Assembly: GCA_963715985.1 (NCBI GenBank)
Contig: CAVQSP010000013.1
Coordinates: 288,001-352,000 of the forward strand
Direction of reading: 5' to 3'
DNA from: an uncultured Thermoleophilia bacterium
GTDB lineage: Bacteria > Actinomycetota > Thermoleophilia > UBA2241
Length of the DNA stretch: 64,000 nucleotides
Below, piece by piece: positions 1 through 64,000 of the stretch (positions within the stretch are counted from its first letter, which is position 1; each line of letters begins with the position of its first letter). Under the pieces are notes generated by a model that had not been told where the DNA came from, did no database searches, and saw only the letters and a program-made list of their open reading frames with translations. Position numbers and translations under genes: made by a program.

Positions 1-563
1 GTGATGCGGTGCAGGTTGCCGTCGCCGTCGTGCGCCTCGCGGGCGCCGGACGCGGCGGTGGCGCCGGCCGCCAGGGCCTCGCTCACGGCGTCGTCGTCGT
101 CGGGCACCAGCAGGAAGATCTGGCTGAGGTCGGCGTGGGCCGCGCGGTACAGGCGCAGCCGGTCGACCTTGGGGCCGGCGTGCGTGCGCTCGTGTGGCCG
201 TACGACGCCGTCCGCGAAGTCGGCGAGCCGCAGCCGTGCGATGAAGCCGCGCCGCATGCGCTCACGCCCGTCCGGGCCCACGTACGCCTGGTCGACGAGG
301 TACATGCTCGGGGTCTCGTCGCGGCGCAGCACCCCGTCCGCCTGCCACTGCCGGAACAGGGCGGCGGAGCGGTGGTAGGCGGCTTCATCGGGCGTCTCGC
401 CCGGCACCACCGGCATGTCCAGACGGACGACGTTGTACGGGCTGCGGGCGCGCAGCTCGGCGTTCTGGGCCGGCGAGATCACGTCGTACGGTGGCGCCAC
501 CACGTCGTCGAGGATCACGGCGCGGTCGTAGCGGATGCCCCTGAAGGGAGTGACGTCAGCCAA
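1..563 (-). CDS. DUF1015 family protein (runs off window start)
   Basis: Read manually from TTG at 563: MADVTPFRGIRY...VVAPPYDVISP...SPYNVVRL...PHERTHAGPKVDRLRL, typical DUF1015 motifs. Confidence 0.85.
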   Translation of the reverse strand, partial: MADVTPFRGIRYDRAVILDDVVAPPYDVISPAQNAELRARSPYNVVRLDMPVVPGETPDEAAYHRSAALFRQWQADGVLRRDETPSMYLVDQAYVGPDGRERMRRGFIARLRLADFADGVVRPHERTHAGPKVDRLRLYRAAHADLSQIFLLVPDDDDAVSEALAAGATAASGAREAHDGDGNLHRI

Positions 564-581
564 GGATGTGGACGGCTCCGG

Positions 582-2114
582 CTAGGGCTGGATGGTGACC
601 GGCATGCCGACGACGATGCGGTCGAAGAGGTCGACGGCGTCCCAGTTGTGCATGCGCACGCAGCCGTGCGACGCGTAGGTGCCGATAGACGAATCCTCGC
701 TGGGGGGCACGCCGTGCATACCAACGCCAGGGGCGCTCGTGCCCATCCAGCGCGTGCCGAGCGGGTTCTCGGTGCCCGGCGGGATGGGCTGCGCGTCCTT
801 GGCCCAGTCGGAGTTGGGCGGCAGCCACGTGGGGTCTTTGATCTTGTCGACGACCGCGTACTCGCCCGTGGGGGTGGGGTACGCGGGCTGGCCCGTGGCC
901 ACCGGGTAGGTCTTGATGAGCTTGCCGTCGCGGTAGAGGTACAGGCGCAGGTCGCCGATGTCCACGATGATGTGACCGCTGAGCGCGGTCAGCACGCTGC
1001 CGCCAACGAGCCCGTCCACAGTCATGCCGTACTTGGCCTGGAACGCCTTGACGGCCTTGACGGTCTTGTCGTTGTAGACGCCCGTGATGTCGGCCGTGTA
1101 CACGCCGGAGTCCCTGAGGTGCTTCTGCAGCTTCTTGACGTCCTTGCCGCGGGCGCCGGGCCACAGGTTCGCCGAGCCGAAGTGCTCCGTGCTGTCGACC
1201 ACGAACGTCTGCTTGCGCGTGACCACGTTGCCGCCCTTGTCCGAGGCGGTGACGACGACGGTGTGCTTGCCTTGGGCGAGGCCCTTGAGATCGATGGAGC
1301 CGTGCGAAGCGGGGCCCGTGAACTCCTGCTCCTCGCCGTCCACCACGAGCTTGACGTCCGGCGTGCCCAGCTGGTCCTGCGCGTTGATGCGGAACCTGAA
1401 GGAGGCGCGCTTCTCGACCTTGTCCAGGGTGGACGTCTTGAGCACTGGAGCCTCGGCGTCGACGTAGACGCTCATCTGGCGCGCCATGGAGTTGCCGGCC
1501 CGGTCTGTGGTCGTGATCGTGACGTCAGACGGGCCGTCGGGCAGCTTGGCGCTCACCGAGTAGTTGCCCGAGGCGTCGGCCTGCCCGCTCGCCTTGACGG
1601 TGGCGCTGCTGACCGTGACCTGTGAGTAGGGCTCGGTGGTGCCGCTGAACGTGGAGGGCGAGGTGTTGATGCGGCCCTGGGCGGTGGAGGCCTCCAGCTT
1701 GAGCGTGGGCACGCTCGTGTCCACGGTGAAGCGCCACTCCTTGTCCACGGCGCGGCGCAGCAGGTTGGAGCTGGAGGCGCTGAAGGTCACGGTGTGCTCG
1801 CCATCGGCCAGCCCGCGGGTCCGGAATGTGAGCGTGTCGCCGTCTTGCGACGTGCGGGCGGTGATGTCCTTGCCATCGAGGTCGACGCGCAGGTCCTTGA
1901 GGTGCGAGAGCCCATGGACGTCGAGGACGACCGTCATGGAAGGGTTCTTGACGTACGCACCGGGCCCGGGCGTCACGGCGGAGACGCGCGGGACGCCCAG
2001 TACCTGCCAGGCGGTGACGGCCGCCAACACACAAACCGCCGCGATGACGAGATAGGGCCAACGGCGGCGGCTGGGTCGAGGAGACCGGTAGACCGTGTAT
2101 GCAGAGTTGGGCAC
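582..2114 (-). CDS. L,D-transpeptidase (YkuD) with Ig-like repeats and peptidoglycan-binding domain
   Basis: N-terminal TM; PG-binding motif VKAFQAKYGMTVDG; NPLGTRWM...HG...SHGCVRM catalytic motif. Confidence 0.9.
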   Translation of the reverse strand: MPNSAYTVYRSPRPSRRRWPYLVIAAVCVLAAVTAWQVLGVPRVSAVTPGPGAYVKNPSMTVVLDVHGLSHLKDLRVDLDGKDITARTSQDGDTLTFRTRGLADGEHTVTFSASSSNLLRRAVDKEWRFTVDTSVPTLKLEASTAQGRINTSPSTFSGTTEPYSQVTVSSATVKASGQADASGNYSVSAKLPDGPSDVTITTTDRAGNSMARQMSVYVDAEAPVLKTSTLDKVEKRASFRFRINAQDQLGTPDVKLVVDGEEQEFTGPASHGSIDLKGLAQGKHTVVVTASDKGGNVVTRKQTFVVDSTEHFGSANLWPGARGKDVKKLQKHLRDSGVYTADITGVYNDKTVKAVKAFQAKYGMTVDGLVGGSVLTALSGHIIVDIGDLRLYLYRDGKLIKTYPVATGQPAYPTPTGEYAVVDKIKDPTWLPPNSDWAKDAQPIPPGTENPLGTRWMGTSAPGVGMHGVPPSEDSSIGTYASHGCVRMHNWDAVDLFDRIVVGMPVTIQP

Positions 2115-2274
2115 GAGCCTCTTCTTGGACGGTTTCTATCCGATTATAACCCGATATCGACATTTTGAGCAGGGGTCTTGAGAAACCCAATGGGACATCC
2201 GTCCGCGGCGTCCGTCTGAGGCTCGCTCGGGCGCGGCCGGGAGGAAATCCCGGGGCCGCGCCAAATCCCGCCTT

Positions 2275-3041
<767 letters not shown>

Positions 3042-3045
<4 letters not shown>

Positions 3046-3470
3046 AGACCGTCGCCCTGATCCTTCGCGATCACCGCGAGGACCTCTGGCAGGGCTGGGC
3101 GGACGCCGCCCGCGATGTTGTCGGCGAGGACTACCGGGAGCTTATCGCGAGCCAGGTCGGCGAGCGCATGGTCCGCAGCCTCACCAACGATCTCGTGGAC
3201 TGCGCGGAGGCGGAGCCCTACGAACTGCCGGGGCTCGCGCGCCGGGCTGAAGAGCGCGTCTCCGGTGAGGCTGCGTCCCGCTTGGGCCTCGGTTTCGAGC
3301 TCCTCGACATGGTCTGCGCCCTGCAGCTGCTGCGCGGCGTGGTCCTCGACGTGCTCATGGACGCCCTGGCGACCGACGAGATGCCGTCGTTCGCCGACAC
3401 ACTCCAGCAGCTGAAGGCCGTGGACGAGCTGCTGGACGGTGTGATCCGCGCCGTGTACGCGGCCGCCTGA
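3042..3470 (+). CDS. Hypothetical helical protein (RsbRD N-terminal-like)
   Basis: GTGA overlap with larB stop; 142-aa helical globin-like sequence. Confidence 0.6.
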
Positions 3471-3515
3471 GGCTGCGCCGGGCGCTCGCGGGGGGGTCCG
3501 CGCCCGTGCCACCAC

Positions 3516-3570
3516 GGCTTGCGCCGTCTCTGAGCCGCGGCTTGCGCCGCTTCTGAGCCGCGGGTAGGGT
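3516..3570 (+). promoter_or_regulatory. ddl promoter (TTGCGC-N17-TAGGGT) overlapping a 23-bp direct repeat pair; probably leaderless
   Basis: Repeat copies 3516-3538 and 3539-3561; -35 at 3542-3547, -10 at 3565-3570, ATG at 3577. Confidence 0.55.
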
Positions 3571-3576
3571 GGCCGC

Positions 3577-4645
3577 ATGCTCCAGCTCGCCCTCATCTTC
3601 GGTGGCAGGTCGGCAGAACACGAGATCTCGGTGGCCTCTGCGCGCTTCGTCGCCGCCATGCTGGACCGCGAGGAGCTCGACGTCGTCCCCGTGGGCATCA
3701 CGCGTGATGGCCGCTGGGTCCGCCCACTGGACCTGCGAGGCGGCCCTTGCCGACGGGCTCGACAGGGCGGTCTGCGAGCCGGTCCATCTGGTCGCCGACC
3801 CGGCGCGTCCGGGCCTCAGCCTTGCGGACGGCACCTTCAGGCCGCTGGACTTCGCGTTTCCCATCATGCACGGCACGTTCGCCGAGGACGGCACCATCCA
3901 GGGCCTTCTCGAGATGGCCGGGCTGGCCTACGCCGGCTCCGGCGTCCTGGCCAGCTCTGTGGGCATGGACAAGGAGATCATGAAGGCGGTGTTCGCCGCC
4001 TGTGGGCTGCCGCAGGTGGACTACGTGGTACTGCGCGACGGCGACGCCCTGCGTGAGGACGCCGTGGCCACCGTCGAGGCGCGCCTGCAGTACCCGGTGT
4101 TCGTCAAGCCGGCCAACCTCGGCTCCAGCGTGGGCATGACGAAGGCTCATGACCGCGCCGAGCTCGGGCCGGCACTCGAGCTGGCCGCATCGTACGACCG
4201 CAAGGTCATCGTGGAGGCGTCGTCCGCCGGTCGTGAGGTCGAGTGCGCGGTGCTCGGCAACGAGGTCCCGCGCGCTTCCGTGGCAGGTGAGGTTGTGCCC
4301 GCCAACGAGTACTACGACTACGAGGCCAAGTACACCCAGGGGAAGATGGAGTTCCTCATCCCCGCACCCATCGGCGATGAGAAACAGGCCGAGGCGCAGG
4401 CTCTCGCGGCGGCTGCCTTCTCAGCCATCGACGCCAGCGGGTTCGCGCGCTGCGACTTCTTCCTCGAGCCCGACGGGCGCATCCTCGTCAACGAGATCAA
4501 CACCATCCCGGGCATGACGGCCATGAGCGGCTTTCCGCGGCTCTGGGCCGCCTCGGGCGTGGACGGCCACGCGCTCATCGCCGAGATCGTGCGGCTGGGG
4601 CTGGCGCGGCACGCCGCCCGCGGGCCGGTGCGTACCGACCACTGA
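3577..4645 (+). CDS. ddl: D-alanine--D-alanine ligase (frameshift near 3735)
   Basis: FGGRSAEHEIS in one frame; HGTFAEDG, KPANLGSSVG, YYDYEAKY, NEINTIPG in the next frame. Confidence 0.9.
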
Positions 4646-4701
4646 GTCCCGCCACGGGGTCTGGGGCCGTCAGCTCACGCGGCTGGACAGCGTACCTGCC
4701 T

Positions 4702-4835
4702 CGCCCCGCTCGTTGACCCGCCTGCGGAGGTCAGTGAGCAGTGCGCCTCCGGCGCCCCGCTCGTTGACCCGCCTGCGGAGGTCAGTGAGCAGTGCGCCTC
4801 CGGCGCCCCGCTCGTTGACCCGCCTGCGGAGGTCA
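4702..4835. repeat. 51-bp tandem repeat, about 2.6 copies, between convergent genes
   Basis: Unit cgccccgctcgttgacccgcctgcggaggtcagtgagcagtgcgcctccgg at 4702, 4753 and 4804 (partial). Confidence 0.95.
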
Positions 4836-5240
4836 ATCGCTGGTGCGGGTGGCGGACGGGGTCGTCATGTCGTTCACCCACTTCTTGAGGCCCAGGTAGC
4901 GCAGGTACTTGAACACGTAGGTGTCGGCGTGTCCCGTCGCGGTAACGCTGAAGACCGCGGACCCGTCCAGGGAAGTGGTGGAGGAGAAGTCGGTGAGCTT
5001 CTCGTTGCTCCGCAGCAGGGCCTGTTCCGCGGCCAGCTGGGCCGCCTTGAGGTCCGTGGTCTGCGCATATTCGACGGTGGCCGCCCTCGCCGCCCTCATC
5101 GCGTCGTCTCTGACGGACTGGTACGTCATGAAGATGGAGAAACCGTCGATCACGATGATGCCGATGACCACGATGACGATGATGAGCCAGAGGTTCTCGC
5201 GGATGAACCCGTCCTGCCCCCGCCAGCGTGAGCCTCTCAT
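4833..5240 (-). CDS. Tad/TadE-like pseudopilin
   Basis: Short basic leader RWRGQDG|F, hydrophobic helix, then AMRAARAA motif. Confidence 0.6.
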   Translation of the reverse strand: MRGSRWRGQDGFIRENLWLIIVIVVIGIIVIDGFSIFMTYQSVRDDAMRAARAATVEYAQTTDLKAAQLAAEQALLRSNEKLTDFSSTTSLDGSAVFSVTATGHADTYVFKYLRYLGLKKWVNDMTTPSATRTSD

Positions 5241-5298
5241 GACCACGCCTCCTTCGCTTCGGCGACCGCCGCCCCGACCTTGGGAGCAGAACGCACGA

Positions 5299-6612
5299 CT
5301 AGTGTACCGCAGTCGCCGCGGTGAGGTGGATACAGAGCACCGCCATGTCGTCGGCGGGGGGGCGGGCGGCGAAGCCGTTCCCGGCCTCGATGAGGCGGTC
5401 GACGACGTCCGCGGCCGGCGCGTCGTGACAGTCACGGAGCACGGCGGCCATGTGGTCCTCGAAGAAGCCGCCGTCCGCGTCGCGCAGCTCCGCGATGCCG
5501 TCGGTGAAGAGCACCAGCACGTCGCCGTGGCTTAGCTCGAGGGCCTCGCTGGGGTACGGCGTCAAGGCCGCTCCGAACTCGACGCCGATGGCCGGCTCGG
5601 TGAGCAGCAGTGGCCGTTCCACGCCGGCGGCGCGCACGATGAAGGGCGTCGGGTGCCCGGCGCTCGCCAGCTGCAGGAGGCCGCGTGGCGTGTTGAGCGT
5701 GCCGAACAGGACGGTGACGTACCGATCCTGGTCCGCGCCGAAGTCGGGCTGTTCCAGGAGCGCGGTGCGTAGTTCCTGCAGCGCCTCGCCCGGATTGGTG
5801 GGCCAGGAGAGCTGGCCGCCCTGGACGGCGGCGCGTAGCACGAACTTGGTGACGAACGTGATGGCCATGGCGTCCACGCCCTTGCCGGAGACGTCACCGA
5901 TGGCGAACGCGAGGGTGCCCGGCGAGCGGCTGTAGAAGTCCAGGAAGTCGCCGCCGCTCAGCACGCCGGCGCTGGCCGAGCGGTAGGCGAAGGCCACGTC
6001 CACGCCGTCGAGGCGCGGCGGCGCGGACGGCAGCAGGCGCCGCTGCAGGCGGTCCGCGATGTCGGCTTGGGCGACGCGGTCCTCCACGAGGCGCCGCCGC
6101 TCGCCGGCGCTCTCGCGCAGGCGCAGGGCGGTGAGACGGCCGAGCGCCTGGAGCGCGTCGGCGTCGGCGGCCGTGAACGGCACGGCACGGCCGCCGACGG
6201 CCAGCACGCCGACGGCGGCCTCCCCCGGGCCGGCCAGCGGCAGCGCGAGGAAGCGCTCGCCGAGGAGCGCACCGAGGCGCTCGCCACCGTCCGCGCCCGG
6301 TGCGTCCGCAGAGAGCAGCTCGTGCGTGTCGCAGACTCCGCCCAGGCCACCGGCCTCGCGCGGCCAGCGCCGGCGCTCCGGGACCCACCCATTGCCGGCA
6401 TCGAAGACCGTGTCGCAGACGACGGCCTCCTCATCGCACAGCGCAGCGAGACCGCGCCGCGACGACGTGAGCCGGCAAGCGGCCTCCACTGCGGCGCGCA
6501 GGACTGCTTCGATGGAGCCGGCCGCAACGAGGGCGCCGAGGTCGTCGAGCAGGCGTACGAGCGCCGCCTCGCGGGCCGGTGCGTCCTCGGGCGAAGCGGG
6601 GGGGAGAAGCAC
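5299..6612 (-). CDS. GAF + PP2C (SpoIIE/RsbU) phosphatase
   Basis: LQRRLLP, GGDFLD, IGDVSGKG, SAGHP, FTDGIAE, DDMA motifs. Confidence 0.9.
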   Translation of the reverse strand: MLLPPASPEDAPAREAALVRLLDDLGALVAAGSIEAVLRAAVEAACRLTSSRRGLAALCDEEAVVCDTVFDAGNGWVPERRRWPREAGGLGGVCDTHELLSADAPGADGGERLGALLGERFLALPLAGPGEAAVGVLAVGGRAVPFTAADADALQALGRLTALRLRESAGERRRLVEDRVAQADIADRLQRRLLPSAPPRLDGVDVAFAYRSASAGVLSGGDFLDFYSRSPGTLAFAIGDVSGKGVDAMAITFVTKFVLRAAVQGGQLSWPTNPGEALQELRTALLEQPDFGADQDRYVTVLFGTLNTPRGLLQLASAGHPTPFIVRAAGVERPLLLTEPAIGVEFGAALTPYPSEALELSHGDVLVLFTDGIAELRDADGGFFEDHMAAVLRDCHDAPAADVVDRLIEAGNGFAARPPADDMAVLCIHLTAATAVH

Positions 6613-6620
6613 GCGCGGCC

Positions 6621-7157
6621 CTATCGGCGGCGCGACGCGGCGTACCACGTCACGAGCGCCTGGGCGCCCAGGGCCGTCAGGGCGACGATGAGCGTGACGT
6701 CCAGCGGCAGGCCGACCACGCCGACCACGAAGACGAAGGCCACGGCCCACAGCAGGGCGCCGGGCAGGACGCGCGCCACGAACCGGCGCCTGAATCCGAG
6801 CCACGCCAGGCGCCGGCGCATGCCGGTGCCGCGGGTGTTGTCGTCGAGGTAGCTGGAGCCTCTGGCGTGGAGCAGGGCTGTGAGCTCGCTGCCGTCCGAG
6901 GAGTAGAGCCGGCATTTGAGCGGCAGACCCTCGTTCCTGCGCAGCACCGCGTCCTCGGCCCTGGCGAAGTACTCCACGAGCGAGAAGAAGCGGTCGTCCT
7001 CGGAGAGCCTGCGACTCTCCAGACGCACTTCGAGGTACAGGCGGTTGGCGGCGGAATCGTACTTGATCTCCGAGCGCCATCCGCGCTTGTCGAAGAACGT
7101 GCCGAGGAACCGGTCGAGGTCCGCCGGGATCTTCTCCACGTCTTGTCTCTGCGTCAT
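6621..7157 (-). CDS. Hypothetical protein with two C-terminal TM helices
   Basis: Clean ORF with GC-biased third codon positions and a hydrophobic C-terminus. Confidence 0.65.
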   Translation of the reverse strand: MTQRQDVEKIPADLDRFLGTFFDKRGWRSEIKYDSAANRLYLEVRLESRRLSEDDRFFSLVEYFARAEDAVLRRNEGLPLKCRLYSSDGSELTALLHARGSSYLDDNTRGTGMRRRLAWLGFRRRFVARVLPGALLWAVAFVFVVGVVGLPLDVTLIVALTALGAQALVTWYAASRRR

Positions 7158-7289
7158 GGCCACGTCCTGATTCTACCCATCGACACAGGCATCGGCAGCC
7201 GCCGTCCGGGGGTGAAGCGCCGATACGGTAGAATGCCCTAGCCAACGGGGCGGCCGTGCCGTCCACGCAAGCGGATCACAGGAGCTCCC

Positions 7290-8555
7290 GTGAAGATCGC
7301 AGTCATCGGCCTGGGCTACGTCGGCCTGCCGCTCGCCATGGTGTTCGCCGAGGCCGGGGTCGAGGTCGTGGGCATCGAGGCCGTCGCTGAGCGCTGCGCC
7401 GAGATCAACGCCGGGCGCAGCTACATCCAGGACGTGCCCGGCGAGGCGCTCGCGGCCATGGTGTACAAGGGCCTCATCCGCGCCACCACCGACTACGCCG
7501 CCACCGAGGACTGCGACGCCGACATCATCTGCCTGCCGACGCCGCTGAACGCCAATCGCGAGCCTGACCTCACGCTGGTCACCGACGCCACCGCGAGACT
7601 GGCCGGGCACCTGCGGCGCGGCCAGCTCGTGACCCTCGAGAGCACGACATATCCCGGCACCACGCGCGATGTGCTGGCGCCGATCCTCGAAGCCGGCTCC
7701 GGGCTCACGGCCGGCGTCGACTTCCACCTCGCCTTCTCGCCCGAGCGCGTCGACCCCGGGCGCACCGACTACACCACCAAGAGCACGCCCAAGGTCGTCG
7801 GCGGGCTCACGCCCGCCTGCATGGCGCGGGCGCTCGAGGTCTACGGCCCCGCGCTCGACAACGTCGTACCGGTGAGCACCCCCGAGGTCGCGGAGATGAG
7901 CAAGCTGCTCGAGAACATCTTCCGCAGCGTCAACATCGCGCTGATGAACGAGCTGGCCATGCTCTGCGACCGCATGAACATCGACGTGTGGGAAGTCATC
8001 GACGCGGCCGCCACCAAGCCGTTCGGCTTCATGAAGTTCCAGCCCGGCCCCGGGCTCGGCGGCCATTGCATCCCCATCGACCCGTTCTATCTCAGCTGGA
8101 AGGCGCGCGAGTTCGACTTCTGGACCGAGTTCATCGAACTGGCCGGCAAGGTCAACGAGAACATGCCGTACTTCTGCGTCGAGAAGCTCCATCGCGCGCT
8201 GAACACGCGGCAGAAGAGCCTGAACGGCGCCCGGCTGCTGCTGCTCGGGGTCGCCTACAAGGCCGACATCGACGACCTCCGCGAGTCGCCGGCGCTCAAG
8301 GTCATCCGCCTGCTTCGCGCCCACGGCGCCGACGTGGACTACCACGATCCGTACTGCGCCGAGCTGCCCGAGTTCGACCTGAAGTCGGTCGATCTCGAGG
8401 GGTATCGGCGCCTCGCCGGCTACGACGCCGTGGTCATCGTAACGGCGCACTCGGCGCTCGACTATCGCACCATCGTGCAGGAGGCCGACCTGGTGGTCGA
8501 CTTCCGCAACGCCACGGCCGGCATCCCCAGCGCCGGCAATATCTGGAAACTCTGA
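7290..8555 (+). CDS. UDP-N-acetylglucosamine 6-dehydrogenase (WbpA-like)
   Basis: GLGYVGLPLA, LESTTYPGTT, SPERVDPG, GGHCIPIDP, DLRESP. Confidence 0.9.
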   Translation: MKIAVIGLGYVGLPLAMVFAEAGVEVVGIEAVAERCAEINAGRSYIQDVPGEALAAMVYKGLIRATTDYAATEDCDADIICLPTPLNANREPDLTLVTDATARLAGHLRRGQLVTLESTTYPGTTRDVLAPILEAGSGLTAGVDFHLAFSPERVDPGRTDYTTKSTPKVVGGLTPACMARALEVYGPALDNVVPVSTPEVAEMSKLLENIFRSVNIALMNELAMLCDRMNIDVWEVIDAAATKPFGFMKFQPGPGLGGHCIPIDPFYLSWKAREFDFWTEFIELAGKVNENMPYFCVEKLHRALNTRQKSLNGARLLLLGVAYKADIDDLRESPALKVIRLLRAHGADVDYHDPYCAELPEFDLKSVDLEGYRRLAGYDAVVIVTAHSALDYRTIVQEADLVVDFRNATAGIPSAGNIWKL

Positions 8556-8570
8556 GAGGGAGAAACACCC

Positions 8571-9602
8571 GTGACTGCTGACAAGGTCCGCGTCGGCGTG
8601 GTCGGGCTCGGCTATTGGGGCCCCAACCTCGCGCGCAACTTCGACCGCCTGCCCGGCGCCGAGCTGGCGTACTGCTGCGACCTGGACGAGGCCAATCTCG
8701 CCAGGGCGCGCAGCTCGTACCCCGACGCCGTGGTCACCGACGACCTCGAGCGGCTGCTCGGCGACGAGACTCTGGCCGCGGTGGTCGTCGCCACCTCCGT
8801 GCCCACCCACTACGCGCTGGGCAAGCGCGTGCTGGACGCCGGCAAGCACGCGTTCATCGAGAAGCCGATCGCACTCAAGGCGGCCGACGCCCAGGACCTG
8901 CTCGACCGGGCGGAGGCCAACGACGTCAAGCTCATGGTGGGCCACCTCCTCGAGTACCACCCGGCGGTGGCCAAGATGAAGGAGCTCATCGACTCGGGCG
9001 AGCTCGGCAAGGTCTTCTACGCCTACGCCAACCGCCTCAACCTGGGCAAGGTGCGCACGGACGAGAACGCGCTCTGGAGCCTGGGCCCGCACGACGTCTC
9101 CGTGCTCAACTACCTCACCGGCGACGAGCCCGAAGAGGTCAGCGCCCGCGGCGAGTGCTACCTGCAGGACGACGTGGAGGACGTGGTGTTCGGCTACATC
9201 CGCTACAAGAGCGGCATGGTCGGGCACCTGCACGTGAGCTGGCTGGACCCGCACAAGAGCCGCAAGATCACGGTGGTGGGCGAGAAGAAGATGGTGGTGT
9301 TCGACGACATGGAGTCGGAGCGCAAGCTCACCATCTACGACAAGGGCGCCACCACCACGCGCACCAAGTTCGACACCTACGGGGAGTTCGTCACCCTGCA
9401 CTTCGGCGACATCCACATCCCCAAGATCGGCAACGACGAGCCCCTGCGTCTGGAGTGCCAGCACTTCGTGGACTGCATCGTCAAGGACGAGCAGCCGCGC
9501 AGCGACGGCCGTGACGCGCTCAACGTGGTCAAGGTGCTCGACGCCATGGAAGTGAGCCTGCGTGAGGGCGGCCGTCCGGTGAAGACGGCCGAGCTGTCGT
9601 GA
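8571..9602 (+). CDS. Gfo/Idh/MocA oxidoreductase (WbpB-like)
   Basis: GLGYWGPNLARN, EKP, MVGH motifs; in operon with the sugar dehydrogenase. Confidence 0.85.
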   Translation: MTADKVRVGVVGLGYWGPNLARNFDRLPGAELAYCCDLDEANLARARSSYPDAVVTDDLERLLGDETLAAVVVATSVPTHYALGKRVLDAGKHAFIEKPIALKAADAQDLLDRAEANDVKLMVGHLLEYHPAVAKMKELIDSGELGKVFYAYANRLNLGKVRTDENALWSLGPHDVSVLNYLTGDEPEEVSARGECYLQDDVEDVVFGYIRYKSGMVGHLHVSWLDPHKSRKITVVGEKKMVVFDDMESERKLTIYDKGATTTRTKFDTYGEFVTLHFGDIHIPKIGNDEPLRLECQHFVDCIVKDEQPRSDGRDALNVVKVLDAMEVSLREGGRPVKTAELS

Positions 9603-10312
9603 CGCTGTCCCCGTCGGAGCTGGGCCACGATCTGCTGCTCGGCGACAACGTCAGCGTGGGCCGCGACGTGGTGTTCGGCGCCCACGTCGTGGTGTACGAG
9701 GACACCGTGATCGGCGACGGCTGCTTCATCCAGGACGGCGCCGTGCTCGGCAAGGTGCCGAGCCTCTCGCCGACCAGCACGGCCAAGCGCGGCGAGCTGC
9801 CGCCGCTGGTGCTCGGCGCCGGCTGTGTGATCAGCACCGGCGCCGTGGTCTACCGCGGCACCACGCTCGGCGCCGGCTGCATCCTCGGCGACTACGCGGG
9901 TGTGCGCGAGCGCTGCACGCTGGGCGACAAGGTGGTCGTGGGGCGCGGCAGCGTGGTCGAGAACGACACGGTGATCGGCGACTTCACCAAGATCCAGACC
10001 AACGTGTACATCACCGCGTACATGACCATCGAGGACCGCTGCTTCATCGCCCCGTGCGTGCAGACCACCAACGACAACTTCATGGGGCGCACCGAGAAGC
10101 GCCACAAGCTCATCAAGGGCGCCACCGTCCGCCGCGGCGCCCGCATCGGCGGCGGCGTGGTGCTGTGCCCGGCCATCGAGATCGGCGAGGAAGCGTTCAT
10201 CGCCGCCGGCGCCGTGGTGACCAGGGATGCGCCGGCCCGTAAGGTCCTCATGGGCGTGCCGGCGCGCGTGGTGCGCGACGTCTACGAGGACGAGCTGCTC
10301 GAGAACCAGTAG
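9599..10312 (+). CDS. Hexapeptide-repeat N-acetyltransferase (WbpD-like)
   Basis: Left-handed beta-helix repeats, GAVVTRD...GVPAR; GTGA overlap. Confidence 0.85.
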   Translation: MTLSPSELGHDLLLGDNVSVGRDVVFGAHVVVYEDTVIGDGCFIQDGAVLGKVPSLSPTSTAKRGELPPLVLGAGCVISTGAVVYRGTTLGAGCILGDYAGVRERCTLGDKVVVGRGSVVENDTVIGDFTKIQTNVYITAYMTIEDRCFIAPCVQTTNDNFMGRTEKRHKLIKGATVRRGARIGGGVVLCPAIEIGEEAFIAAGAVVTRDAPARKVLMGVPARVVRDVYEDELLENQ

Positions 10313-10371
10313 GCGGCGCCCGGCCGCGGCGCCCGTCGCGCGGCCCCTCGCGTCACACCTCGGCCCCGCTC

Positions 10372-11688
10372 TCAGCGTTCGGCCAGCGTGGAGAGGTACG
10401 TGCTCAGGCGCGGGCCACCCTTGGGCAGCCCCAGCTTGCGGCGGATGCCGGCGCGGTGGAACGAGACGGCCGAGCGCGACACGTGCAGCGCCTCGGCGAT
10501 CTCGGCGCTCGTCTTGCCGAGGCGCACCAGGTTGGCCACCTCGCGCTCGCGGCGCGTGAGCGGCTCGGCACCGTCTCCGGGGTAGCGCAGGTGCTGCCCG
10601 AAGGGGCCTACGATCTCGCGCAAGTTCACGCGCATCGCCTCGAGCTCGAGGCGCTCCGGGCGGTGGCGCAGGGTCTTGCTGAGGCGCTCGATCGTGGGCT
10701 CCAGGAGCTGTTCCACGTTGTTCACGATGCGCTGCTCAAGCTCGCGGTTGTCTTGCTCACGCTGCTCCAACAGCACGCGCAGGGCGGTGTTGCGCTCGTC
10801 GAGGATCGTCGCCTGCCGGCGCAGGGCGCGCTCGGAGCGGGCCAGCTCGTCCTGCATGGCCTTCTGCTGCGTGATGTCGGTGCCCAGGAGGAAGTGCCCT
10901 CGCTGCCCCTCGATGTGGCAAGGGATGACGGTAAGGAGGAGACTCTTCTTCTCGCCGCGCACGTCGCACTCCACCTCCAGCTCGACGGTGTCGTCGGCGT
11001 CGGCGCGGCCTCCGGCGACGAGGGCCGTCACCGCGGCGGGGAAGTCGTCCTGCACCGCCGCCTCCAGCATCTCCTCCCGCGAGCGGCGGAAGAACGACAG
11101 TGCCTGCTGGTCGGCGTCCACGTACGCACCGCGTGCGTCCACCTGCATGGCCGGGCTGGGCAGGCGGAAGAGCACGCTGCGGAGCTCCTCCACTTCGCGG
11201 GCCATGTCGCCGGCTCGCACCTCGTGAGTGACGTCGCGCATGGCGCCGATCATGCTGGCCGGTCTGCCGCCGCGCCCCCTGAGCAGCACGCCCTGGTCGC
11301 TGAACACCAGCCAGTACCCGTCGGCGTGCTGCAGCCGGTACTCGGCGCGGAACGGCTCGTCGTTCTCGATGCTGCGCGCGAGGGCCTCCATCGTCCCCTC
11401 GCGGTCGTCGAGATGGATGCGGCCGAGCCAGCCCTCGATGCTACGCGGAAAGTCGCCGGGCAGCAGCCCCAGCTCCGTGTCGATCTGCTCCGACATGGAG
11501 ACGGCGCCGGACTCGATGTCCCAGTCATACAACACCTCGGAGGTCACGCGCAGAAAGGCCTGCAGGCGCGGGTCCCGACCTGTGATCGGCTGCTTTGGCC
11601 TGTCGGCAGCACTCTCGTCCCGGCCTGCATCGGGGTCGCGGCCGGGGAGGACCCGGCGCAGCGCGGGTGGGATTCTGATACTAGGCAT
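10372..11688 (-). CDS. PAS-domain LuxR-family transcriptional regulator
   Basis: PAS/PAC (WDIESG, IHLDD, EYRL), C-terminal LTRREREVA...HRAGIRRKLG HTH. Confidence 0.9.
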   Translation of the reverse strand: MPSIRIPPALRRVLPGRDPDAGRDESAADRPKQPITGRDPRLQAFLRVTSEVLYDWDIESGAVSMSEQIDTELGLLPGDFPRSIEGWLGRIHLDDREGTMEALARSIENDEPFRAEYRLQHADGYWLVFSDQGVLLRGRGGRPASMIGAMRDVTHEVRAGDMAREVEELRSVLFRLPSPAMQVDARGAYVDADQQALSFFRRSREEMLEAAVQDDFPAAVTALVAGGRADADDTVELEVECDVRGEKKSLLLTVIPCHIEGQRGHFLLGTDITQQKAMQDELARSERALRRQATILDERNTALRVLLEQREQDNRELEQRIVNNVEQLLEPTIERLSKTLRHRPERLELEAMRVNLREIVGPFGQHLRYPGDGAEPLTRREREVANLVRLGKTSAEIAEALHVSRSAVSFHRAGIRRKLGLPKGGPRLSTYLSTLAER

Positions 11689-11849
11689 GACCTATCATTG
11701 ACCTCGCAGTCTACTGGTCTTGCATAGGCGGATTCTCGCGGTAGATTCCAAGCAAGTCAACGCAGCGACGTGGCTCCTTCCCGGGCACTTGGCCCGACAC
11801 CGGCACGACAACGGCAGCAACCGTAGATCGGCACGATGGGAGGCAGGCA

Positions 11850-12197
11850 ATGGAGCTACACCACGTACCCGCGGCGGAGATCGCGACGGAGCCCCTGGAT
11901 GTGGGCCCGGACAGCAAGCTGCACCTCGTGGACGTCATCGACCGGACGCAGGGAGCGCCGTTCTGCGCCGGGGTCTGCGAGGTCTTCCCCGGCGCCCCCG
12001 TGGACTTCGACTACGACGACGATGCCGCTGTGTGCCTCATGCTGGAGGGCGACATCGTCCTCAGCGAGAACGGCGAGAAGCAGGCCTTCAAGCCCGGGGA
12101 CATGGTCTACATCCCGCAGAAGAAGGGCCTGGTCGTGTACTGGAGCACCGACACCTACGGCCGCTTCTTCTACGTCACGTATCCGCACTGGCGATGA
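11850..12197 (+). CDS. Cupin protein (EutQ-like)
   Basis: MLEG...FKPGDMVYIP...FFYVTYP. Confidence 0.75.
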   Translation: MELHHVPAAEIATEPLDVGPDSKLHLVDVIDRTQGAPFCAGVCEVFPGAPVDFDYDDDAAVCLMLEGDIVLSENGEKQAFKPGDMVYIPQKKGLVVYWSTDTYGRFFYVTYPHWR

Positions 12198-12236
12198 GGC
12201 GAGCGTCCGTCGTCCAACACACACATGGGGGTAGCC

Positions 12237-13913
12237 GTGGCAACGGAACCTGAGCACCACCGCCACATGTTCCACGACGAAGCCGACGCGCAGCACAAGC
12301 GCGACACGGAGCAGCTCGCCAAGTTCGGCTACAAGCAGGACCTGCGGCGCTCCCTCGGCTTCTTCTCCACCTTCGCTATCGCGTTCAGCTTCATCTCGGC
12401 GACCAACGGCTTCTACGCGCTCTTCTACTACGGCCTCGACATCGGCGGCCCCGCCGGCCTCATCTGGCAGTGGCCGATCATCGTCTTCGGCCAGTTCATG
12501 GTCGCGCTGGTGTTCGCTGAGGCGGCCTCGCACTATCCGCTGGCCGGCGGCATCTACCAGTGGGGCAAGCGCTTCATGGGCGGCGACTACGGCTGGTGGG
12601 TCGCCTGGGTCTTCGCCACAGCGCTCGTCGTAACGGTCGCGGCCGTCGCCTTCGGTGTGGCGCCGATCGTCTGCGCGCTCATGGGCTGGGATGCGAGCAA
12701 CACGACGACGCTGCTCTGGATCGCGGTCTGCTTCGCCGTGGGGCCGATGATCTTGAACGTCCTCAGCGTCAAGGTCACGGCCTTCTTCAACAACATCGGG
12801 ACCGTCACCGAGATCATCGGGCTCGTGGTGATCTCTATCGCGCTGTACGCCGCCGTCATCTTCGGCAAGGGCGATCACCAGAGCCTGAGCGTGCTGTTCG
12901 ACACGACGCCGGGCGCCGGAGCAGGCGCTCTCTTCGGCTACGGCAGCATCTTCCTTGCCTCGATGCTCACCGGCGCCTGGGTGTTGTACGGCTTCGATAC
13001 CGCCGGGGGACTCGCGGAAGAGACGATCAACCCGACCCGTGAGGTACCTCGCGCCATGCTGTTCGCGATCGGCATCACCGCGGTCATCAGCGCCTTCTGG
13101 CTGCTGGCGATGGTCCTCGCCATCCCGGGCGTCGCCGAGACGCAGGCGCAGGGGACGGGGGCGATCGCGTACATCTTCGACGCGCACTTCCCGACCTGGG
13201 TCACGGACACCTTCCTGGTCACCGTGTGCATCGCCATCTTCGTCTGCTGCCTGGCTATCCAGGCGGCGACGTCGCGGCTGCTGTTCGCCTTCGGCCGCGA
13301 CAAGATGATCCCCGCGTCCAAGTTCTTCGGCTACGTGCATCCGAGCACCAAGACCCCGCTGGCGTCGGCGATCTTCGTCGCCGTGGCGGCGATCGTCGTG
13401 CTGCTGTACGTGAACCTCGGCGGCAGCGACCCGTTCATCGCCATCGCGCGCGTCACCGCCTGGGCCACGGCCGGCACCTACATCGCCTACCAGATGGTGG
13501 TCTTCGGCGGGCTCATCGCGCGAGGCCGGGGCTGGCCAAAGGACAGGGCCTACTTCAACCTGGGCAAGTGGGGCTGGCCGGTCAACATCCTCGCCCTCGT
13601 CTACGGCGTCTTCATGATCATCAACCTGGTGTGGCCGCGGACGCCTGACGCCGCGTGGTACGACAACTACCTCGTCGTCGTCTCCCTGGTCGTCGTGGTC
13701 ATCGTCGGCGCCATCATCTATGTGATCCAGAAGGCCCGCGGTGTCGACCTCAGCGCGACCATCCACGAGATCGACGAGTCTCCGGCGGCAGCCGTGGCCG
13801 CCGAGGCCATGACTGCCGGCGAGGCGGGGAGGATGTTGGACACCGACGTCGGAACAGAGATGCAGCAGATGTCCGCCGACGACGATCCTGCGAAGGGAGG
13901 GACCACTCCGTAG
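12237..13913 (+). CDS. Amino acid/polyamine permease (APC family)
   Basis: GYKQDLRRSLGFFSTFAIAFSFIS, YPLAGGIYQW, GFD..LAEET; about 12 TM helices. Confidence 0.9.
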   Translation: MATEPEHHRHMFHDEADAQHKRDTEQLAKFGYKQDLRRSLGFFSTFAIAFSFISATNGFYALFYYGLDIGGPAGLIWQWPIIVFGQFMVALVFAEAASHYPLAGGIYQWGKRFMGGDYGWWVAWVFATALVVTVAAVAFGVAPIVCALMGWDASNTTTLLWIAVCFAVGPMILNVLSVKVTAFFNNIGTVTEIIGLVVISIALYAAVIFGKGDHQSLSVLFDTTPGAGAGALFGYGSIFLASMLTGAWVLYGFDTAGGLAEETINPTREVPRAMLFAIGITAVISAFWLLAMVLAIPGVAETQAQGTGAIAYIFDAHFPTWVTDTFLVTVCIAIFVCCLAIQAATSRLLFAFGRDKMIPASKFFGYVHPSTKTPLASAIFVAVAAIVVLLYVNLGGSDPFIAIARVTAWATAGTYIAYQMVVFGGLIARGRGWPKDRAYFNLGKWGWPVNILALVYGVFMIINLVWPRTPDAAWYDNYLVVVSLVVVVIVGAIIYVIQKARGVDLSATIHEIDESPAAAVAAEAMTAGEAGRMLDTDVGTEMQQMSADDDPAKGGTTP

Positions 13914-13933
13914 CGACCGCGTGAGCGGGCCGG

Positions 13934-13960
13934 GGTGAGGGGCCGTCGGGCCGCCTCACC
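13934..13960 (+). terminator. GC hairpin after the permease gene
   Basis: ggtgaggggcc-gtcg-ggccgcctcacc imperfect inverted repeat; no U-tract. Confidence 0.45.
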
Positions 13961-14145
13961 GGCGTTCCGGCCCACGACGAACGCCGCGAGCGAAGCGGCG
14001 GGATGGAGGTGCGGAGGGCGGCGGCCGAGAGGCCGCCGCTCCCGCGTCTGCAGCCCGCCGCGGCTCGCGCTCCCGCCTCGCCGCCTCGCTGTTTGCCTCC
14101 GGGAACACTTGCCTCAGAGATGAGCGAGCGTGGATCGGTGAAGCC

Positions 14146-14986
14146 ATGGACGAGCAGACACAGGGTCACGACGAGTCAACGGGCACGGGTGCGGACGTGC
14201 GTGCCGATGAACCCGGCGCGTCCGGCGGTGAGCCCGGCGCGATCGGGGCTATGGACGGCGCACCGAGCGAGGAGCCGGGCACGGTCGCCTTGGACCAGGC
14301 CGCGGCCGGCGAGGAGCAGAGCACGGCGCCGATGTCGATGCGCTACTCGCGCCGCCGCCTGCTGATCCTGGGCGGCGCCTTCGCGGCCGGCGTCGTGGCC
14401 GTCATCGCAGGCCTCAAAGCCTTCGGCGGCACAGCCGCCACCAAGGTGGGCAGCGCGATCAGCGACCAGTTCGGGCCGTTTCCCGTGCGCAGCGTGGAAG
14501 ACGTCCCCGACGTGCCGGCCGATCAGTGGCAGGTCAAGGTGGACGGCCTCGTGGATCAGCCGTTCACGCTCGATCGCGCCAGCGTGGGACACTCTGGAGC
14601 GGATGCAGGAGACGGTGGACTTCCACTGCGTGGAGGGCTGGACCGTCGCCAACGTGCGCTGGGGAGGGGTGCCGCCGTCGGCGCTTCTCGACAAAGCCGG
14701 CATCAAGCCGGAGGGCACCCATGTGGTGGTCCACGCCGAGTCGGGCAAGTACTTCAGCAGCCTGCCCATCGACCTCATGAGAGACCCCAAGACGATGCTT
14801 GCCGACCAGCTCAACGGGGAGCCCTTGCCGCCCGACCACGGTGGTCCGCTGCGGCTCGTCGTGCCGGTCCAGCTGGGCTACAAGAACGTGAAGTGGGTGT
14901 CGCGGCTCGAGGTGACCGATAAGGTGCGCGCCGGCTACTGGGAACACTACGGCTACCCCGAGGACGCGCCCGTAGTGAGCGGGTGA
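14146..14986 (+). CDS. Molybdopterin-dependent oxidoreductase (sulfite oxidase/MsrP-like), Tat-like signal; frameshift near 14580
   Basis: SRRRLL signal; FHCVEGW, HGGPLRLVVP..LGYKNVKW, GYWE motifs. Confidence 0.8.
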
Positions 14987-15032
14987 CTCCGGTGCCGTGT
15001 GGCGCCGCTTGTGGCCGGCGCCTCCTCTCTGC

Positions 15033-15284
15033 CTACACCACGCCCGTCGCCTTGAGGTAGATCACCAGGCCGAGGACTGCGAGCAGGATCACGAGCGTGA
15101 TGATGCGCTGCGTGCTCCAGCGGGCGCGAGGTGGCCGCGGCGCCTTCCAGCTCGGTCCGTCGCCTTTCTCATGGAGCTGGTCCGCGGAGAGGTACAGGTG
15201 GTCGCCGCCGCCCATGGGCGGCTGCCCGAGTGTGCCCCTGTTGGGGTGAGAGTCCTTCTCGTCCGGCGGTGGGGTGCCGGTCAT
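15033..15284 (-). CDS. Small protein with C-terminal TM helix
   Basis: SD-like GAGGAG before ATG; 83 aa. Confidence 0.55.
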   Translation of the reverse strand: MTGTPPPDEKDSHPNRGTLGQPPMGGGDHLYLSADQLHEKGDGPSWKAPRPPRARWSTQRIITLVILLAVLGLVIYLKATGVV

Positions 15285-15307
15285 CGTGTCTCCTCGGGTC
15301 GTGGCGC

Positions 15308-16589
15308 TCAGACGCGCTCGTCGAACCAGAGCACCGGTGGGAACGGTCGCAGGCAGTGCGGGTGCCAGTTGGCCTGGCAGTAGCAGCCCACGCCGAGCAT
15401 GGCCACGATGTCGCCCTCCTCGAGGGGCGGCAGCGCGTAGTCCTCAGCGAAGAGGTCGGGACCCTCGTTGATGTGGCTGGAGAGGGTGTAGCGGGCCGTG
15501 CGCGGAGCATCAGCCGCACGGCACAGCACGGTCTCGATGGCCTCGCGGTAGACGAACCACAGGTGTACGAGGTTCCAGCCGCAGGTGAGGCCGGCGAAGA
15601 CAGCGCTGCCGTCGCCGGCCAGGCTGCGGTCCTCGACCGTGACCACCTCGGCGAGCGCCACGGCCGCGTTCTTGACGAGCGACTCGCCGGGCTCGCAGGC
15701 GATCGTCACGCCCAGCGGGCCGAACTGCTCGGCGAGGATGCCTGCATACGCGTCCAGGTCGAGCGGCCGCTGTCCCTGCTGCATCACGGCGGCGAGGCCA
15801 CCGCCGGCATTGACCTCGCGGATGGGGCAGCCGGCGTCCATGGCGCGCCGCGCCATGGACGGCCACCGCCGCGGCCGCCTCGCGAAACGCCGGCAGATCG
15901 TCGTCGAGCAGGTGGTGGCTCACGTGGAAGTGGATGGTGTCCACCGTCAGGTCGTGTTCGCGCGCGACGGCGAGGGCCTCGTCCAGCCGCTCCGGGTAGA
16001 TGCCGAACTTGGTCGGCTTGTCGCCGCTGTAGTAGCTGATGCCGCCGTCGGGGTGGACGGCGCTTCGGCGGGGGTTCACGCGCAGCCCGATCGTGCCGCC
16101 GCGGTCCCGCCGCCCGTATCGGCGGATCTGGCTGATGAGGTCCAGGTTGATGTGCACGCCGTGAGCGAGGATGACGTCGAGGTCCTGGTCGCTCACGTTG
16201 GTGCCGGTGTAGCTGATCTCGGAGGCCGGCCAGCCCTGCTCCAGGCCGTACTGCACCTCGCCGGGGGAGCAGACGTCGAGGCCGACGAACTCCGGGGTGC
16301 CGGGCATGCCGATGCCGTGGACGCGCGCCAGCGCGCGGGGCTCGCGCTGCGCCTTGACGGCCCAGCGCACCTTCCAGGGCAGTCCGGTGCGTGCCATCGC
16401 GCCCTGCAGGGCGCGTACGTTCTCCTCCATGTGCGTGAGGTCGTACACGAACAGCGGCGTGCCCTGCTCGCGCGCCAGCTGTTCCGCGTCACGCCCGGCG
16501 ATCAGAAGTCGCCCATCCCTGACGTCGAGGCCCGGCCGCCGCCACCAGTCACACGGCTGGACTGTGACGGTCTGCGGGTCGTCGGACAT
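15308..16589 (-). CDS. PLP fold-III decarboxylase, diaminopimelate decarboxylase-like (frameshift near 15855)
   Basis: [40 protein letters not shown] motifs. Confidence 0.8.
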
Positions 16590-16798
16590 GGGGTGACTCC
16601 TTTCTCGCGACGCCGGCGCGCTCTGCCGGCCGCGCACGAGTCTCTCGCGTGGCGGGTCGCGGGCAACCGGCGGCCGCGACCGGGATACGGCCGCGCGGGT
16701 TTCATGGTGCCTCGAGGCGGGGCAGAATCGCGGGCGACGGCGCCGCCTTGCGGCGCGACACGCTCCACACTGCGAGCCCACGAACGGGGAGGCCCGGC

Positions 16799-16960
16799 AT
16801 GAAATACGTCTGCAGCGTCTGCGACTACGTGTACGACCCGGAGGTCGGCGATCCCGACAACGGCATCGAGCCGGGCACGGCCTTCGAGGACCTGCCGGAC
16901 GACTGGGTGTGCCCCGACTGCGGCGTCGAGAAGGAAGAGTTCGAGCCCTACGAGGATTGA
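16799..16960 (+). CDS. Rubredoxin
   Basis: [14 protein letters not shown]...[14 protein letters not shown]; SD GGAGG. Confidence 0.95.
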
Positions 16961-17045
16961 CGCGGCCTCGCGGATCGCATCGGCTCGCGTTACGGGGGCG
17001 GGGCGCCGGTACGGCGCCCCGCCCCCGTGGCGTTCAGGGGGCGAC

Positions 17046-18354
17046 TCAAGGCGAGGGGCTCGCGGCCGGCGTGGACGACATCGCACCCGGCGCTGCGCCG
17101 AGGGGCTTGAGGCCCTCGGCGAAGGAGAGGAGCTCCTGGCGCGTGAGCCCGCCGGTGACGCGCACCAGGTAGCTCGCGTCGCCCACCACGAGCGTCGGTC
17201 CGGAGCGCTCGTACCACGTTGCCGCGGACTGTCCGGCGAACTCGCCGTAGTTCAGCGGCGTGCGCTCGAACGAGAGCTTGCCCGACCCGGCCGTCGTGAG
17301 AGCCTTCTGGAGACGCGCCGCGGCATCGCCGGCGGACGCCGGCCCCAGCTGCTCCACCGTGAACCACGTGAGGCCGCGCAGGTAGAGCTCCGCCAGCAGG
17401 CGTTGCCCGCCCTGTGGCGCCGCGAGTGCGTCCGCCGCGCGACCCGCCGCCGAGCCAGGCGTCCGGCAGCTCGGGTGCGGCGGCCGTGGCGACGGCTGCG
17501 AGAGTGTACCCGTCCGGCGCAAGGTCGGATGAGAGCGGCGCGAAGCCGGCGGCTGTGCCCGCCGCGGCCGGAGAGACCTCGTAGGTGTACGTGCGGTCGG
17601 TCCGGCGGGCGACCGTCGCGCCGTTCGGCGGGGCGACCGTGAAGCTCTGGCCCTCGGGCGGAGGCGAGTCCCACGCCACCTCCGCCGTGAACGTGGCGCG
17701 CGGGTCGGCATACCAGGTGACGATGCCGCTGAGCTGGTCGACCACCAGCTCGACGGGCTCGCCGTCCAAGGTCATTGCCGCGCGCCACACCTTGCGCTCG
17801 CCCTCCTTGAGCGGCTTGATGCCGATGTTGCGGTCGCCGTCCTCGACGGCGGCGCGCACCACGGCGGCGAGGCCCTGGTAGTCGAGCGGGCTGCGGGTGG
17901 CGAGGCGCCAGGCTGGTGGCCAGACACCCTCCACGGCAATGAAGTGCTTGCCCGGCCCCGCGGCCCCAGAGGCCGATGCGGACTCCGTGCGCGTGCCCGC
18001 ATCGTAGGCGGCAACGACGACCGCCGTCATGCCGCCTGCGGAGGCCGGCCCGCGGAAGCTGCCGCCGGCGTCGCCGCCGGCTACGGCGCTGAAGGTGCCG
18101 CTGCCGCTCGGGGCCGCGATGTCCTGTCCGGACCCGCTCGTCTGCTGCGCCTTCCAGGTGTAGGTGCCGCGCAGCGCCTGCAGCTGCGGCGTCGGCACCG
18201 GCGGCGGCGTGCGGAGGAGGAAGACGTAGGCCAGCACGAAGATGATGCTGAACGCCAGGATGGTGGCGGAGAGGCCGGAGGGCCGCCGATACGCGCGCGC
18301 CGCGCGGATGCGCTGGCTGGCGCGGCGCGGCGGCTCGTTCACGGGCGACGCCAC
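17046..18354 (-). CDS. Membrane-anchored extracytoplasmic protein (LolA/RseB-like plus C-terminal DUF4367-like); frameshift near 17420
   Basis: One TM; ORFs 16990-18354 and 17046-17711 join; C-terminus VTGGLTRQELLSFAEGL. Confidence 0.5.
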
Positions 18355-18367
18355 AGCGTGCGGCGCC

Positions 18368-18502
18368 TCACTGCCCGCTCTTCGGGCCGCCGAGGAAGAA
18401 GAGCGGCAGGAAGAGGAACGTGAACCCGAATTTGCGCGACACGAACAGCGTGAGCAGCGCGATCACCAGGGAGAGCGCGAGCAGGGTCATGGTGCGGTTC
18501 AT
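18368..18502 (-). CDS. Small hydrophobic protein (44 aa)
   Basis: MNRTMTLLALSLVIALLTLFVSRKFGFTFLFLPLFFLGGPKSGQ. Confidence 0.5.
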   Translation of the reverse strand: MNRTMTLLALSLVIALLTLFVSRKFGFTFLFLPLFFLGGPKSGQ

Positions 18503-18671
18503 GCCGCAAGGGTGACGGGCGCGGCGGCGCGGCGCAAGCCGCCGCACCGCGCCGCCGCGCCTCGGCCTCACGCCCGCACCGCGCTCCGGGACCGGCGTCC
18601 GGTGGCGTCGCGCCCGCCCGGTGTGATTACCTTGGCCCACTCCGTGGACTTCGCCCAGAGGGAGGCAGGGC

Positions 18672-20141
18672 GTGAAACGCAATCTGTTCGCCGGCCAGCG
18701 CCGCAGCGGCGGTATCGGCCTTTCAATGTTCACCGACGACGAGATCCACATGATCCACCGTGGCACGCTCGTCGTCCTCGAGCGCACCGGCATCTGGGTC
18801 GAGCTCGACGAGGCGCTGGACATCTTCAGCGACGGCGGCTGCAAGGTCGACCGCGAGACGCACATCGTCAAGATCCCCCCGCACGTGGTGGAGGACGCCG
18901 TCGCCAGCGCCCCCGAGTCCATCGCGCTGTGTGGCCGCGACCCGAGGAACGACATCCTCATCGAGGCGGGGCGCGTGGGCTTCAGCAACTTCGGCGAGGG
19001 CATCAAGGTCATCGACCCCACCAGCGGCGAGCTGCGCGACTCCACGAAGAAGGACCTCGGCGACATCGCCCGGCTGGTCGACGCCCTGCCGGACATCGAC
19101 GTCTTCGAGATGGCCGTGGTCTCCGGCGACAAGCCCCCGGAGACGTTCTCGCTGCACAACCACGAGGCGGCCATCGTCAATCAGACGAAGCCCATCTCCG
19201 GCGGGGCGCAGGACGGCCGCGCCGTGCACACTACGGTGGAGATGCTGGCCGCCGTGCAGGGCAGCGAGGACGCCGTGCGCGAGCGGCCGATGATGATCAT
19301 GGGCACCTGCCCCGTGAGCCCGCTCAAGCTGGTCAAGGACTTCTGCGAGATCATCATCGAGGCGGCGCGCGTGGGCCTGCCCTCCTGCGTGCTCAGTATG
19401 GCCATGGCCGGCGGCTCGTCGCCGGTCACGCTGGCCGGCACGCTGGTGACGCACAACGCCGAGGTGCTCGCCGGCATCGTGCTCGGCCAGCTCACCGAGC
19501 GCGGCAGCAAGGTGCTCTACGGCTCGTCCACCACGGCTATGGACCTGCGGCTGGTCACTGCCTCCGTCGGCTCGCCGGAGTGCGCCATGATCAGCGCCGG
19601 TGCGGCCCAGCTCGCCCGACAGTACCGCCTTCCGAGTTACATCGCGGGGATGTAGGGCGACGGCAAGACCAGTGACGTGCAGACCGGTCACGAGAAGACC
19701 CTCACGGCTCTGATGGCGGCGTTGGCAGGGACCAACCTCATCTACGGGTCGGGAATGATCGAGTCGGGCGTCACCTTCGATTTCGCGCAACTGGTCATCG
19801 ACGACGAGATCGCGCGCATGGTCAAGCAGGTGGTCGGCGGCGTGCGCGTGGACGACGAGTCGCTGGCGGTGGACGACATCGCGAGCGTGGGCTCGTTCGG
19901 CGACTTCCTCAGTCTGGACGCGACGATGGCGCACATGCGCGAGCAGTCGCAGCCGCGGCTCATGGACCGGCGCGTGCGCGAGGAGTGGGAGGAGGGCGGC
20001 AGCCTGGGCATGTACGACAAGGCCCTGGCCAAGGCCCGCGACCTGCTCGAGAACCACCACCCGGAGCCGCTGCCCGACGACGTGCGGCAGCGGGTCCGCG
20101 ACATCGTGGAGCGCGAGGACAGGGCGGCCGGCAGGGCCTGA
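18672..20141 (+). CDS. mttB: Trimethylamine:corrinoid methyltransferase MttB with in-frame amber codon (predicted pyrrolysine, codon 328)
   Basis: ORFs 18672-19655 and 19677-20141 are in frame, separated only by TAG 19653-19655; context LPSYIAGM-*-GDGKTSDVQTGHEKT; also SPL, PVTLAGTLVTHNAEVLAG, GSSTT, GSPE. Confidence 0.92.
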
Positions 20142-20215
20142 CGGGCGTCCCCGGTCCGGACGCGACGCGGGCGGGGCGGCTCTCCCGGCCGCCGCCCGCG
20201 GCGCGTTCCGCCTCC

Positions 20216-21296
20216 TCATTCCCTCTCGTCGATCCAGCCGGTGACGACGAATCTGTCGCCGGGCACGATGTCCCTGCCGCTCCATGAAGATCCATGAAGG
20301 CGTGGCAGGTGAGGCCGGCGTACGCGCCCGACCCCTTCGCCACGGCGTACTGGAAGTGCTCGAGCGCGGCCCGTGCCACGCACACCGTCGAACGCGGCGC
20401 ACTCCCACGCGCCGTCTGCGTTCGTCATGGGTCCAGGAGCCGCCGTAGTCGATACTGCCGTCGGGCGCGGGGGGCCGCCCTCCTCGACGACCTCTGCTTC
20501 CAGGTGGCCGTTCACGCGCGGGTCCGACTGGTCGAGGTTCCAAGCCCATGAGTAGGTCGTCGTACCCCGCGCGGCTGTCGGTCGTGATGCCGACGACGGG
20601 CGTCCAGACCCGGGGGCGTCGTCCCCGGCCCGGGGGCCGGCGGCACCGGGCTCCCGTCGGTAGTCTCGATCCACCCGGCACCACTCGATCTGGATGTCGG
20701 GCGTGAAGCCCTGGCCGGCCTCCACGAACCAGCCGGTTCATCGCGGCCTTGAGGCCGGCGTAGCCGCCGGTCCCCTGTCACCGCGAGACGCACGTGGTGC
20801 TCGTCGCCGCCGGCGGCGATGCCCCCCGTCCATCTGCCGACCCAGGTGCCGCCCTCGTTGGTGATCCGGCACGGTGCCCCAGAGCGTCGCGCTCATGTCG
20901 GTCTGCCGCTGGTCCATGTTGACGATGACGTCGTACCGCCCGCTCAGGCGCGGGTCGGAGCTCTCCTGCCGGAACACCCACTCGGCGCGGCGCGTCTGCA
21001 TCGTGTCCCGTCGACCATCTTCTCGCTCTGGTAGGGTCCGTGATAGTCGACCAGGGCTTGCGTGAAGACGAACGGCAGCATGCCGCGGAACTCGCTAACC
21101 GCTACCGGGACCTGCGCTGCGGCCGGTACCTGTAACGCGGGCGCAGATTCGACCGCCGTCGGCCCTGGCGCCGCCGTCGATGCCGCCTGCGAGTTCGCCC
21201 CGTCGCAGGCCGCCACACCGGCCGCACCCGCGACCGTGAGCAGCAGGCACAGTGCAGAGCACGCACGCTCGACCAGAGACTCTCGTGTGACATCAT
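20216..21296 (-). pseudogene. Multiply frameshifted lipoprotein with two related beta-rich domains
   Basis: SD GGAGG + ATG 21296; lipobox VAAC; repeated SDPRL/VxG and G(T/S)G.YAGL motifs across several frames. Confidence 0.5.
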
Positions 21297-21399
21297 CCGT
21301 CCTCCCTCTGTCGGTGGGGATGCTCTCTCGCCCACGCAGACAGACCGGGCAAGGGCCGTTGTTTCTTCGCGTGCCAGTCGTTGGAGCCCCGAGAGGACG

Positions 21400-22886
21400 C
21401 GGGGAGGACGTGGGGTCCGGCGCTCGCGGCGTGAGGTGCTTCCGGCGACGCTGTCGCCCGAGTAGGTCCTGCAACGAGTCCGCGATCCGCGAGAAGCTCC
21501 TGCGCCGAGGCGCCGCCGGCGATCGTCAGCAGGACACCGTCCTTGACCGCCCAGAGGTGCGGCGTGGAGGACGTGGTGGCCACGACGATGCTCGCCGTGG
21601 CGCCGGCGAAGGCGCCCGATGTGATGGGGCGCTCGGTGCGCACCAAGGCGGTCCAGGCGGGATTGTAGGAGTCAACCGGGTCTTCGGTCGCCGCGTAGTA
21701 CGGGTCGGCGAGGGTGCGGGTGGAGACGGTGAGGGCGTCGAACCCGTGCGTGTACTGCAGCTCGAAGATATGGCGCGGCCCTGGACGAGGTGGTTGGTGG
21801 TCAGCGCCCGTGGGCGCGACGGCGAGCGTGCGGCCAGGCGAAAGCCGGCCGGGGCACGAAGCCGGGCACGAGCGGCGTCATCGCCGGTGAAGCCCGCCCG
21901 CCTCCTCGAGAGGAGATGCGCCGGAAGCCCGCGTCGCTTGCGCCGGAGCGTCTCGCCCCGCCGGCGCCCCACCGTGAAGGCGCCGGCTGGCAGCGGCTCG
22001 TTGTAACGGACGTCCAGGTAGTGCAGGTCGGCGATGAGCACCCCTGCAGTCGATCTCATGGAAGCGGACGGGGAGCCACGTCCGTTTGTCGATCGGTCAC
22101 CTCGTACACCGGCCAGTCCACGGAGGTGGCCGGAGCTGGCGAGCTCGGCGACCTGTCCCCTTTCGTGCAGGTCACGGTCCAGGCCGGCCGGCCGTCCATC
22201 ATCGGCGTCGTCGAGGGTGAAGGCGCCGGACGCCTGCATCGCGCGCCCGGAGGTCCCGAGGTCGACAGCCGGTCAGCGGGTCGGCGACCGCGTCCGGCGG
22301 TCCGAGCGGGACGTTCCGCGTCACGGTGAGCCCGCGTCCCGGACGATAGTGCCGGAGGACGCCGGCTCGAGGCGTCGTAGGCCACGGACGTCGGTCGCCG
22401 TAGCCGTCGCCGGGGCGATAGCCGTCGCGCGGCGGGTCCGCCCGAGCTGCGTCAGGCGGTAGCTGCCGTCGGCGCTCTGCAGCATGCGGTACCGGAAGTA
22501 GTCGTAGTGGAAGCCGACCAGAGATGCGGTTCCAGTCGAGGCGCCTTGAGCGTGACGTCCGCCTGCCAGGTGCGGCCGGACGAGGAGGCGGCGGGCGTCC
22601 GCCTGACGACGTCGGCGGCGTCGACCGTCTGGGGCCCGACGGGTCTGCGGCAGGCCGAAGAGGACGGCCGCCGCGGCGGCGGCGGCGAGCGCGGCCGCGA
22701 CAACCGCGATGCGCAGGGGCGGCGCGGTCAGGGCGGCGCGCAGGCGGCCGAGGAACGTCCGGCGCGCGATCACGTCGGCGCCGCCGCGGCGATCGCGGCG
22801 CGGATCGCTCCCAGTAGTCCGGCGCGTGCTCCGGTCCGCGAGGACTCGAGCTGCTGGCCGAGCTCCCTGTCGCGGATCTCCTCCAT
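21400..22886 (-). pseudogene. Multiply frameshifted anti-sigma-type membrane protein (LolA/RseB-like); 3' end approximate
   Basis: TGATG coupling to ECF sigma stop; MEEIRDRELG..., TM helix, C-terminal LTIAGGASAQELLA spread over frames. Confidence 0.5.
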
Positions 22887-23455
22887 CACTCCCCCTCGAC
22901 GTAGAGAGATGGCCTCAGGTGGCGGCGCAGAGACGCGCGAGCCGCGGACAGGCGCGAGGCCAGGGTCCCCGTGGGCACGCCGAGGATGTCGGCGGTCGTC
23001 GCGTAGTCGAAGCCCTCGCGGTCGACGAGCAGGACGGCCAGGCGCTGCTCGGGCGGCAGGGCCGCGAGCGCCTCCGCGAGCGCCTCGTGGACGGCGACCG
23101 TCTCGGCCGGGTCCAGATCGCAGTCGGCGGGCTCGGGCATCTGCTCAGGCGACAGCGGGACAAGCCGGCCGGATCTCGCGACGGCATCGCAGCAGGCGCG
23201 ATAGGTGATGCGGCACAGCCAGGTGCCCAGCGACGCCTCACCGCGAAAGCCGGCGAGCGAGCGGTACACCTTGAGTGCGACGTCCTGCATGACGTCGTCC
23301 ATCAGCTGGCGGTCGCCGAGAACGTGATAGGCGACGATGCGGAGACGGCGGTCGTAGTGGCGCATGACGTCGATGAACGCCGCGTCGTCGCCGGCCGCGG
23401 CCGCGGCGAGGACGCCCTGATCGATCTCCTCAGTCCTCTGCGCCCAGGCAGACAC
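22886..23455 (-). CDS. ECF RNA polymerase sigma factor
   Basis: DDVMQDV, FRGEASLGTWLCRI, LPPEQRLAVLL...GTLASRLSAAR. Confidence 0.9.
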   Translation of the reverse strand: MSAWAQRTEEIDQGVLAAAAAGDDAAFIDVMRHYDRRLRIVAYHVLGDRQLMDDVMQDVALKVYRSLAGFRGEASLGTWLCRITYRACCDAVARSGRLVPLSPEQMPEPADCDLDPAETVAVHEALAEALAALPPEQRLAVLLVDREGFDYATTADILGVPTGTLASRLSAARASLRRHLRPSLYVEGE

Positions 23456-23708
23456 GCCCGCCCCTCCCTCCGGACGCTCGACCCGCTCAGGCGTGAGCGT
23501 ACCCCTACCGGACAGGCGCCGGCCCGTTGCGGCCCACATGACACGGGGCTGCGCGTCGGCTACGGCTGTCACTGTGAGCATGAAGCCGCTCCCTCCTCTC
23601 GGTCAGATAGACCGCAGAAGGGCCCGGTTTCTTCGGTGGGAGGGAGGGATCCCCGGTGGGTGCCGGTGGACGGCGTCTCGCGGGACCGTGCTCAGGCGCG
23701 ATTCGGTT

Positions 23709-24392
23709 TCAGCGCGCTGGGGAGGGCAGCACCCAGTCCTTGGCGGCGGCCAGATGCACGCGCAGCGTGTACTTCGCGCCGCCGTCGGTGACGCCGTAGG
23801 CGAAGTCGCCGTCGGCCGTGCCCTGAGCCATGGCGGCGTGCGTCCACGGGTTCTGCGGCCAGACGGGCACGCCGGGCTGCAGCCCCACGGCTCCACCCGC
23901 CGCCACGTCGGCCTCCGCGGGCGGCGTGCCGCCGTGCGCGGCCGCCCAAAGGTCCACGTACTGCCCGACGAGGGCGAGGCCGGCCTTGGCGGAAGCGTCG
24001 CGCTCATCCTTGAGCCACGCCGGAACGCCGCCGCTCACCTTGTACGAGCCTTTGGAGAGGTGGCCGACCAGGGTGTAGCCGCTCAGGTCGGCCTTCACGC
24101 GGTAGGTGTACGTGCCCTTGGACGTCCCCGGCGCCATCGTGCCGCCTGTCCACGGGTTGCCCGGCCACACCGGCGCCTCCAAGGCGCCGCCCTTCTTGAC
24201 GTCCGCCACAGCCGGGTACACGAACCCGTCCTTCTCGGCCTGTGTGTTGATGTAGCCCTGCAGCAGCAGGATGTTCATCTGCACCTGCTTGTCCACGAAG
24301 TTCTCGGCGGCGCTCGCGGCGCCCGGCAGCGCGGCGAGGGCGAGCACGGCGAGGGCGACGAGCAGGATGGGGGTGAGGACGCGTCTGGACAT
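23709..24392 (-). CDS. Secreted protein with two pilin-head-like WPxNPWT domains
   Basis: Sec signal ending ASA; two internal repeats VWPGNPWT and VWPQNPWT. Confidence 0.7.
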   Translation of the reverse strand: MSRRVLTPILLVALAVLALAALPGAASAAENFVDKQVQMNILLLQGYINTQAEKDGFVYPAVADVKKGGALEAPVWPGNPWTGGTMAPGTSKGTYTYRVKADLSGYTLVGHLSKGSYKVSGGVPAWLKDERDASAKAGLALVGQYVDLWAAAHGGTPPAEADVAAGGAVGLQPGVPVWPQNPWTHAAMAQGTADGDFAYGVTDGGAKYTLRVHLAAAKDWVLPSPAR

Positions 24393-24471
24393 GAGAGCTC
24401 CCAGGTCGGTTTGTGCTGTGTGGTGCAAGTGTGGGGGCGGCGAGCGCGGCCGGTCAACCGGGCGCCGCGCC

Positions 24472-24480
24472 TGCTAGGAT
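24472..24480 (+). promoter_or_regulatory. Extended -10 promoter candidate for mtbB
   Basis: TGcTAGGAT 34 nt upstream of ATG 24515; SD GAGGGG. Confidence 0.5.
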
Positions 24481-24514
24481 GAGGCCGGAGCTGCCGCGAC
24501 GAGAGGGGACGACG

Positions 24515-25900
24515 ATGGAGACCAGGGTGCCCACCCGCATGGGCGACGGGTTCATGGTCGAGATGACGCGCAGCGAGCTGCGCGCCGACATCGAAGCGGC
24601 CACGCAGGAGGCGGCGCGCAAGGCAAAGACGCCGCCGCTCGCCGCCGCCGAGCAGGAGCACCTGCTGGACATCTACGCCTCGCGGGCCGCCTTCACCGCC
24701 GTGGACATCGGCGACCAGGTGGTGCTGAGCTGCGACGGCGGCGGCAGCAAGATGACCGGCACCGACATCCAGGACCTGCTGGAGAGCGAGCAGCGGCTGG
24801 GCCAGGACATCCTCGAGCTCTGGCACATCGAGTACAGCTACAAGGCCATCAAGACGATCCTGCCGTTCCAGCAGCAGGTGATGCAGAACGCCCAGCTGAT
24901 GCTGACGGCGCCCATCCAGTACGGGGCGCAGCCCAATCTCGCCTTCTACAGCCGGCCGGACGGCCCGTGCCCCAACTGGTTCGAACTGCTGCCGCGCGGC
25001 GACATCGCCGGGTCACGCGCGGCCGTGGAAGAAGCCATGGAATACGCGACGCAGGACTTCGTGTACGTCGCCGACGGCATGCTCGAGGCCGGCGCCGACG
25101 GCGTGGACTTCGACACCACCGGCGGCGCCGGCGACGCCGATCTCTTCAGCACGCTGCGTGCCGTGCGCCACGTGCGCGAGCGGTACCCGGAGGCCGGCAT
25201 CGAATTGGGCATGGCCGGCGAGTTCGTCATCGGCGTGCACGGCGAGCTCACCTGGGAGGGCACCCGGCTCGCCGGCATGTGGCCGCGGCAGCAGCTCGAG
25301 GTGGCGCAGGACGCCGGCGTCACCATCTTCGGGCCGGCGGTCAACATCCGCAGCGGGCGCTCGTGCTGCTGGAACACGGCCTACTCGCTCACGGTCATCA
25401 AGCCGTGCATGGAGGTGGCTCGCATCCCCGTCCACGTCAACGTGGGGGAGGGCGTGTGCGGCGTCCCCGTCAACGGGTATCCGGGGGAGGACGCCGTCTC
25501 GCGGGCGGCCAAGGCACACGTCGACATCCTGCGCTGCGACGGCTTGTAGGTGGGGTCGGGTGACTCCAGAGGCATGGACGTCACTCACGCGCTCGCCGCG
25601 GGCATGGGCGGCATGCGCACGGCCGGAGACCTGGTCGCGCGCCTGCAGATGTCACGCGGGATGCGGCTCGAGGAGGCGAAGCGGACCGTGGCCGGCAAGC
25701 TCGGCTGCACGGTCCGCGACCTCAGCGACAGCTACGCCATGGAGCAGCTGCGCGGCGAGCTGGGCCTGGGGCGGATCCTCGACCACTCCAATCTGCACCC
25801 CGGCAAGCCGAACGCGATGAGCGCCAAGTTCCGCATCGCCGAGCTGCTCGGCCTGCGGATCAACTCGGTGGAGCGCTTTCGGGAGCTGGCGGGGCTGTAG
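24515..25900 (+). CDS. mtbB: Dimethylamine:corrinoid methyltransferase MtbB with in-frame amber codon (predicted pyrrolysine, codon 345)
   Basis: RMGDG, YSYKAIK, GADGVDFDTTG, GMAGE, FGPAVN; TAG 25547-25549 in context CDGL-*-VGSGD followed by GMGGMRTAGDLVAR in the same frame. Confidence 0.92.
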
Positions 25901-26396
25901 CGCTCGCCGCCGCGGCGAGCGCCGAGCGCCGCATGATCGCGCCCACGGCCACGGCGGCGACGCCGATGGGCACGAGCAGGATGCCGGTGAGGAGCGTCAC
26001 GTAGAGGCCGATGCCGGGCCGGTACATCTTGACCATGGAGTCCGCGGCGGAGATCGCCTCCGCGGCGAAGACGACGCCGGCCACGACCACCCCGGCGGCG
26101 AGCGCCATGGTGACGCGCCGCGGTCCAAGGATCAGGAGCAGGGCGGCGATCGCCATCGCTCCCAGCGCCGCCCCGAGCACCGGCGGCCCCCACTGGGTCT
26201 GCAGCACGCCCACCACGCCGGCGGGCTTGGAGAGGCTGAAGTTGACGTACTGGGCCGTGTACTCGTTGGCCCAGGGCAGGAAGACGGCCACGAGGCCCGC
26301 CGCCCCGCCCGCCATGATGAGCACGGCGTAGCCGATCCAGTCGCCTCTCGCGAAGCGGTGTCTGCGGAAGCGGGGTGTGCGCATCGTCCTTGTCAT
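25860..26396 (-). CDS. Membrane protein (4 TM)
   Basis: VFLPW...GIGLYV pattern; convergent 41-nt overlap with mtbB. Confidence 0.6.
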   Translation of the reverse strand: MTRTMRTPRFRRHRFARGDWIGYAVLIMAGGAAGLVAVFLPWANEYTAQYVNFSLSKPAGVVGVLQTQWGPPVLGAALGAMAIAALLLILGPRRVTMALAAGVVVAGVVFAAEAISAADSMVKMYRPGIGLYVTLLTGILLVPIGVAAVAVGAIMRRSALAAAASATAPPAPESAPPS

Positions 26397-26532
26397 CGGC
26401 AGGTTCCTGTTCCGGCTGATACCGCGGCCGGCGGCGAGCCGAAACGCGGGGAGGGCATGGGCCGGGCGACGGATCGCTGCAGGCCCGGCCCGGACCGGCC
26501 GATAGTGGGGGAGACTACCACGGAGGACGACG

Positions 26533-26910
26533 ATGAGACGTTTGACGACAGGCCTGCTCGCGGCGCTGGTTGTGCTGGCCGCGGCGGCGGCGCTGGGCGC
26601 CTGCGGCAGCAAGGACATCCAGACTCCCACGGGCACCATCGACATCGCCAAGGACCAGGCGGCCAAGAGTGAGATCATGCTGGTGAAGACGGGTATCGCC
26701 GCCCATGTGGCGATGAACGGGGCGGCGCCGCCCAACGCCTCGCAGGAGGTGCTCGGGTCCTTCGTCAACCCGTGGCCCAAGAACCCGTGGACGCAGGCCC
26801 CCATGAAGCAGGGCAAGACGGAGGGCGACATCGTCTACGCGCCGGGAGCAGGCACGGCATACACGCTCGGCGTCGTGCTCTCGGACGGCAGCGTGTACAA
26901 CGCGCCGTGA
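26533..26910 (+). CDS. Lipoprotein with pilin-head-like WPxNPWT domain
   Basis: Lipobox LGAC; PWPKNPWT; SD GGAGG. Confidence 0.75.
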   Translation: MRRLTTGLLAALVVLAAAAALGACGSKDIQTPTGTIDIAKDQAAKSEIMLVKTGIAAHVAMNGAAPPNASQEVLGSFVNPWPKNPWTQAPMKQGKTEGDIVYAPGAGTAYTLGVVLSDGSVYNAP

Positions 26911-27011
26911 CCGGCATCGGCCTTCAAGGCCGCCGCCGGTGGTGCCGATAGGGGCACGTGATGCAGCACACCGCGAGACAGTCGCAGCGTGCGCGCGGTT
27001 CCGCGCGTGAC

Positions 27012-28184
27012 ATGAGAGGCACGGCTCTGGAGCGCCTGTGGCCGGCCCTTGCCCGTTCGCCGGCCACGGGGCCGGAGCAGCGGCGCGTGCGGCTCCTGAC
27101 GGCGATGCTCGCCGCGCTGCTCGCCCTCGCGTCCATCGCCCTCCTGGTGGTGGTCATCGTCGACCCGGCGGGCAGTGCCCGACGCGGCGAGTACGCCCTG
27201 CTCATCGCCGCGGTCCTGCTGCTCCTCGGCGTCGCCCTCGCCCTCAATCGCGCGGGCCGGTACCGCCTCGCAGCGTCCCTCACCGTCCTCTGCGCGGTGG
27301 TCGCGCCCTGGGTGTCGGCGTTGCTCGACGCGCGCGTCCTCGAGGGAGACTTCGTCCCACTCACCTATGTCGTCGTCCCGGTGCTGCTCAGCGGCATCCT
27401 GCTCTCGGCGCTGGTGACCGTCCTTGTGTCGGCGGCGCAGCTGACCGCCCTGGTCCTCTGCCCCTTGTGGGTCTCCACCACGGGCACGGTCAATTGGCCC
27501 AGCCTGTGCACGATGGTGCTCTTCGTGTGCGCGCTCAGCGTCATCGCCAACCTGATGAACAAGAGGGACCTGGACCAGATCATGCGCCAGAACCGCCGGC
27601 TCGCGGAGGACGAGGCGCTATTGCGCGAGCAGTCGGTGCGCGACCACGTCTCCGGGCTGTTCAACCGGCGGTACCTGGAGGAGACCCTGGAGCGTGAGCT
27701 TCGCCGGGCCGAGCGCGACGGGACCACGGTGGCGATGGTCATGCTCGACCTGGATCGCTTCAAGGAGCTCAACGACGCGTTCGGGCACGCCGCCGGCGAC
27801 GAGGTGCTGCGCAGGGTGGGCGAGGCGCTCAAGGCGAGCCTGCGCTACGCGGACATCGCCTGTCGCTACGGGGGGGATGAGTTCACGCTGATCCTGCCCA
27901 AGGCGCCGCGCGAGGCGGTGCTGCGGCGCGCCGAAGACCTCAGGCGGCAGATCGGGGCACTCTGCGTCACCTTCGTCGGCAGGCCATTGCCCTCGCTCAC
28001 AGTCTCCGTCGGCGTCGCGGTGTTTCCCGAGGACGGCGCGTCTGCCGCGGCGCTGCTCGCCGCCAGCGACGTCGCCCTCTACCAGGCCAAACACGCCGGC
28101 AAGGACCGTGTGGGGCTGGCCGGGGCGAGCGCAGCCCGGGTGACGCCGGCTCTTGAGCCGGATGTCGGAGTCCTGTCGCGGTGA
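27012..28184 (+). CDS. Membrane diguanylate cyclase (GGDEF)
   Basis: About 6 TM; DLDRFKELND, GHAAGD, RYGGDEF, I-site RYAD. Confidence 0.92.
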   Translation: MRGTALERLWPALARSPATGPEQRRVRLLTAMLAALLALASIALLVVVIVDPAGSARRGEYALLIAAVLLLLGVALALNRAGRYRLAASLTVLCAVVAPWVSALLDARVLEGDFVPLTYVVVPVLLSGILLSALVTVLVSAAQLTALVLCPLWVSTTGTVNWPSLCTMVLFVCALSVIANLMNKRDLDQIMRQNRRLAEDEALLREQSVRDHVSGLFNRRYLEETLERELRRAERDGTTVAMVMLDLDRFKELNDAFGHAAGDEVLRRVGEALKASLRYADIACRYGGDEFTLILPKAPREAVLRRAEDLRRQIGALCVTFVGRPLPSLTVSVGVAVFPEDGASAAALLAASDVALYQAKHAGKDRVGLAGASAARVTPALEPDVGVLSR

Positions 28185-28223
28185 CGGTCGGCGGCCCGGC
28201 CGAGCGCCACCCGCACCCCGTCC

Positions 28224-29600
28224 TCAGGCGCCGATCAGCTTCTTGACGAGGGTGGCTCGCTTGCTGGGTCGCCCCGTGCGCACCTCCGCGTCGTCGGCGC
28301 TGCCCATCGCCTTGAGAGCCGCGTTGACCGCGAGCCAGCGCAGCGGTTCGGGCTCCCAGGGCTTGGAGCGATGGTTCACCCACGGCAGCTCAGTGAGCTC
28401 GGTGGAGTGTGCGAGGATCAGGTCGCACAGGGTGCGGCCGGCGAGGTTGGTGGTGGCCACGCCGTCGCCGATGTAGGCCCCCGCCCATGCCATGCCGGTG
28501 GCGCGGTCGAGGCCCACCGAGGAGTACCAGTCGCGAGGCGCCGCGATGGCGCCGCCCCAGTGGTGCGTGACCTCGGCGTCGCCGATGGCCGGGAACAGCT
28601 CGCCGAGCAGGGCGCGGAGGTGGTCCCGCACCAAGGGGTCGCGTTCGTAGTCCTCGCTGAGCCTGGACCCGAAGTGGTACGGGGCGCCGCGGCCGCCGAT
28701 GGCGATGCGCCCGTCCGCGGTGTGCATGGCGTAGAAGATGAGGAAGCGGAAGTCGCCGAACACCTCGCGGCCGCTCCAGCCGACCTCCCCCCAGAAGGTG
28801 TCCGGCAGGGGCTCCGTGCCGATCATCAGCGAGTAGATCGGTATCACTGTGCGCTCGAAGCCCGGGAGCTCGGGCGTGAACGCCTCGGTGGCGCGCACCA
28901 CGACCTCGGCGTGCACCTCCCCGAAGGGCGTGACCGCGCGGTGCGGCTCGAGAAGGGTGACCGGGGTGCGCTCGTAGATGGGCACCCCAAGGCGCTCAAC
29001 GGCGCCGGCGAGCCCGCGCGCCAGGCGCGCCGGGTCGACGGCGGCGCCGTGCGGCGTGTACCCCGCGCCCAGACACCCGGCGACCCTGATGCGCTCGCGC
29101 ATCTCCGCCGCGCCGAGCTGGCGGTAGTCCGCCTCGCCGAAGCCCCAGGAGCGCTCCCACTCGACGGCCTCGCGGAGGCGGAGGAGCTGCACCGGCGTCA
29201 GGGCGAGGTCGAGCTGACCGCCCATGCAGAAGCGCGCGTCGATGCTCTCTTCGTCCACGACGCGCGCGATCTCCCTCACGGTGGCGTGGAGCGCGCGCTG
29301 CTGGTCGATCACCTTCTGGCGCCCGTGACGTGCCGCCGCCTCCTCACGCGACCCCGGGAACGTGGTGTGGCACCAGCCCCCATTGCGGCCTGAAGCTCCG
29401 AACCCGGCGATCTCGCGCTCGAGCACGGCGATGCGCAGGTGCGGGTCGGCCTTGCGGAGGTAGTAGGCGGTCCAGAGTCCGGTGAACCCGGCGCCGACGA
29501 CGGCGACGTCCACGTCCAGAGGGCCGGGCAGGGAAGGGCGGGGCGTGAGCTCGCCGGGGACGCCGTCGAGCCACAGGCTGCGTGCGCGGTAGTCGGTCAT
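28224..29600 (-). CDS. FAD-dependent oxidoreductase (DAO/PuuB-like amine oxidase)
   Basis: GAGFTGLWTAYYL, GFGASGRNGGW, WEPEPLRW. Confidence 0.85.
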   Translation of the reverse strand: MTDYRARSLWLDGVPGELTPRPSLPGPLDVDVAVVGAGFTGLWTAYYLRKADPHLRIAVLEREIAGFGASGRNGGWCHTTFPGSREEAAARHGRQKVIDQQRALHATVREIARVVDEESIDARFCMGGQLDLALTPVQLLRLREAVEWERSWGFGEADYRQLGAAEMRERIRVAGCLGAGYTPHGAAVDPARLARGLAGAVERLGVPIYERTPVTLLEPHRAVTPFGEVHAEVVVRATEAFTPELPGFERTVIPIYSLMIGTEPLPDTFWGEVGWSGREVFGDFRFLIFYAMHTADGRIAIGGRGAPYHFGSRLSEDYERDPLVRDHLRALLGELFPAIGDAEVTHHWGGAIAAPRDWYSSVGLDRATGMAWAGAYIGDGVATTNLAGRTLCDLILAHSTELTELPWVNHRSKPWEPEPLRWLAVNAALKAMGSADDAEVRTGRPSKRATLVKKLIGA

Positions 29601-29694
29601 CGTGGGCTCCTTGGGGGGTCGGCGGCATCCTACCAGAGCCTGCCGGTGGCACGTTTGAGCGCTGGAACAACTCCCCCGAAAGCAGGTGATCGCC

Positions 29695-30292
29695 ATGAAC
29701 ACGACACGGTTCGAAGAGGCCTACCGCGGCACGCCCCCGTGGGACATCGGACGGCACCAGCCGGTGTTCGAGGCGCTCGCCGAGGCCGGCGACATCGTCG
29801 CGCCGGTGCTGGACGCAGGGTGCGGCACCGGCGAGAACGCGCTCTATCTGGCCGCTCGCGGCCTGGAAGTGGTGGGCGTCGACGCCGTCGAGACGGCCGT
29901 GGCGGCCGCGCGGGCCAAAGCGGCCGCGCGCGGCCTGACGGCCGGAGTTCCTCGTCCACGACGCTCTCAGCTTGGGCGATCTTGGCCAACGTTACGCCAC
30001 GGTCATCGACTCGGGCCTGTTCCACACCCTCGAGGACGACGAGCGCGAGCGCTACGTGGACGCGCTGGCCGCCGTCATCAAGCCGGGCGGCCGCTACTTC
30101 GTGCTGTGCTTCAGCGAGCTCGAGACCGGCAGCGGCGGTCCGCGGCGCGTCACGCAGGCGGAGCTGCGCGAGTGCTTCGACAGGCCGCCCTTCCGCGTGC
30201 TCTCCATCGAGGCCGCCGCGTTCGCCTCCAACGCTGGGGGCGGCGGCCGCAAGGCGTGGCTGGCGCGGGTGGAGCGTCTGCCGGGCGTCTGA
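29695..30292 (+). CDS. Class I SAM-dependent methyltransferase (frameshift near 29945)
   Basis: PPWDIG, LDAGCGTGE; IDSGLFH in second frame. Confidence 0.8.
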
Positions 30293-30331
30293 GGGCCGGC
30301 CGGCTGCGTCCGCGACCGCCGCTGGAGCCGC

Positions 30332-31291
30332 TCAGGGCACCAGCACCAGCCTGCCGAGCGCCGGCCGCTCCATGATGTGGCGGTGCGCGCGGGCCGCCTC
30401 GGCCAAGGGCATTTCGCGGCCCACGACAGGCCGCAGGGTGCCGTCGCGCAGGCCGGCGGCGATGGCCGCGTGCGCCTCCGCGGTCTCCTCCGCGTCGGCG
30501 AGCGAGGCCATCACCCCGAGTGCGGCTCCTTCGACGTTCATCAGGTCCCGGGGGTTGACCTCCACGGTGCCGCGGTTGCCGACGATCATCACGCGCCCGT
30601 TCTGCGCCAGCGCCGTGAAGTCGTCGCCGAGGTTCACGTTGGCGAGCAGCTCGACGATCATGTCGAAGCCGTGCCCCCCGCTGCGGTCGAAGCCTTGCTC
30701 CAGGTGCGCGGGGTCGTGGTGGTCCAGGGTCGCCACGTCGCCTTGCGCGGCGACCAGCTCTCGCCCGGCCTCGCTGCCCGCCGTGCCGAACACCTGCATG
30801 CCGGCGGCCAGCGCGAACTGCACGGTGGCGAGACCCACGGCTCCGCTGGCGCCGTGTACGAGCACCTTCTCACCGCGCTGCGCGTGGCCGCGCTGGAACA
30901 GGGTGCGGTACGCGGTCGCGTACGGCACGCCCAGCGCCGCTCCCTGGGCGAACGTGAGCGTGTCCGGAAGCGCGTGCACGTCCTCGGCGCGGCAGAGCGC
31001 GAACTCCGCGTAGGTACCGCTGAGCGAGTCGGTCACGAACACGCGGGAGCCGGCTGCGACGCTGACGCCGGCGCCGGCCGAGGCCACCACACCGGCGCCG
31101 TCCACCCCGGGCGTATAAGGCAGCGCCGGCAGCGCGCGGTAGTTGCCGGCGCGCACGTACGTCTCGTACGGGTTCACGCCTGCGGCCTGCACGCGCACCA
31201 GCACCTCGCCCTCCACCGGCGCGGGCGCGGGCAGCTCCTCGAGGCTGAGCACTTCAGGGTCGCCGAACTCGTGCACGCGGATGGCTCGCAT
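30332..31291 (-). CDS. NADPH:quinone reductase (zeta-crystallin/MDR)
   Basis: AAGVNP, PGVDGAG, VHGASGAVG. Confidence 0.9.
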   Translation of the reverse strand: MRAIRVHEFGDPEVLSLEELPAPAPVEGEVLVRVQAAGVNPYETYVRAGNYRALPALPYTPGVDGAGVVASAGAGVSVAAGSRVFVTDSLSGTYAEFALCRAEDVHALPDTLTFAQGAALGVPYATAYRTLFQRGHAQRGEKVLVHGASGAVGLATVQFALAAGMQVFGTAGSEAGRELVAAQGDVATLDHHDPAHLEQGFDRSGGHGFDMIVELLANVNLGDDFTALAQNGRVMIVGNRGTVEVNPRDLMNVEGAALGVMASLADAEETAEAHAAIAAGLRDGTLRPVVGREMPLAEAARAHRHIMERPALGRLVLVP

Positions 31292-31430
31292 GGTCTTCCT
31301 CCGGTGAGGCTTCGGGACCACGCCATGGTACCGGGCGCCGCGGTGCCGGTCGAGGGTGTACGCACGAGGGCGGCGGGGGCGCTCCCGCGCCCCCGCCGCC
31401 CTCAGTCTCCAGCGGCCGGCACGGCTCGGC

Positions 31431-32606
31431 TCAGGGCACCGTGTAAGTGAGTCCGTCGGCGATGTAGCCGGTGAGCTGGTACCCGGCGCCGCCGTTGAGC
31501 TGCTGGTACGTGTAGTCGCCGGGCGACGTGCCGGGCTTCATCGGCTGCCCGGTATACGGGTTGGTCGGCCAGGGGTCGACGTAGGAGGCGATGCCGCCGG
31601 TCTGCGTGACGTCGCCGGGCTCCGGATAGAGGTTGTTGTTGTTGGTGGCCCACGTGATCACACCCACCTGGAGCTTCTGGATACCTGCTACGACCTGCTG
31701 GTCAGCGGCGGTCTGCGACGGGCTGGGGCTGACCGTGGGCGACGAGGAGGGCGAAGCCGTCGGCGAGGAGGACGGCGACGGCGACGCGGTCGGAGTGACC
31801 GGCACCAGCGCCGGCACGCGCTCGAGCGGCACGATGATCGTGGTCCCGTTGGACCCGGTCACGCTCATGGACAGGAGGTCGGCGGTGGAGCCGGGCGTCA
31901 GCCGGACGGCGTACGGGCCGGGGAGCCCCGCGACCGCTTCTTCAGTCTGGAGGTCGAAGGTCAGCTCCTTGCCCTCCTCGGCGGCGGTCGCCGAGCCGAG
32001 GACCTGCACCATGCCGTCGTACACGGTCACCTGGTAGGCGTCGCCGCTCTTCTGCACGACCAGGCCGCCGCCGCTGCCGTCGGTGCGGCCCCAGGCGCCC
32101 ACCCACGCGAAGCCGGTCGTCGGCGTCGGCGAGGGCGTCGGCGACGTGCCGCCGGTGTCGCGGAGGAGGAAGTACCACGCCGCCGCGGCGGCGGCGAGGG
32201 CGAGGATGATGACGATGATCACGATCCACAGCGTGCCCGAACTGCTCTGCCTGGGCGGCCGCGACATCATCAGCGTGGGCTGCGGCCGCGGGGGCGGCGG
32301 GGTCCCGCCCTCGACGCCGCCCGGAGGCACGATGCGCGTGGCGTCCTCCGAGACGCCGGCCATGACGCGGGTGTCGTCCTCGGCCTGGCCGCCCATGACG
32401 CGGGTGGCCTCGTCGGCCGCCGGGGTCACGAGGGTCTCGCCCGCCTCGTCCTCCCCGGCCGCTCCGGCGGCGAAGACGGTGGTCGGCGCGGTGTCCTCGG
32501 GGCTCGGCTCAGGCAGCCCGGCCTCCGCGGCAGCCTCCTCGCCCGCGTCGTGCGGCGGCAGCGCGCCTTCGTCCTGCGGCGTCACGCCCGCGTTCTCGTC
32601 GTCCAT
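31431..32606 (-). CDS. Bitopic membrane protein: acidic Thr-motif N-terminus, beta domain, S/T/P linker, C-terminal WPxNP(Y)T pilin-head-like domain
   Basis: Single TM; PWPTNPYT motif; SD GGAGG. Confidence 0.75.
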   Translation of the reverse strand: MDDENAGVTPQDEGALPPHDAGEEAAAEAGLPEPSPEDTAPTTVFAAGAAGEDEAGETLVTPAADEATRVMGGQAEDDTRVMAGVSEDATRIVPPGGVEGGTPPPPRPQPTLMMSRPPRQSSSGTLWIVIIVIILALAAAAAAWYFLLRDTGGTSPTPSPTPTTGFAWVGAWGRTDGSGGGLVVQKSGDAYQVTVYDGMVQVLGSATAAEEGKELTFDLQTEEAVAGLPGPYAVRLTPGSTADLLSMSVTGSNGTTIIVPLERVPALVPVTPTASPSPSSSPTASPSSSPTVSPSPSQTAADQQVVAGIQKLQVGVITWATNNNNLYPEPGDVTQTGGIASYVDPWPTNPYTGQPMKPGTSPGDYTYQQLNGGAGYQLTGYIADGLTYTVP

Positions 32607-32667
32607 GCTCGTCCTCCCGGCTGGGTGACGTGGGTGAGTGCTCCCGGTGCCCCTCTATTTGTCCCGC

Positions 32668-33989
32668 TCAGGCTGTTCCCTGTTCCACCTGCGCCCAAAG
32701 CTCGAAGAACCCGGGGCAGGTCTTGCGCACGCAGCCGGGATCGTCGATGAGGACGCCCGGCGTACGCAGGCCGAGGACGGCGAACGCCATGGCGATGCGG
32801 TGGTCGCCGTGCGGGTCCACGTGGCCGCCGTGCGGGGCCCCGGGGAACACGCGGAGGTAGTCCGCGCCGGACTCGGTGCGCACGCCAAGGGCGATGCAGG
32901 TTGGCCTCCATGGCGGCGATGCGGTCCGATTCCTTGAGGCGCACGTTGGCGATGCCGGTCACGGTGACCGGGGAGGTGGCGTAGGGCGCCAGGGCCGCCA
33001 GCGTCATGAACGTGTCGGAGATGTCGCTCATGTCCACGGTGAGGCCGGCGGGCGGAGCGGCGCCGGCCGGGCCCGCGACCGCGAGGCCGTCCGGGCCGTC
33101 GGCGACGGCGCAGCCCATCGCCTCCAGCACGTCCAGAAAGCGCACGTCGCCCTGCAGCGCGCCGTGACGGCGCAGGCCGGGCACGCGCACCCGCCCCCCG
33201 GTGACGGCCGCGGCGGCGAAGAAGTAGGAGGCCGTGGAGGCGTCCGGCTCGACCTCGTAGCAGCGCGCGCCGTAGGTGCCCGGTGTGACACGGAAGAAGC
33301 TGTGTCCATCCTGGTCCACCGCGGCGCCGAAGGCGGCCATCATGCGGAGGGTCATGTCCACATACGGCCTGCTGACGAGCCCGTCCACGGTGAGCTCGAG
33401 GGCGTTCCGCGCCGAGCGGCGCCGCCATGAGCAGCGCCGAGACGAATTGGCTCGAGGTGTCGCCGGGCAGCCTGAGGGCGCCGCCGTCGAGCCCGCTCGC
33501 CCGCAGCTCCAGGGGCAGGTGCTCGGCCTCGGCCGGCTCAGTGCGCGCGCCCTGGGCACGGAGCGCGTCGAGCAGTTGGGCGAGCGGGCGCCGGCGCAAC
33601 TGCGCCGAGGCGTCGAAGCGGTACGTGCCGGACCCGGCGGCGCATGCCGCCAGCAGGAAGCGGGCGGCCGTGCCGGCGTCGGCGCAGTACACGTCCGCCT
33701 GGGCGGCCGGGACCCGGCCCCCGCCGCCGTCCACGCGCCACACGGCGGCGCCGGCCTCGTGTACGGCGAAGCCGAGTGCCCGCAGCCCGTCCGCGAACGC
33801 CAGTGTGTCGTCGGCGCTGAGTACGCCGCGCAACTCGGAGGTGCCCTTCGCCAGCGCGGCCAGCAGCAGCGCCCTGTTGGTCACGCTCTTGGAGCCGGGT
33901 ACGCGGACGGTGACGTCGAGGTCGCGGCGCGCCGGGCGGATGAGCCGGGGCGGAAGCTGGTCCTCGAACCTGTCGGCGGGCGCGTCCAT
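32668..33989 (-). CDS. aroA: EPSP synthase (frameshifts near 33410 and 32890)
   Basis: PGSKSVTNRAL, AGTAARF, SSQFVSAL, RLKESDRI, DHRIAMAF. Confidence 0.9.
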
Positions 33990-33996
33990 GTGCCGC

Positions 33997-34941
33997 TCAG
34001 CCTCTGAGGTCCTTGGCGTAGAGCTCGTAGGTGAAGGTGACGTGCATGCCCGCCTGCTCGTACAGGAGCAGCGGCTGGGTGGCGCCCTTCGCATCCACGC
34101 CCAGCTCCACGCGGAGCTGGCCCCTGGCGGCGAGCTGCGCGAAGGCGTCCGTGAGCAGCGCCCTGCCCAGGCCGCGCCGCCGCCAGGCGCTCCGCACGCC
34201 CACACCCTGCACCCACGCCAGGTCGCCGTGGTCGTAGGCGATCAGCCCCCCGGCGGCCTCGTCGCCGTCCCACGCCAGGGCCCACAGGTCCGGGTCGAAG
34301 TCGGCGTGGCCCATGAGGCGCTGCTTCCACGCCTCGAACGGCTCCTCGCTCTGGCGGAAGTGATCCGTGAAGGCGTCGTTCATCGTGTCGCGCATCGCTG
34401 CCGCGTCGTCGGCGGCGCGGAAGCGGCGGATCTCGATGCCCTCGGGCACCGGCGCCGGCTCCACCTCGCCGGTGAGGTCGATGGCCATGCGGTAGACGGT
34501 GCGGCGCAGCTCGTAGCCGCGGCGCCGCAACAGGTCGCGCTTGCGGTGGTCCACGCCGATGCAGAAGATGTCCAGCGAGGCGGACGCGTAGCCGCGCTCG
34601 CCGGCCAGCACCCGGGCGCGGCGCTCCGTGAGCGCCAGCAGCCTGTCGGCGAGCTCCGGTTCGGCATGCTCGGGATGCACCCACACGTCCGCCTCGAGCT
34701 CGCCGGTCCGGTGCTGGTCGCCGGCGTATGCGTAGCCTACCGGCAGGCCCCCTTTCACCTCGGCGAGCCACGTGTCGCGCCCCATGTCGAAGCCGCTCAT
34801 GTTCCAGTCCGTCTCCACGTCGGCCGCGGCTGTGTCGGGGGCGCCGGTGAGGGCCACGTCGCAGGCGTTGAGCAGGTCGACGACCTCGGGGAGGTCGCCG
34901 CGCGTGGCGGGGCGGATGTGGCTGGGGCCGGCGCTCGTCAT
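33997..34941 (-). CDS. Tandem GNAT acetyltransferase
   Basis: VHPEH; GVRSAWRRRGLGRALL; LYEQAGM. Confidence 0.85.
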   Translation of the reverse strand: MTSAGPSHIRPATRGDLPEVVDLLNACDVALTGAPDTAAADVETDWNMSGFDMGRDTWLAEVKGGLPVGYAYAGDQHRTGELEADVWVHPEHAEPELADRLLALTERRARVLAGERGYASASLDIFCIGVDHRKRDLLRRRGYELRRTVYRMAIDLTGEVEPAPVPEGIEIRRFRAADDAAAMRDTMNDAFTDHFRQSEEPFEAWKQRLMGHADFDPDLWALAWDGDEAAGGLIAYDHGDLAWVQGVGVRSAWRRRGLGRALLTDAFAQLAARGQLRVELGVDAKGATQPLLLYEQAGMHVTFTYELYAKDLRG

Positions 34942-34946
34942 GAGCC

Positions 34947-35525
34947 TCAGTCTACCTTGGTGAGCACGATGGAACGCTCCGCGAGGCTGACCTTGATGAC
35001 CCCGATGAACGTTCCCTCCACGGTCAGCGTGAGGTGCGCGGCGTCGCGGCGTGCGAACACCAGACGGAAGTCCCTGACGATGGCCGCGAACGTGTCGCGC
35101 ACCTGCATGGCCGTGGCGGCGTCGCCCGCGGCCGCGGCGAAGTCGTCGGCCGTCACCACCAGGTCCTCGCCGTCCTTGTGCGCGGCGACGGTGAAGGTCT
35201 GCGCGACGCCGGAGGCGTCCTTGCCTGTGAACGTCGCCTCGATGTGACGCCCGGGCCCGCTGATGACGACCCGGCTGATGGGCGACTCCGTGGCCGCCCA
35301 CGTGCCGGCAAACGGGTTGCCCGTGTCGCGCAGCAGGAAGAACCACAGGCCGAAGACGACGACCGCGGCCACGGCGACCGCGACCCAGGCCCAGCGCGGT
35401 ACCCTCAGTGCGGGCCCGCGCGGGCCGGGCGCGCGCCCTGCCGCCGCCTTGAGCGGCGGTGCCGGCGCGCCCGGCGGCTCCAGTGGCCGGAACTGCCCGC
35501 CGCCCTGCCCGCTGCCCTCGGTCAC
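34947..35525 (-). CDS. Membrane-anchored hypothetical protein
   Basis: One TM ending WFFLLRDTG, followed by a beta-rich domain. Confidence 0.65.
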   Translation of the reverse strand: MTEGSGQGGGQFRPLEPPGAPAPPLKAAAGRAPGPRGPALRVPRWAWVAVAVAAVVVFGLWFFLLRDTGNPFAGTWAATESPISRVVISGPGRHIEATFTGKDASGVAQTFTVAAHKDGEDLVVTADDFAAAAGDAATAMQVRDTFAAIVRDFRLVFARRDAAHLTLTVEGTFIGVIKVSLAERSIVLTKVD

Positions 35526-35690
35526 GATCGCTCCTCTCCCGGTCGCCGGGATCGCTCACGCCTCACCGGTCACCCCCGGGTCTTCCCGCCGTATGGCCGC
35601 GCGACGCGGCGCCACCGTGACTGATACTCCCCGGTACGGGGAATCTCCCGCGCAGTATGGGTCGGCCGCGCGAGCGGGTGAGGAGGCGCG

Positions 35691-35951
35691 ATGAACATCG
35701 GCAGGTGCCCCGGACAGGACCGCATCAACTGGACCGCCGACGACATCTTCGACATCGAGTGCCCCAAGTGCGGCGGGGCCATCGAGTACTTCAAGGACGA
35801 CCAGCGGCGCAAGTGCCCCCACTGCGGCGCAGTGGTGCAGAACCCGCGCTTCGACAACGGCTGCGCCAAGTGGTGCGCTGCCGCGGAAAACTGCTCGATC
35901 ATGCGCGGCGTCCTGCTGGAAGAACCCGCCGAGGACGCCCCGCCGTCCTGA
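35691..35951 (+). CDS. Small Cys-rich zinc-ribbon protein
   Basis: CPGQD...CPKCG...CPHCG...GCAKWC...C; SD GAGGAGG. Confidence 0.8.
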   Translation: MNIGRCPGQDRINWTADDIFDIECPKCGGAIEYFKDDQRRKCPHCGAVVQNPRFDNGCAKWCAAAENCSIMRGVLLEEPAEDAPPS

Positions 35952-35990
35952 CGGAGCGCTCGCCGGCCCGGCGCCGGCAGCGGCCGCGCG

Positions 35991-37292
35991 TCAGAACTCC
36001 AGCTTCTCCAGCCGGCCGAAGATCACGTCGCGGCCGGCCCGGTACTGGTCCGGGTCCATCGCCGCGTCCACTTCGGCCGCCGTGAGCACCGCCATGACCT
36101 CGGCGTCGGCCTTGACGAGGTCGCCGAAGTCCACGCCCTCGCGCCAGGCGCGCATCGCCGAGTCCTGCACCACGCGGTAGGCGTCCTCGCGCAGCATGCC
36201 CTTGTCCACGAGGGCCAGCAGGACGGCCCCGCTGAACACGAGGCGGTAGCTCAGGCCCAGGTTGGCGAGCATGCGGTCCTCGTCGACGACCAGGGAATCG
36301 ACGAGCTTCGTGAACTTCTGCAGCATGTAGTCGAGCAGGATGCAGGAGTCCGGCAGCACGATGCGCTCTGCCGAGCTGTGGCTGATGTCCCGTTCGTGCC
36401 ACAGCGCCATGTTCTCCATGCCCACCACGGCGTTGCCGCGCAGCACGCGGGCGCAGCCGGCCATGCGCTCGCTGAGGATGGGGTTCCTCTTGTGGGGCAT
36501 GGCCGAGGACCCTTTCTGGCCCTTGCCGAACGCCTCCTCGGCCTCGCGCACCTCGGAGCGCTGCAGGTGCCGCACCTCGGTGGCGAACTTCTCGATGCTG
36601 GAGCCGATGATGGCGATGGCGCAGAGGAAGGCGGCGTGGCGGTCGCGCTGCACCACCTGGTTGCTGATGGGCTCGCGGCCCAGACCGAGCTCCTCGCAGA
36701 CGAGGTCCTCCACGCGAGGGTCGATGTTGTTGTACGCGCCCACCGCGCCGCTGACCTTGCCGACGCCGGCGTTCACCGTGACGATGCGCATGCGCTTGAG
36801 GTGACGGGAGACCTCGAAGGCCCACATGCCCAGCTTCATGCCGAAGGTGATGGGCTCCGCGTGGATGCCGTGCGTACGGCCCACCTGCACGGTGTCGCGG
36901 AACTCGAAGGCGCGCCGCTTGAGCACCTCCCCCAGCGCGACGAGATCGCGCTCCAGGAGGTGCCCGGAGCGCTTGATCTGCAGCGCCAGCGCCGTGTCGA
37001 GCATGTCGCTGCTGGTCATGCCGTAGTGCACGTACTTGCTGGCGTCGCCCACGTACTCGGCCACGTTGGTCAGAAAGGCGATGACGTCGTGGTTGGTGGT
37101 CGCCTCGATCTCGTTGACGCGGGCCACGTCGAAGGAGGCCTTCTCGACGATCTCCGTCACGGCCTTGTCCGGCACCTTGCCGAGCTTGTTCCACGCTTTG
37201 ACGGCGGCGATCTCGACGTCGAGCCAGGCCTGCATCTTGGCCTCTTCGGTCCAGATGCCGCCCATCTCCGGCAGGGTGTAGCGCTCGATCAT
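35991..37292 (-). CDS. purB: Adenylosuccinate lyase
   Basis: MIERY, HDVIAF, GRTHGIHAEP, SSAMPHKRNP. Confidence 0.97.
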   Translation of the reverse strand: MIERYTLPEMGGIWTEEAKMQAWLDVEIAAVKAWNKLGKVPDKAVTEIVEKASFDVARVNEIEATTNHDVIAFLTNVAEYVGDASKYVHYGMTSSDMLDTALALQIKRSGHLLERDLVALGEVLKRRAFEFRDTVQVGRTHGIHAEPITFGMKLGMWAFEVSRHLKRMRIVTVNAGVGKVSGAVGAYNNIDPRVEDLVCEELGLGREPISNQVVQRDRHAAFLCAIAIIGSSIEKFATEVRHLQRSEVREAEEAFGKGQKGSSAMPHKRNPILSERMAGCARVLRGNAVVGMENMALWHERDISHSSAERIVLPDSCILLDYMLQKFTKLVDSLVVDEDRMLANLGLSYRLVFSGAVLLALVDKGMLREDAYRVVQDSAMRAWREGVDFGDLVKADAEVMAVLTAAEVDAAMDPDQYRAGRDVIFGRLEKLEF

Positions 37293-37426
37293 GAGATGCC
37301 TCCGTGGTCGTGACGGCCCGATTCTCTCACACGGCAACAGGTGGGCCGGGTCTGTCGCGAAGGGAAGGGTATCGCTAGGATGGACGTACCGATCGGGTGG
37401 CGCCAAGCGAGGGAAGGGGACGGGTC

Positions 37427-37708
37427 ATGGCGACCGACGAGGAGATCCGCCAGGAGGCCATCAAGGCCGTCAAGAAGAAGCGCGACTTCAAGGGGCATCT
37501 GGTCGCCTACGCCATCGTCAACGCCTTTCTCGTGGTCGTCTGGTACTTCACCGGTGCAGGCTACTTCTGGCCGATCTGGGTGATGGGCGGCTGGGGTATC
37601 GGCGTCGCCTTCAACGCGTGGGACGCGTACGGGCGTAGCAGCGGCGCCATCAGCGAGGCCGAGATCCAGCGCGAGATAGACCGGCAGAAGGGCGCCGGCG
37701 GCGCCTGA
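37427..37708 (+). CDS. 2TM-domain protein
   Basis: FKGHLVAY..VN...WPIW..GGWGIG. Confidence 0.85.
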   Translation: MATDEEIRQEAIKAVKKKRDFKGHLVAYAIVNAFLVVVWYFTGAGYFWPIWVMGGWGIGVAFNAWDAYGRSSGAISEAEIQREIDRQKGAGGA

Positions 37709-37763
37709 GGGGCGCCGCCCTGCCGCACCGTCCCCTGGACTCGCACCGCGCCGGTGGCCCGGG

Positions 37764-38141
37764 TCAGCGGACGGCGATGGCCTCGATCTCGACGCGCACG
37801 TCCTTGGGCAGCCGCGCCACCTGGACGGTGGAGCGCGCCGGGTACGGCTCGGCGAAGAACTCGGCGTACACCTCGTTGACGGCGGCGAAGTCGTCCATGT
37901 CCTTGAGGAAGATGGTGGTCTTGACCACGTCGTCCATACGCAGGCCGGCGGCGGCCAGCGTCACGCGCATGTTCTCGAGCGCCTTGCGTGTCTGGTCTTT
38001 GGGCGTGAAGCCGACGATCCTGCCGTCGTGATCAAGCGGGATCTGGCCGGAGAGGAAGACGAACTCGCCGACGCCGACGGCCGGGGAGTATGGGCCGACG
38101 GCGGGGGCGCCGTCGGGCGCTGCGAACACGTTCTTCTGCAT
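37764..38141 (-). CDS. RidA family enamine/imine deaminase
   Basis: GPYSPA, SGQIP, PARSTVQVARLP..VEIE. Confidence 0.92.
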   Translation of the reverse strand: MQKNVFAAPDGAPAVGPYSPAVGVGEFVFLSGQIPLDHDGRIVGFTPKDQTRKALENMRVTLAAAGLRMDDVVKTTIFLKDMDDFAAVNEVYAEFFAEPYPARSTVQVARLPKDVRVEIEAIAVR

Positions 38142-38166
38142 CGCGGGACGTCCTTTCTGGAGAGGG

Positions 38167-38283
38167 TCAGGTGAAGAGCGCGCGGATGGCCACGTACGCG
38201 ATGAGCACGGCCATCACGAGGACGGCCAGGTAGATGAAGGTGGAGACCGTCCTGGGGTTCGGGGGGCGATAGTCGCGAGGCAT
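38167..38283 (-). CDS. Small single-TM protein (38 aa)
   Basis: MPRDYRPPNPRTVSTFIYLAVLVMAVLIAYVAIRALFT; fills the gap between the two Rid genes. Confidence 0.5.
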   Translation of the reverse strand: MPRDYRPPNPRTVSTFIYLAVLVMAVLIAYVAIRALFT

Positions 38284-38287
38284 CGGC

Positions 38288-38668
38288 TCAGTAGCGCACG
38301 GCCACGGCCGTCACCTGCAGGCGCGCCCCCCCGGGCAGCCAGGCAGCCCCTGCGACCGTGCGTGCAGGATACGGTTCGGTGAAGTACTCGCGGCAGACCT
38401 CGTCCACGGCGTCAAGGTCGGAGGGGTCGACGAGATCGATGGTGAGCGCAGCCACGGTGTCGAGCCCGAGGCCGGTGGCGCGCAGCTGATGCGCGAGGTT
38501 GTCGAGGGCGCGGCGGGCCTGCTCGGCGGCCGAGCCGCCGGGCACGTGACCGCGCCCGTCCGCGGGCAGCTGAGCCGAGACGAAGACGAGGCGCCCCGCG
38601 GAGACGGCCGCCGAAGCGGGGCCGTCGGGCGGTGGGGCGAGCGCGGATCTGAAACCGTGAAGTGTCAT
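38288..38668 (-). CDS. Second, divergent Rid family protein
   Basis: FVSAQLP, YPARTV; terminal Glu motif replaced (LQVTAVA). Confidence 0.75.
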   Translation of the reverse strand: MTLHGFRSALAPPPDGPASAAVSAGRLVFVSAQLPADGRGHVPGGSAAEQARRALDNLAHQLRATGLGLDTVAALTIDLVDPSDLDAVDEVCREYFTEPYPARTVAGAAWLPGGARLQVTAVAVRY

Positions 38669-38766
38669 GTGCATAGTCTTCCCCGTGGGGGACAAGGCAG
38701 CGACACGGCGGGGCTGCGGCGCCTGAGCGGCGCTCCGCGCGCCGCGACGTCGGCCTCCGGCGGCCC

Positions 38767-39216
38767 TCAGACGTCGAGGATGCGGGCCGCGAGGATCGCC
38801 GCGTTGCGGGCGCCGTTGATGGCCACGCACGCCACCGGCACGCCCGGCGGCATCTGCACGATGCTCAGCAGCGAGTCGAGGCCGCCCAGGTCGCTGGTCT
38901 TGATGGGCACGCCGATGACCGGCACGTTGGTGTACGAGGCCAGCACGCCGGGCAGGGCCGCGGCCTTGCCGGCGCCGCCGATCAGCACCTTGATGCCGCG
39001 GGACTGGGCCGTGCGCGCGTAGTGCGCCACCTTGTCGGGGTCGCGGTGGGCCGAGAGCACGTTCACTTCGTACCTGATCTTGCGCCCGTCCAGCTCCTTG
39101 CAGGCTGCCTCCATCACCTCGCGGTCGCTCTCGCTGCCCATGACGATGCCCACCAGCACGGGGTCCATGTCGATGCCCTGCAGGATCGTCTCGACCTCGG
39201 TCTTTACCTCTTCCAC
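38767..39216 (-). CDS. purE: N5-CAIR mutase
   Basis: [27 protein letters not shown]. Confidence 0.95.
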
Positions 39217-39228
39217 CTCGGGCTCCTC

Positions 39229-40546
39229 TCACTTCACCGGCGGTGCCGGGAACAGATCGAGCTCGCCGGCCTGCGCCTTCACGGCGCGCTCGGCGATGTC
39301 GCGACGGACCTGCATGCCGTCGAAGCTGATGAGGCCGGCGGCCTCGTAGGCGCGTGCGCGGGCGGCGGCGAAGCCCTCGCCCAGCGCGCTGACGGCGAGC
39401 ACGCGCCCGCCGGCGGTGACCACGTCACCGCCACTGAGCGCCGTGCCGGCGTGGTACACGGTGACGTCGTCGAGCGCCGCGGCGCCGGCCAGCCCGCTGA
39501 TGATGTCACCCCTGTGGCTGCTCGCCGGATACCCGGCCGACGCCATCACCACGGTGACGCACTCGCGGGGCTTCCAGGTCGGCGCGCACGCCGGCCAGCT
39601 CGCCGGACGCGGCCGCGGCGCAGAGCTCGAGCAGGTCGCTGTCCAGGCGCGGAAGCACCGCCTGGGTCTCCGGGTCGCCGAAGCGGCAGTTGAACTCGAG
39701 CACTTTGACGCCGGCGGAGGTGACGATGAGGCCGGCGTACATCACGCCACGGAAGCGGATGCCGCGCTCGCGCAGGGCGGCCATGGTCGGCTCGACGACC
39801 TGCGCCATGGCCGCGTCCACGGCCGCCGTCTCGAACCCGGGCACCGGGCAGTAGCTGCCCATGCCGCCGGTGTTGGGGCCCTGGTCGCCGGCGAAGATGC
39901 GCTTGTAGTCCTGCGCCGGCGCCAGCGGCACGGCGTTGACGCCGTCGCAGAGCACCAGCAGCGACACCTCAGAGCCCTGGAGGTACTCCTCGATGATCAC
40001 CACGTCGCCGGCGTCGCCGAAGGCGTGCTCGACGAAGCAGCTCTCCACGGCCGCACGGGCGGCCTCGTAGTCCTCGCAGATCATCACGCCCTTGCCGGCG
40101 GCGAGCCCGTCGGCCTTCACGACCAGCGGGTAGGTGTCGCGCGAGGCGAGGTGCTCCAGCGCGGGGGCGAGGGCTTCGTGACGGCTGTACAGCCCGGTGG
40201 CCACGTGGCCGGCGCGCATCACCTCTTTGGCGAACACCTTGCTGCCCTCGAGTTGCGCGCCCTCCAGGGACGGGCCGAAGACGGCGAGCCCGTGCTCCTC
40301 GAAGAGGTCGGTGATACCGGCCACCAGCGGGGCCTCCGGCCCCACCACGGTGAGGTCCACCTGCTCGCGGCTGGCGAAGTCCAGCAGCGCCGGCAGGTCC
40401 TCCGAGCCGAGGGGGATGTTGTCCGCCTCGGCGGCCGTGCCCGCGTTGCCCGGGGCACAGAAGATGCGCTCGGCCAGAGGCGAGCGGGCGAATGAGTGGA
40501 CGAGGGCGTGCTCCCGTCCGCCGCCGCCGACAACGAGCACGCGCAT
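39229..40546 (-). CDS. purD: Phosphoribosylamine--glycine ligase (frameshift near 39580)
   Basis: GGGGREHA, KADGLAAGKG, GPNTGGMG, RFGDPETQ; YHAGT, GGRVL in second frame. Confidence 0.93.
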
Positions 40547-40694
40547 GTGCCCTCCCGTGAGTGGTCTGGAGTAGCGCCGGGAGGCGCTGGCGCCGCCCGG
40601 CCGTTCGCTGGCAGTCTACCCGCGCGGGGCGCGCTTGGGGAGGGGCCGTCTCAGCACGCGCCGCGGCCGCCCGCCCCGCCCCGCCGTCGGCGCG

Positions 40695-43453
<2,759 letters not shown>

Positions 43454-43608
43454 GGGCATCTGGGGGGAGGTCGGGCGAAGGGCAGAAGGAGGTTCCCTCT
43501 TCGGGATGATAGCCGGGCCGCGAACCCATGACAAACACGGCGCGTCTCGAAGACCGAGGACGTCCCGCCGCTGGGCGGCGGTGGTCCGAGATGACTGCGG
43601 AGGACGAG

Positions 43609-44052
43609 ATGAGGATCGAGGCGACAAGGCATGCGGCGGGGTGGGTCGCCGCGCTCGCGGTCGCGGCGGTGGCGGTGAGCCTTCTTGCCGGCTGCGGGGG
43701 CGGCGGCAGCGAGGCGACGAGCACCCCGAAGACCATCGAGCTCACCAAGGTGGAGACCGGTACGACCCTCGACGCGAACGTCGGCGACACCGTGGTCATG
43801 CACCTGGACGCCAACGCCACCACCGGCTACTCGTGGGAGTTCACGGCCGGCGATACGTTCACCATCGAGACCAACGACTACGTCCCGGACCCCAATCCCT
43901 CCGGCCTGGCGGGGAAGGGCGGTACGCAGGTGGTCAAGCTCAAGGTCACCAAGGCCGGGCAGTCCGACCTCACGGGCACCTACCGGCACCAGTGGGAGAC
44001 GCCGTCGCCGGACGCCGCGCCCGACTTCACGATGACGATCGTCAGTAAGTAA
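43609..44052 (+). CDS. Chagasin/I42 protease-inhibitor family lipoprotein
   Basis: Lipobox LAGC; NATTGYSW, GKGG, YRHQWE. Confidence 0.85.
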   Translation: MRIEATRHAAGWVAALAVAAVAVSLLAGCGGGGSEATSTPKTIELTKVETGTTLDANVGDTVVMHLDANATTGYSWEFTAGDTFTIETNDYVPDPNPSGLAGKGGTQVVKLKVTKAGQSDLTGTYRHQWETPSPDAAPDFTMTIVSK

Positions 44053-44293
44053 GGGTCTGAGCCCCGCGGCCGAAGGGCCTCGGGGCGCAGATGCCCCGGT
44101 CACGGGTGGGGCGGGCGGCTCGGCCGGCCCAGCGGAGCCGCCCGCCGCGCCCGGGGCCAACGTCCCGGCGCACGCGGCCGCCCGCCAACCCCACGGGCGG
44201 GCGGCCGTTCTCCCTCCTTCCCACGGCCGTCTTGTCTCGGCGCCGCGCTGCGGGTAGCCTCCAGCCGGCACCGACCCCGACCGTGAGGTGAGC

Positions 44294-44797
44294 ATGTCCG
44301 ACCCGGTCTTCAGCCGCCGCAGCATCCGCAGCTACACCGACGAGGCCGTGTCCGAGCAGGACGTGGAGCGCCTGTTGCGCGCCGCCATGGCGGCGCCCTC
44401 CGCCGGCAACCAGCAGCCGTGGACCTTCGTCGTGGTGCGGGAACGCGCGACGCTGGACGCCGTCCCCGGGTTCCACCCGTACGCGGCCATGATGCCCAAG
44501 GCCCCCGCGGCCATCGTGGTCTGCGGCCACCCTGGAGGCTGCAAGTGGCCGCAGATGTGGGTCCAGGACTGCTCCGCGGCCACCGAGAACATCCTCGTCG
44601 AGGCCGCGGCGCTCGGCCTGGGTGCCGTCTGGCTCGGTGTGCACCCTCTGGAGGAGCGCGAGCGCGGCGCCCGCGCGCTTCTCGGCATCCCCGACCACAT
44701 CGTGCCGTTCGCCATCGTCCCCGTCGGTCACCCGGCGGAGCGCAAGGAGCCTTCGGACCGGTACGACCCGGCCCGGGTGCATCTCGAGCGCTGGTGA
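44294..44797 (+). CDS. Nitroreductase family protein
   Basis: RRSIRSY, APSAGNQQPW, DCSAATEN. Confidence 0.92.
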   Translation: MSDPVFSRRSIRSYTDEAVSEQDVERLLRAAMAAPSAGNQQPWTFVVVRERATLDAVPGFHPYAAMMPKAPAAIVVCGHPGGCKWPQMWVQDCSAATENILVEAAALGLGAVWLGVHPLEERERGARALLGIPDHIVPFAIVPVGHPAERKEPSDRYDPARVHLERW

Positions 44798-44898
44798 AGC
44801 GGCCGGCGGCGCCGCGGCGCGGCCGCCTCCCAACGGTGTAGCCTCGAGGTCCGCGGGTAGGCACAAGATGTCGGCGAATCGCGGATCGGAGGCCAGCT

Positions 44899-45405
44899 AT
44901 GGAGGATCCCGTTCTGGAGAGGCGCAGCATCCGCAAATTCACCGATCAGCCGGTGTCAGACGACCACGTCACCACGCTCCTCAAGGCGGCGATGAGCGCG
45001 CCATCGGCCGGCAACGAGCAGCCGTGGCACTTTGTCGTCATCCGCGAGCGCTCGCTGCTCGACGCCGTCGCCAGTTTCCACCCCTACGCGCGCATGATCA
45101 CGCAGGCGCCCGTGGCCATCCTCGTGTGCGGGGACCTCGAACGCGAGAAGAGCAAGGGCTTCTGGGTCGAGGACTGCTCGGCCGCCACCGAGAACATCCT
45201 CATCGAGGCGCAGCAGATCGGCCTCGGGAGCGTGTGGCTGGGCGTCTACCCGCGCGAAGACCGCGTGGAGAACATGCGGCGCATCATCGCCGGCATGCCC
45301 GAGAATGCGGTGCCGTTCGCCCTGGTGCCGGTCGGCTACCCGGCCGAAAGCAAGCGCCCGTCCGACCGCTGGGACGAGTCGCGGGTGCATTACGGGCGCT
45401 GGTGA
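44899..45405 (+). CDS. Nitroreductase family protein (tandem paralogue)
   Basis: RRSIRKF, APSAGNEQPW, DCSAATEN. Confidence 0.92.
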   Translation: MEDPVLERRSIRKFTDQPVSDDHVTTLLKAAMSAPSAGNEQPWHFVVIRERSLLDAVASFHPYARMITQAPVAILVCGDLEREKSKGFWVEDCSAATENILIEAQQIGLGSVWLGVYPREDRVENMRRIIAGMPENAVPFALVPVGYPAESKRPSDRWDESRVHYGRW

Positions 45406-45568
45406 GGACGCGGCGCAGACGGCGCTCACAGTTTGCCGGGCCGTCGCCCGGGGTACTTCCGCAAGCGACCCGTGACGCGGCGGTCGCCGCCCGGCGGCCC
45501 GGCGCCGCAGAGACAGGCACCGCCCCACGGGTCCTCTGGTGGAGCAAGCAGTGTGGAAGGGGTGGCCT

Positions 45569-45889
45569 GTGTCCGGACCTAGCTGGGTCCCAACCATCGA
45601 CGACACCAAAGTGCGTGACGGCCAGTATGTGGCCGTGTATCCCAAGGGCCTCAGCGTGCTGCTCGTGCGCGTGGACGGCAGGGTGCATGCCGTGGCCAAC
45701 AAGTGCGCCCACATGGCCTGTCCGCTCGAGGGCGGCAAGCTCGTCGGGCCCGTGCTCACGTGCCCGTGCCACGACTGGCGCTTCGACGTGCGCACCGGTG
45801 CGTTCCTCGATGCGCCCGAGCTCAGCGTCGCCACGTACGCGACCAAGGTCGAAGACGGCAAGGTGCTCGTCGACATCGGGGGGTCGTGA
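45569..45889 (+). CDS. Rieske [2Fe-2S] ferredoxin
   Basis: CAH...CPCH. Confidence 0.88.
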   Translation: MSGPSWVPTIDDTKVRDGQYVAVYPKGLSVLLVRVDGRVHAVANKCAHMACPLEGGKLVGPVLTCPCHDWRFDVRTGAFLDAPELSVATYATKVEDGKVLVDIGGS

Positions 45890-45891
45890 CC

Positions 45892-46152
45892 ATGGTCGAC
45901 GAGGTCATCGTGTACGCGCTCAGCACCTGCCCCTGGTGCCGCAAGACGAAGAAGTGGTTCGAGGACGGCAAGATCCCGTACGAGTGCGTCGAAGTCGATA
46001 CGCTGCCCGACGACGAACAAGACGCCGTCGCCGACAAGGCCTACGAGCTCAGCGGCGGCCGCCGCTTCCCCGTGGTCGTCATCAACGGCGAGGTGATCGT
46101 GGGCTACAGCCCCGACAAGTTCCTCGAGCATCTCAAGGGCTGGGGAGGGTGA
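45892..46152 (+). CDS. Glutaredoxin/NrdH-like protein
   Basis: YALSTCPWC, FPVVVI. Confidence 0.9.
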   Translation: MVDEVIVYALSTCPWCRKTKKWFEDGKIPYECVEVDTLPDDEQDAVADKAYELSGGRRFPVVVINGEVIVGYSPDKFLEHLKGWGG

Positions 46153-46154
46153 CC

Positions 46155-46481
46155 ATGGGCAACGAAGCGCGCAAGGAATCCCTCCGCTATCTGTTCGACC
46201 GCGTGGTGGAGCCGATGGGGTTCAAGTTCTCGCCCGACGAGGAGCTCGTGGACGAGCTGCTGGAGGCCGAGGCCAAGACCGAGCAGGACCTCGGCGCACC
46301 ATACTGCCCCTGCCAGGGGCGCAGCGGCGTGCGCGCCGAGGACATGCGGATCTGCTGCCCGTGCATCCCGTTCCACCGCGAGCACTTCGACGCGATGAAG
46401 CGCTGCTGGTGCGGTCTGTTCGTCCACCTGGACGTCACCGACCCGGACAGCCTGCCCCAGTTCCCGCCGGACGAGGTCTGA
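46155..46481 (+). CDS. Ferredoxin-thioredoxin reductase catalytic subunit
   Basis: YCPC...CPC...CWCGLF. Confidence 0.88.
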   Translation: MGNEARKESLRYLFDRVVEPMGFKFSPDEELVDELLEAEAKTEQDLGAPYCPCQGRSGVRAEDMRICCPCIPFHREHFDAMKRCWCGLFVHLDVTDPDSLPQFPPDEV

Positions 46482-46483
46482 CC

Positions 46484-46873
46484 ATGTGGCACGAAGTAGC
46501 GAAGCTCGACGACATCGCCCCCGGCGGCATGAAGTACGTGCGCGCCGAGGACCGCGAGATCTGCCTGTGTGAGTACGACGGCTCCATCTACGCCGTGAGC
46601 CGCCGCTGCGGGCACGAGAACGCGCCGCTCGACCAGGGTTCGCTGGAGGGCTGGATCATCACGTGCCCGCTGCACAACGGCCAGTTCGACATCCGCAGCG
46701 GCGTCAATCTGGCCTGGCCCCTCGACCACGACATGGGTGACCCGGCGGCCATCCCCGAGCCGGTGAAGCGCTGGTTCACGCTCGAACACAGGCTGCAGTG
46801 GAAGACCCGTGTGCACGACCTGCACACGTACGCGGTGCGCGTCAGCGACGGCACCATCGAAGTAGACATCTGA
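46484..46873 (+). CDS. Rieske [2Fe-2S] protein with insertion
   Basis: CGH...CPLH. Confidence 0.85.
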   Translation: MWHEVAKLDDIAPGGMKYVRAEDREICLCEYDGSIYAVSRRCGHENAPLDQGSLEGWIITCPLHNGQFDIRSGVNLAWPLDHDMGDPAAIPEPVKRWFTLEHRLQWKTRVHDLHTYAVRVSDGTIEVDI

Positions 46874-46914
46874 GCGGCGCACCAGACCCGCTCCGACCAC
46901 GTCAAGGAGGACCT

Positions 46915-47517
46915 ATGGCCTTTGAACTCCCGCCCCTTCCGTACGCGGAAGACGCGCTCGAGCCCGACTACTCGGCGCGCACGATCAGCTTCCACTACGG
47001 CAAGCACCACAAGACCTACGTGGACACGCTCAACAAGCTCGTCGCCGGCACCGACCTCGAGGGCAAGAGCCTCGAGGACGTGGTGATGGCGGTGGCCGGC
47101 AAGGCCGACAAGCAGGCCGTGTTCAACAACGCGGCCCAGGTGTGGAACCACACGTTCTTCTGGAGCAGCATGAAGCCGGGCGGCGGTGGCGCACCCGGCG
47201 GCGAGCTGGGCGAGAAGGTCGTCGCCACGTTCGGCAGCTACGAGAAGTTCGTCGAGGACTTCAAGGCCGCGGCCGCCGGGCGCTTCGGCAGCGGCTGGGT
47301 GTGGCTCGTCATCGACAACGGCGACCTCAAGATCGTCAGCACGCCCAACGCCGAGATGCCGGTGGCGCCGGGCGTCACCCCGCTGCTCGTCGTGGACGTG
47401 TGGGAGCACGCGTACTACCTCGACTACCAGAACCTGCGTCCGGGCTACGTGCAGGTGGTCTTCGACAAGCTCGCCAACTGGGACTTCGCGGCCGCGAACC
47501 TGGCCGCCGCCAAGTAG
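46915..47517 (+). CDS. sodB: Fe/Mn superoxide dismutase (probably Fe-type)
   Basis: HYGKHH, NNAAQVWNH, FGSGW, DVWEHAYY. Confidence 0.93.
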   Translation: MAFELPPLPYAEDALEPDYSARTISFHYGKHHKTYVDTLNKLVAGTDLEGKSLEDVVMAVAGKADKQAVFNNAAQVWNHTFFWSSMKPGGGGAPGGELGEKVVATFGSYEKFVEDFKAAAAGRFGSGWVWLVIDNGDLKIVSTPNAEMPVAPGVTPLLVVDVWEHAYYLDYQNLRPGYVQVVFDKLANWDFAAANLAAAK

Positions 47518-47649
47518 CGAGCGCAACGATCCGACACGGCGCGAGCCGCGCATCCCCCATCGCAGGTGGGTGTATGGCCGGGGCCGGCGGGCGAGAGCCC
47601 GCCGGCCCCGGCCGCGTACGGGGGCGGCGCCTGCCGGCCTTCGGGTGCG

Positions 47650-48876
47650 TCACACCGCCGCGTCCAGCGGGTCCCGTTCCCCGCCGTGGGCGAACGCGTC
47701 GCCGTCGTCCCCGGCCAGCAGTTTGAGGTAGCTGGCGTAGCGGCTGCGCGAGACGCCGCCGTCCTCGACGGCGGCCTTGACCGCGCAGCCGGGCTCATGG
47801 GTGTGTGTGCAGTCGCGGTACCTGCAGCGCACGGCGTGCGGCGCGAACTCGACGAACCCGTCTGCGAGCGGGGTCGGGTCGGCGTCATCGACGGTGAAGC
47901 GACGGATCCCCGGCGTGTCGATGACGCGGACGCCGCCGGGCAGGTCGTACAGGCTTGACGCCGAGGTGGTGTGGCGGCCGCGGCCATCGCCGGCGCGCAC
48001 AGCGCCGGTCTTCGCCGCGGCCGAGGCGTGCAGGGCGTTGAGCAACGACGACTTGCCGACCCCGCTCTGGCCGACGAAGACGCAGGTGGCGTCGGCCAGC
48101 TCGCCGCGCAGCTCCTCGATACCCTCCCCGCTGGCGGCGCTGCAGCCGATCACCGGGAGGCCGAGCGAGCGGTACGGCTGCAGGCGTACAAGCATGGCGG
48201 AGCGCTCGTCGCTGTCGAGAAGGTCGACCTTGTTGACGGCGAGGGCGGCCCGTGCCCCCGAGCTTTGGACGGCCACGAGGTAGCGGTCGATGAGCCGGGG
48301 GTGCAGCGGCGGTGCCTTGGCGGCGACCACCACGACGACGACGTCGACGTTGGCGGCGATCGCGCGCGAGCGCCGCGCATCATGCGGATCGGCGCGCGTG
48401 AGGAGGCTGCGCCGCGGCAGGACCGCGGCCACTCGGTGACCCTCGCCGCGCGGCTCGAGCAGGACTTCGTCGCCCACGGCGAGGCCGCTCTGCTGGCGGC
48501 GCGTCAGATCGGCCGGCAGGACCGCGGCCAGCTGGTCGTGGCCGGCCTGCACGACGCAGGCGCCGGCGCTCACGGCCACGACGGTGCCCCGCCGGCCGCC
48601 GTCCGGACCCGGCGAGGGGACGGCGTCGCCGGCCGCCGCGTCCGCGAAGCCGGCCGCGGCTTCGGCCTGCTCGTCCAGGAGCCGCAGCAGGAAGTCCTCG
48701 GTCTCCGGGCGGTGCCCGTCCCCGCTCATCGTGCGGAGCGCCGCCTTGCGCAGCTTGGCGGCGCGCTTGGTGAGGCGGTTGCGCTCGCCCGTGTCCAAGG
48801 CGGCGAGCAGCGCCCGCAGTCTTCTTCTTTGTCGCTTGTCCATAGTGGGGTATGCCCTTCCGTCGGGTTCTGTCAC
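47650..48876 (-). CDS. rsgA: Ribosome small subunit GTPase RsgA with N-terminal extension
   Basis: NKVD, GQSGVGKSS, GRHTT, DTPG, CRYRDCTHTHEPGC. Confidence 0.92.
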   Translation of the reverse strand: MTEPDGRAYPTMDKRQRRRLRALLAALDTGERNRLTKRAAKLRKAALRTMSGDGHRPETEDFLLRLLDEQAEAAAGFADAAAGDAVPSPGPDGGRRGTVVAVSAGACVVQAGHDQLAAVLPADLTRRQQSGLAVGDEVLLEPRGEGHRVAAVLPRRSLLTRADPHDARRSRAIAANVDVVVVVVAAKAPPLHPRLIDRYLVAVQSSGARAALAVNKVDLLDSDERSAMLVRLQPYRSLGLPVIGCSAASGEGIEELRGELADATCVFVGQSGVGKSSLLNALHASAAAKTGAVRAGDGRGRHTTSASSLYDLPGGVRVIDTPGIRRFTVDDADPTPLADGFVEFAPHAVRCRYRDCTHTHEPGCAVKAAVEDGGVSRSRYASYLKLLAGDDGDAFAHGGERDPLDAAV

Positions 48877-48986
48877 GGCGCGCCGGCGGCGGACGGCCGC
48901 GCCCGGGCCTCACCCGGCGGGAGGGAGGGACGAGAGAGCCGCCTCAAGGGCGGCCGCGAAGAGAAACGCTCAGGACGAGCGGGGCG

Positions 48987-49046
48987 CTACGACGCGACCC
49001 TCGCGAGGGGTGACGCGATGCTGCCGTGGAGAGATCTGGCCGTCAT
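48987..49046 (-). promoter_or_regulatory. Putative 19-aa leader peptide upstream of rsgA
   Basis: -10 TAGACT (49091-49096), SD GAGGAGG, ATG 49046 to TAG 48987; MTARSLHGSIASPLARVAS. Confidence 0.55.
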
Positions 49047-49246
49047 GGTGTCGCCTCCTCCGTCGTGGGGATGGGTCGCAGAGCGGGACGAGTCTACTCG
49101 CTCGGCCTACAACGCTCAAGGAGACGCTCCGGCGTCACCCGGCGCCGGCGGCGTTCCCACCCCAGCGCGACGGGGGTACGATGGACTGCGGAATCGGAGG
49201 TCGGCCGGCCTGCGCTCGTGATCTCGCCGGCGCGAAAGGAGGAGAG

Positions 49247-49651
49247 ATGTTCAAGGGGTTCCGCGAGTTCATCATGCGGGGCAACGTCGTCGACCTCGCA
49301 GTGGCCGTGGTCATCGGCGCTGCCTTCGGCGCGGTCGTCAAGGCGTTCGTGGACAACATCATCACGCCCATCATCGCGGCGATCTTCGGCCAGCCCGACT
49401 TCTCGGGCCTGTACTTCACGGTCAACGGGAGCATGTTCAAGTACGGGCTGTTCATCAACGCGCTCATCTCGTTCCTGCTGGTCGCCGCCGCCATCTACTA
49501 CGTCGTGGTCCTGCCGATGAACAAGATGGCCGAGCGCAAGAAGCGCGGCCAGGACCCGGAGACCAAGACGTGCCCCGAGTGCCTCAGCGAGATCCCCCAC
49601 GCGGCCCGCAAGTGCGCGTTCTGCAGCTCGACGCAGGAGGGCGCGGCCTGA
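49247..49651 (+). CDS. mscL: Large-conductance mechanosensitive channel with C-terminal zinc ribbon
   Basis: FREFIMRGNVVDLAVAVVIGAAF; CPEC...CAFC. Confidence 0.93.
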   Translation: MFKGFREFIMRGNVVDLAVAVVIGAAFGAVVKAFVDNIITPIIAAIFGQPDFSGLYFTVNGSMFKYGLFINALISFLLVAAAIYYVVVLPMNKMAERKKRGQDPETKTCPECLSEIPHAARKCAFCSSTQEGAA

Positions 49652-51205
49652 TGTCCGACTTCGGCCAGACGATCGCGACCGCCTACGCCGCGGACGGGCC
49701 GGCCCTCGACCTGGGCCGCGGCGTTCACGACGGCGCCGTGGTCCCGGAGGCCGTCGTCACGCGTGCCGCTGGGCATGCTGAGCCGCCACGGCCTCGTGGC
49801 CGGCGCCACGGGCACCGGCAAGACCAAGACCCTGCAGGGCATGGCGGAGCAGCTCTCGAGCGCGGGCGTGCCGGTCTTCGTGGCGGACGTCAAGGGCGAC
49901 CTCTCGGGTCTCGCGGTCGCCGGCGCCTCTGAAGGTCCCGCCGTCAAGCGCGCCGCCGAACTGGGCATCACCTTCGCACCGGCGGCGTTCCCGGTCGAGT
50001 TCCTCTCCCTCGGCGGCATCGGACCCGGCGTGCCGGTGCGGGCCACGGTCTCGGACTTCGGCCCCCAGCTCCTGGCCAAGGTGCTCAAGGCCAACGAGAC
50101 TCAGGAGCAGAGCCTCGGACTCATCTTCCGATACGCCGACCAGAAGGGCCTGCCGCTTCTCGATCTCAGCGACCTGCGCGCCCTGCTGACCTTTCTCGAC
50201 TCCGACGCCGGCAACGCCGAGCTGGCCGGCATCGGCGGCCTGGCCTCGGCGACGGTCGGCGTGCTCCTGCGTGCCCTCGTCGGCCTGGAGGATGGGGGCG
50301 GTACCGAGTTCTTCGGCGAGCCCCAGTTCGCCATCGGCGACCTCCTGAGAGTCGGCGCCCGACGGCCGCGGCATCATCTCCTGCCTGGAGCTGCCCGCCG
50401 TGCAGGACAGACCGGTGCTGTTCTCCACGGCGCTCATGTGGATGCTCGCCGAGCTGTTCGAGGAGCTGCCCGAGGTCGGCGACCTGGAGAAGCCCAAGCT
50501 CGTGTTCTTCTTCGACGAGGCGCACCTGCTCTTCAACGGCGCCACTGAGGCCTTCCTGGACTCGGTCACCCAGACGGTGCGCCTCATCCGCTCAAAGGGC
50601 GTGGGCGTGTTCTTCATCACCCAGGTGCCCAAGGACGTGCCCGCCGACGTCCTCGGCCAGCTGGGCAATCGCGTGCAGCACGCACTGCGCGCGTTCACCC
50701 CGGACGACGCCAAGGCCCTGAAGGCGGCAGTGTCCACGTATCCCACGTCCGAGTTCTACGACATCGCCGCCCTCCTGACCCAGATGGGCATCGGCGAGGC
50801 TGCGGTGACGATCCTCTCGTCCCGCGGCGTGCCGACCCCGGTGGTGCACACGCGCATGCGGCCGCCCAGCTCACGCATGGCGCCGGCCGACGACGTCGAG
50901 GCGGTCGCGAAGGCCTCGCCGCTGTGGGCGAAGTACGGCACCAGGGTCGACGCGCAGAGCGCCCGCGAGATGCTGGCTGCGCGTCTCCAGCCTGTGCCGG
51001 CGCGCCGGCCGCGTCCCCGGCGCAGTCGCGCGCCTCCGGCCCCCGCGCGCCGGCGCCGAGACCGACGGCCGAGCACAAGCAGGCCGGCCGAGCGATGGCC
51101 GGCGGCGTCGACGTCCTCGGCCAGTTCCTCACCTCCCGCCAGGGCAAGGCCGTGCAACGTCAGGTGGTCCGCGGCCTCTTCGGCCTGCTCAAGAAGTCAC
51201 TCTAG
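49651..51205 (+). CDS. HerA-like ATPase (DUF853/YjgR), several frameshifts
   Basis: RHGLVAGATGTGKT, DVKGD, FFFDEAH, RSKGVG, QHALRA. Confidence 0.85.
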
Positions 51206-51325
51206 GGAGGCGGGCCGCGGGAGGGCACTGGACGCTGGGGCGCGGGGCGGGGCGTCACGCCCGGCCCCGCGCTTCTGGTAAGGTCACTCTCCCAGCCAGC
51301 ACCCGAGCCGGAGGACTCCAGCGTC

Positions 51326-53125
51326 ATGTCCCTGCTGCGCCTCGACGTGGACGACCGGCAGGTCGTCATGCACACGGCCGGCGCCGTGTGCGCCAGCACC
51401 CAGGAGCTCGTGGAGAGCGCCGCCTTCGCGCGCGTGCTGGGCCTCTACCTCGACCACCTCGAGACATACGACCCTCTGGCGCTCGACGACCTCGGGCTGG
51501 ACCAGGTGGGGGATCTCGACTTCGGCCGCGACGACAGGGCGGGCGCCGGCGATCCGCGGCGCGCCCGCCTGCTCGACCTGCTGCGCCTGCTCGCCAACAA
51601 CCCGCTCGAGCGCGTGGCGCGCACCTGGGCTGGGGCCGGCGACCTGCTGACGCGCCGCGACCGCCTGCACGAGTTCGTGGAGGGGCTCTACGACTTCTGG
51701 CGGCACTGGGACAGGTTCCTGATCGTGCGCGCCGAGGCGGCCGCCGAGCCCGGGGATGCGCGCCCGTTGCGCGGCTTCACCGACACCGTCGAAGTCCTCG
51801 GCCAGCTCGTGCGCACGCTGTACCGCAACGTGGCGGAGCACGTCACCGGAGGGCGGCCGCGCGTGTACCGCCAGGTCGCGGCCGGCGCCGAGATGGGCGT
51901 CTACGTCACGCCGCAGAAGTGGCCGGCGCCGGCGCGCTACCGCGAGCTGCTCGCCGGCATCCCCTTCGTGCGCCACCTGCTCATGTATCCGCCCATGCTG
52001 CTCGACCCGCCGGCCACGACCCGTACCGGCGTGTTCTCCGAGGTACAGGACAACCCGCTGGACGGCCTCTCGCTGCAGCGCGAGGAGTGGCTGTGCTACC
52101 CCGCTCTGGTCGGCCGGCTGGTGGTGTTCGTGTACTTCCACCAGCGCTTCGCCGGCCTAGGCCTCAGCCTGGCCAACCTGTTCGAGGTGGCCTCCGACGA
52201 GGAGATCGCCGCCGGCCCCGACGCCGTGTACCTGTACGGCGTCCCCCCGGCGGCTCTCGCCCGTTACGGCGAGCTGCCCACCGTCTTCCACGACGACGAG
52301 GCCCGGCGCCTGCTCGTGGCGGCGGTCCCCCTCGAGGACCGCTTCGGCTACTTCGGCTACCTCAAGAAGATGGTCCTCACGCTGCACAACGTCGCCGTGA
52401 TGGACCGGGGCCTCATGCCGTTCCACGGCGCCTACGTACGCCTCGGGCTGGCCGGCGGCCGCACGGCCAGCGTCCTCATCATCGGGGACACGGCCACCGG
52501 CAAGTCGGAGACCCTGGAGGCTCTGCGCGTGGTGGGGGACGAGCGCATCCGTGAGGTGCGCGTGATCGCCGACGACATGGGCTCGCTCGAAGTGGCGGCC
52601 GACGGCCGCCTTCTGGGCTACGGCACCGAGATCGGCGCCTTCGTGCGCCTCGACGACCTGCAGCAGGGCTTCGCCTTCGGGCAGATGGACCGCGCCGTCA
52701 TCATGAGCCCCACCAGGGTCAATGCCCGCGTGGTGCTGCCGGTCACGTCGCTCGAGCACGTGCTGCGCGGCTACCCCGTCGACTACCTGCTCTACGCCAA
52801 CAACTACGAGGCCGTGGACGCCGGGCACGCGGTGCTCGAGAGGCTGCCTGACGCCGCGGCGGCGCTGGCCGTGTTCGGCGAAGGCACGGCGATGTCCAAG
52901 GGCACCACCAGCGCGACCGGGCTCACGCACAGCCTCTTCGCCAACCCGTTCGGACCGGCCCAGCGCCCGGAGCAGCACCAACGGCTGGCGCAGGCGACGT
53001 TCGCGGCGGCGTTCGCGGCCGGCGTGTACGTGGGGCAGCTGCGCACGCAGCTGGGGTTGCCCGGCGCCGGCGTCGCCGGCCCACGCGCCGCCGCCGAGGC
53101 CCTGCTGGAGCTCATCGCCGGCTGA
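51326..53125 (+). CDS. PEP carboxykinase-like P-loop protein
   Basis: [42 protein letters not shown]. Confidence 0.7.
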
Positions 53126-53154
53126 CCGCCGGCCTGTCGACCACAGAGAGGAGC

Positions 53155-54036
53155 GTGACGTCCGTGGCAACGCTGTACGAATCCAACGAGACCGCCTGGG
53201 AGCTCATCGCCAGGGGCAAGGTGCGCGACGTGTACGCCTTCGCTCCCAACCAGATGCTCATCGTGACCAGCGACCGCCTCTCCGCCTTCGACGTCATCCT
53301 CCCGACTCCCATCCCCGACAAGGGCGTGGTGCTCACGCAGATCTCGAACTTCTGGTTCGCCAAGACCAGCGCCGTGATCGCGAACCACCTCGTGGATCCG
53401 GACCCGTTCAGCACCGACGACGAGCACGCGCACCTGGCGGGCCGCTCGGTGGTGGTGCACAGGGCCGAGGCGCTGCCCGTGGAGGCCATCGTGCGCGGCT
53501 ATCTCACCGGGTCGGGACGCAAAGACTACGAGAAGACCGGGCAGGTGTGCGGCATCCCGCTCCCGGAGGGCCTCGTGGAGGCCAGCCGGCTGCCGGAGCC
53601 GCTGTTCACGCCGTCGACCAAGGCGGAGGTCGGCACGCACGACGAGAACATCCCGTTCGCGAAGATGGCCGACCTCATCGGCGTCGATCTGGCCGAGCGG
53701 GTGCGTGACGCGGCGCTCGAGCTCTACAGCTTCGGCGCCGCCTATGCCCTGGAGCGCGGCATCATCATCGCCGACACCAAGTTCGAGTTCGGCCTCCTCG
53801 ACGGCGAGCTCATCCTCATCGACGAGGCCCTGACGCCGGACTCGTCGAGGTTCTGGCCGGCCGACGGCTACGAGCCCGGCCAGAGCCAGCCCAGCTACGA
53901 CAAGCAGTACGTACGCGACTACCTCGAGACGCTGGACTGGGACAAGACGGCGCCCGGCCCTGCCCTGCCCGACGACGTGGCGGCGCGCACGAGCGAGAAG
54001 TACCGGGAGGCGTGGCGCCGCCTGACGCAGGCGTGA
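53155..54036 (+). CDS. purC: SAICAR synthetase
   Basis: [38 protein letters not shown]. Confidence 0.97.
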
Positions 54037-54113
54037 GCGGCGCCGGGCCGGGGCGGACGTGAGCGGCGCCGGCATGGCGAGGGCGTGAGCGGGCGGCCGT
54101 GAGCGGCGCCGAC
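54033..54113 (+). repeat. Four GTGAGCGG units forming three coupled mini-ORFs
   Basis: Units at 54033, 54059, 54085 and 54099. Confidence 0.85.
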
Positions 54114-54782
54114 CTCCCGGAAGCCGCGCTCTACTGGGAGGCGCGGTACGCGGCGGAGGGCAAGCTGTGGGGCGACGGCCCCAGCGAGCTGGCCCTGCTT
54201 GCCGTCGCGAGGCTGCGCGGCTTCGCCACGTCGGGACTGTCCATCCTGGACGTCGGCTGCGGGTACGGCCGCGACACCCGCTATCTGGCGGCCGAGCTTG
54301 GCTGCCGCGTGCTCGGGCTGGACCCGTCTCCGGCGGCCGTGGCGGCGGCACGCCGCCAGCGTTCGGCCGGCCTGCAGGACGACTACGAGGCCGGCGACCT
54401 GGCGACCTTCTCCGCCGGCCTCGCCGACGATGCCCGCTTCGACGCGGTGTTCGCGGCCAACGTCTACCACCTGCTGCAGCCGATCGGCCGGCGGGAGTTC
54501 GCGGCGGCGATGGGCGCCGCCGCGCGGCCCGGCGGCCTCCTCTACCTCAGTACGCTCTCGCCGCGCGACGCCCGGCACTACGCGGTGGGCAAGCCCGTGC
54601 TCGGCGAGGAGCGCAGCTGGGTCGACAAGGTCTACCTGCACTTCTGCACGGCCCCCGAGCTCGCCGCCGAACTGCGTGACTTCGAGGTCCTCGACCTCGA
54701 CGAGCGCAGCTACGAGGAGCGCAACGCCGGCGGCGTGGTGCATCACCACACGAGCTGGTTCCTGGAGGCCAGGCGGCGCTGA
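54099..54782 (+). CDS. Class I SAM-dependent methyltransferase
   Basis: ILDVGCGYGRD, GLDPS, RPGG. Confidence 0.85.
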   Translation: MSGADLPEAALYWEARYAAEGKLWGDGPSELALLAVARLRGFATSGLSILDVGCGYGRDTRYLAAELGCRVLGLDPSPAAVAAARRQRSAGLQDDYEAGDLATFSAGLADDARFDAVFAANVYHLLQPIGRREFAAAMGAAARPGGLLYLSTLSPRDARHYAVGKPVLGEERSWVDKVYLHFCTAPELAAELRDFEVLDLDERSYEERNAGGVVHHHTSWFLEARRR

Positions 54783-54817
54783 GGCGGCGCTGCGGCGGCG
54801 CCAGGTGTCCCGCGACG

Positions 54818-55023
54818 TCAGGGGGCCGGCCCGATGCGGTCGACCTCGCCGTCGGTCGAGATGACGTAGAGCTCCCCCGCCGCATCCTGAGCGAAGGATG
54901 TGATGCCGGGGAGCGCGCGGTCCGCGCCCGGCAGCGGCAGGGGGGTGCCGTGCGGGCCCTTCATCGCCCAGACGCGGCCGCCGGCGTAGTCGCCGAACAG
55001 GTACCAGCCGCGCTCGGCCGGCG
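54818..55023 (-). pseudogene. C-terminal remnant of a PQQ glucose/sorbosone dehydrogenase
   Basis: Translated by hand: GWYLFGDYAGGRVWAM...ITSFAQDAAGELYVISTDG; no start codon before the homologous part. Confidence 0.7.
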
Positions 55024-55848
55024 TCAGCCGTAGATCGCGAGAAAGGCGGCGGCGCTGGCGTCCTCCGCCTCACGCACGAGCCCGCGCAGCAGCGCGAGAA
55101 GGGCTTCGTCCACGCGCAGGTAGCGCTCGTCCACTCGCGCCACCGGCACGATGCCGCGCACACTGCTGGTGAGCAGCATGCCGTCGTCGGCGCGCAGGTC
55201 CGACACGCGTGCGAACGCTTCAACGACGGTGAGGCCGTGCGCGCCGCCCAGCTCCTCTACTTTGGCGCGCAGCACGCCGGGCAGGATGGCGCCTTCCGCG
55301 GGTGGCGTGACGAGCCCGCCGCCGCGCACGAGGAACATGTTGGACGTGGCGCCCTCGAACATGCGCCCGTCCTCGTCCACGAGGATGGCGTCGTCGGCGC
55401 CTGCTGCCGTGGCGGCGCGCTGGGCCAGGTAGGACTGCATGACGGTCATCGCCTTGAGCTGGGCGCGCACGCGCACGCCGGGGTAGCTGATGACCCGCAG
55501 GGGCCGGTCGGGGAACACGCGGCGGTCCATCTGGATGAGCAGGTTGGGGGCGCCGCCCGGCGACCCGGCCGTGACGAGCACGCGGCAGGCGCCGTCCGGG
55601 ATGCCGCTCTCGCGGGACACGGTGCAGATCTGCGCGGCCATCTCCGTGCGGGGGTAGGGGCGCTCGAGCCCGAGCTCCACCAGGCCGCGGTCCAGACGCG
55701 CCACGTGCTCCTCGAAGAACACCGGTACGCCGCTCACCAGCTTGAGCGTCTCGTACAGGCCGAGGCCGTGTGTGAGGGCACGGTCGGTGACGGGCAGGAC
55801 GGCCTCTTCCGCTGGCAGCACGGTGCCGTTGAGCATGAGCACGGTCAT
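55024..55848 (-). CDS. Class IV aminotransferase (PabC/IlvE-like)
   Basis: DRALTHGLGLYET, EGATSNMF, LPGVLR, TSSVRG. Confidence 0.88.
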   Translation of the reverse strand: MTVLMLNGTVLPAEEAVLPVTDRALTHGLGLYETLKLVSGVPVFFEEHVARLDRGLVELGLERPYPRTEMAAQICTVSRESGIPDGACRVLVTAGSPGGAPNLLIQMDRRVFPDRPLRVISYPGVRVRAQLKAMTVMQSYLAQRAATAAGADDAILVDEDGRMFEGATSNMFLVRGGGLVTPPAEGAILPGVLRAKVEELGGAHGLTVVEAFARVSDLRADDGMLLTSSVRGIVPVARVDERYLRVDEALLALLRGLVREAEDASAAAFLAIYG

Positions 55849-55910
55849 GGCGACAGTCTATCGCGTCGCAGGCGCGCGTTCAGCCGAGATCGTGCGCTCA
55901 CCCAGTGCGC

Positions 55911-57416
55911 TCACCCCGCGCGCTCGGCGATGCCGGCGCTCACCGCGCGCAGCATGCCGGCGGCCTTGTGCAGCGTCTCGCGGTACTCGCGTTCCGGCAC
56001 CGAGTCGGCGACGATGCCGCCGCCGACCTGCAGGAAGAGCCGGTCGCCGACCCGCACCAGAGTCCGGATGACGATGTTGAGGTCGAGGGCGTGCTCCGCG
56101 ATCCACCCGAACGAACCCGTGTACGGGCCGCGGCGCGTGGGCTCGAGCTCGTCGATGATCTCCATGCAGCGCACCTTGGGGCAGCCCGTGATGGTGCCGC
56201 CGGGGAACATGGCGCGGATGAGGTCCACCGAGTCGCGGGACGCATGCAGGTGTCCGCGCACGTTGCTGACGATGTGGATGACGTGCGAGTAGTACTCGTT
56301 GACCATGAGCTCGGAGACCCGCACCGTGCCGTACTCGCACACCCTGCCGAGGTCGTTGCGCTCGAGGTCGACCAGCATGATGTGCTCGGCGCGGTCCTTG
56401 GGATCCAGGTTGAGCTCCTCGGTGAGAGCGTCGTCCTCGGGGGTGCGGTCGCCGCGCGGGCGGGTGCCGGCGATGGGGCGCGTCTCGGCCCAGCCGTCCA
56501 GACCCAGAGAGACGAGGCGCTCCGGGGAGGACGAGATGAGCTCGTAGTCGCCGAAGTGCAGGTAGCCGGCGAACGGTGACGGGTTCACGGTGCGCAGGGT
56601 CTGGTAGAGGTGAAGGCTCGGCAGCGCGTACATGCCGTCCAGGCGCTGCGAGAGATTGGCCTGGAAGATGTCGCCGGCGAACACGTACTCGCGGGTGCGC
56701 GCCACCACGGCCTCGTAGTCGGGACGGCTGAAGTTGGAGCGGAACACCGAGAGGTCGTTGCCGTGCAGCTCGGCGGGGGCGGGCGCCCGGGAGTGTGCGA
56801 GGGCGTCCCGTACGCGCGCGGCCTCGATGCCCGCCTGGGCGTCTGAGGCGGCGAGCCGGTCCAGGAGCAGGAGCTCGCCGCTCTCGAGGTCGTAGCGCAG
56901 CAGGCGGCCGGGCACGAAGACGTCGACGTCGGGCAGGCCGAGGTCGTCGCGGGTGCTGTCCGGCAGACGCTCGAGGTAGCGGACTGCGTCGTAGGCGATG
57001 AGCCCGACGGCGGCCTCTGCCTCCGGGAAGCCCTCGAAGGCTGCCCTCGCGGGTGAGGAGCCGGGCGCGGGTGCCGTCCCGGGCGCGGCCGCCGGCGCCG
57101 GCAGGGCGGCGAGCCGCGTGAGCCCGCGCAGCGCCTCGACCGGCGCCAGGTCCGCGAGCGCGCCGGCGCGCTCCGCCAGCTCGCGCGCCGCGGCGCTCCA
57201 CGACGGGTCGGGATGCGCCTCCGCGGACACGACGCCGGCCCGAGCCCGGAGTCGCACGACGGGATCCCAGGCCAGGTAGTGCCGGCGGGCCAACTGCGGC
57301 GACCCCCCGGCGGAGTCCAGGAGGGCGACCGGCGCACATCCCTCGAGCTCGAGGGCGCGCAGCAGGGTGACGGGGTCGAGCGACGGTGCGCTCAGGCGGG
57401 TGAGGACGGGCGGCAT
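55911..57416 (-). CDS. Chorismate-binding enzyme (PabB/TrpE component I)
   Basis: [44 protein letters not shown]. Confidence 0.9.
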   Translation of the reverse strand: MPPVLTRLSAPSLDPVTLLRALELEGCAPVALLDSAGGSPQLARRHYLAWDPVVRLRARAGVVSAEAHPDPSWSAAARELAERAGALADLAPVEALRGLTRLAALPAPAAAPGTAPAPGSSPARAAFEGFPEAEAAVGLIAYDAVRYLERLPDSTRDDLGLPDVDVFVPGRLLRYDLESGELLLLDRLAASDAQAGIEAARVRDALAHSRAPAPAELHGNDLSVFRSNFSRPDYEAVVARTREYVFAGDIFQANLSQRLDGMYALPSLHLYQTLRTVNPSPFAGYLHFGDYELISSSPERLVSLGLDGWAETRPIAGTRPRGDRTPEDDALTEELNLDPKDRAEHIMLVDLERNDLGRVCEYGTVRVSELMVNEYYSHVIHIVSNVRGHLHASRDSVDLIRAMFPGGTITGCPKVRCMEIIDELEPTRRGPYTGSFGWIAEHALDLNIVIRTLVRVGDRLFLQVGGGIVADSVPEREYRETLHKAAGMLRAVSAGIAERAG

Positions 57417-57430
57417 GCGGAGCTGCGGGC

Positions 57431-58789
57431 TCAGTCCTCGCCGATGTCGTAGTCGTCGGCGCTGGGGCTGAGTGGCAGGAAGCGGGTGTAGTCCTTGTTG
57501 AAGGCGAGGCGCACCGTACCCACGCGGCCGTGTCGGTTCTTGGCGACTTTGAGCTTGACGACGCCCTTGGAGGCCGGGTCGCTGGCGTCCTCGTACAGGA
57601 ACAGGACGAGGTCCGCGTCCTGCTCGATGGCGCCGGACTCGCGGAGGTCCGAGAGATGCGGCTCGCCGCTGGCGCGCGCGTCCGGTGAGCGGTTGAGCTG
57701 GGAGACGGCGACGATGGGCACGTCCAGCTCGCGCGCCAGCTGTTTGAGGGAGCGCGAGATGTTGGCGACCTCCTGCTGGCGGTTCTCGGCCCGTGAGTCG
57801 CCGGCCATGAGCTGCAGGTAGTCGACGATGATGAGCGCGAGCTGCTGCTTGGCGCTCAGCCGCCGCGCTTTGGCGCGCAGCTCGAACATGTTGAGGTCCG
57901 ACGAGTCGTCGATGAAGATGTCGGCCTTCTCCAGGTGGCCGGCGGCCTGCACGAGCTTGGCCATGTCGTCGCCGGAGAGGCCGCCGGTGCGCAGCTTGTG
58001 GGAGCTCACGCGCGCCGACGAGCACATGAGGCGCTCGCCGAGCTCCAGGGAGCTCATCTCGAGGCTGAAGATGGCCACCGCGTGCCCGTGCTCCACGCCG
58101 ATGTTGTGGGCGATGTTGAGGGCCAGAGACGTCTTGCCGACGCCGGGACGCGCGGCGAGCACGATGAGGTTGGTCTTCTGGAAGCCGCCGGTGTAGCCGT
58201 CGATGCCGTCGAACCCGGTGGAGACGCCGCTCACGCCTTCGCCGCGCTGCATCTCCTCCAGGCGCTCGAAGTTGGCGACGAGGACCTGCTTGAGGTGCTG
58301 GAACTCGGCCACGCGGCGCTGCTGCTGGATGGCGAAGACCTTCTGCTCGCAGCGGTCGAGCAGCTCGGGGACGGTGCCCGGGTGCTGGTATCCCAGCTCC
58401 GCGATCTCGTTGCCGACCTTGATGAAGGCGCGCAGCACGCTCTGCTCACGCACGATGCCCGCGTAGTACACGGCGTTGGCCGCCGCGGGGACGAACTCGG
58501 CCAGCGTGTGCACGAACTCGCGGCCGCCGGCGCGCTCGAGCACGCCCTCCCGCTCGAGCTGCGCCGCGAGGGTGACGACGTCGACCTCTTCGCTGCGGCC
58601 CGTCAGGGTGACGATGGCCTTGAAGATGAGGCGGTGGGTGTCGCGGTAGAAGTCCTCCGCCACAAGTGACTCGGCCACCGCGGTGATGGCGTTGGGGTTG
58701 ACCAGCATGGCGCCCAGCACCGACTGCTCGGCCTCGAGGTCGTGCGGCGGAAGGTGCGTGACCGCGGTCTCGATGCGCTCGACTGCCAT
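57431..58789 (-). CDS. dnaB: Replicative DNA helicase
   Basis: [37 protein letters not shown]; no intein. Confidence 0.97.
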
Positions 58790-58975
58790 GCCTGCTCCGG
58801 TGGTCCTCTGGGGTGACTGGGTCTCGCAGTCTACTCGCAAGACCACCCCGATGATAGCCGCCTCAGGGGACGGCTGCGAGGGTCCCGGCGAGTGCCGTCG
58901 GGAGGCGCAAACGGCGACGCCGGCGGCCTCTGGCCGCCGGCGTCGCCGGGAAGAGCTCGCGCCTCTGGCGCGGTG

Positions 58976-59422
58976 TTATTCGGGGACGACGATGGTCTTG
59001 ACCGAGGCCACGAAGCCGTCGGCGAGCTCCACGTCGATCTGGAACGTGCCGAGCTCCTTGATGGGCTCCTCGAGCAGCACCTTGCGCTTGTCGATGGTGA
59101 AGCCGCGAGCGTCCTTGATGGCGTCGGCGATGTCGGCCGCCGTGATGGAGCCGAACAGGTGACCGCCCTCGCCGGCCTTGGCGGCCACGGTGATGACGGT
59201 GCGGTTCAGCGTGGCCGTGAACTCCTCGGCCTGCGCCGCCATGCGTGACTCGCGCGCCTTGCGCTCTTCCTCGCGGCGCCGGAACTCGGCGATCTTGCCC
59301 GGCGTGGCCGGCTCGGCCAGCTTGCGCGGGATCAGGTAGTTGCGGGCGTAGCCCTTGGCGACGTTGGCGAGAGAGCCCTTGTCGCCAAGGTTCTCGACGT
59401 CCTGGAGCAGGATGACCTCCAT
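58976..59422 (-). CDS. rplI: 50S ribosomal protein L9
   Basis: MEVILLQDV..LG...GYARNYLIP, LFGSIT. Confidence 0.97.
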   Translation of the reverse strand: MEVILLQDVENLGDKGSLANVAKGYARNYLIPRKLAEPATPGKIAEFRRREEERKARESRMAAQAEEFTATLNRTVITVAAKAGEGGHLFGSITAADIADAIKDARGFTIDKRKVLLEEPIKELGTFQIDVELADGFVASVKTIVVPE

Positions 59423-59432
59423 GCAGCCCTCC

Positions 59433-59699
59433 TCAGCTGTTGACGTTGGGCAGGAGCGCCATCTCGCGGGCGCGCTTGACCGCCACGGCGACCTGGTTCT
59501 GGTGCCGCCGGCACGTGCCGGTGATGCGACGGGCACGGATCTTGCCCCGTTCTGACACAAGACGACGAAGGACCGTCAGGTCCTTGAAGTCGACCTCTTC
59601 GATGCTCTCTTCGCAGAACTGGCAGTGACGGCTGCGAGTCTGGCCGGCACCGCCGGCCTTTGGCTTCGCGCGCCGCGGCCTGGGTGGTGAAACGGGCAT
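59433..59699 (-). CDS. rpsR: 30S ribosomal protein S18 (zinc-binding type)
   Basis: [27 protein letters not shown]. Confidence 0.97.
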
Positions 59700-59747
59700 G
59701 CGTGTTCTCTCCTCAGAGCGCCCGGCAGGGCGCCGTGTCATCGCGAC

Positions 59748-60233
59748 TCAGAACGGGATGTCGTCGTCCGCCTCGGCGAAGTCGCCGGGCGGCGGACCGT
59801 CGAGGCCCGCGTTGTTGAAGGTGGTGCCGGCGCCGCGCGCGGTGCCGCCCTGGGGAGCGGCGTAGCCGCCTTGGCCGCCGCCCTGGCCGCCGCCCTCACG
59901 CGGGCCGATGAACTGCACCCTGTCGGCGGCGATGCTCACGGCCTCGCGCTTCTGGCCGTCCTGCGTCTCCCACTGGCGCCAGCGCAGGCGGCCGGAGACG
60001 GCCACCTGGCGCCCGCGGGCGAGGTACTGCGCGCAGGTCTCGGCCTGGCGTCCGAAGACGTCCACGGTGAAGTAGTTCGCCTTCTCCACCCACTCGCCGG
60101 TGCCCTGATCCTTGACCTGGTCGTTGACGGCGATGCGCAGGCTGCACACGCTGGTGCCGCTCGGCGTCGCCTTCAGCTCAGGGTCACGCGTGAGGTTCCC
60201 GATGACGATGACGCTGTTGATTGACCCGGCCAC
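59748..60233 (-). CDS. ssb: Single-stranded DNA-binding protein
   Basis: GNLTRDPEL; C-terminal DDDIPF. Confidence 0.97.
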   Translation of the reverse strand: MAGSINSVIVIGNLTRDPELKATPSGTSVCSLRIAVNDQVKDQGTGEWVEKANYFTVDVFGRQAETCAQYLARGRQVAVSGRLRWRQWETQDGQKREAVSIAADRVQFIGPREGGGQGGGQGGYAAPQGGTARGAGTTFNNAGLDGPPPGDFAEADDDIPF

Positions 60234-60260
60234 GGGGCCTCCCTTCGCTGGAACGGACGG

Positions 60261-60548
60261 CTAGGACTTCAGCCGGATGGTCTTGACCCGCAAGACCTCG
60301 TCGGTGATGCCCAGGACACGCTCCACCTCGGCGAGAGTCTCGGGAGTGGCCGTGAACGTGATGACGGAGTAGACGCCTTCGGTCTCTTTCCTGATCTCGT
60401 AGGCCATCTTCTTCTTGCCCCACTCGTCGATGCCGGCCACTTGGCCTTTGCCCTTCTCGACGGTGGAACGAAGACGTTCCACGATCTCCTTCTGGCGCTC
60501 CTCATCAGCGTTCGGGTTCACGATGAGCATGAGCTCGTACTTGTTGAT
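60261..60548 (-). CDS. rpsF: 30S ribosomal protein S6 (probable ATC start)
   Basis: NKYELMLI, WGKKKMAYEI, EVLR; synteny with ssb-rpsR. Confidence 0.95.
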   Translation of the reverse strand: MNKYELMLIVNPNADEERQKEIVERLRSTVEKGKGQVAGIDEWGKKKMAYEIRKETEGVYSVITFTATPETLAEVERVLGITDEVLRVKTIRLKS

Positions 60549-60605
60549 CGCGATCACCTCCTGTGGTCTGCGCGGCCCCAGCCCGTGTGCTGGAGCAGGG
60601 GTGAC
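60549..60605 (-). ncRNA. S6:S18 ribosomal protein leader (cis-regulatory RNA)
   Basis: Minus strand: CCTG / CTCCAGC-acacgg-GCTGGGG hairpin / CCG motif / CAGGAGGTG; outer stem pairs with the SD. Confidence 0.75.
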
Positions 60606-60633
60606 AAGCTGCCGTGTGACAGCATGAAGGGGC

Positions 60634-60642
60634 ACTGTACCA
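60634..60642 (-). promoter_or_regulatory. Extended -10 promoter for the rpsF operon
   Basis: TGgTACAGT on the minus strand just upstream of the leader. Confidence 0.6.
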
Positions 60643-60742
60643 GCCCCCGCCGGGTGCAGGCAAACCATAGCCCGGGGTCGGGACGGAAGGCGAGGGTGAC
60701 GCGGGGCCGCCGGCGGTGACGTTGGGGCGGCGGCCGCGGAGC

Positions 60743-61714
60743 TCAGGTCTCGGCGGCCAGACGGCTGCCCGCCGGGATGCCGGTGTCGACTTCCTGCAGC
60801 GCCAGCTCGCCGTCGCTCACGCCGCTCACGGCCCACAGGGCGGCGAGGCGCGGCAGGCCCTTCTCGTCGGAGTGCATGTGCGCGAACAGGGGCTTGACGG
60901 CGGCGAGCACGGCGCGGCCTTCGTCGCCGGCCTCGCCGAAGGCGCCGACGATCGTGTCCACGGCACGGCCCACCGAGTCGGCGCGTAGCGTCGCCATCCC
61001 GCCGATGTGTGTGTCCTCGGCGAGCAGGCGGAAGAACTCGCGCATCTCGGCGACGTGCATCTCGCCGACGACGAGGCGCCCGGGGCTCATGCGCCGTGCC
61101 TTGGCGAAGAGGGCGGGGATGTCGGTGTCGTCATCGACGCCCAGGCGTACGCAGAACGAGCGCTCCTTGAGGGCGGGGAGGTCGGGGCCGCGCTCCACGG
61201 CCACGAACCGCTCGTCCATCGAGATCAGCTCGAAGAGCGAGTTCAGCAGCGTCGACTTGCCCGTGGCCCGGTCCCCGAAGACGACGATCGTCCGCCGGTC
61301 GCCGAGCAGGCGGACCAGGCGGGCGGCCTGCCCGCCGCTGACGGTGCCGCCGTCCAGGAGGCCGCGGAAGGTGGTGGAGAGGACGCCCGGCGGCCCGATC
61401 TCTCCGGCGTACATGACGGACGTGTGCGAGTACAGCGTGGCGCGGCGGCTGACGAAGTGCTCGAGATACGCCGTGACCTGCGCCTTGAGGAGGCTGCGCA
61501 GGATCTCCAGGTGCTCGCGCGTGGTCTCCCCGAGACGAGCGCGCTCGAGGCGCGACACGGCGTCGTCGATCTCCTTGAGGAGGGCGGTCTGGACGGCGCG
61601 GAGAGCCTGGACCTGCCCGTCGGCGCGCGCCTCGCCGCCGTCGTTGAGGCCGACGCGCGCGGCGCCCGCCTCAGCGGCCCCGCCCGGGGCCTGCCCCGTT
61701 TCGTCGTCGAGCAT
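60743..61714 (-). CDS. Divergent CpaF/TadA/VirB11-like ATPase
   Basis: Walker A GDRATGKST, Walker B LVVGE. Confidence 0.75.
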   Translation of the reverse strand: MLDDETGQAPGGAAEAGAARVGLNDGGEARADGQVQALRAVQTALLKEIDDAVSRLERARLGETTREHLEILRSLLKAQVTAYLEHFVSRRATLYSHTSVMYAGEIGPPGVLSTTFRGLLDGGTVSGGQAARLVRLLGDRRTIVVFGDRATGKSTLLNSLFELISMDERFVAVERGPDLPALKERSFCVRLGVDDDTDIPALFAKARRMSPGRLVVGEMHVAEMREFFRLLAEDTHIGGMATLRADSVGRAVDTIVGAFGEAGDEGRAVLAAVKPLFAHMHSDEKGLPRLAALWAVSGVSDGELALQEVDTGIPAGSRLAAET

Positions 61715-61843
61715 GCGTCGCTCCTCGCATGGTGTGCGGTCTGCCCCACCTATCGGCAGGACGGGCGGGGGAGTCGAGCAGGAGCCGCGCGGAGCCCCGA
61801 CGAGCCGTGCTTCCCCCGGCTCCGCTGGTGGTACAGTCGCGCC

Positions 61844-62092
61844 ATGGCGACGCCCTGTGACACCGTGACCGAGCGCCTGTTCGGGGGTCTCGAGCGGCGC
61901 ACGCTCGAGCGACGCGCGACCTGCGAGCCGCCCGTGGCCGAGGCGCTCGCCGCGCGCGCCCTGCGGGGCGTGCTGGGTCTGTCCGACGGGTCCGCCGGCG
62001 TCGTCCTCGTCCACAGCCTCCACGCAGGTGACGTTGCCCCGCTGCGCGGCGGTGACGCAGTGCCCCCGTTCCTCCCGCTTGGGGGAGGGTGA
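61844..62092 (+). CDS. MoaD/ThiS-like sulfur carrier (degenerate)
   Basis: RLFGGL N-terminus, LRGGD.V..FLPLGGG C-terminus; TGgTACAGT 6 nt upstream. Confidence 0.6.
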   Translation: MATPCDTVTERLFGGLERRTLERRATCEPPVAEALAARALRGVLGLSDGSAGVVLVHSLHAGDVAPLRGGDAVPPFLPLGGG

Positions 62093-62143
62093 GCTACGGA
62101 CGGGCGCTCCGGCGAGGTCTCCGGCTCCGGCGCGGGCCACGGC

Positions 62144-62863
62144 GTGGGCTCCGGCCCCGACCGTGGCCCCCTCGCGGGCGCCAGACGCCCGCGCCGGCAC
62201 CGGTTCGCGGTGGCCATCGTCGGCTTGCTCGCGGTGGCCAGCGTGGTGTGCGTCGGCCTCTTCCTCGCGCGCATGGCCTACTCCCACACGGTCGCCTACT
62301 GGTTCCTGATGTGGAACCTGGCGCTGGCTTGGGTGCCGTTCATCTTCGCCGGTGTCGCGTACACCTTGTCCACATCGCGGCGCACGCTCACCTACGTGCT
62401 CGTGATCTGCGCCGCCCTCGTGTGGCTGGTCTTCTTCCCCAACGCGCCGTACATCCTCACCGACTTCCTCCACCTTGGCAGCATGGGCGACAGCGTGCCG
62501 GGGTGGTACGACGTCCTGATGCTCTACTGGTACTCCTGGACCGGCCTGCTGCTCGGCGTGGTCTCGCTGTACCTCATGCAGGAGATCGTCGCCCGGGGCG
62601 CGGGCCGCCCCGTGAGCTGGGTCTTCGTCGTGGCGGTGTCGCTGGCGGGGAGCATCGGCACCTACCTGGGGCGGTTCCTGCGCTGGAACAGCTGGGACCT
62701 GCTGCGGCGGCCCATGCCCTTGGCCGGCGAGCTCTTCGGCAAGGTCACGGACCCGGCGTCGCAGCCCCGGCTCCTCGGCTTCACGGTGATGTTCGCGGCG
62801 CTGTTCCTCTTCATCTACATGGCCGTGTACATCTTCGCGAAGCTCGCCAAGCCGCAGGAGTAG
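62144..62863 (+). CDS. DUF1361 family membrane protein
   Basis: WNLALAWVP, FFPNAPYILTDFLHL, YLGRFLRWNSWD. Confidence 0.88.
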   Translation: MGSGPDRGPLAGARRPRRHRFAVAIVGLLAVASVVCVGLFLARMAYSHTVAYWFLMWNLALAWVPFIFAGVAYTLSTSRRTLTYVLVICAALVWLVFFPNAPYILTDFLHLGSMGDSVPGWYDVLMLYWYSWTGLLLGVVSLYLMQEIVARGAGRPVSWVFVVAVSLAGSIGTYLGRFLRWNSWDLLRRPMPLAGELFGKVTDPASQPRLLGFTVMFAALFLFIYMAVYIFAKLAKPQE

Positions 62864-62929
62864 AGCGGCGGCTGACCCGCCTGCGCCGGCCCCTTGCCCG
62901 CTGCTGCGGCGCTGGGTACACTCGCGCGC

Positions 62930-63115
62930 ATGACCGCAGGCAACATCCCCCGCCTCATCGAGACCCTCCGCGCCACGGCCGGCGAGGACAAGCACCTCGC
63001 CTGCGCCGACGCCTTCAAGATCGCCCACGACCTCGACGTGCCGCTGGCCGAGGTCGGGCGGGCCTGCAACGAGCTGGGCATCAAGATGATGCAGTGCCAG
63101 CTCGGCTGCTTCTAG
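62930..63115 (+). CDS. Small conserved Cys-containing protein (CQLGCF family)
   Basis: LACADAF.IA...GRACNELGIK..QCQLGCF; TACACT 7 nt upstream. Confidence 0.75.
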   Translation: MTAGNIPRLIETLRATAGEDKHLACADAFKIAHDLDVPLAEVGRACNELGIKMMQCQLGCF

Positions 63116-63349
63116 AAGGCGGGCCCGTGCGGCGCGCGCGCCGCGCCGCCGCACGCCGCGATCCCGCCCGCCTCGCTCGTCACCCCCGTCCCCGCGGAAA
63201 ACTCTGTGCCAACAGTGTTTATCCCGCGTGCGCGCGGGAACAGCCTCAGTACTGAGAAGTAGTGCGTGCGGGCCCTGCGGAGGGGTGCTCCCTCCGGCCC
63301 GCTGTCGAGGTCGGGCTGCAGAGGCCGCGACCTCCGAGAGGTGAGGACG

Positions 63350-64000
63350 ATGGCGACGGTGATGAAGTCCGTGCATGTAGACGAGTACAAGATGTACGTG
63401 GGCGGGCGCTGGGTGGACGCCGACAGCGGCGAGACCACGGTGGTCGTGGACCCGTCCGCCGAGGAGGTCGTGGCGCGGGTGCCCAAGGCGGGCGTGGCGG
63501 ACGCCGAGCGCGCCGTGAAGGCCGCTCGCGAGGCGTTCGACAGCGGTCCGTGGCCGCGCCTGAAGGCGCTGGAGAGGGCTGCCGTGCTGCGCCGCGCGGC
63601 GGAGCTGCTGCGCGAGCGCGCCGAGGACCTCGCGCGCCTCGAGAGCAGGCAGATGGGCAAGCTCTACACCGAGGCCATCGTCGACGTCGCCGACGCGGCC
63701 CACACCTTCGACTACTACGCCGGCCTCGTGCTCGAGTCGGGCGGCGAGACGCTCGAGGTCCCCGGCGACACCATGAGCATGGTGGTCCGCGAGCCGGTCG
63801 GCGTCACCGTCGGCATCACGCCGTGGAACTACCCGCTGCTCATGGCCGCCTGGAAGGCCGCGCCGGCGCTGGCGGCCGGCAACGTGATGATCCTCAAGCC
63901 GGCGAGCGTCAGCCCGCTGACGTCGCTGGAGCTGGCTCGCGTCTTCGAGGAGGCCGGCCTTCCGGCCGGCGTCTTCCAGGTGCTCACGGGGCCCGGTGGA
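63350..64000 (+). CDS. Aldehyde dehydrogenase (partial, runs off window)
   Basis: YVGGRW, REPVGV..GITPWNYP, APALAAGN..ILKPA. Confidence 0.92.
   Translation, partial: MATVMKSVHVDEYKMYVGGRWVDADSGETTVVVDPSAEEVVARVPKAGVADAERAVKAAREAFDSGPWPRLKALERAAVLRRAAELLRERAEDLARLESRQMGKLYTEAIVDVADAAHTFDYYAGLVLESGGETLEVPGDTMSMVVREPVGVTVGITPWNYPLLMAAWKAAPALAAGNVMILKPASVSPLTSLELARVFEEAGLPAGVFQVLTGPGG

Follow-up and report, generated by a model that had tools for sequence, protein, structure and literature searches.

A trimethylamine methyltransferase gene with an in-frame TAG probably read as pyrrolysine, and a conserved hairpin downstream of it, in a Thermoleophilia bacterium

In reviews, pyrrolysine (Pyl) is still attributed to methanogens, some Firmicutes and Deltaproteobacteria. 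In bacteria of another phylum, Ellenbogen et al. (2023, mSystems, PMC10805028) reported that Actinobacteriota metagenome-assembled genomes (MAGs) from Stordalen Mire express Pyl-encoding mttB and mtbB genes, and that such genes are recognised by their amber truncation. Given that report, a Pyl-encoding mttB is not new for the Actinobacteriota. It was the only study relevant for the phylum found in the openly available article texts on pyrrolysine in Actinomycetota or Thermoleophilia. The locus described here resembles the Stordalen Mire genes in its phylum, in the pairing of mttB with mtbB and in its wetland origin; it differs in that the pyl machinery, the copy numbers, the distribution over lineages and the RNA element reported below are not described in the passages of PMC10805028 considered here.

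Two other described systems are close to this one. For the Peptococcaceae strain 'DCMF', passages of PMC6778437 give 82 mttB genes, a total of 96 methylamine methyltransferases of which 23 contain Pyl, and a pyl set consisting of pylT, pylSc, pylSn and pylBCD. The genome studied here shares with 'DCMF', as portrayed in those passages, a very large expansion of the MttB superfamily, a set of about 23 genes with Pyl and a PylS in two parts, but 'DCMF' is a Firmicute of 46% GC, whereas our genome belongs to an actinobacterium of about 70% GC whose mttB-bearing contig also encodes a heme-copper oxidase. RNA features located 3' of the Pyl UAG within the coding region, named PYLIS, are held in Rfam as RF01982 (mtmB), RF02509 (mtbB) and RF02510 (mttB), and are treated by Theil Have et al. 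(2013, PMC3639795).

The DNA analysed here, called the window, is a stretch of 64,000 nucleotides from a contig of an uncultured Thermoleophilia bacterium. We consider, with a probability of about 0.86 and on the strength of the sequence, that positions 18672-20141 probably represent an intact mttB gene whose TAG codes for pyrrolysine. The relevant features are:

18660..18665, + strand: Shine-Dalgarno-like GGGAGG, 6 nt 5' of the mttB GTG (a reading of the sequence)
18672..20141, + strand: mttB, Pyl-type trimethylamine:corrinoid methyltransferase gene, 489 codons plus TGA stop
19653..19655, + strand: in-frame TAG of mttB, codon 328, probably read as pyrrolysine, aligned with X334 of 7xcl_A

The reading frame runs from GTG 18672 to TGA 20139-20141, and the TAG is its sole internal stop. 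The start is backed by the alignment with the MttB of Methanosarcina barkeri, which begins at about residue 2 in both proteins. The first-pass annotation had described two MttB halves in one frame with nothing but this TAG between them, the flanking peptides LPSYIAGM and GDGKTSDVQTGHEKT, and a readthrough product of 489 aa; the sequence and its translation bear out all of this exactly. Also in agreement with that annotation, the TAG falls in the Pyl column, opposite residue 334 of the M. barkeri chain 7xcl_A, which is written as 'X' (Pyl), and a non-Pyl homologue, MtgB (2qne, 9yce), has a standard residue, Leu, at that column. M. barkeri MttB is the best solved relative (7xcm/7xcl, 397 bits, E 8e-118; alike in 7xcn), with residues 2-485 of the query aligned to 3-491 of the chain, and the two share the flanks S-Y-(I/V)-A-G-x-O-x-D-x-K around the Pyl334 column. 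They differ in that the host of the window is a bacterium of high GC with PylSn and PylSc as separate proteins, and in that its mttB has neither mttC nor mttP next to it.

Family profiles and codon statistics treat the two halves as one gene. Pfam MTTB (PF06253) gives a single match of 314 bits over residues 18-484, spanning the TAG, and the third-position GC content (GC3) of mttB is 0.95 both upstream and downstream of it. Among homologues from other genomes, all 72 hits at 43.8-87.9% identity, which come from three phyla, have TAG at this column, and all 50 hits at or below 41.4% identity have a sense codon there. Within the genome studied here, 10 mttB loci carry TAG at this column. The residues that directly follow the TAG (GDxK...) are conserved among homologues, indicating that the stretch past the TAG is translated. 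Wetland metagenome contigs cover the TAG site and, in what is a weak check, 19653-19655 is free of variants among 40 of the 159 variant rows. Contigs of two RNA libraries over 19620-19805 have about 96-97% identity to the window, with 4-8 differences, and the RNA runs carry small shares of the sequence (0.06-0.20); these contigs, which may stem from relatives or from DNA carry-over, are weak evidence for mttB.

Downstream of mttB lies a second gene of the same kind, and the following features are needed to describe it:

20142..24514, no strand: insert separating mttB from mtbB, about 4.4 kb long, with the ECF sigma factor gene and unassigned ORFs
22886-23581, - strand: ECF sigma factor gene, with Pfam Sigma70_r2 and r4_2 matches
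24515..25900, + strand: mtbB, Pyl-type dimethylamine:corrinoid methyltransferase gene, start taken as ATG 24515
25547..25549, + strand: in-frame TAG of mtbB, probably read as pyrrolysine (column conservation)

The mtbB product matches Pfam PF09505 with 504.9 bits and TIGR02368 with 375.9 bits (cut-off 369.1). Its frame is unbroken, its GC3 is 0.94-0.95 on both sides of the internal TAG, that column holds TAG in 62 of 63 homologous hits and in 11 mtbB loci of the genome itself, and the terminal stop (25898-25900) is itself a TAG. The two genes are syntenic partners, linked in at least eight orthologous loci. In the most compact of these, L031, mttB directly adjoins mtbB at a distance of 26 nt, and the insert is missing from it; L036, L041 and L043 have the insert.

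The substrate of the window enzyme can be discussed in the light of its paralogues. The genome contains about 23 TAG-bearing loci (10 mttB, 11 mtbB and 2 mtmB) as well as 46 non-Pyl MttB hits. The 10 TAG-type mttB loci have 50-64% mutual identity; a quick, unrooted IQ-TREE result distributes them over distinct clades, each of which also contains orthologues from other Thermoleophilia, and the orthologue group of the window has a motif of its own, LPSYIAG-O-GD(S/G)KLSDV. Moreover, no gene for a corrinoid protein, a permease or an MT2 enzyme was found in the window or beside the orthologous loci, which sets them apart from canonical mttBC operons; B12-binding_2 matches are likewise missing from the window, and the closest ones on this contig are at C13:558325 and C13:582565. 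A corrinoid protein gene within the pyl cluster described below, at C13:558286-559041, is a candidate for the partner. These observations would suit a Pyl-dependent MttB that belongs to a diversified paralogue set and acts on a methylated amine other than trimethylamine (TMA). We regard this as unlikely: the product clears the cut-off of the NCBIfam TMA equivalog TIGR02369 comfortably (692.6 bits; cut-off 525), it is a full-length, clear homologue of the M. barkeri TMA enzyme, and its gene has a dimethylamine-type mtbB as a linked partner, as the stepwise breakdown of TMA would need. Adjacency of mttC is usual for the Pyl-type MttB family and does not define it; here mttC is not adjacent, and the genome has 21 corrinoid-protein matches elsewhere. 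It should be noted that not all of the roughly 10 Pyl-type MttB paralogues need use TMA.

The proposal of the first-pass annotation that the organism decodes UAG as pyrrolysine was followed up by looking for pyl genes, and pylT (CUA anticodon), pylSn, pylSc, pylC and pylD were found, with scores above curated cut-offs, together with pylB in two frames. They form a cluster about 245 kb from mttB on the same contig, in the order pylB-pylC-pylD-pylT followed by pylSn, with pylSc on the opposite strand to pylSn and about 3 kb from it. PylSc matches TIGR02367 with 316 bits (cut-off 178), its nearest solved relative being the bacterial enzyme 3dsq/2zni (314 bits); PylSn matches TIGR03912 with 124.6 bits (cut-off 51), and PylC and PylD score 317.9 bits (cut-off 248) and 199 bits (cut-off 150), respectively. 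The tRNA-Pyl, called by ARAGORN at C13:555126-555198, folds into a tRNAPyl-like cloverleaf in which both the D loop and the variable loop are short, and no other of the 53 tRNAs of the genome has a CUA anticodon.

The pylB gene is matched in two frames (303.8 and 125.8 bits), with a one-base break near C13:552669. Were this break genuine, Pyl synthesis would be impossible in the strain; the Pyl system would then be dead, with truncated products, or would depend on Pyl or a precursor supplied from outside, and the frame breaks that this assembly shows in 7 of its 21 mttB and mtbB loci of the TAG type could be taken to point the same way. Such a state of affairs is very improbable, since 19 of 26 genomes of the genus have an unbroken pylB that scores above its cut-off, and the window mttB and mtbB are themselves unbroken, with high GC3 flanking their TAGs. 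The split pylB copies break at profile positions that differ by assembly (194, 214/216, 227/228 and 240-252), and unrelated genes are broken in this assembly as well, including acsB and a decarboxylase-like gene in the window, which together is the pattern of assembly indels. The one-base break in pylB is thus probably an assembly error.

Release factor 1 (RF1) is also present (479.7 bits; cut-off 423), and TAG is the terminal stop of 471 of the 2435 called genes (~19%), from which it follows that UAG has not been fully reassigned and that its decoding would be ambiguous. According to a citation in PMC13695967, Kivenson et al. described, in 2025, a genome-wide UAG-to-Pyl code for archaea, in which UAG is lost as a stop; the genome studied here has kept it. 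The presence of RF1, and the fact that translation table 11 calls two separate ORFs (18672-19655, and 19677-20141 with a GTG start), might suggest a pseudogene or a split gene whose halves of 327 and 154 residues are made separately with UAG as a plain stop, but this is hardly credible, because a nonsense mutation would not persist at one column in every one of the 72 homologues from three phyla, the 7 codons from the TAG to GTG 19677 are conserved at the protein level and hence translated, the residue that would be missing is the catalytic one of the solved enzyme, and the genome encodes a CUA tRNA dedicated to this codon along with the synthetase that serves it.

With the TAG of mttB taken as a Pyl codon, the pathway may be pictured as follows. 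PylBCD would convert lysine into pyrrolysine, and PylSc, aided by PylSn, would charge the single CUA-anticodon tRNA, as in the bacterial split-type system. The Pyl-tRNA would compete with RF1 at UAG, leading to the predicted insertion of Pyl at codon 328. In the full-length MttB, Pyl would hold a methylamine, most likely TMA if the family is a guide to the substrate, and the enzyme would pass one methyl group to a putative corrinoid partner encoded elsewhere in the genome. An MT2-type methyltransferase, for which URO-D/MT2-type genes adjoining a corrinoid gene elsewhere in the genome are candidates, would then feed the methyl group into C1 metabolism, and RamA/RACo-type proteins, of which the genome encodes two, would keep the corrinoid reduced. 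The downstream methyl acceptor in this host is presumably not coenzyme M.

Ambiguous decoding raises the matter of ordinary TAG-terminated genes. Back-up stops lie no nearer behind TAG than behind TGA (median distance to the next stop 61 and 56 codons, respectively; p = 0.58), so that an abundant Pyl-tRNA would read through many ordinary genes. The idea that TAG is depleted in Pyl users was not supported: in 400-kb samples whose genes were called by a rough method relying on GC3, the TAG fraction is 0.193 here and 0.364 in a PylS-positive congener, and 0.335 and 0.340 in two PylS-negative members of the class. As a separate observation, 98 ORFs that end in TAG continue in frame into a coding-like stretch; most of them are probably neighbouring genes that happen to share a frame.

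How bacteria in which UAG serves as a stop read particular UAGs as an amino acid is an old question, and a bacterial 'PYLIS' was reportedly sought, and not found, by Zhang and Gladyshev (2007). Like the described PYLIS elements, which are RNA features 3' of the Pyl UAG within the coding region, the window has matches to RF02510 and RF02509, and the features concerned are:

19653..19752, + strand: match to Rfam PYLIS_3 (RF02510), 60.8 bits (gathering score 38)
19718..19738, + strand: conserved hairpin, 66-86 nt 3' of the UAG, GG.GUUGG / CCAACCU, 7 pairs, loop CAGGGA
25619..25638, + strand: helix at model positions 73-92 of Rfam PYLIS_2, its distal one, which TAG-type mtbB genes conserve

The PYLIS_3 match was rejected as evidence of a Pyl insertion structure. 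Of the few pairs in the model, four are non-canonical in this gene, the first 120 nt counted from the TAG show no more folding than shuffled sequence does (z = +0.98; equal or better folds in 169 of 200 shuffles), and an RNAalifold prediction for the region from 36 actinobacterial sequences has a covariation term of -0.62 and compensation in 1 of 16 pairs. The match reflects conserved coding sequence and not a supported structure. On closer testing, the only part of the RNAalifold prediction to survive was the small hairpin at 19718-19738.

This hairpin, which spans codons Ala350 to Leu356, is supported by several lines of evidence. In the alignment 95.6% of cells are paired, compared with 18-58% when the partners are slid, and double changes occur in 4 of the 7 pairs, a level of covariation that none of 500 shuffles reached. 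It is conserved at synonymous sites across phyla of 38-72% GC, and it holds the only TTG (1 of 42 Leu codons) and the only GCA (1 of 48 Ala codons) of the gene. The full set of 7 pairs occurs in 71 of 81 mttB genes of the TAG type and in none of 95 non-Pyl homologues; the pairing is lost in a paralogue in which Pyl is replaced by Leu, and the motif occurs nine times in the genome, each time 69 nt after the TAG of a TAG-type mttB. Unlike the described RF02510 element, the hairpin (at +66 to +86) lies outside the consensus structure and is specific to bacterial TAG-type mttB; we infer from the Rfam consensus that it is missing from archaea. No description of it was found in the openly available literature.

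A comparable element is seen in mtbB. PYLIS_2 matches this gene with 57.4 bits (gathering score 36), and the match bears seven non-canonical marks in helix 1 and none in the distal helix, which forms 6 or 7 of its 7 pairs in most of 62 TAG-type mtbB genes and displays synonymous-site covariation and an invariant GGA codon. The mttB hairpin and the mtbB distal helix might form a cis element that favours Pyl over RF1, or that protects the mRNA while the ribosome waits. We put this forward tentatively and consider it somewhat improbable; at about 65 nt from the UAG, the hairpin is too distant for contact with the decoding ribosome, which counts against a direct role. If it were true, the hairpin would be the bacterial 'PYLIS' sought earlier, and would help to explain how full-length Pyl enzymes are made where UAG is a common stop. 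In any case, a hairpin specific to TAG-bearing genes may bear on the question of selective UAG reading.

The first-pass annotation had taken the organism to be probably actinobacterial, and rightly so: the 13 closest orthologous loci are all in MAGs titled Thermoleophilia, Actinomycetota or Actinomycetes. RpoB has 89-92% identity to that of five such actinobacterial MAGs; the comparison used five of six loci, L180 having been left out for a spurious ORF, and a search of genome G314 for rpoB gave no match. Based on RpoB and synteny, the genome belongs to the class Thermoleophilia (Actinomycetota). Among the sampled genomes, PylSc is present in 51 of 55 of the same family; a second family has it in 9 of 55, and none of 190 genomes from other families of the class has it. 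TIGR02369 is above its cut-off in 37 of 41 family genomes, and among the matches listed for these genomes 148 of 150 contain exactly one TAG. Pyl appears as a conserved feature of a whole soil and wetland Thermoleophilia family, in which the complete machinery goes together with some two dozen Pyl genes in each genome, all of which standard gene callers split in two. Members of this abundant group are therefore likely rivals of methylotrophic methanogens for wetland methylamines. Consistent with such a habitat, near-identical sequence is found in 14 wetland metagenome runs.

The first-pass annotation had described a single reading frame split solely by the TAG at 19653-19655, with quoted flanking peptides, and both details are exact in the sequence. 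This gene and the second pyrrolysine (Pyl) gene of the window are as follows:

18672..20141, plus strand: mttB; GTG start at 18672, TGA at 20139-20141, sole internal stop TAG 19653-19655 (codon 328)
24515..25900: mtbB; TAG at 25547-25549, Pfam Dimeth_Pyl 504.9 bits, TIGR02368 375.9 bits (cut-off 369.1)

A GGGAGG motif lies 6 nt 5' of the mttB GTG, and GC3 is 0.95 both before and after the TAG, the window as a whole having ~70% GC. The readthrough product has 489 residues, of which 18-484 are spanned by a single Pfam MTTB match (314 bits), in agreement with the normal full length that had been claimed, and its score with the NCBIfam equivalog [trimethylamine--corrinoid protein] Co-methyltransferase (TIGR02369) is 692.6 bits, the cut-off being 525. 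Its top solved-structure match is the Methanosarcina barkeri trimethylamine methyltransferase (7xcm/7xcl, 397 bits, E 8e-118), and when the proposed alignment to Methanosarcina MttB was carried out, the TAG fell in the Pyl column: codon 328 pairs with residue 334 of chain 7xcl_A, given as 'X', within S-Y-V-A-G-S-X-S-D-A-K. In contrast, this column holds Leu in the non-Pyl glycine betaine enzyme (2qne, 9yce). A one-genome-per-species scan gave 79 loci, and tblastn of these gave 122 matches across the TAG column: all 72 matches of 43.8-87.9% identity have TAG there and exactly one stop each, and all 50 matches of at most 41.4% identity have a sense codon. The residues just 3' of the TAG are conserved, which indicates that the stretch is translated. 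We consider both the observation and its interpretation as a Pyl-type gene to be sound. The gene itself belongs to a kind already known. The phylum is not mentioned as a Pyl user in the Chem Rev 2024 review or in Mukai 2017; expression of Pyl-encoding mttB and mtbB genes by Actinobacteriota MAGs had already been reported by Ellenbogen et al. 2023 (PMC10805028).

The suggested genome search for pyl genes recovered pylT (CUA), pylSn, pylSc, pylC and pylD above their cut-offs, and pylB in two frames, from an assembly of 4.35 Mb in 22 contigs (completeness 88.8, contamination 7.29). The window occupies C13:288001-352000, and the cluster lies on the same contig at 551.9-560.1 kb:

pylB, two frames: 303.8 and 125.8 bits
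pylC: 317.9 bits (cut-off 248)
pylD: 199 bits (cut-off 150)
C13:555126-555198: tRNA-Pyl, anticodon CUA
pylSn: 124.6 bits (cut-off 51)
C13:558286-559041: corrinoid protein, inside the cluster between pylSn and pylSc
pylSc, opposite strand: 316 bits (cut-off 178)

The tRNA-Pyl, the sole CUA tRNA among the 53 tRNAs of the genome, has a cloverleaf fold in which the spacer is one base, the D loop 5 nt and the variable loop very short. PylSc is nearest to the bacterial type (3dsq/2zni, 314 bits), followed by the archaeal type lacking the N-terminal part (250) and the Methanosarcina type (189). The frame of pylB is broken by a single base near C13:552669. Intact pylB scored above the cut-off in 19 of 26 genomes sampled from the genus; in the split copies the break position differs from assembly to assembly, and the present assembly has many one-base frame breaks, which also affect seven of its 21 mttB and mtbB loci of the TAG type, acsB and, within the window, an Orn/Arg-decarboxylase-like gene (15308-16781, minus strand; frame change near 15850). 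For these reasons the break in pylB is probably an indel of the assembly. A B12-binding/radical-SAM-like ORF also lies between pylSn and pylSc (C13:557242-558675, minus strand).

The host had been called probably actinobacterial, and this is right. The 13 closest mttB loci (77-88% identity, GC 0.67-0.71), which stem from many separate projects, all belong to MAGs titled Thermoleophilia, Actinomycetota or Actinomycetes; gene order is common to them and the window over >10 kb, and the full-length identity of RpoB to that of five of these MAGs is 88.9-91.6% (one locus with a wrong ORF was left out, and one genome had no match). PylSc was found in 51 of 55 genomes sampled from the same family and in 9 of 55 from a second family, and in none of 190 genomes searched from the ten other families of the class. 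A TIGR02369 match above the cut-off is present in 37 of 41 family genomes; among the 150 matches listed, 148 have exactly one TAG and two have none. The number of TIGR02369 matches in the present genome (18) is the highest in the family sample. A near-identical mttB sequence occurs in 14 wetland metagenome runs.

TAG occupies the Pyl column of 10 mttB loci, 11 mtbB loci and 2 of 8 mtmB matches in this genome, which also has 46 non-Pyl MttB-family and 21 corrinoid-protein matches. This Pyl repertoire is the same size as that reported for Peptococcaceae strain DCMF, in which Pyl occurs in 23 of 96 methyltransferases (PMC6778437). The six MtmB-family (PF05369) matches free of in-frame stops, among them C11:185068-186420, C11:311481-312830, C3:48518-49861, C14:103360-104718 and C14:620367-621708, are accordingly non-Pyl homologues. 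Two members of the Pyl-type mttB clade lack the TAG: G324:C191:759-2159, from another genome, and C3:63040-64494 of this one (TIGR02369 655 bits, 55% identical to the window gene), which has CTC (Leu) instead, adjoins two TAG-type copies and looks like a case of recent Pyl loss. In orthologous loci mttB adjoins mtbB, with a gap of 26 nt in one MAG (L031); in the window and three other MAGs the gap is ~4.4 kb and holds an ECF sigma factor gene. Neither in the window nor in the orthologous loci did we find corrinoid, permease or MT2 genes beside mttB or mtbB.

RF1 is encoded (479.7 bits, cut-off 423), TAG is a common gene end (471 of 2435 genes called with a crude GC3-based caller, 19%), and back-up stops are no closer after TAG-ended than after TGA-ended genes. 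Thus, UAG is ambiguous in this genome rather than reassigned, as has been described for other Pyl bacteria, and Pyl-tRNA would have to compete with RF1. By the same caller, in 400-kb samples of relatives, the TAG-ended share is 68 of 187 genes for a congeneric genome that is PylS-positive, and 77 of 230 and 72 of 212 for two members of the class that are PylS-negative. TAG thus ends 19% of genes here and 34-36% in these three; its avoidance may be tied to Pyl load, on the evidence of one genome. Genome-wide, 98 TAG-terminated ORFs run on in frame with coding-like GC3 for at least 60 codons; mtx genes aside, most extensions are probably neighbouring genes sharing the frame, and more Pyl proteins could be hidden among them. 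The mtbB gene itself ends in TAG (25898-25900) and its next in-frame stop is 12 codons later (25934-25936), so Pyl-tRNA could extend the protein.

The sole element here that goes beyond what we found in print is a hairpin 3' of the mttB TAG:

19718..19738, +66 to +86 from the UAG: hairpin; stem GG.GUUGG / CCAACCU, loop CAGGGA

Codons were compared across TAG-type mttB genes, 81 in all, of which this genome supplies 10 and others 71 (fetched loci GC 0.38-0.72). Of the Leu/Asn codon pairs in the stem, 66 are TTG/AAC and eight TTG/AAT; in four genes, Leu CTG or CTT is accompanied by Ser AGC, a compensated change, and the pair is broken (CTG/AAC) in one. The third bases of the Ala and Asn codons covary, being G-C, or A-U in five distinct rows. 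Across 72 sequences (52 distinct), 95.6% of cells pair versus 18-58% with slid partners, and 4 of the 7 pairs show double changes, a number reached by 0 of 500 shuffles, which overstate significance where sequences are related. A quick tree places the A-U changes in four or more distinct clades and the C-G changes in two or more. The sole TTG of 42 Leu codons and the sole GCA of 48 Ala codons in the window gene are codons 351 and 352, both in the hairpin; the two are rare across high-GC Pyl-type mttB genes (TTG 4.6% of Leu codons, GCA 3.9% of Ala codons). All seven pairs form in 71 of the 81 TAG-type genes versus none of 95 scorable non-Pyl homologues (three have six pairs), a set that includes genes with the identical AALAGAN motif and this genome's Leu variant C3:63040, which has lost the pairing and has CTG at the Leu351 position. 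The 14-nt motif occurs nine times in the 4.35-Mb genome, each time 69 nt 3' of the TAG in a TAG-type mttB.

The element may instead be a palindrome that a protein binds as DNA, although G-U pairs at the outer stem position favour RNA. The hairpin has a parallel in mtbB:

25619..25638: PYLIS_2 (Rfam) distal helix, free of non-canonical marks here

Most of 62 TAG-type mtbB genes form 6 or 7 of its 7 pairs; the covariation is synonymous, and a GGA codon is invariant. Both hairpins are too distant from the UAG to be within reach of the ribosome decoding it. Our literature search found no description of the mttB hairpin; Zhang and Gladyshev, where they treat elements of this sort in bacterial Pyl genes, sought one and found none (PMC1976440). 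A separate Rfam PYLIS_3 match at the mttB TAG was rejected as a structure, having four non-canonical pairs in a region that folds no better than shuffles; it is a sequence match, and the source paper, in its account of mttB, states that the gene shows no common structure (PMC3639795).

As for the metabolic setting, URO-D/MT2-type proteins are encoded beside a corrinoid gene, and the genome has two RACo/RamA-type activators and an acetyl-CoA synthase gene (C11:144815-145280). Heme-copper oxidase subunit I is encoded on the window's contig, 73 kb from the window (C13:213624-214964, 536 bits); strict anaerobiosis is the rule among Pyl bacteria known so far, so an organism with both Pyl and an oxygen reductase would be unusual. 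The same contig carries a tRNA-Sec (anticodon UCA, C13:139538-139635), which makes it probable that this organism employs the 21st amino acid alongside the 22nd.

What the first reader, a model, noticed from the sequence alone, without database searches (positions are those of the whole stretch)
24515..25900. Second amber-containing methyltransferase: dimethylamine MtbB
Seen: an MtbB-family ORF reads CDGL-TAG(25547)-VGSGD and continues in frame to 25900 (461 aa). Known: archaeal MtbB has the motif DGI-Pyl-IGVGD, and MtbB is unrelated in sequence to MttB. Two unrelated genes each with a TAG at its family's Pyl site is hard to explain by error, especially as the other errors here are indels. Inference: a sequential TMA to DMA demethylation route in this bacterium.
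Basis: partly seen in the sequence, partly recalled or inferred. Interest (0 to 1): 0.85.

Follow-up and report, generated by a model that had tools for sequence, protein, structure and literature searches.

The report
Pyrrolysine-coding dimethylamine methyltransferase gene, Thermoleophilia
This is an intact gene for a dimethylamine-type methyltransferase whose internal TAG "stop" codon is almost certainly read as the rare 22nd amino acid pyrrolysine; it is real, but the same trick has already been reported for this group of uncultured wetland and soil actinobacteria.

Summary
Window 24515-25900 (+) is one intact MtbB-family gene (PF09505, 505 bits; TIGR02368, 375.9 against a cut-off of 369.1) with a single in-frame TAG at 25547-25549.

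- The TAG is position 1 of a full-length, above-threshold match to Rfam PYLIS_2, the 100 bases after the pyrrolysine codon of known mtbB genes.
- The TAG is kept in 115 of 115 full-length relatives examined, including all 11 paralogues in this genome.
- The same contig carries pylB, pylC, pylD, tRNA-Pyl(CUA), pylSn and pylSc.

The organism is an uncultured Thermoleophilia actinobacterium. Pyrrolysine-type mttB and mtbB in Actinobacteriota genomes are already in print (PMC10805028). This scan has reported the same thing before, on other pieces of this genome and on other genomes, so this is a new member of a known kind.

Two points go beyond that.
- This copy belongs to a sharply separated, conserved subfamily (motif CDGL-Pyl-VGSGDSRG). 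It has replaced about a dozen residues that are otherwise invariant in MtbB. It is inherited with a Pyl-MttB gene and has no corrinoid-protein gene nearby.
- The 3' hairpin of PYLIS_2, 68-95 bases after the TAG, is kept by compensatory changes across 101 sequences.

The substrate and any role of the hairpin are untested.

The parts
24515..25900 (+). mtbB-family gene: 461 codons plus a terminal TAG. It encodes a methylamine:corrinoid methyltransferase with one UAG-encoded residue.
   Evidence: PF09505 at 505.3 bits, residues 6-457 on profile positions 4-462 of 463. TIGR02368 at 375.9 bits against a cut-off of 369.1. The AF2 model has pLDDT 85.5 and pTM 0.89 with an eight-strand beta/alpha pattern.
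25547..25549 (+). In-frame TAG, codon 345, the proposed pyrrolysine codon.
   Evidence: It is position 1 of the Rfam PYLIS_2 match. TAG is kept in 11 of 11 own paralogues and in 115 of 115 relatives. Residue 345 lies in strand 343-346 of the model.
25547..25646 (+). Rfam RF02509 PYLIS_2 element, the 100 nt after the mtbB pyrrolysine codon.
   Evidence: 57.4 bits against a gathering score of 36, E 3.7e-11, model positions 1-100 of 100. Its 5' helix is poorly matched in the window (non-standard pairs marked).
25615..25642 (+). 3' hairpin of PYLIS_2. The core stem is 25620-25626 paired with 25631-25637, the loop is AGAC (25627-25630), and the outer pairs reach 25615/25642. It contains the invariant Gly371 codon GGA (25625-25627).
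   Evidence: 92.4% of cells are paired over 101 sequences. Pair 84:99 shows five pair types (90 of 101 paired) and pair 87:96 is paired in 99 of 101. Phylogenetically independent changes go the compensatory way and never the opposite way on the starred branches. GGA is invariant in 101 of 101.
25559..25585 (+). Hairpin starting 10 nt after the TAG, specific to this orthologue group. There is no covariation, so it is unproven.
   Evidence: 100% paired but invariant in 25 orthologues. Only 68% paired across 101 sequences.
25898..25900 (+). Terminal stop of mtbB, also TAG. The next in-frame stop is TGA at 25934-25936, 11 codons later.
   Evidence: 22 of 35 orthologue rows also end in TAG, followed by TGA 8-189 codons later.
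24500..24509 (+). Purine-rich stretch CGAGAGGGGA, 5-14 nt before the ATG: a likely ribosome-binding site (inferred).
   Evidence: Read directly. Not tested.
18672..20141 (+). Companion mttB gene with in-frame TAG at 19653-19655. The start codon is not settled: GTG at 18672 is the first listed start.
   Evidence: TIGR02369 at 692.4 bits against a cut-off of 525. PF06253 matches both halves. Rfam PYLIS_3 matches 19653-19752 at 60.8 bits against a gathering score of 38. It is syntenic with mtbB in 12 of 14 related loci.

Best explanation
The gene encodes a full-length (461-residue) MtbB-family methylamine:corrinoid methyltransferase in which UAG codon 345 is translated as pyrrolysine.

- Decoding (inferred from the genes present). 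PylB, PylC and PylD make pyrrolysine from lysine. PylSc with PylSn charges tRNA-Pyl(CUA). That tRNA competes with the release factor at this UAG. The catalogued mRNA element after the codon (PYLIS_2), whose 3' hairpin is under RNA-level selection, may help, but this has never been tested.
- Catalysis (inferred from the family). The enzyme is a TIM barrel with pyrrolysine at the end of the last barrel strand. By analogy with the archaeal enzymes, pyrrolysine binds and activates the methylammonium substrate so that its methyl group passes to the Co(I) corrinoid of a partner protein.
- Partners (inferred). The corrinoid partner must be encoded elsewhere in the genome. RamA would reactivate it, and an MtaA/MtbA-like enzyme would pass the methyl group on, probably to tetrahydrofolate.
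- Substrate (inferred). Dimethylamine is the most likely substrate. It would be produced from trimethylamine by the co-inherited Pyl-MttB.
For: - Family membership.
- TAG at the known Pyl site: the Rfam PYLIS_2 match starts on the TAG, and the two Pfam half-matches abut at profile position 354.
- Conservation of the TAG:
  - 11 of 11 own paralogues.
  - 115 of 115 full-length relatives.
  - 150 of 150 listed class-wide matches carry '1 TAG'.
  - 149 of 150 listed family-wide rows; the one exception covers only residues 2-305.
  - Nearly all of the 120 best database homologues are about 344 residues long and cover 74% of the query, meaning gene callers stopped at the same codon.
- Coding signal continues past the TAG: GC3 0.94.
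- Decoding machinery on the same contig, about 200 kb away: PylSc 316.5 bits; tRNA-Pyl(cta) at C13:555126-555198; PylB (in two frames in the assembly), PylC, PylD and PylSn.
- Pathway parts elsewhere in the genome: two TAG-bearing MtmB genes, two RamA genes, URO-D family methyltransferases, CdhC and more than 20 corrinoid-protein matches.
- Synteny with Pyl-mttB.
- Fold.
- Literature:
  - MtbB, MttB and MtmB of Methanosarcina barkeri carry pyrrolysine at the UAG position, shown by mass spectrometry, and the amber position is conserved within each class (PMC2933860, passages read).
  - Actinobacteriota MAGs express Pyl-type mttB and mtbB (PMC10805028, passages read).
Against: - No protein evidence exists for this organism.
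- TAG is not a rare stop here. It ends about 20% of 2523 sampled coding ORFs, so read-through must be conditional, partial or tolerated.
- No corrinoid-protein, RamA, MtbA or permease gene lies near this copy, nor in relatives where mttB and mtbB are adjacent.
- This copy and its orthologues have the lowest TIGR02368 scores of all copies, 374.6-389.7 against a cut-off of 369.1.
- They have changed residues that are invariant in 80 other MtbB sequences, so dimethylamine specificity is uncertain.
- I could not align the gene directly to an experimentally characterised archaeal MtbB. The one genome-collection scan returned only close relatives.
- pylB is split into two frames in this assembly, either an indel error or a real defect.
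Confidence: 0.88

Rival explanations
1. The decoding is the same, but the job is different. This copy represents a neofunctionalised Pyl-MtbB subfamily (the 'GDSRG' clade) that demethylates a methylated amine other than dimethylamine, or that is tuned to a different corrinoid partner.
For: - The clade of 30 rows has 100% SH-aLRT support and the longest stem (0.59) of any clade with more than two rows.
- Identity within the clade is 79-91%, then drops to 61% or less for all other copies.
- Residues fixed in 80 paralogues are replaced in 30 of 30 clade members: R290 to Y/F, D106 to E, L239 to I, A212 to S, M312 to E/Q, E68 to Q, R84 to D, M139 to Q, and N279 to R in 29 of 30. P351 becomes S with R352.
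- By the model's secondary structure, most of these sit at strand ends or beta-alpha loops, the catalytic face of the barrel.
- The clade has the lowest equivalog scores.
- The genome keeps 10 further mtbB copies, so redundancy would allow divergence.
Against: - The pyrrolysine codon, the flanking DG-L-O-VG-GD core and 78 invariant columns are retained.
- The score is still above the equivalog cut-off.
- Conserved pairing with a typical Pyl-MttB (692 bits) fits a plain TMA-then-DMA sequence.
- No MtbB structure is solved and no model coordinates were available, so distances to residue 345 could not be measured.
- Changes on that face could equally reflect docking of another corrinoid protein.
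Confidence: 0.22
2. The TAG is a true stop. The gene is truncated to 344 residues or is a decaying pseudogene, and the downstream frame is a relic.
For: TAG is a common stop codon in this genome, 20% of sampled ORFs. Gene callers annotate the 344-residue product.
Against: - The downstream 116 codons keep GC3 of 0.94.
- They are the best-conserved part of the family.
- They stay in frame with exactly one stop in 115 of 115 relatives down to 42% identity.
- The genome has a complete pyl gene set.
Confidence: 0.03
3. The TAG is an assembly or sequencing error in a genome that has many indel errors.
For: Several genes in this assembly are split by frameshifts: pylB, cdhC, and 3 of 11 mtbB copies.
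Against: A substitution that creates TAG at the same column in 11 paralogues and in more than 100 independent assemblies cannot be an error. Contigs of other runs bridge the site.
Confidence: 0.01

Closest known systems
MtbB1-3 of Methanosarcina barkeri (dimethylamine:corrinoid methyltransferase; Pfam PF09505, NCBIfam TIGR02368)
   Same: Same family over its full length. There is a single in-frame UAG at the family's pyrrolysine site, followed by the same catalogued RNA element. Amber read-through and pyrrolysine at that position were shown for the archaeal enzymes (PMC2933860, passages read).
   Different: The host is a bacterium (Thermoleophilia, 70% GC). There is no adjacent mtbC corrinoid gene. 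This copy scores barely above the equivalog cut-off and carries clade-specific replacements of otherwise invariant residues. The methyl acceptor downstream is presumably tetrahydrofolate rather than coenzyme M (inferred).
Pyl-type mttB and mtbB of Actinobacteriota MAGs from Stordalen Mire (PMC10805028), and the bacterial PylRS survey listing two Actinobacteria (PMC9630628)
   Same: Same phylum and the same trait, recognised there by truncation at the amber codon and reported as expressed (passages read). One related MAG returned is labelled 'palsa_645'.
   Different: Those papers give one sentence each. They do not describe paralogue subfamilies, gene context or the RNA element. My searches 'pyrrolysine + Thermoleophilia' and 'Thermoleophilia/trimethylamine/methyltransferase/mttB' found no dedicated description.
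Olavius algarvensis delta-1 symbiont (six MtbB and two MttB pyrroproteins; PMC1976440)
   Same: A bacterium with a split pylSn/pylSc system and many Pyl-MtbB paralogues.
   Different: This genome holds 11 TAG-bearing mtbB copies, three of them frameshifted in the assembly. Its family typically holds 5-11 matches per genome. The phylum is different.
Rfam RF02509 PYLIS_2 ('pyrrolysine insertion sequence mtbB'), derived from the 100-nt post-UAG analysis of PMC3639795
   Same: A full-length match above the gathering score. The 3' hairpin of the model is the helix that covaries here.
   Different: The model's 5' helix is not kept in the window. No function has been demonstrated for the mtbB element. 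PMC2933860 records that no mtmB-like PYLIS could be seen in mtbB.

Membership tests
MtbB (PF09505 Dimeth_Pyl / TIGR02368) | Full-length sequence match above the curated cut-offs. | tested here: met
   PF09505 at 505.3 bits (cut-off 25), profile positions 4-462 of 463. TIGR02368 at 375.9 bits against 369.1: met, but only just.
MtbB (PF09505 Dimeth_Pyl / TIGR02368) | A single in-frame UAG at the family's pyrrolysine position. | tested here: met
   The UAG is position 1 of the Rfam PYLIS_2 match. The Pfam halves abut at profile position 354. TAG is at the column in 115 of 115 relatives.
MtbB (PF09505 Dimeth_Pyl / TIGR02368) | Residue-by-residue alignment to an experimentally characterised archaeal MtbB. 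| not testable with these tools
   No archaeal sequence could be fetched. The one genome-contig scan returned 80 close relatives. The paper with the M. barkeri genes is not held.
MtbB (PF09505 Dimeth_Pyl / TIGR02368) | TIM-barrel fold with the Pyl residue on the catalytic face of the barrel. | tested here: inconclusive
   The AF2 model (pLDDT 85.5) has eight beta/alpha units, with residue 345 in the last strand. The Foldseek top hits are generic TIM barrels and betaine-homocysteine methyltransferase at TM 0.3-0.4. No MtbB structure is in the PDB by sequence.
MtbB (PF09505 Dimeth_Pyl / TIGR02368) | Cognate corrinoid protein (MtbC) encoded beside it. | tested here: not met
   No B12-binding protein was found in the window near the gene. 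The nearest tblastn corrinoid match on the contig is about 245 kb away. None was found beside the adjacent mttB-mtbB pairs of two relatives.
MtbB (PF09505 Dimeth_Pyl / TIGR02368) | Dimethylamine-specific methyl transfer to a corrinoid. | not testable with these tools
   This needs an enzyme assay.
Bacterial pyrrolysine decoding system (pylT, pylSc, pylSn, pylBCD) | All six genes present in the same genome. | tested here: met
   PylSc TIGR02367 at 316.5 bits. tRNA-Pyl(cta) found by ARAGORN. PylB lies in two overlapping frames, 304.8 + 128.5 bits. PylC scores 316.8, PylD 199.2 and PylSn 123.5 bits. All lie on contig C13 together with the window.
Rfam RF02509 PYLIS_2 | Covariance-model score above the gathering threshold, starting at the UAG. 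| tested here: met
   57.4 bits against 36, model positions 1-100.
Rfam RF02509 PYLIS_2 | Base-paired helices supported by covariation. | tested here: met
   Met for the 3' hairpin only:
- 92.4% paired with several pair types.
- 0 of 500 shuffles reach the covariation score.
- Independent compensatory changes, 81:102 with median p 0.008.

The 5' region is not supported: helix 1 is 68% paired.

The most novel reading that the evidence does not exclude
The window's gene represents a separate, conserved subfamily of pyrrolysine enzymes, the 'CDGL-Pyl-VGSGDSRG' clade. It was found in 44 of 81 sampled genomes of this bacterial family. Its catalytic face has been rebuilt: an invariant Arg and an Asp were lost, two Glu became Gln, and two new Arg were gained. 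On this reading it activates a methylated amine other than dimethylamine. That would be the first pyrrolysine enzyme outside the mono-, di- and trimethylamine trio. It would work with the co-inherited MttB and a corrinoid protein encoded in trans.
Probability: 0.2. Interest if true: 0.7.

Novelty: new member of a known kind. Interest (0 to 1): 0.3.

Why it matters
As a pyrrolysine gene it adds little: the trait is in print for Actinobacteriota, and this scan has met it many times. Three things give it some value.

- Annotation. Gene callers truncate essentially every homologue at the TAG, so methylamine use by abundant wetland and soil Thermoleophilia is under-annotated. These bacteria compete with methylotrophic methanogens for methane precursors.
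- A testable set of paralogues. The family carries 5-11 TAG-bearing mtbB paralogues per genome, sorted into old subfamilies. The one in this window is the most divergent. These are natural experiments on what pyrrolysine enzymes can accept.
- A recoding signal. The covarying hairpin after the UAG makes the long-doubted idea of a pyrrolysine insertion signal directly testable in bacteria.

Tried and rejected
- Archaeal reference alignment. The single genome-contig scan with an alignment of paralogues returned only Thermoleophilia-type relatives. The Paul et al. 2000 paper is not held. The Rfam model served as the link to the known Pyl site instead.
- Solved structure of MtbB. None is found by sequence; the best PDB E-value is 0.14, to a homeobox protein. 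Foldseek gave only generic TIM barrels, and neither MtmB nor MttB was among the listed hits.
- A hairpin right after the TAG as a recoding signal. The stem at 25559-25585 is perfectly kept in 25 orthologues but never varies, and it is not kept in paralogues (68% paired). It has no support beyond sequence conservation.
- Unusual synonymous constraint after the TAG. It is below the gene's mean (0.29-0.59 against 0.585) but is not the minimum. Codons 94-125 are more constrained.
- Expression:
  - Four RNA-library runs hold small shares of the stretch.
  - The two laid (X19, X21) gave contigs over 24 of 30 bins.
  - None bridges the TAG by the tool's 31-letter rule, and contigs cannot show transcription. 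No claim is made.
- Functional link to the downstream FAD oxidoreductase (28227-29720). It is syntenic in 12 of 14 loci but convergent, and it best resembles aminophosphonate or pipecolate oxidases below their cut-offs. I treat it as inherited gene order.
- Corrinoid, RamA, MtbA or permease genes near the gene or near the adjacent mttB-mtbB pairs of two relatives: none found.
I used 30 references instead.
Full report
**What is in the sequence.** The window is 70% GC throughout. At 24515-25900 on the + strand lies a reading frame of 461 sense codons, interrupted once by TAG at 25547-25549 and ended by a second TAG at 25898-25900. The mechanical ORF list splits it into 24413..25549 and 25550..25900.
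- Both pieces have GC at third codon positions of 0.93-0.94, the coding signature of this genome.
- Read through, the protein matches Pfam PF09505 (Dimeth_Pyl) over profile positions 4-462 of 463 at 505.3 bits.
- It matches the NCBIfam equivalog TIGR02368 at 375.9 bits, just over the cut-off of 369.1.
- Scanned separately, the two pieces match profile positions 4-353 and 355-462. The TAG therefore occupies exactly one profile column.

**Is the TAG at the pyrrolysine site?** I could not fetch a characterised archaeal MtbB. The single genome-collection scan returned only close relatives, and the original M. barkeri paper is not held. An independent link exists, though.
- Rfam RF02509, PYLIS_2 ('pyrrolysine insertion sequence mtbB'), models the 100 nucleotides that begin with the UAG of known mtbB genes.
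- It matches window 25547-25646 over model positions 1-100 at 57.4 bits (gathering score 36), with the model's UAG on the window's TAG.
- The other amber gene of the window, mttB, behaves the same way: PYLIS_3 matches 19653-19752 at 60.8 bits against 38, and the protein scores 692.4 bits against TIGR02369.

**Conservation.**
- A tblastn of the protein against the window's own genome finds 11 MtbB paralogues at 43-60% identity, three of them split by frameshifts in the assembly. All 11 carry TAG at this column, within DG[LF]-TAG-[VAM]G.GD.
- Across 201 genomes of the same class, 39 have the family, concentrated in the window's own family (33 of 35) and one other (5 of 35). All 150 listed matches contain exactly '1 TAG'; 66 more matches were not listed.
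- Across 81 genomes of the family, 78 have a match at E <= 1e-100. Of the 150 listed rows, 149 carry one TAG; the exception covers only residues 2-305.
- In the loci fetched, 115 of 115 full-length rows (109 distinct proteins, some places fetched twice by two tools) have TAG at the column and no other stop.
- In the large protein database, nearly all of the 120 best hits are about 344 residues long and cover 74% of the query. Gene callers everywhere stopped at this codon.
- Contigs of two other metagenome runs bridge the site. No variant at the codon appears among the 40 differences shown; 109 were not shown.

**Decoding machinery and organism.** The window is G000:C13:288001-352000. The same contig carries:
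- PylSc at 559328-560053, 316.5 bits;
- tRNA-Pyl(cta) at 555126-555198;
- PylB (two overlapping frames, so an indel in the assembly or a real defect), PylC, PylD, PylSn and a corrinoid protein.

Relatives found by name are 'uncultured Thermoleophilia bacterium' MAGs from wetland, soil and sediment projects. TAG is not avoided as a stop: of 2523 sampled coding ORFs, 76.5% end in TGA, 20.2% in TAG and 3.3% in TAA. Read-through must therefore be conditional, partial or tolerated.

The rest of a methylamine pathway is present elsewhere in the genome:
- two TAG-bearing and five or six TAG-free MtmB homologues;
- two RamA;
- URO-D-family methyltransferases;
- acetyl-CoA synthase CdhC, split by a frameshift;
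- more than 20 corrinoid-protein matches and dozens of MttB-superfamily genes.

**Context.**
- Nothing near the gene encodes a corrinoid protein, RamA, MtbA or a permease.
- The neighbours are an ECF sigma factor (22889-23602, -), two unknown proteins (23712-24473 and 25863-26834, both -) and a GGDEF protein (26952-28181, +).
- In 14 loci around orthologues, the order mttB ... mtbB - unknown - FAD oxidoreductase recurs in 12.
- In the other two (L051, L055), an mttB at 64-65% identity lies directly upstream of mtbB on the same strand with an 8-base gap. Even there, no corrinoid gene is nearby.
- The mttB-mtbB pair thus looks like an old unit. In this genome, 4.4 kb of sigma-factor and unknown genes separates the two.

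**A distinct subfamily.**
- Orthologues of the window's copy form 45 listed rows in 44 of 81 genomes at 79-100% identity, after which identity drops to 61% or less.
- In a maximum-likelihood tree of 110 sequences they form a clade of 30 rows. It has SH-aLRT 100 and a stem of 0.59 substitutions per site, the longest of any clade with more than two rows. The eight intact own paralogues fall into eight different clades (quick search, midpoint root for drawing only).
- The clade has replaced residues that are fixed in the 80 other sequences:
  - R290 to Y/F (80 of 80 R);
  - D106 to E (80 of 80);
  - L239 to I and A212 to S (80 of 80 each);
  - M312 to E/Q (79 of 80);
  - E68 to Q and R84 to D (79 of 80 each);
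  - M139 to Q, G143 to A, N279 to R;
  - the motif after pyrrolysine is GDSRG instead of GDP.G.
- By the secondary structure of the AlphaFold model (pLDDT 85.5, pTM 0.89; strands at 70-73, 99-102, 134-139, 196-199, 228-232, 271-273, 306-310, 343-346), most of these lie at strand ends or in the following loops. That is the face of a TIM barrel where residue 345 also sits. This is inference, because I had no coordinates.
- The clade has the lowest TIGR02368 scores: 374.6-389.7, against 407.6-524.7 for the other own copies and 669.2 for a copy from the second family.

This pattern fits either a changed substrate or a changed corrinoid partner. It does not prove either.

**The RNA element.**
- A sliding consensus fold of 29 orthologue genes puts the seven lowest energies (-28.9 to -36.7 kcal/mol) at windows starting at nt 976-1066.
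- The six highest covariation terms (0.71-1.06) lie at nt 1021-1096, at and just after the TAG (nt 1033). Elsewhere the term never exceeds 0.33.
- Part of that signal comes from protein conservation. The 3' hairpin (core stem 25620-25626 with 25631-25637, loop AGAC) is different, because it is the 3' helix of the Rfam model.
- It pairs third codon positions with each other. Over 101 sequences, pair 84:99 is GC 36, CG 34, AU 9, UG 8, UA 3 (90 of 101 paired), and pair 87:96 is paired in 99 of 101.
- The helix as a whole is 92.4% paired, against 33-43% for the whole structure when partners are slid by 1-3 columns. 0 of 500 shuffles reach the covariation score (orthologues alone).

On the protein tree, phylogenetically independent G/C changes go the compensatory way (means over 200 random pairings):

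| Pair | Compensatory | Opposite |
|---|---|---|
| 84:99 | 4 | 0 |
| 87:96 | 2 | 0 |
| 81:102 | about 7.7 (median p 0.008) | 0 |
| 78:105 | about 4.2 | rounds to 0.0 (1 in a few pairings) |
| control 87:99 | 0.3 | 0.2 |
| control 84:102 | 1.5 | 0.2 |
| control 81:99 | 1.4 | 2.2 |

The output for a fourth control, 84:96, was partly cut.

- The Gly371 codon in the loop is GGA in 101 of 101 sequences of a lineage with 93% GC3, giving an invariant GGAGA.
- The hairpin that starts 10 nt after the TAG (25559-25585) is invariant in orthologues and not kept in paralogues, so it is unsupported.
- A conserved structure in the post-UAG region of mtbB was already proposed in PMC3639795 (passages read) and is the basis of the Rfam family. 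Its function is untested.

**What is known already.**
- PMC9630628 (passages read) lists PylRS in two Actinobacteria.
- PMC1976440 (passages read) describes six MtbB and two MttB pyrroproteins in a deltaproteobacterial symbiont.
- My searches 'pyrrolysine + Thermoleophilia' (one unrelated paper), 'pyrrolysine/Actinobacteria/MtbB' and 'Thermoleophilia/trimethylamine/methyltransferase/mttB' found no dedicated account of the Thermoleophilia MtbB radiation.
- This scan itself has reported the pyl gene set and other Pyl methyltransferase islands of this same genome. It has also reported orthologues of this very gene in three other genomes and the PYLIS_2 hairpin with compensatory changes in several genomes. 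My results agree with those notes, and I tested them independently here.

**Verdict.** This is a real, intact, pyrrolysine-encoding mtbB-family gene and a new member of a known kind. The points worth carrying forward are the divergent 'GDSRG' subfamily, which has no cognate corrinoid gene, and the well-supported downstream hairpin, which is already catalogued.

Noticed in passing
window 25898-25936: The terminal stop of mtbB is itself TAG, with the next in-frame stop (TGA) 11 codons later. 22 of 35 orthologue rows also end in TAG, against about 20% of ORFs genome-wide. If pyrrolysine decoding is active, a share of the protein would carry a short, non-conserved C-terminal extension.
   Followed up: partly
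window 25625-25627: The Gly371 codon is GGA in 101 of 101 mtbB sequences of a lineage with 93% GC3. It forms an invariant, Shine-Dalgarno-like GGAGA in the loop of the conserved hairpin. A pause site or a recognition motif is conceivable.
   Followed up: partly
window 24794-24889 (codons 94-125 of mtbB): This stretch has the lowest synonymous-site diversity of the whole gene among 29 orthologues, 0.13-0.27 against a mean of 0.585. It is stronger than the region after the TAG, and no consensus structure stands out there.
   Followed up: no
window 20150-22850: About 2.7 kb between mttB and the sigma-factor gene has no clear third-position GC phase and no Pfam match in any frame. It may be degraded or frameshifted genes, or non-coding DNA.
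   Followed up: partly
window 23712-24473 (-), and L046, L048, L052, L056: The unknown 254-residue protein upstream of mtbB, next to an ECF sigma factor, has several tandem paralogues between mttB and mtbB in related genomes, five or more matches in L052. It may be an expanding anti-sigma or membrane protein family. It has no Pfam or NCBIfam match.
   Followed up: no
G000 contigs C10:583-1945, C14:693402-694776, C9:155858-157227; L003:5812-7006; C11:144815-145280: Three of the 11 mtbB copies, pylB and cdhC are each split between frames in this assembly. These are either indel errors of the assembly or real pseudogenes. For pylB the difference would decide whether the strain can make pyrrolysine at all.
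   Followed up: no
G000:C13:139538-139635: A tRNA-Sec(tca) gene lies on the same contig, so the organism probably recodes UGA as selenocysteine as well as UAG as pyrrolysine.
   Followed up: no
L069, L109, L116: MAG records labelled Deltaproteobacteria, 'delta proteobacterium' and Alphaproteobacteria carry mtbB genes nested inside Thermoleophilia clades. L069 has a branch of 0.032 next to a same-genus genome. Mis-binned contigs or mislabelled MAGs are more likely than recent transfer.
   Followed up: no
G000:C14:682146-683495 and 690446-691795: Two MtmB genes carry one in-frame TAG each. Five or six further MtmB-family genes have none; these are non-Pyl homologues.
   Followed up: no
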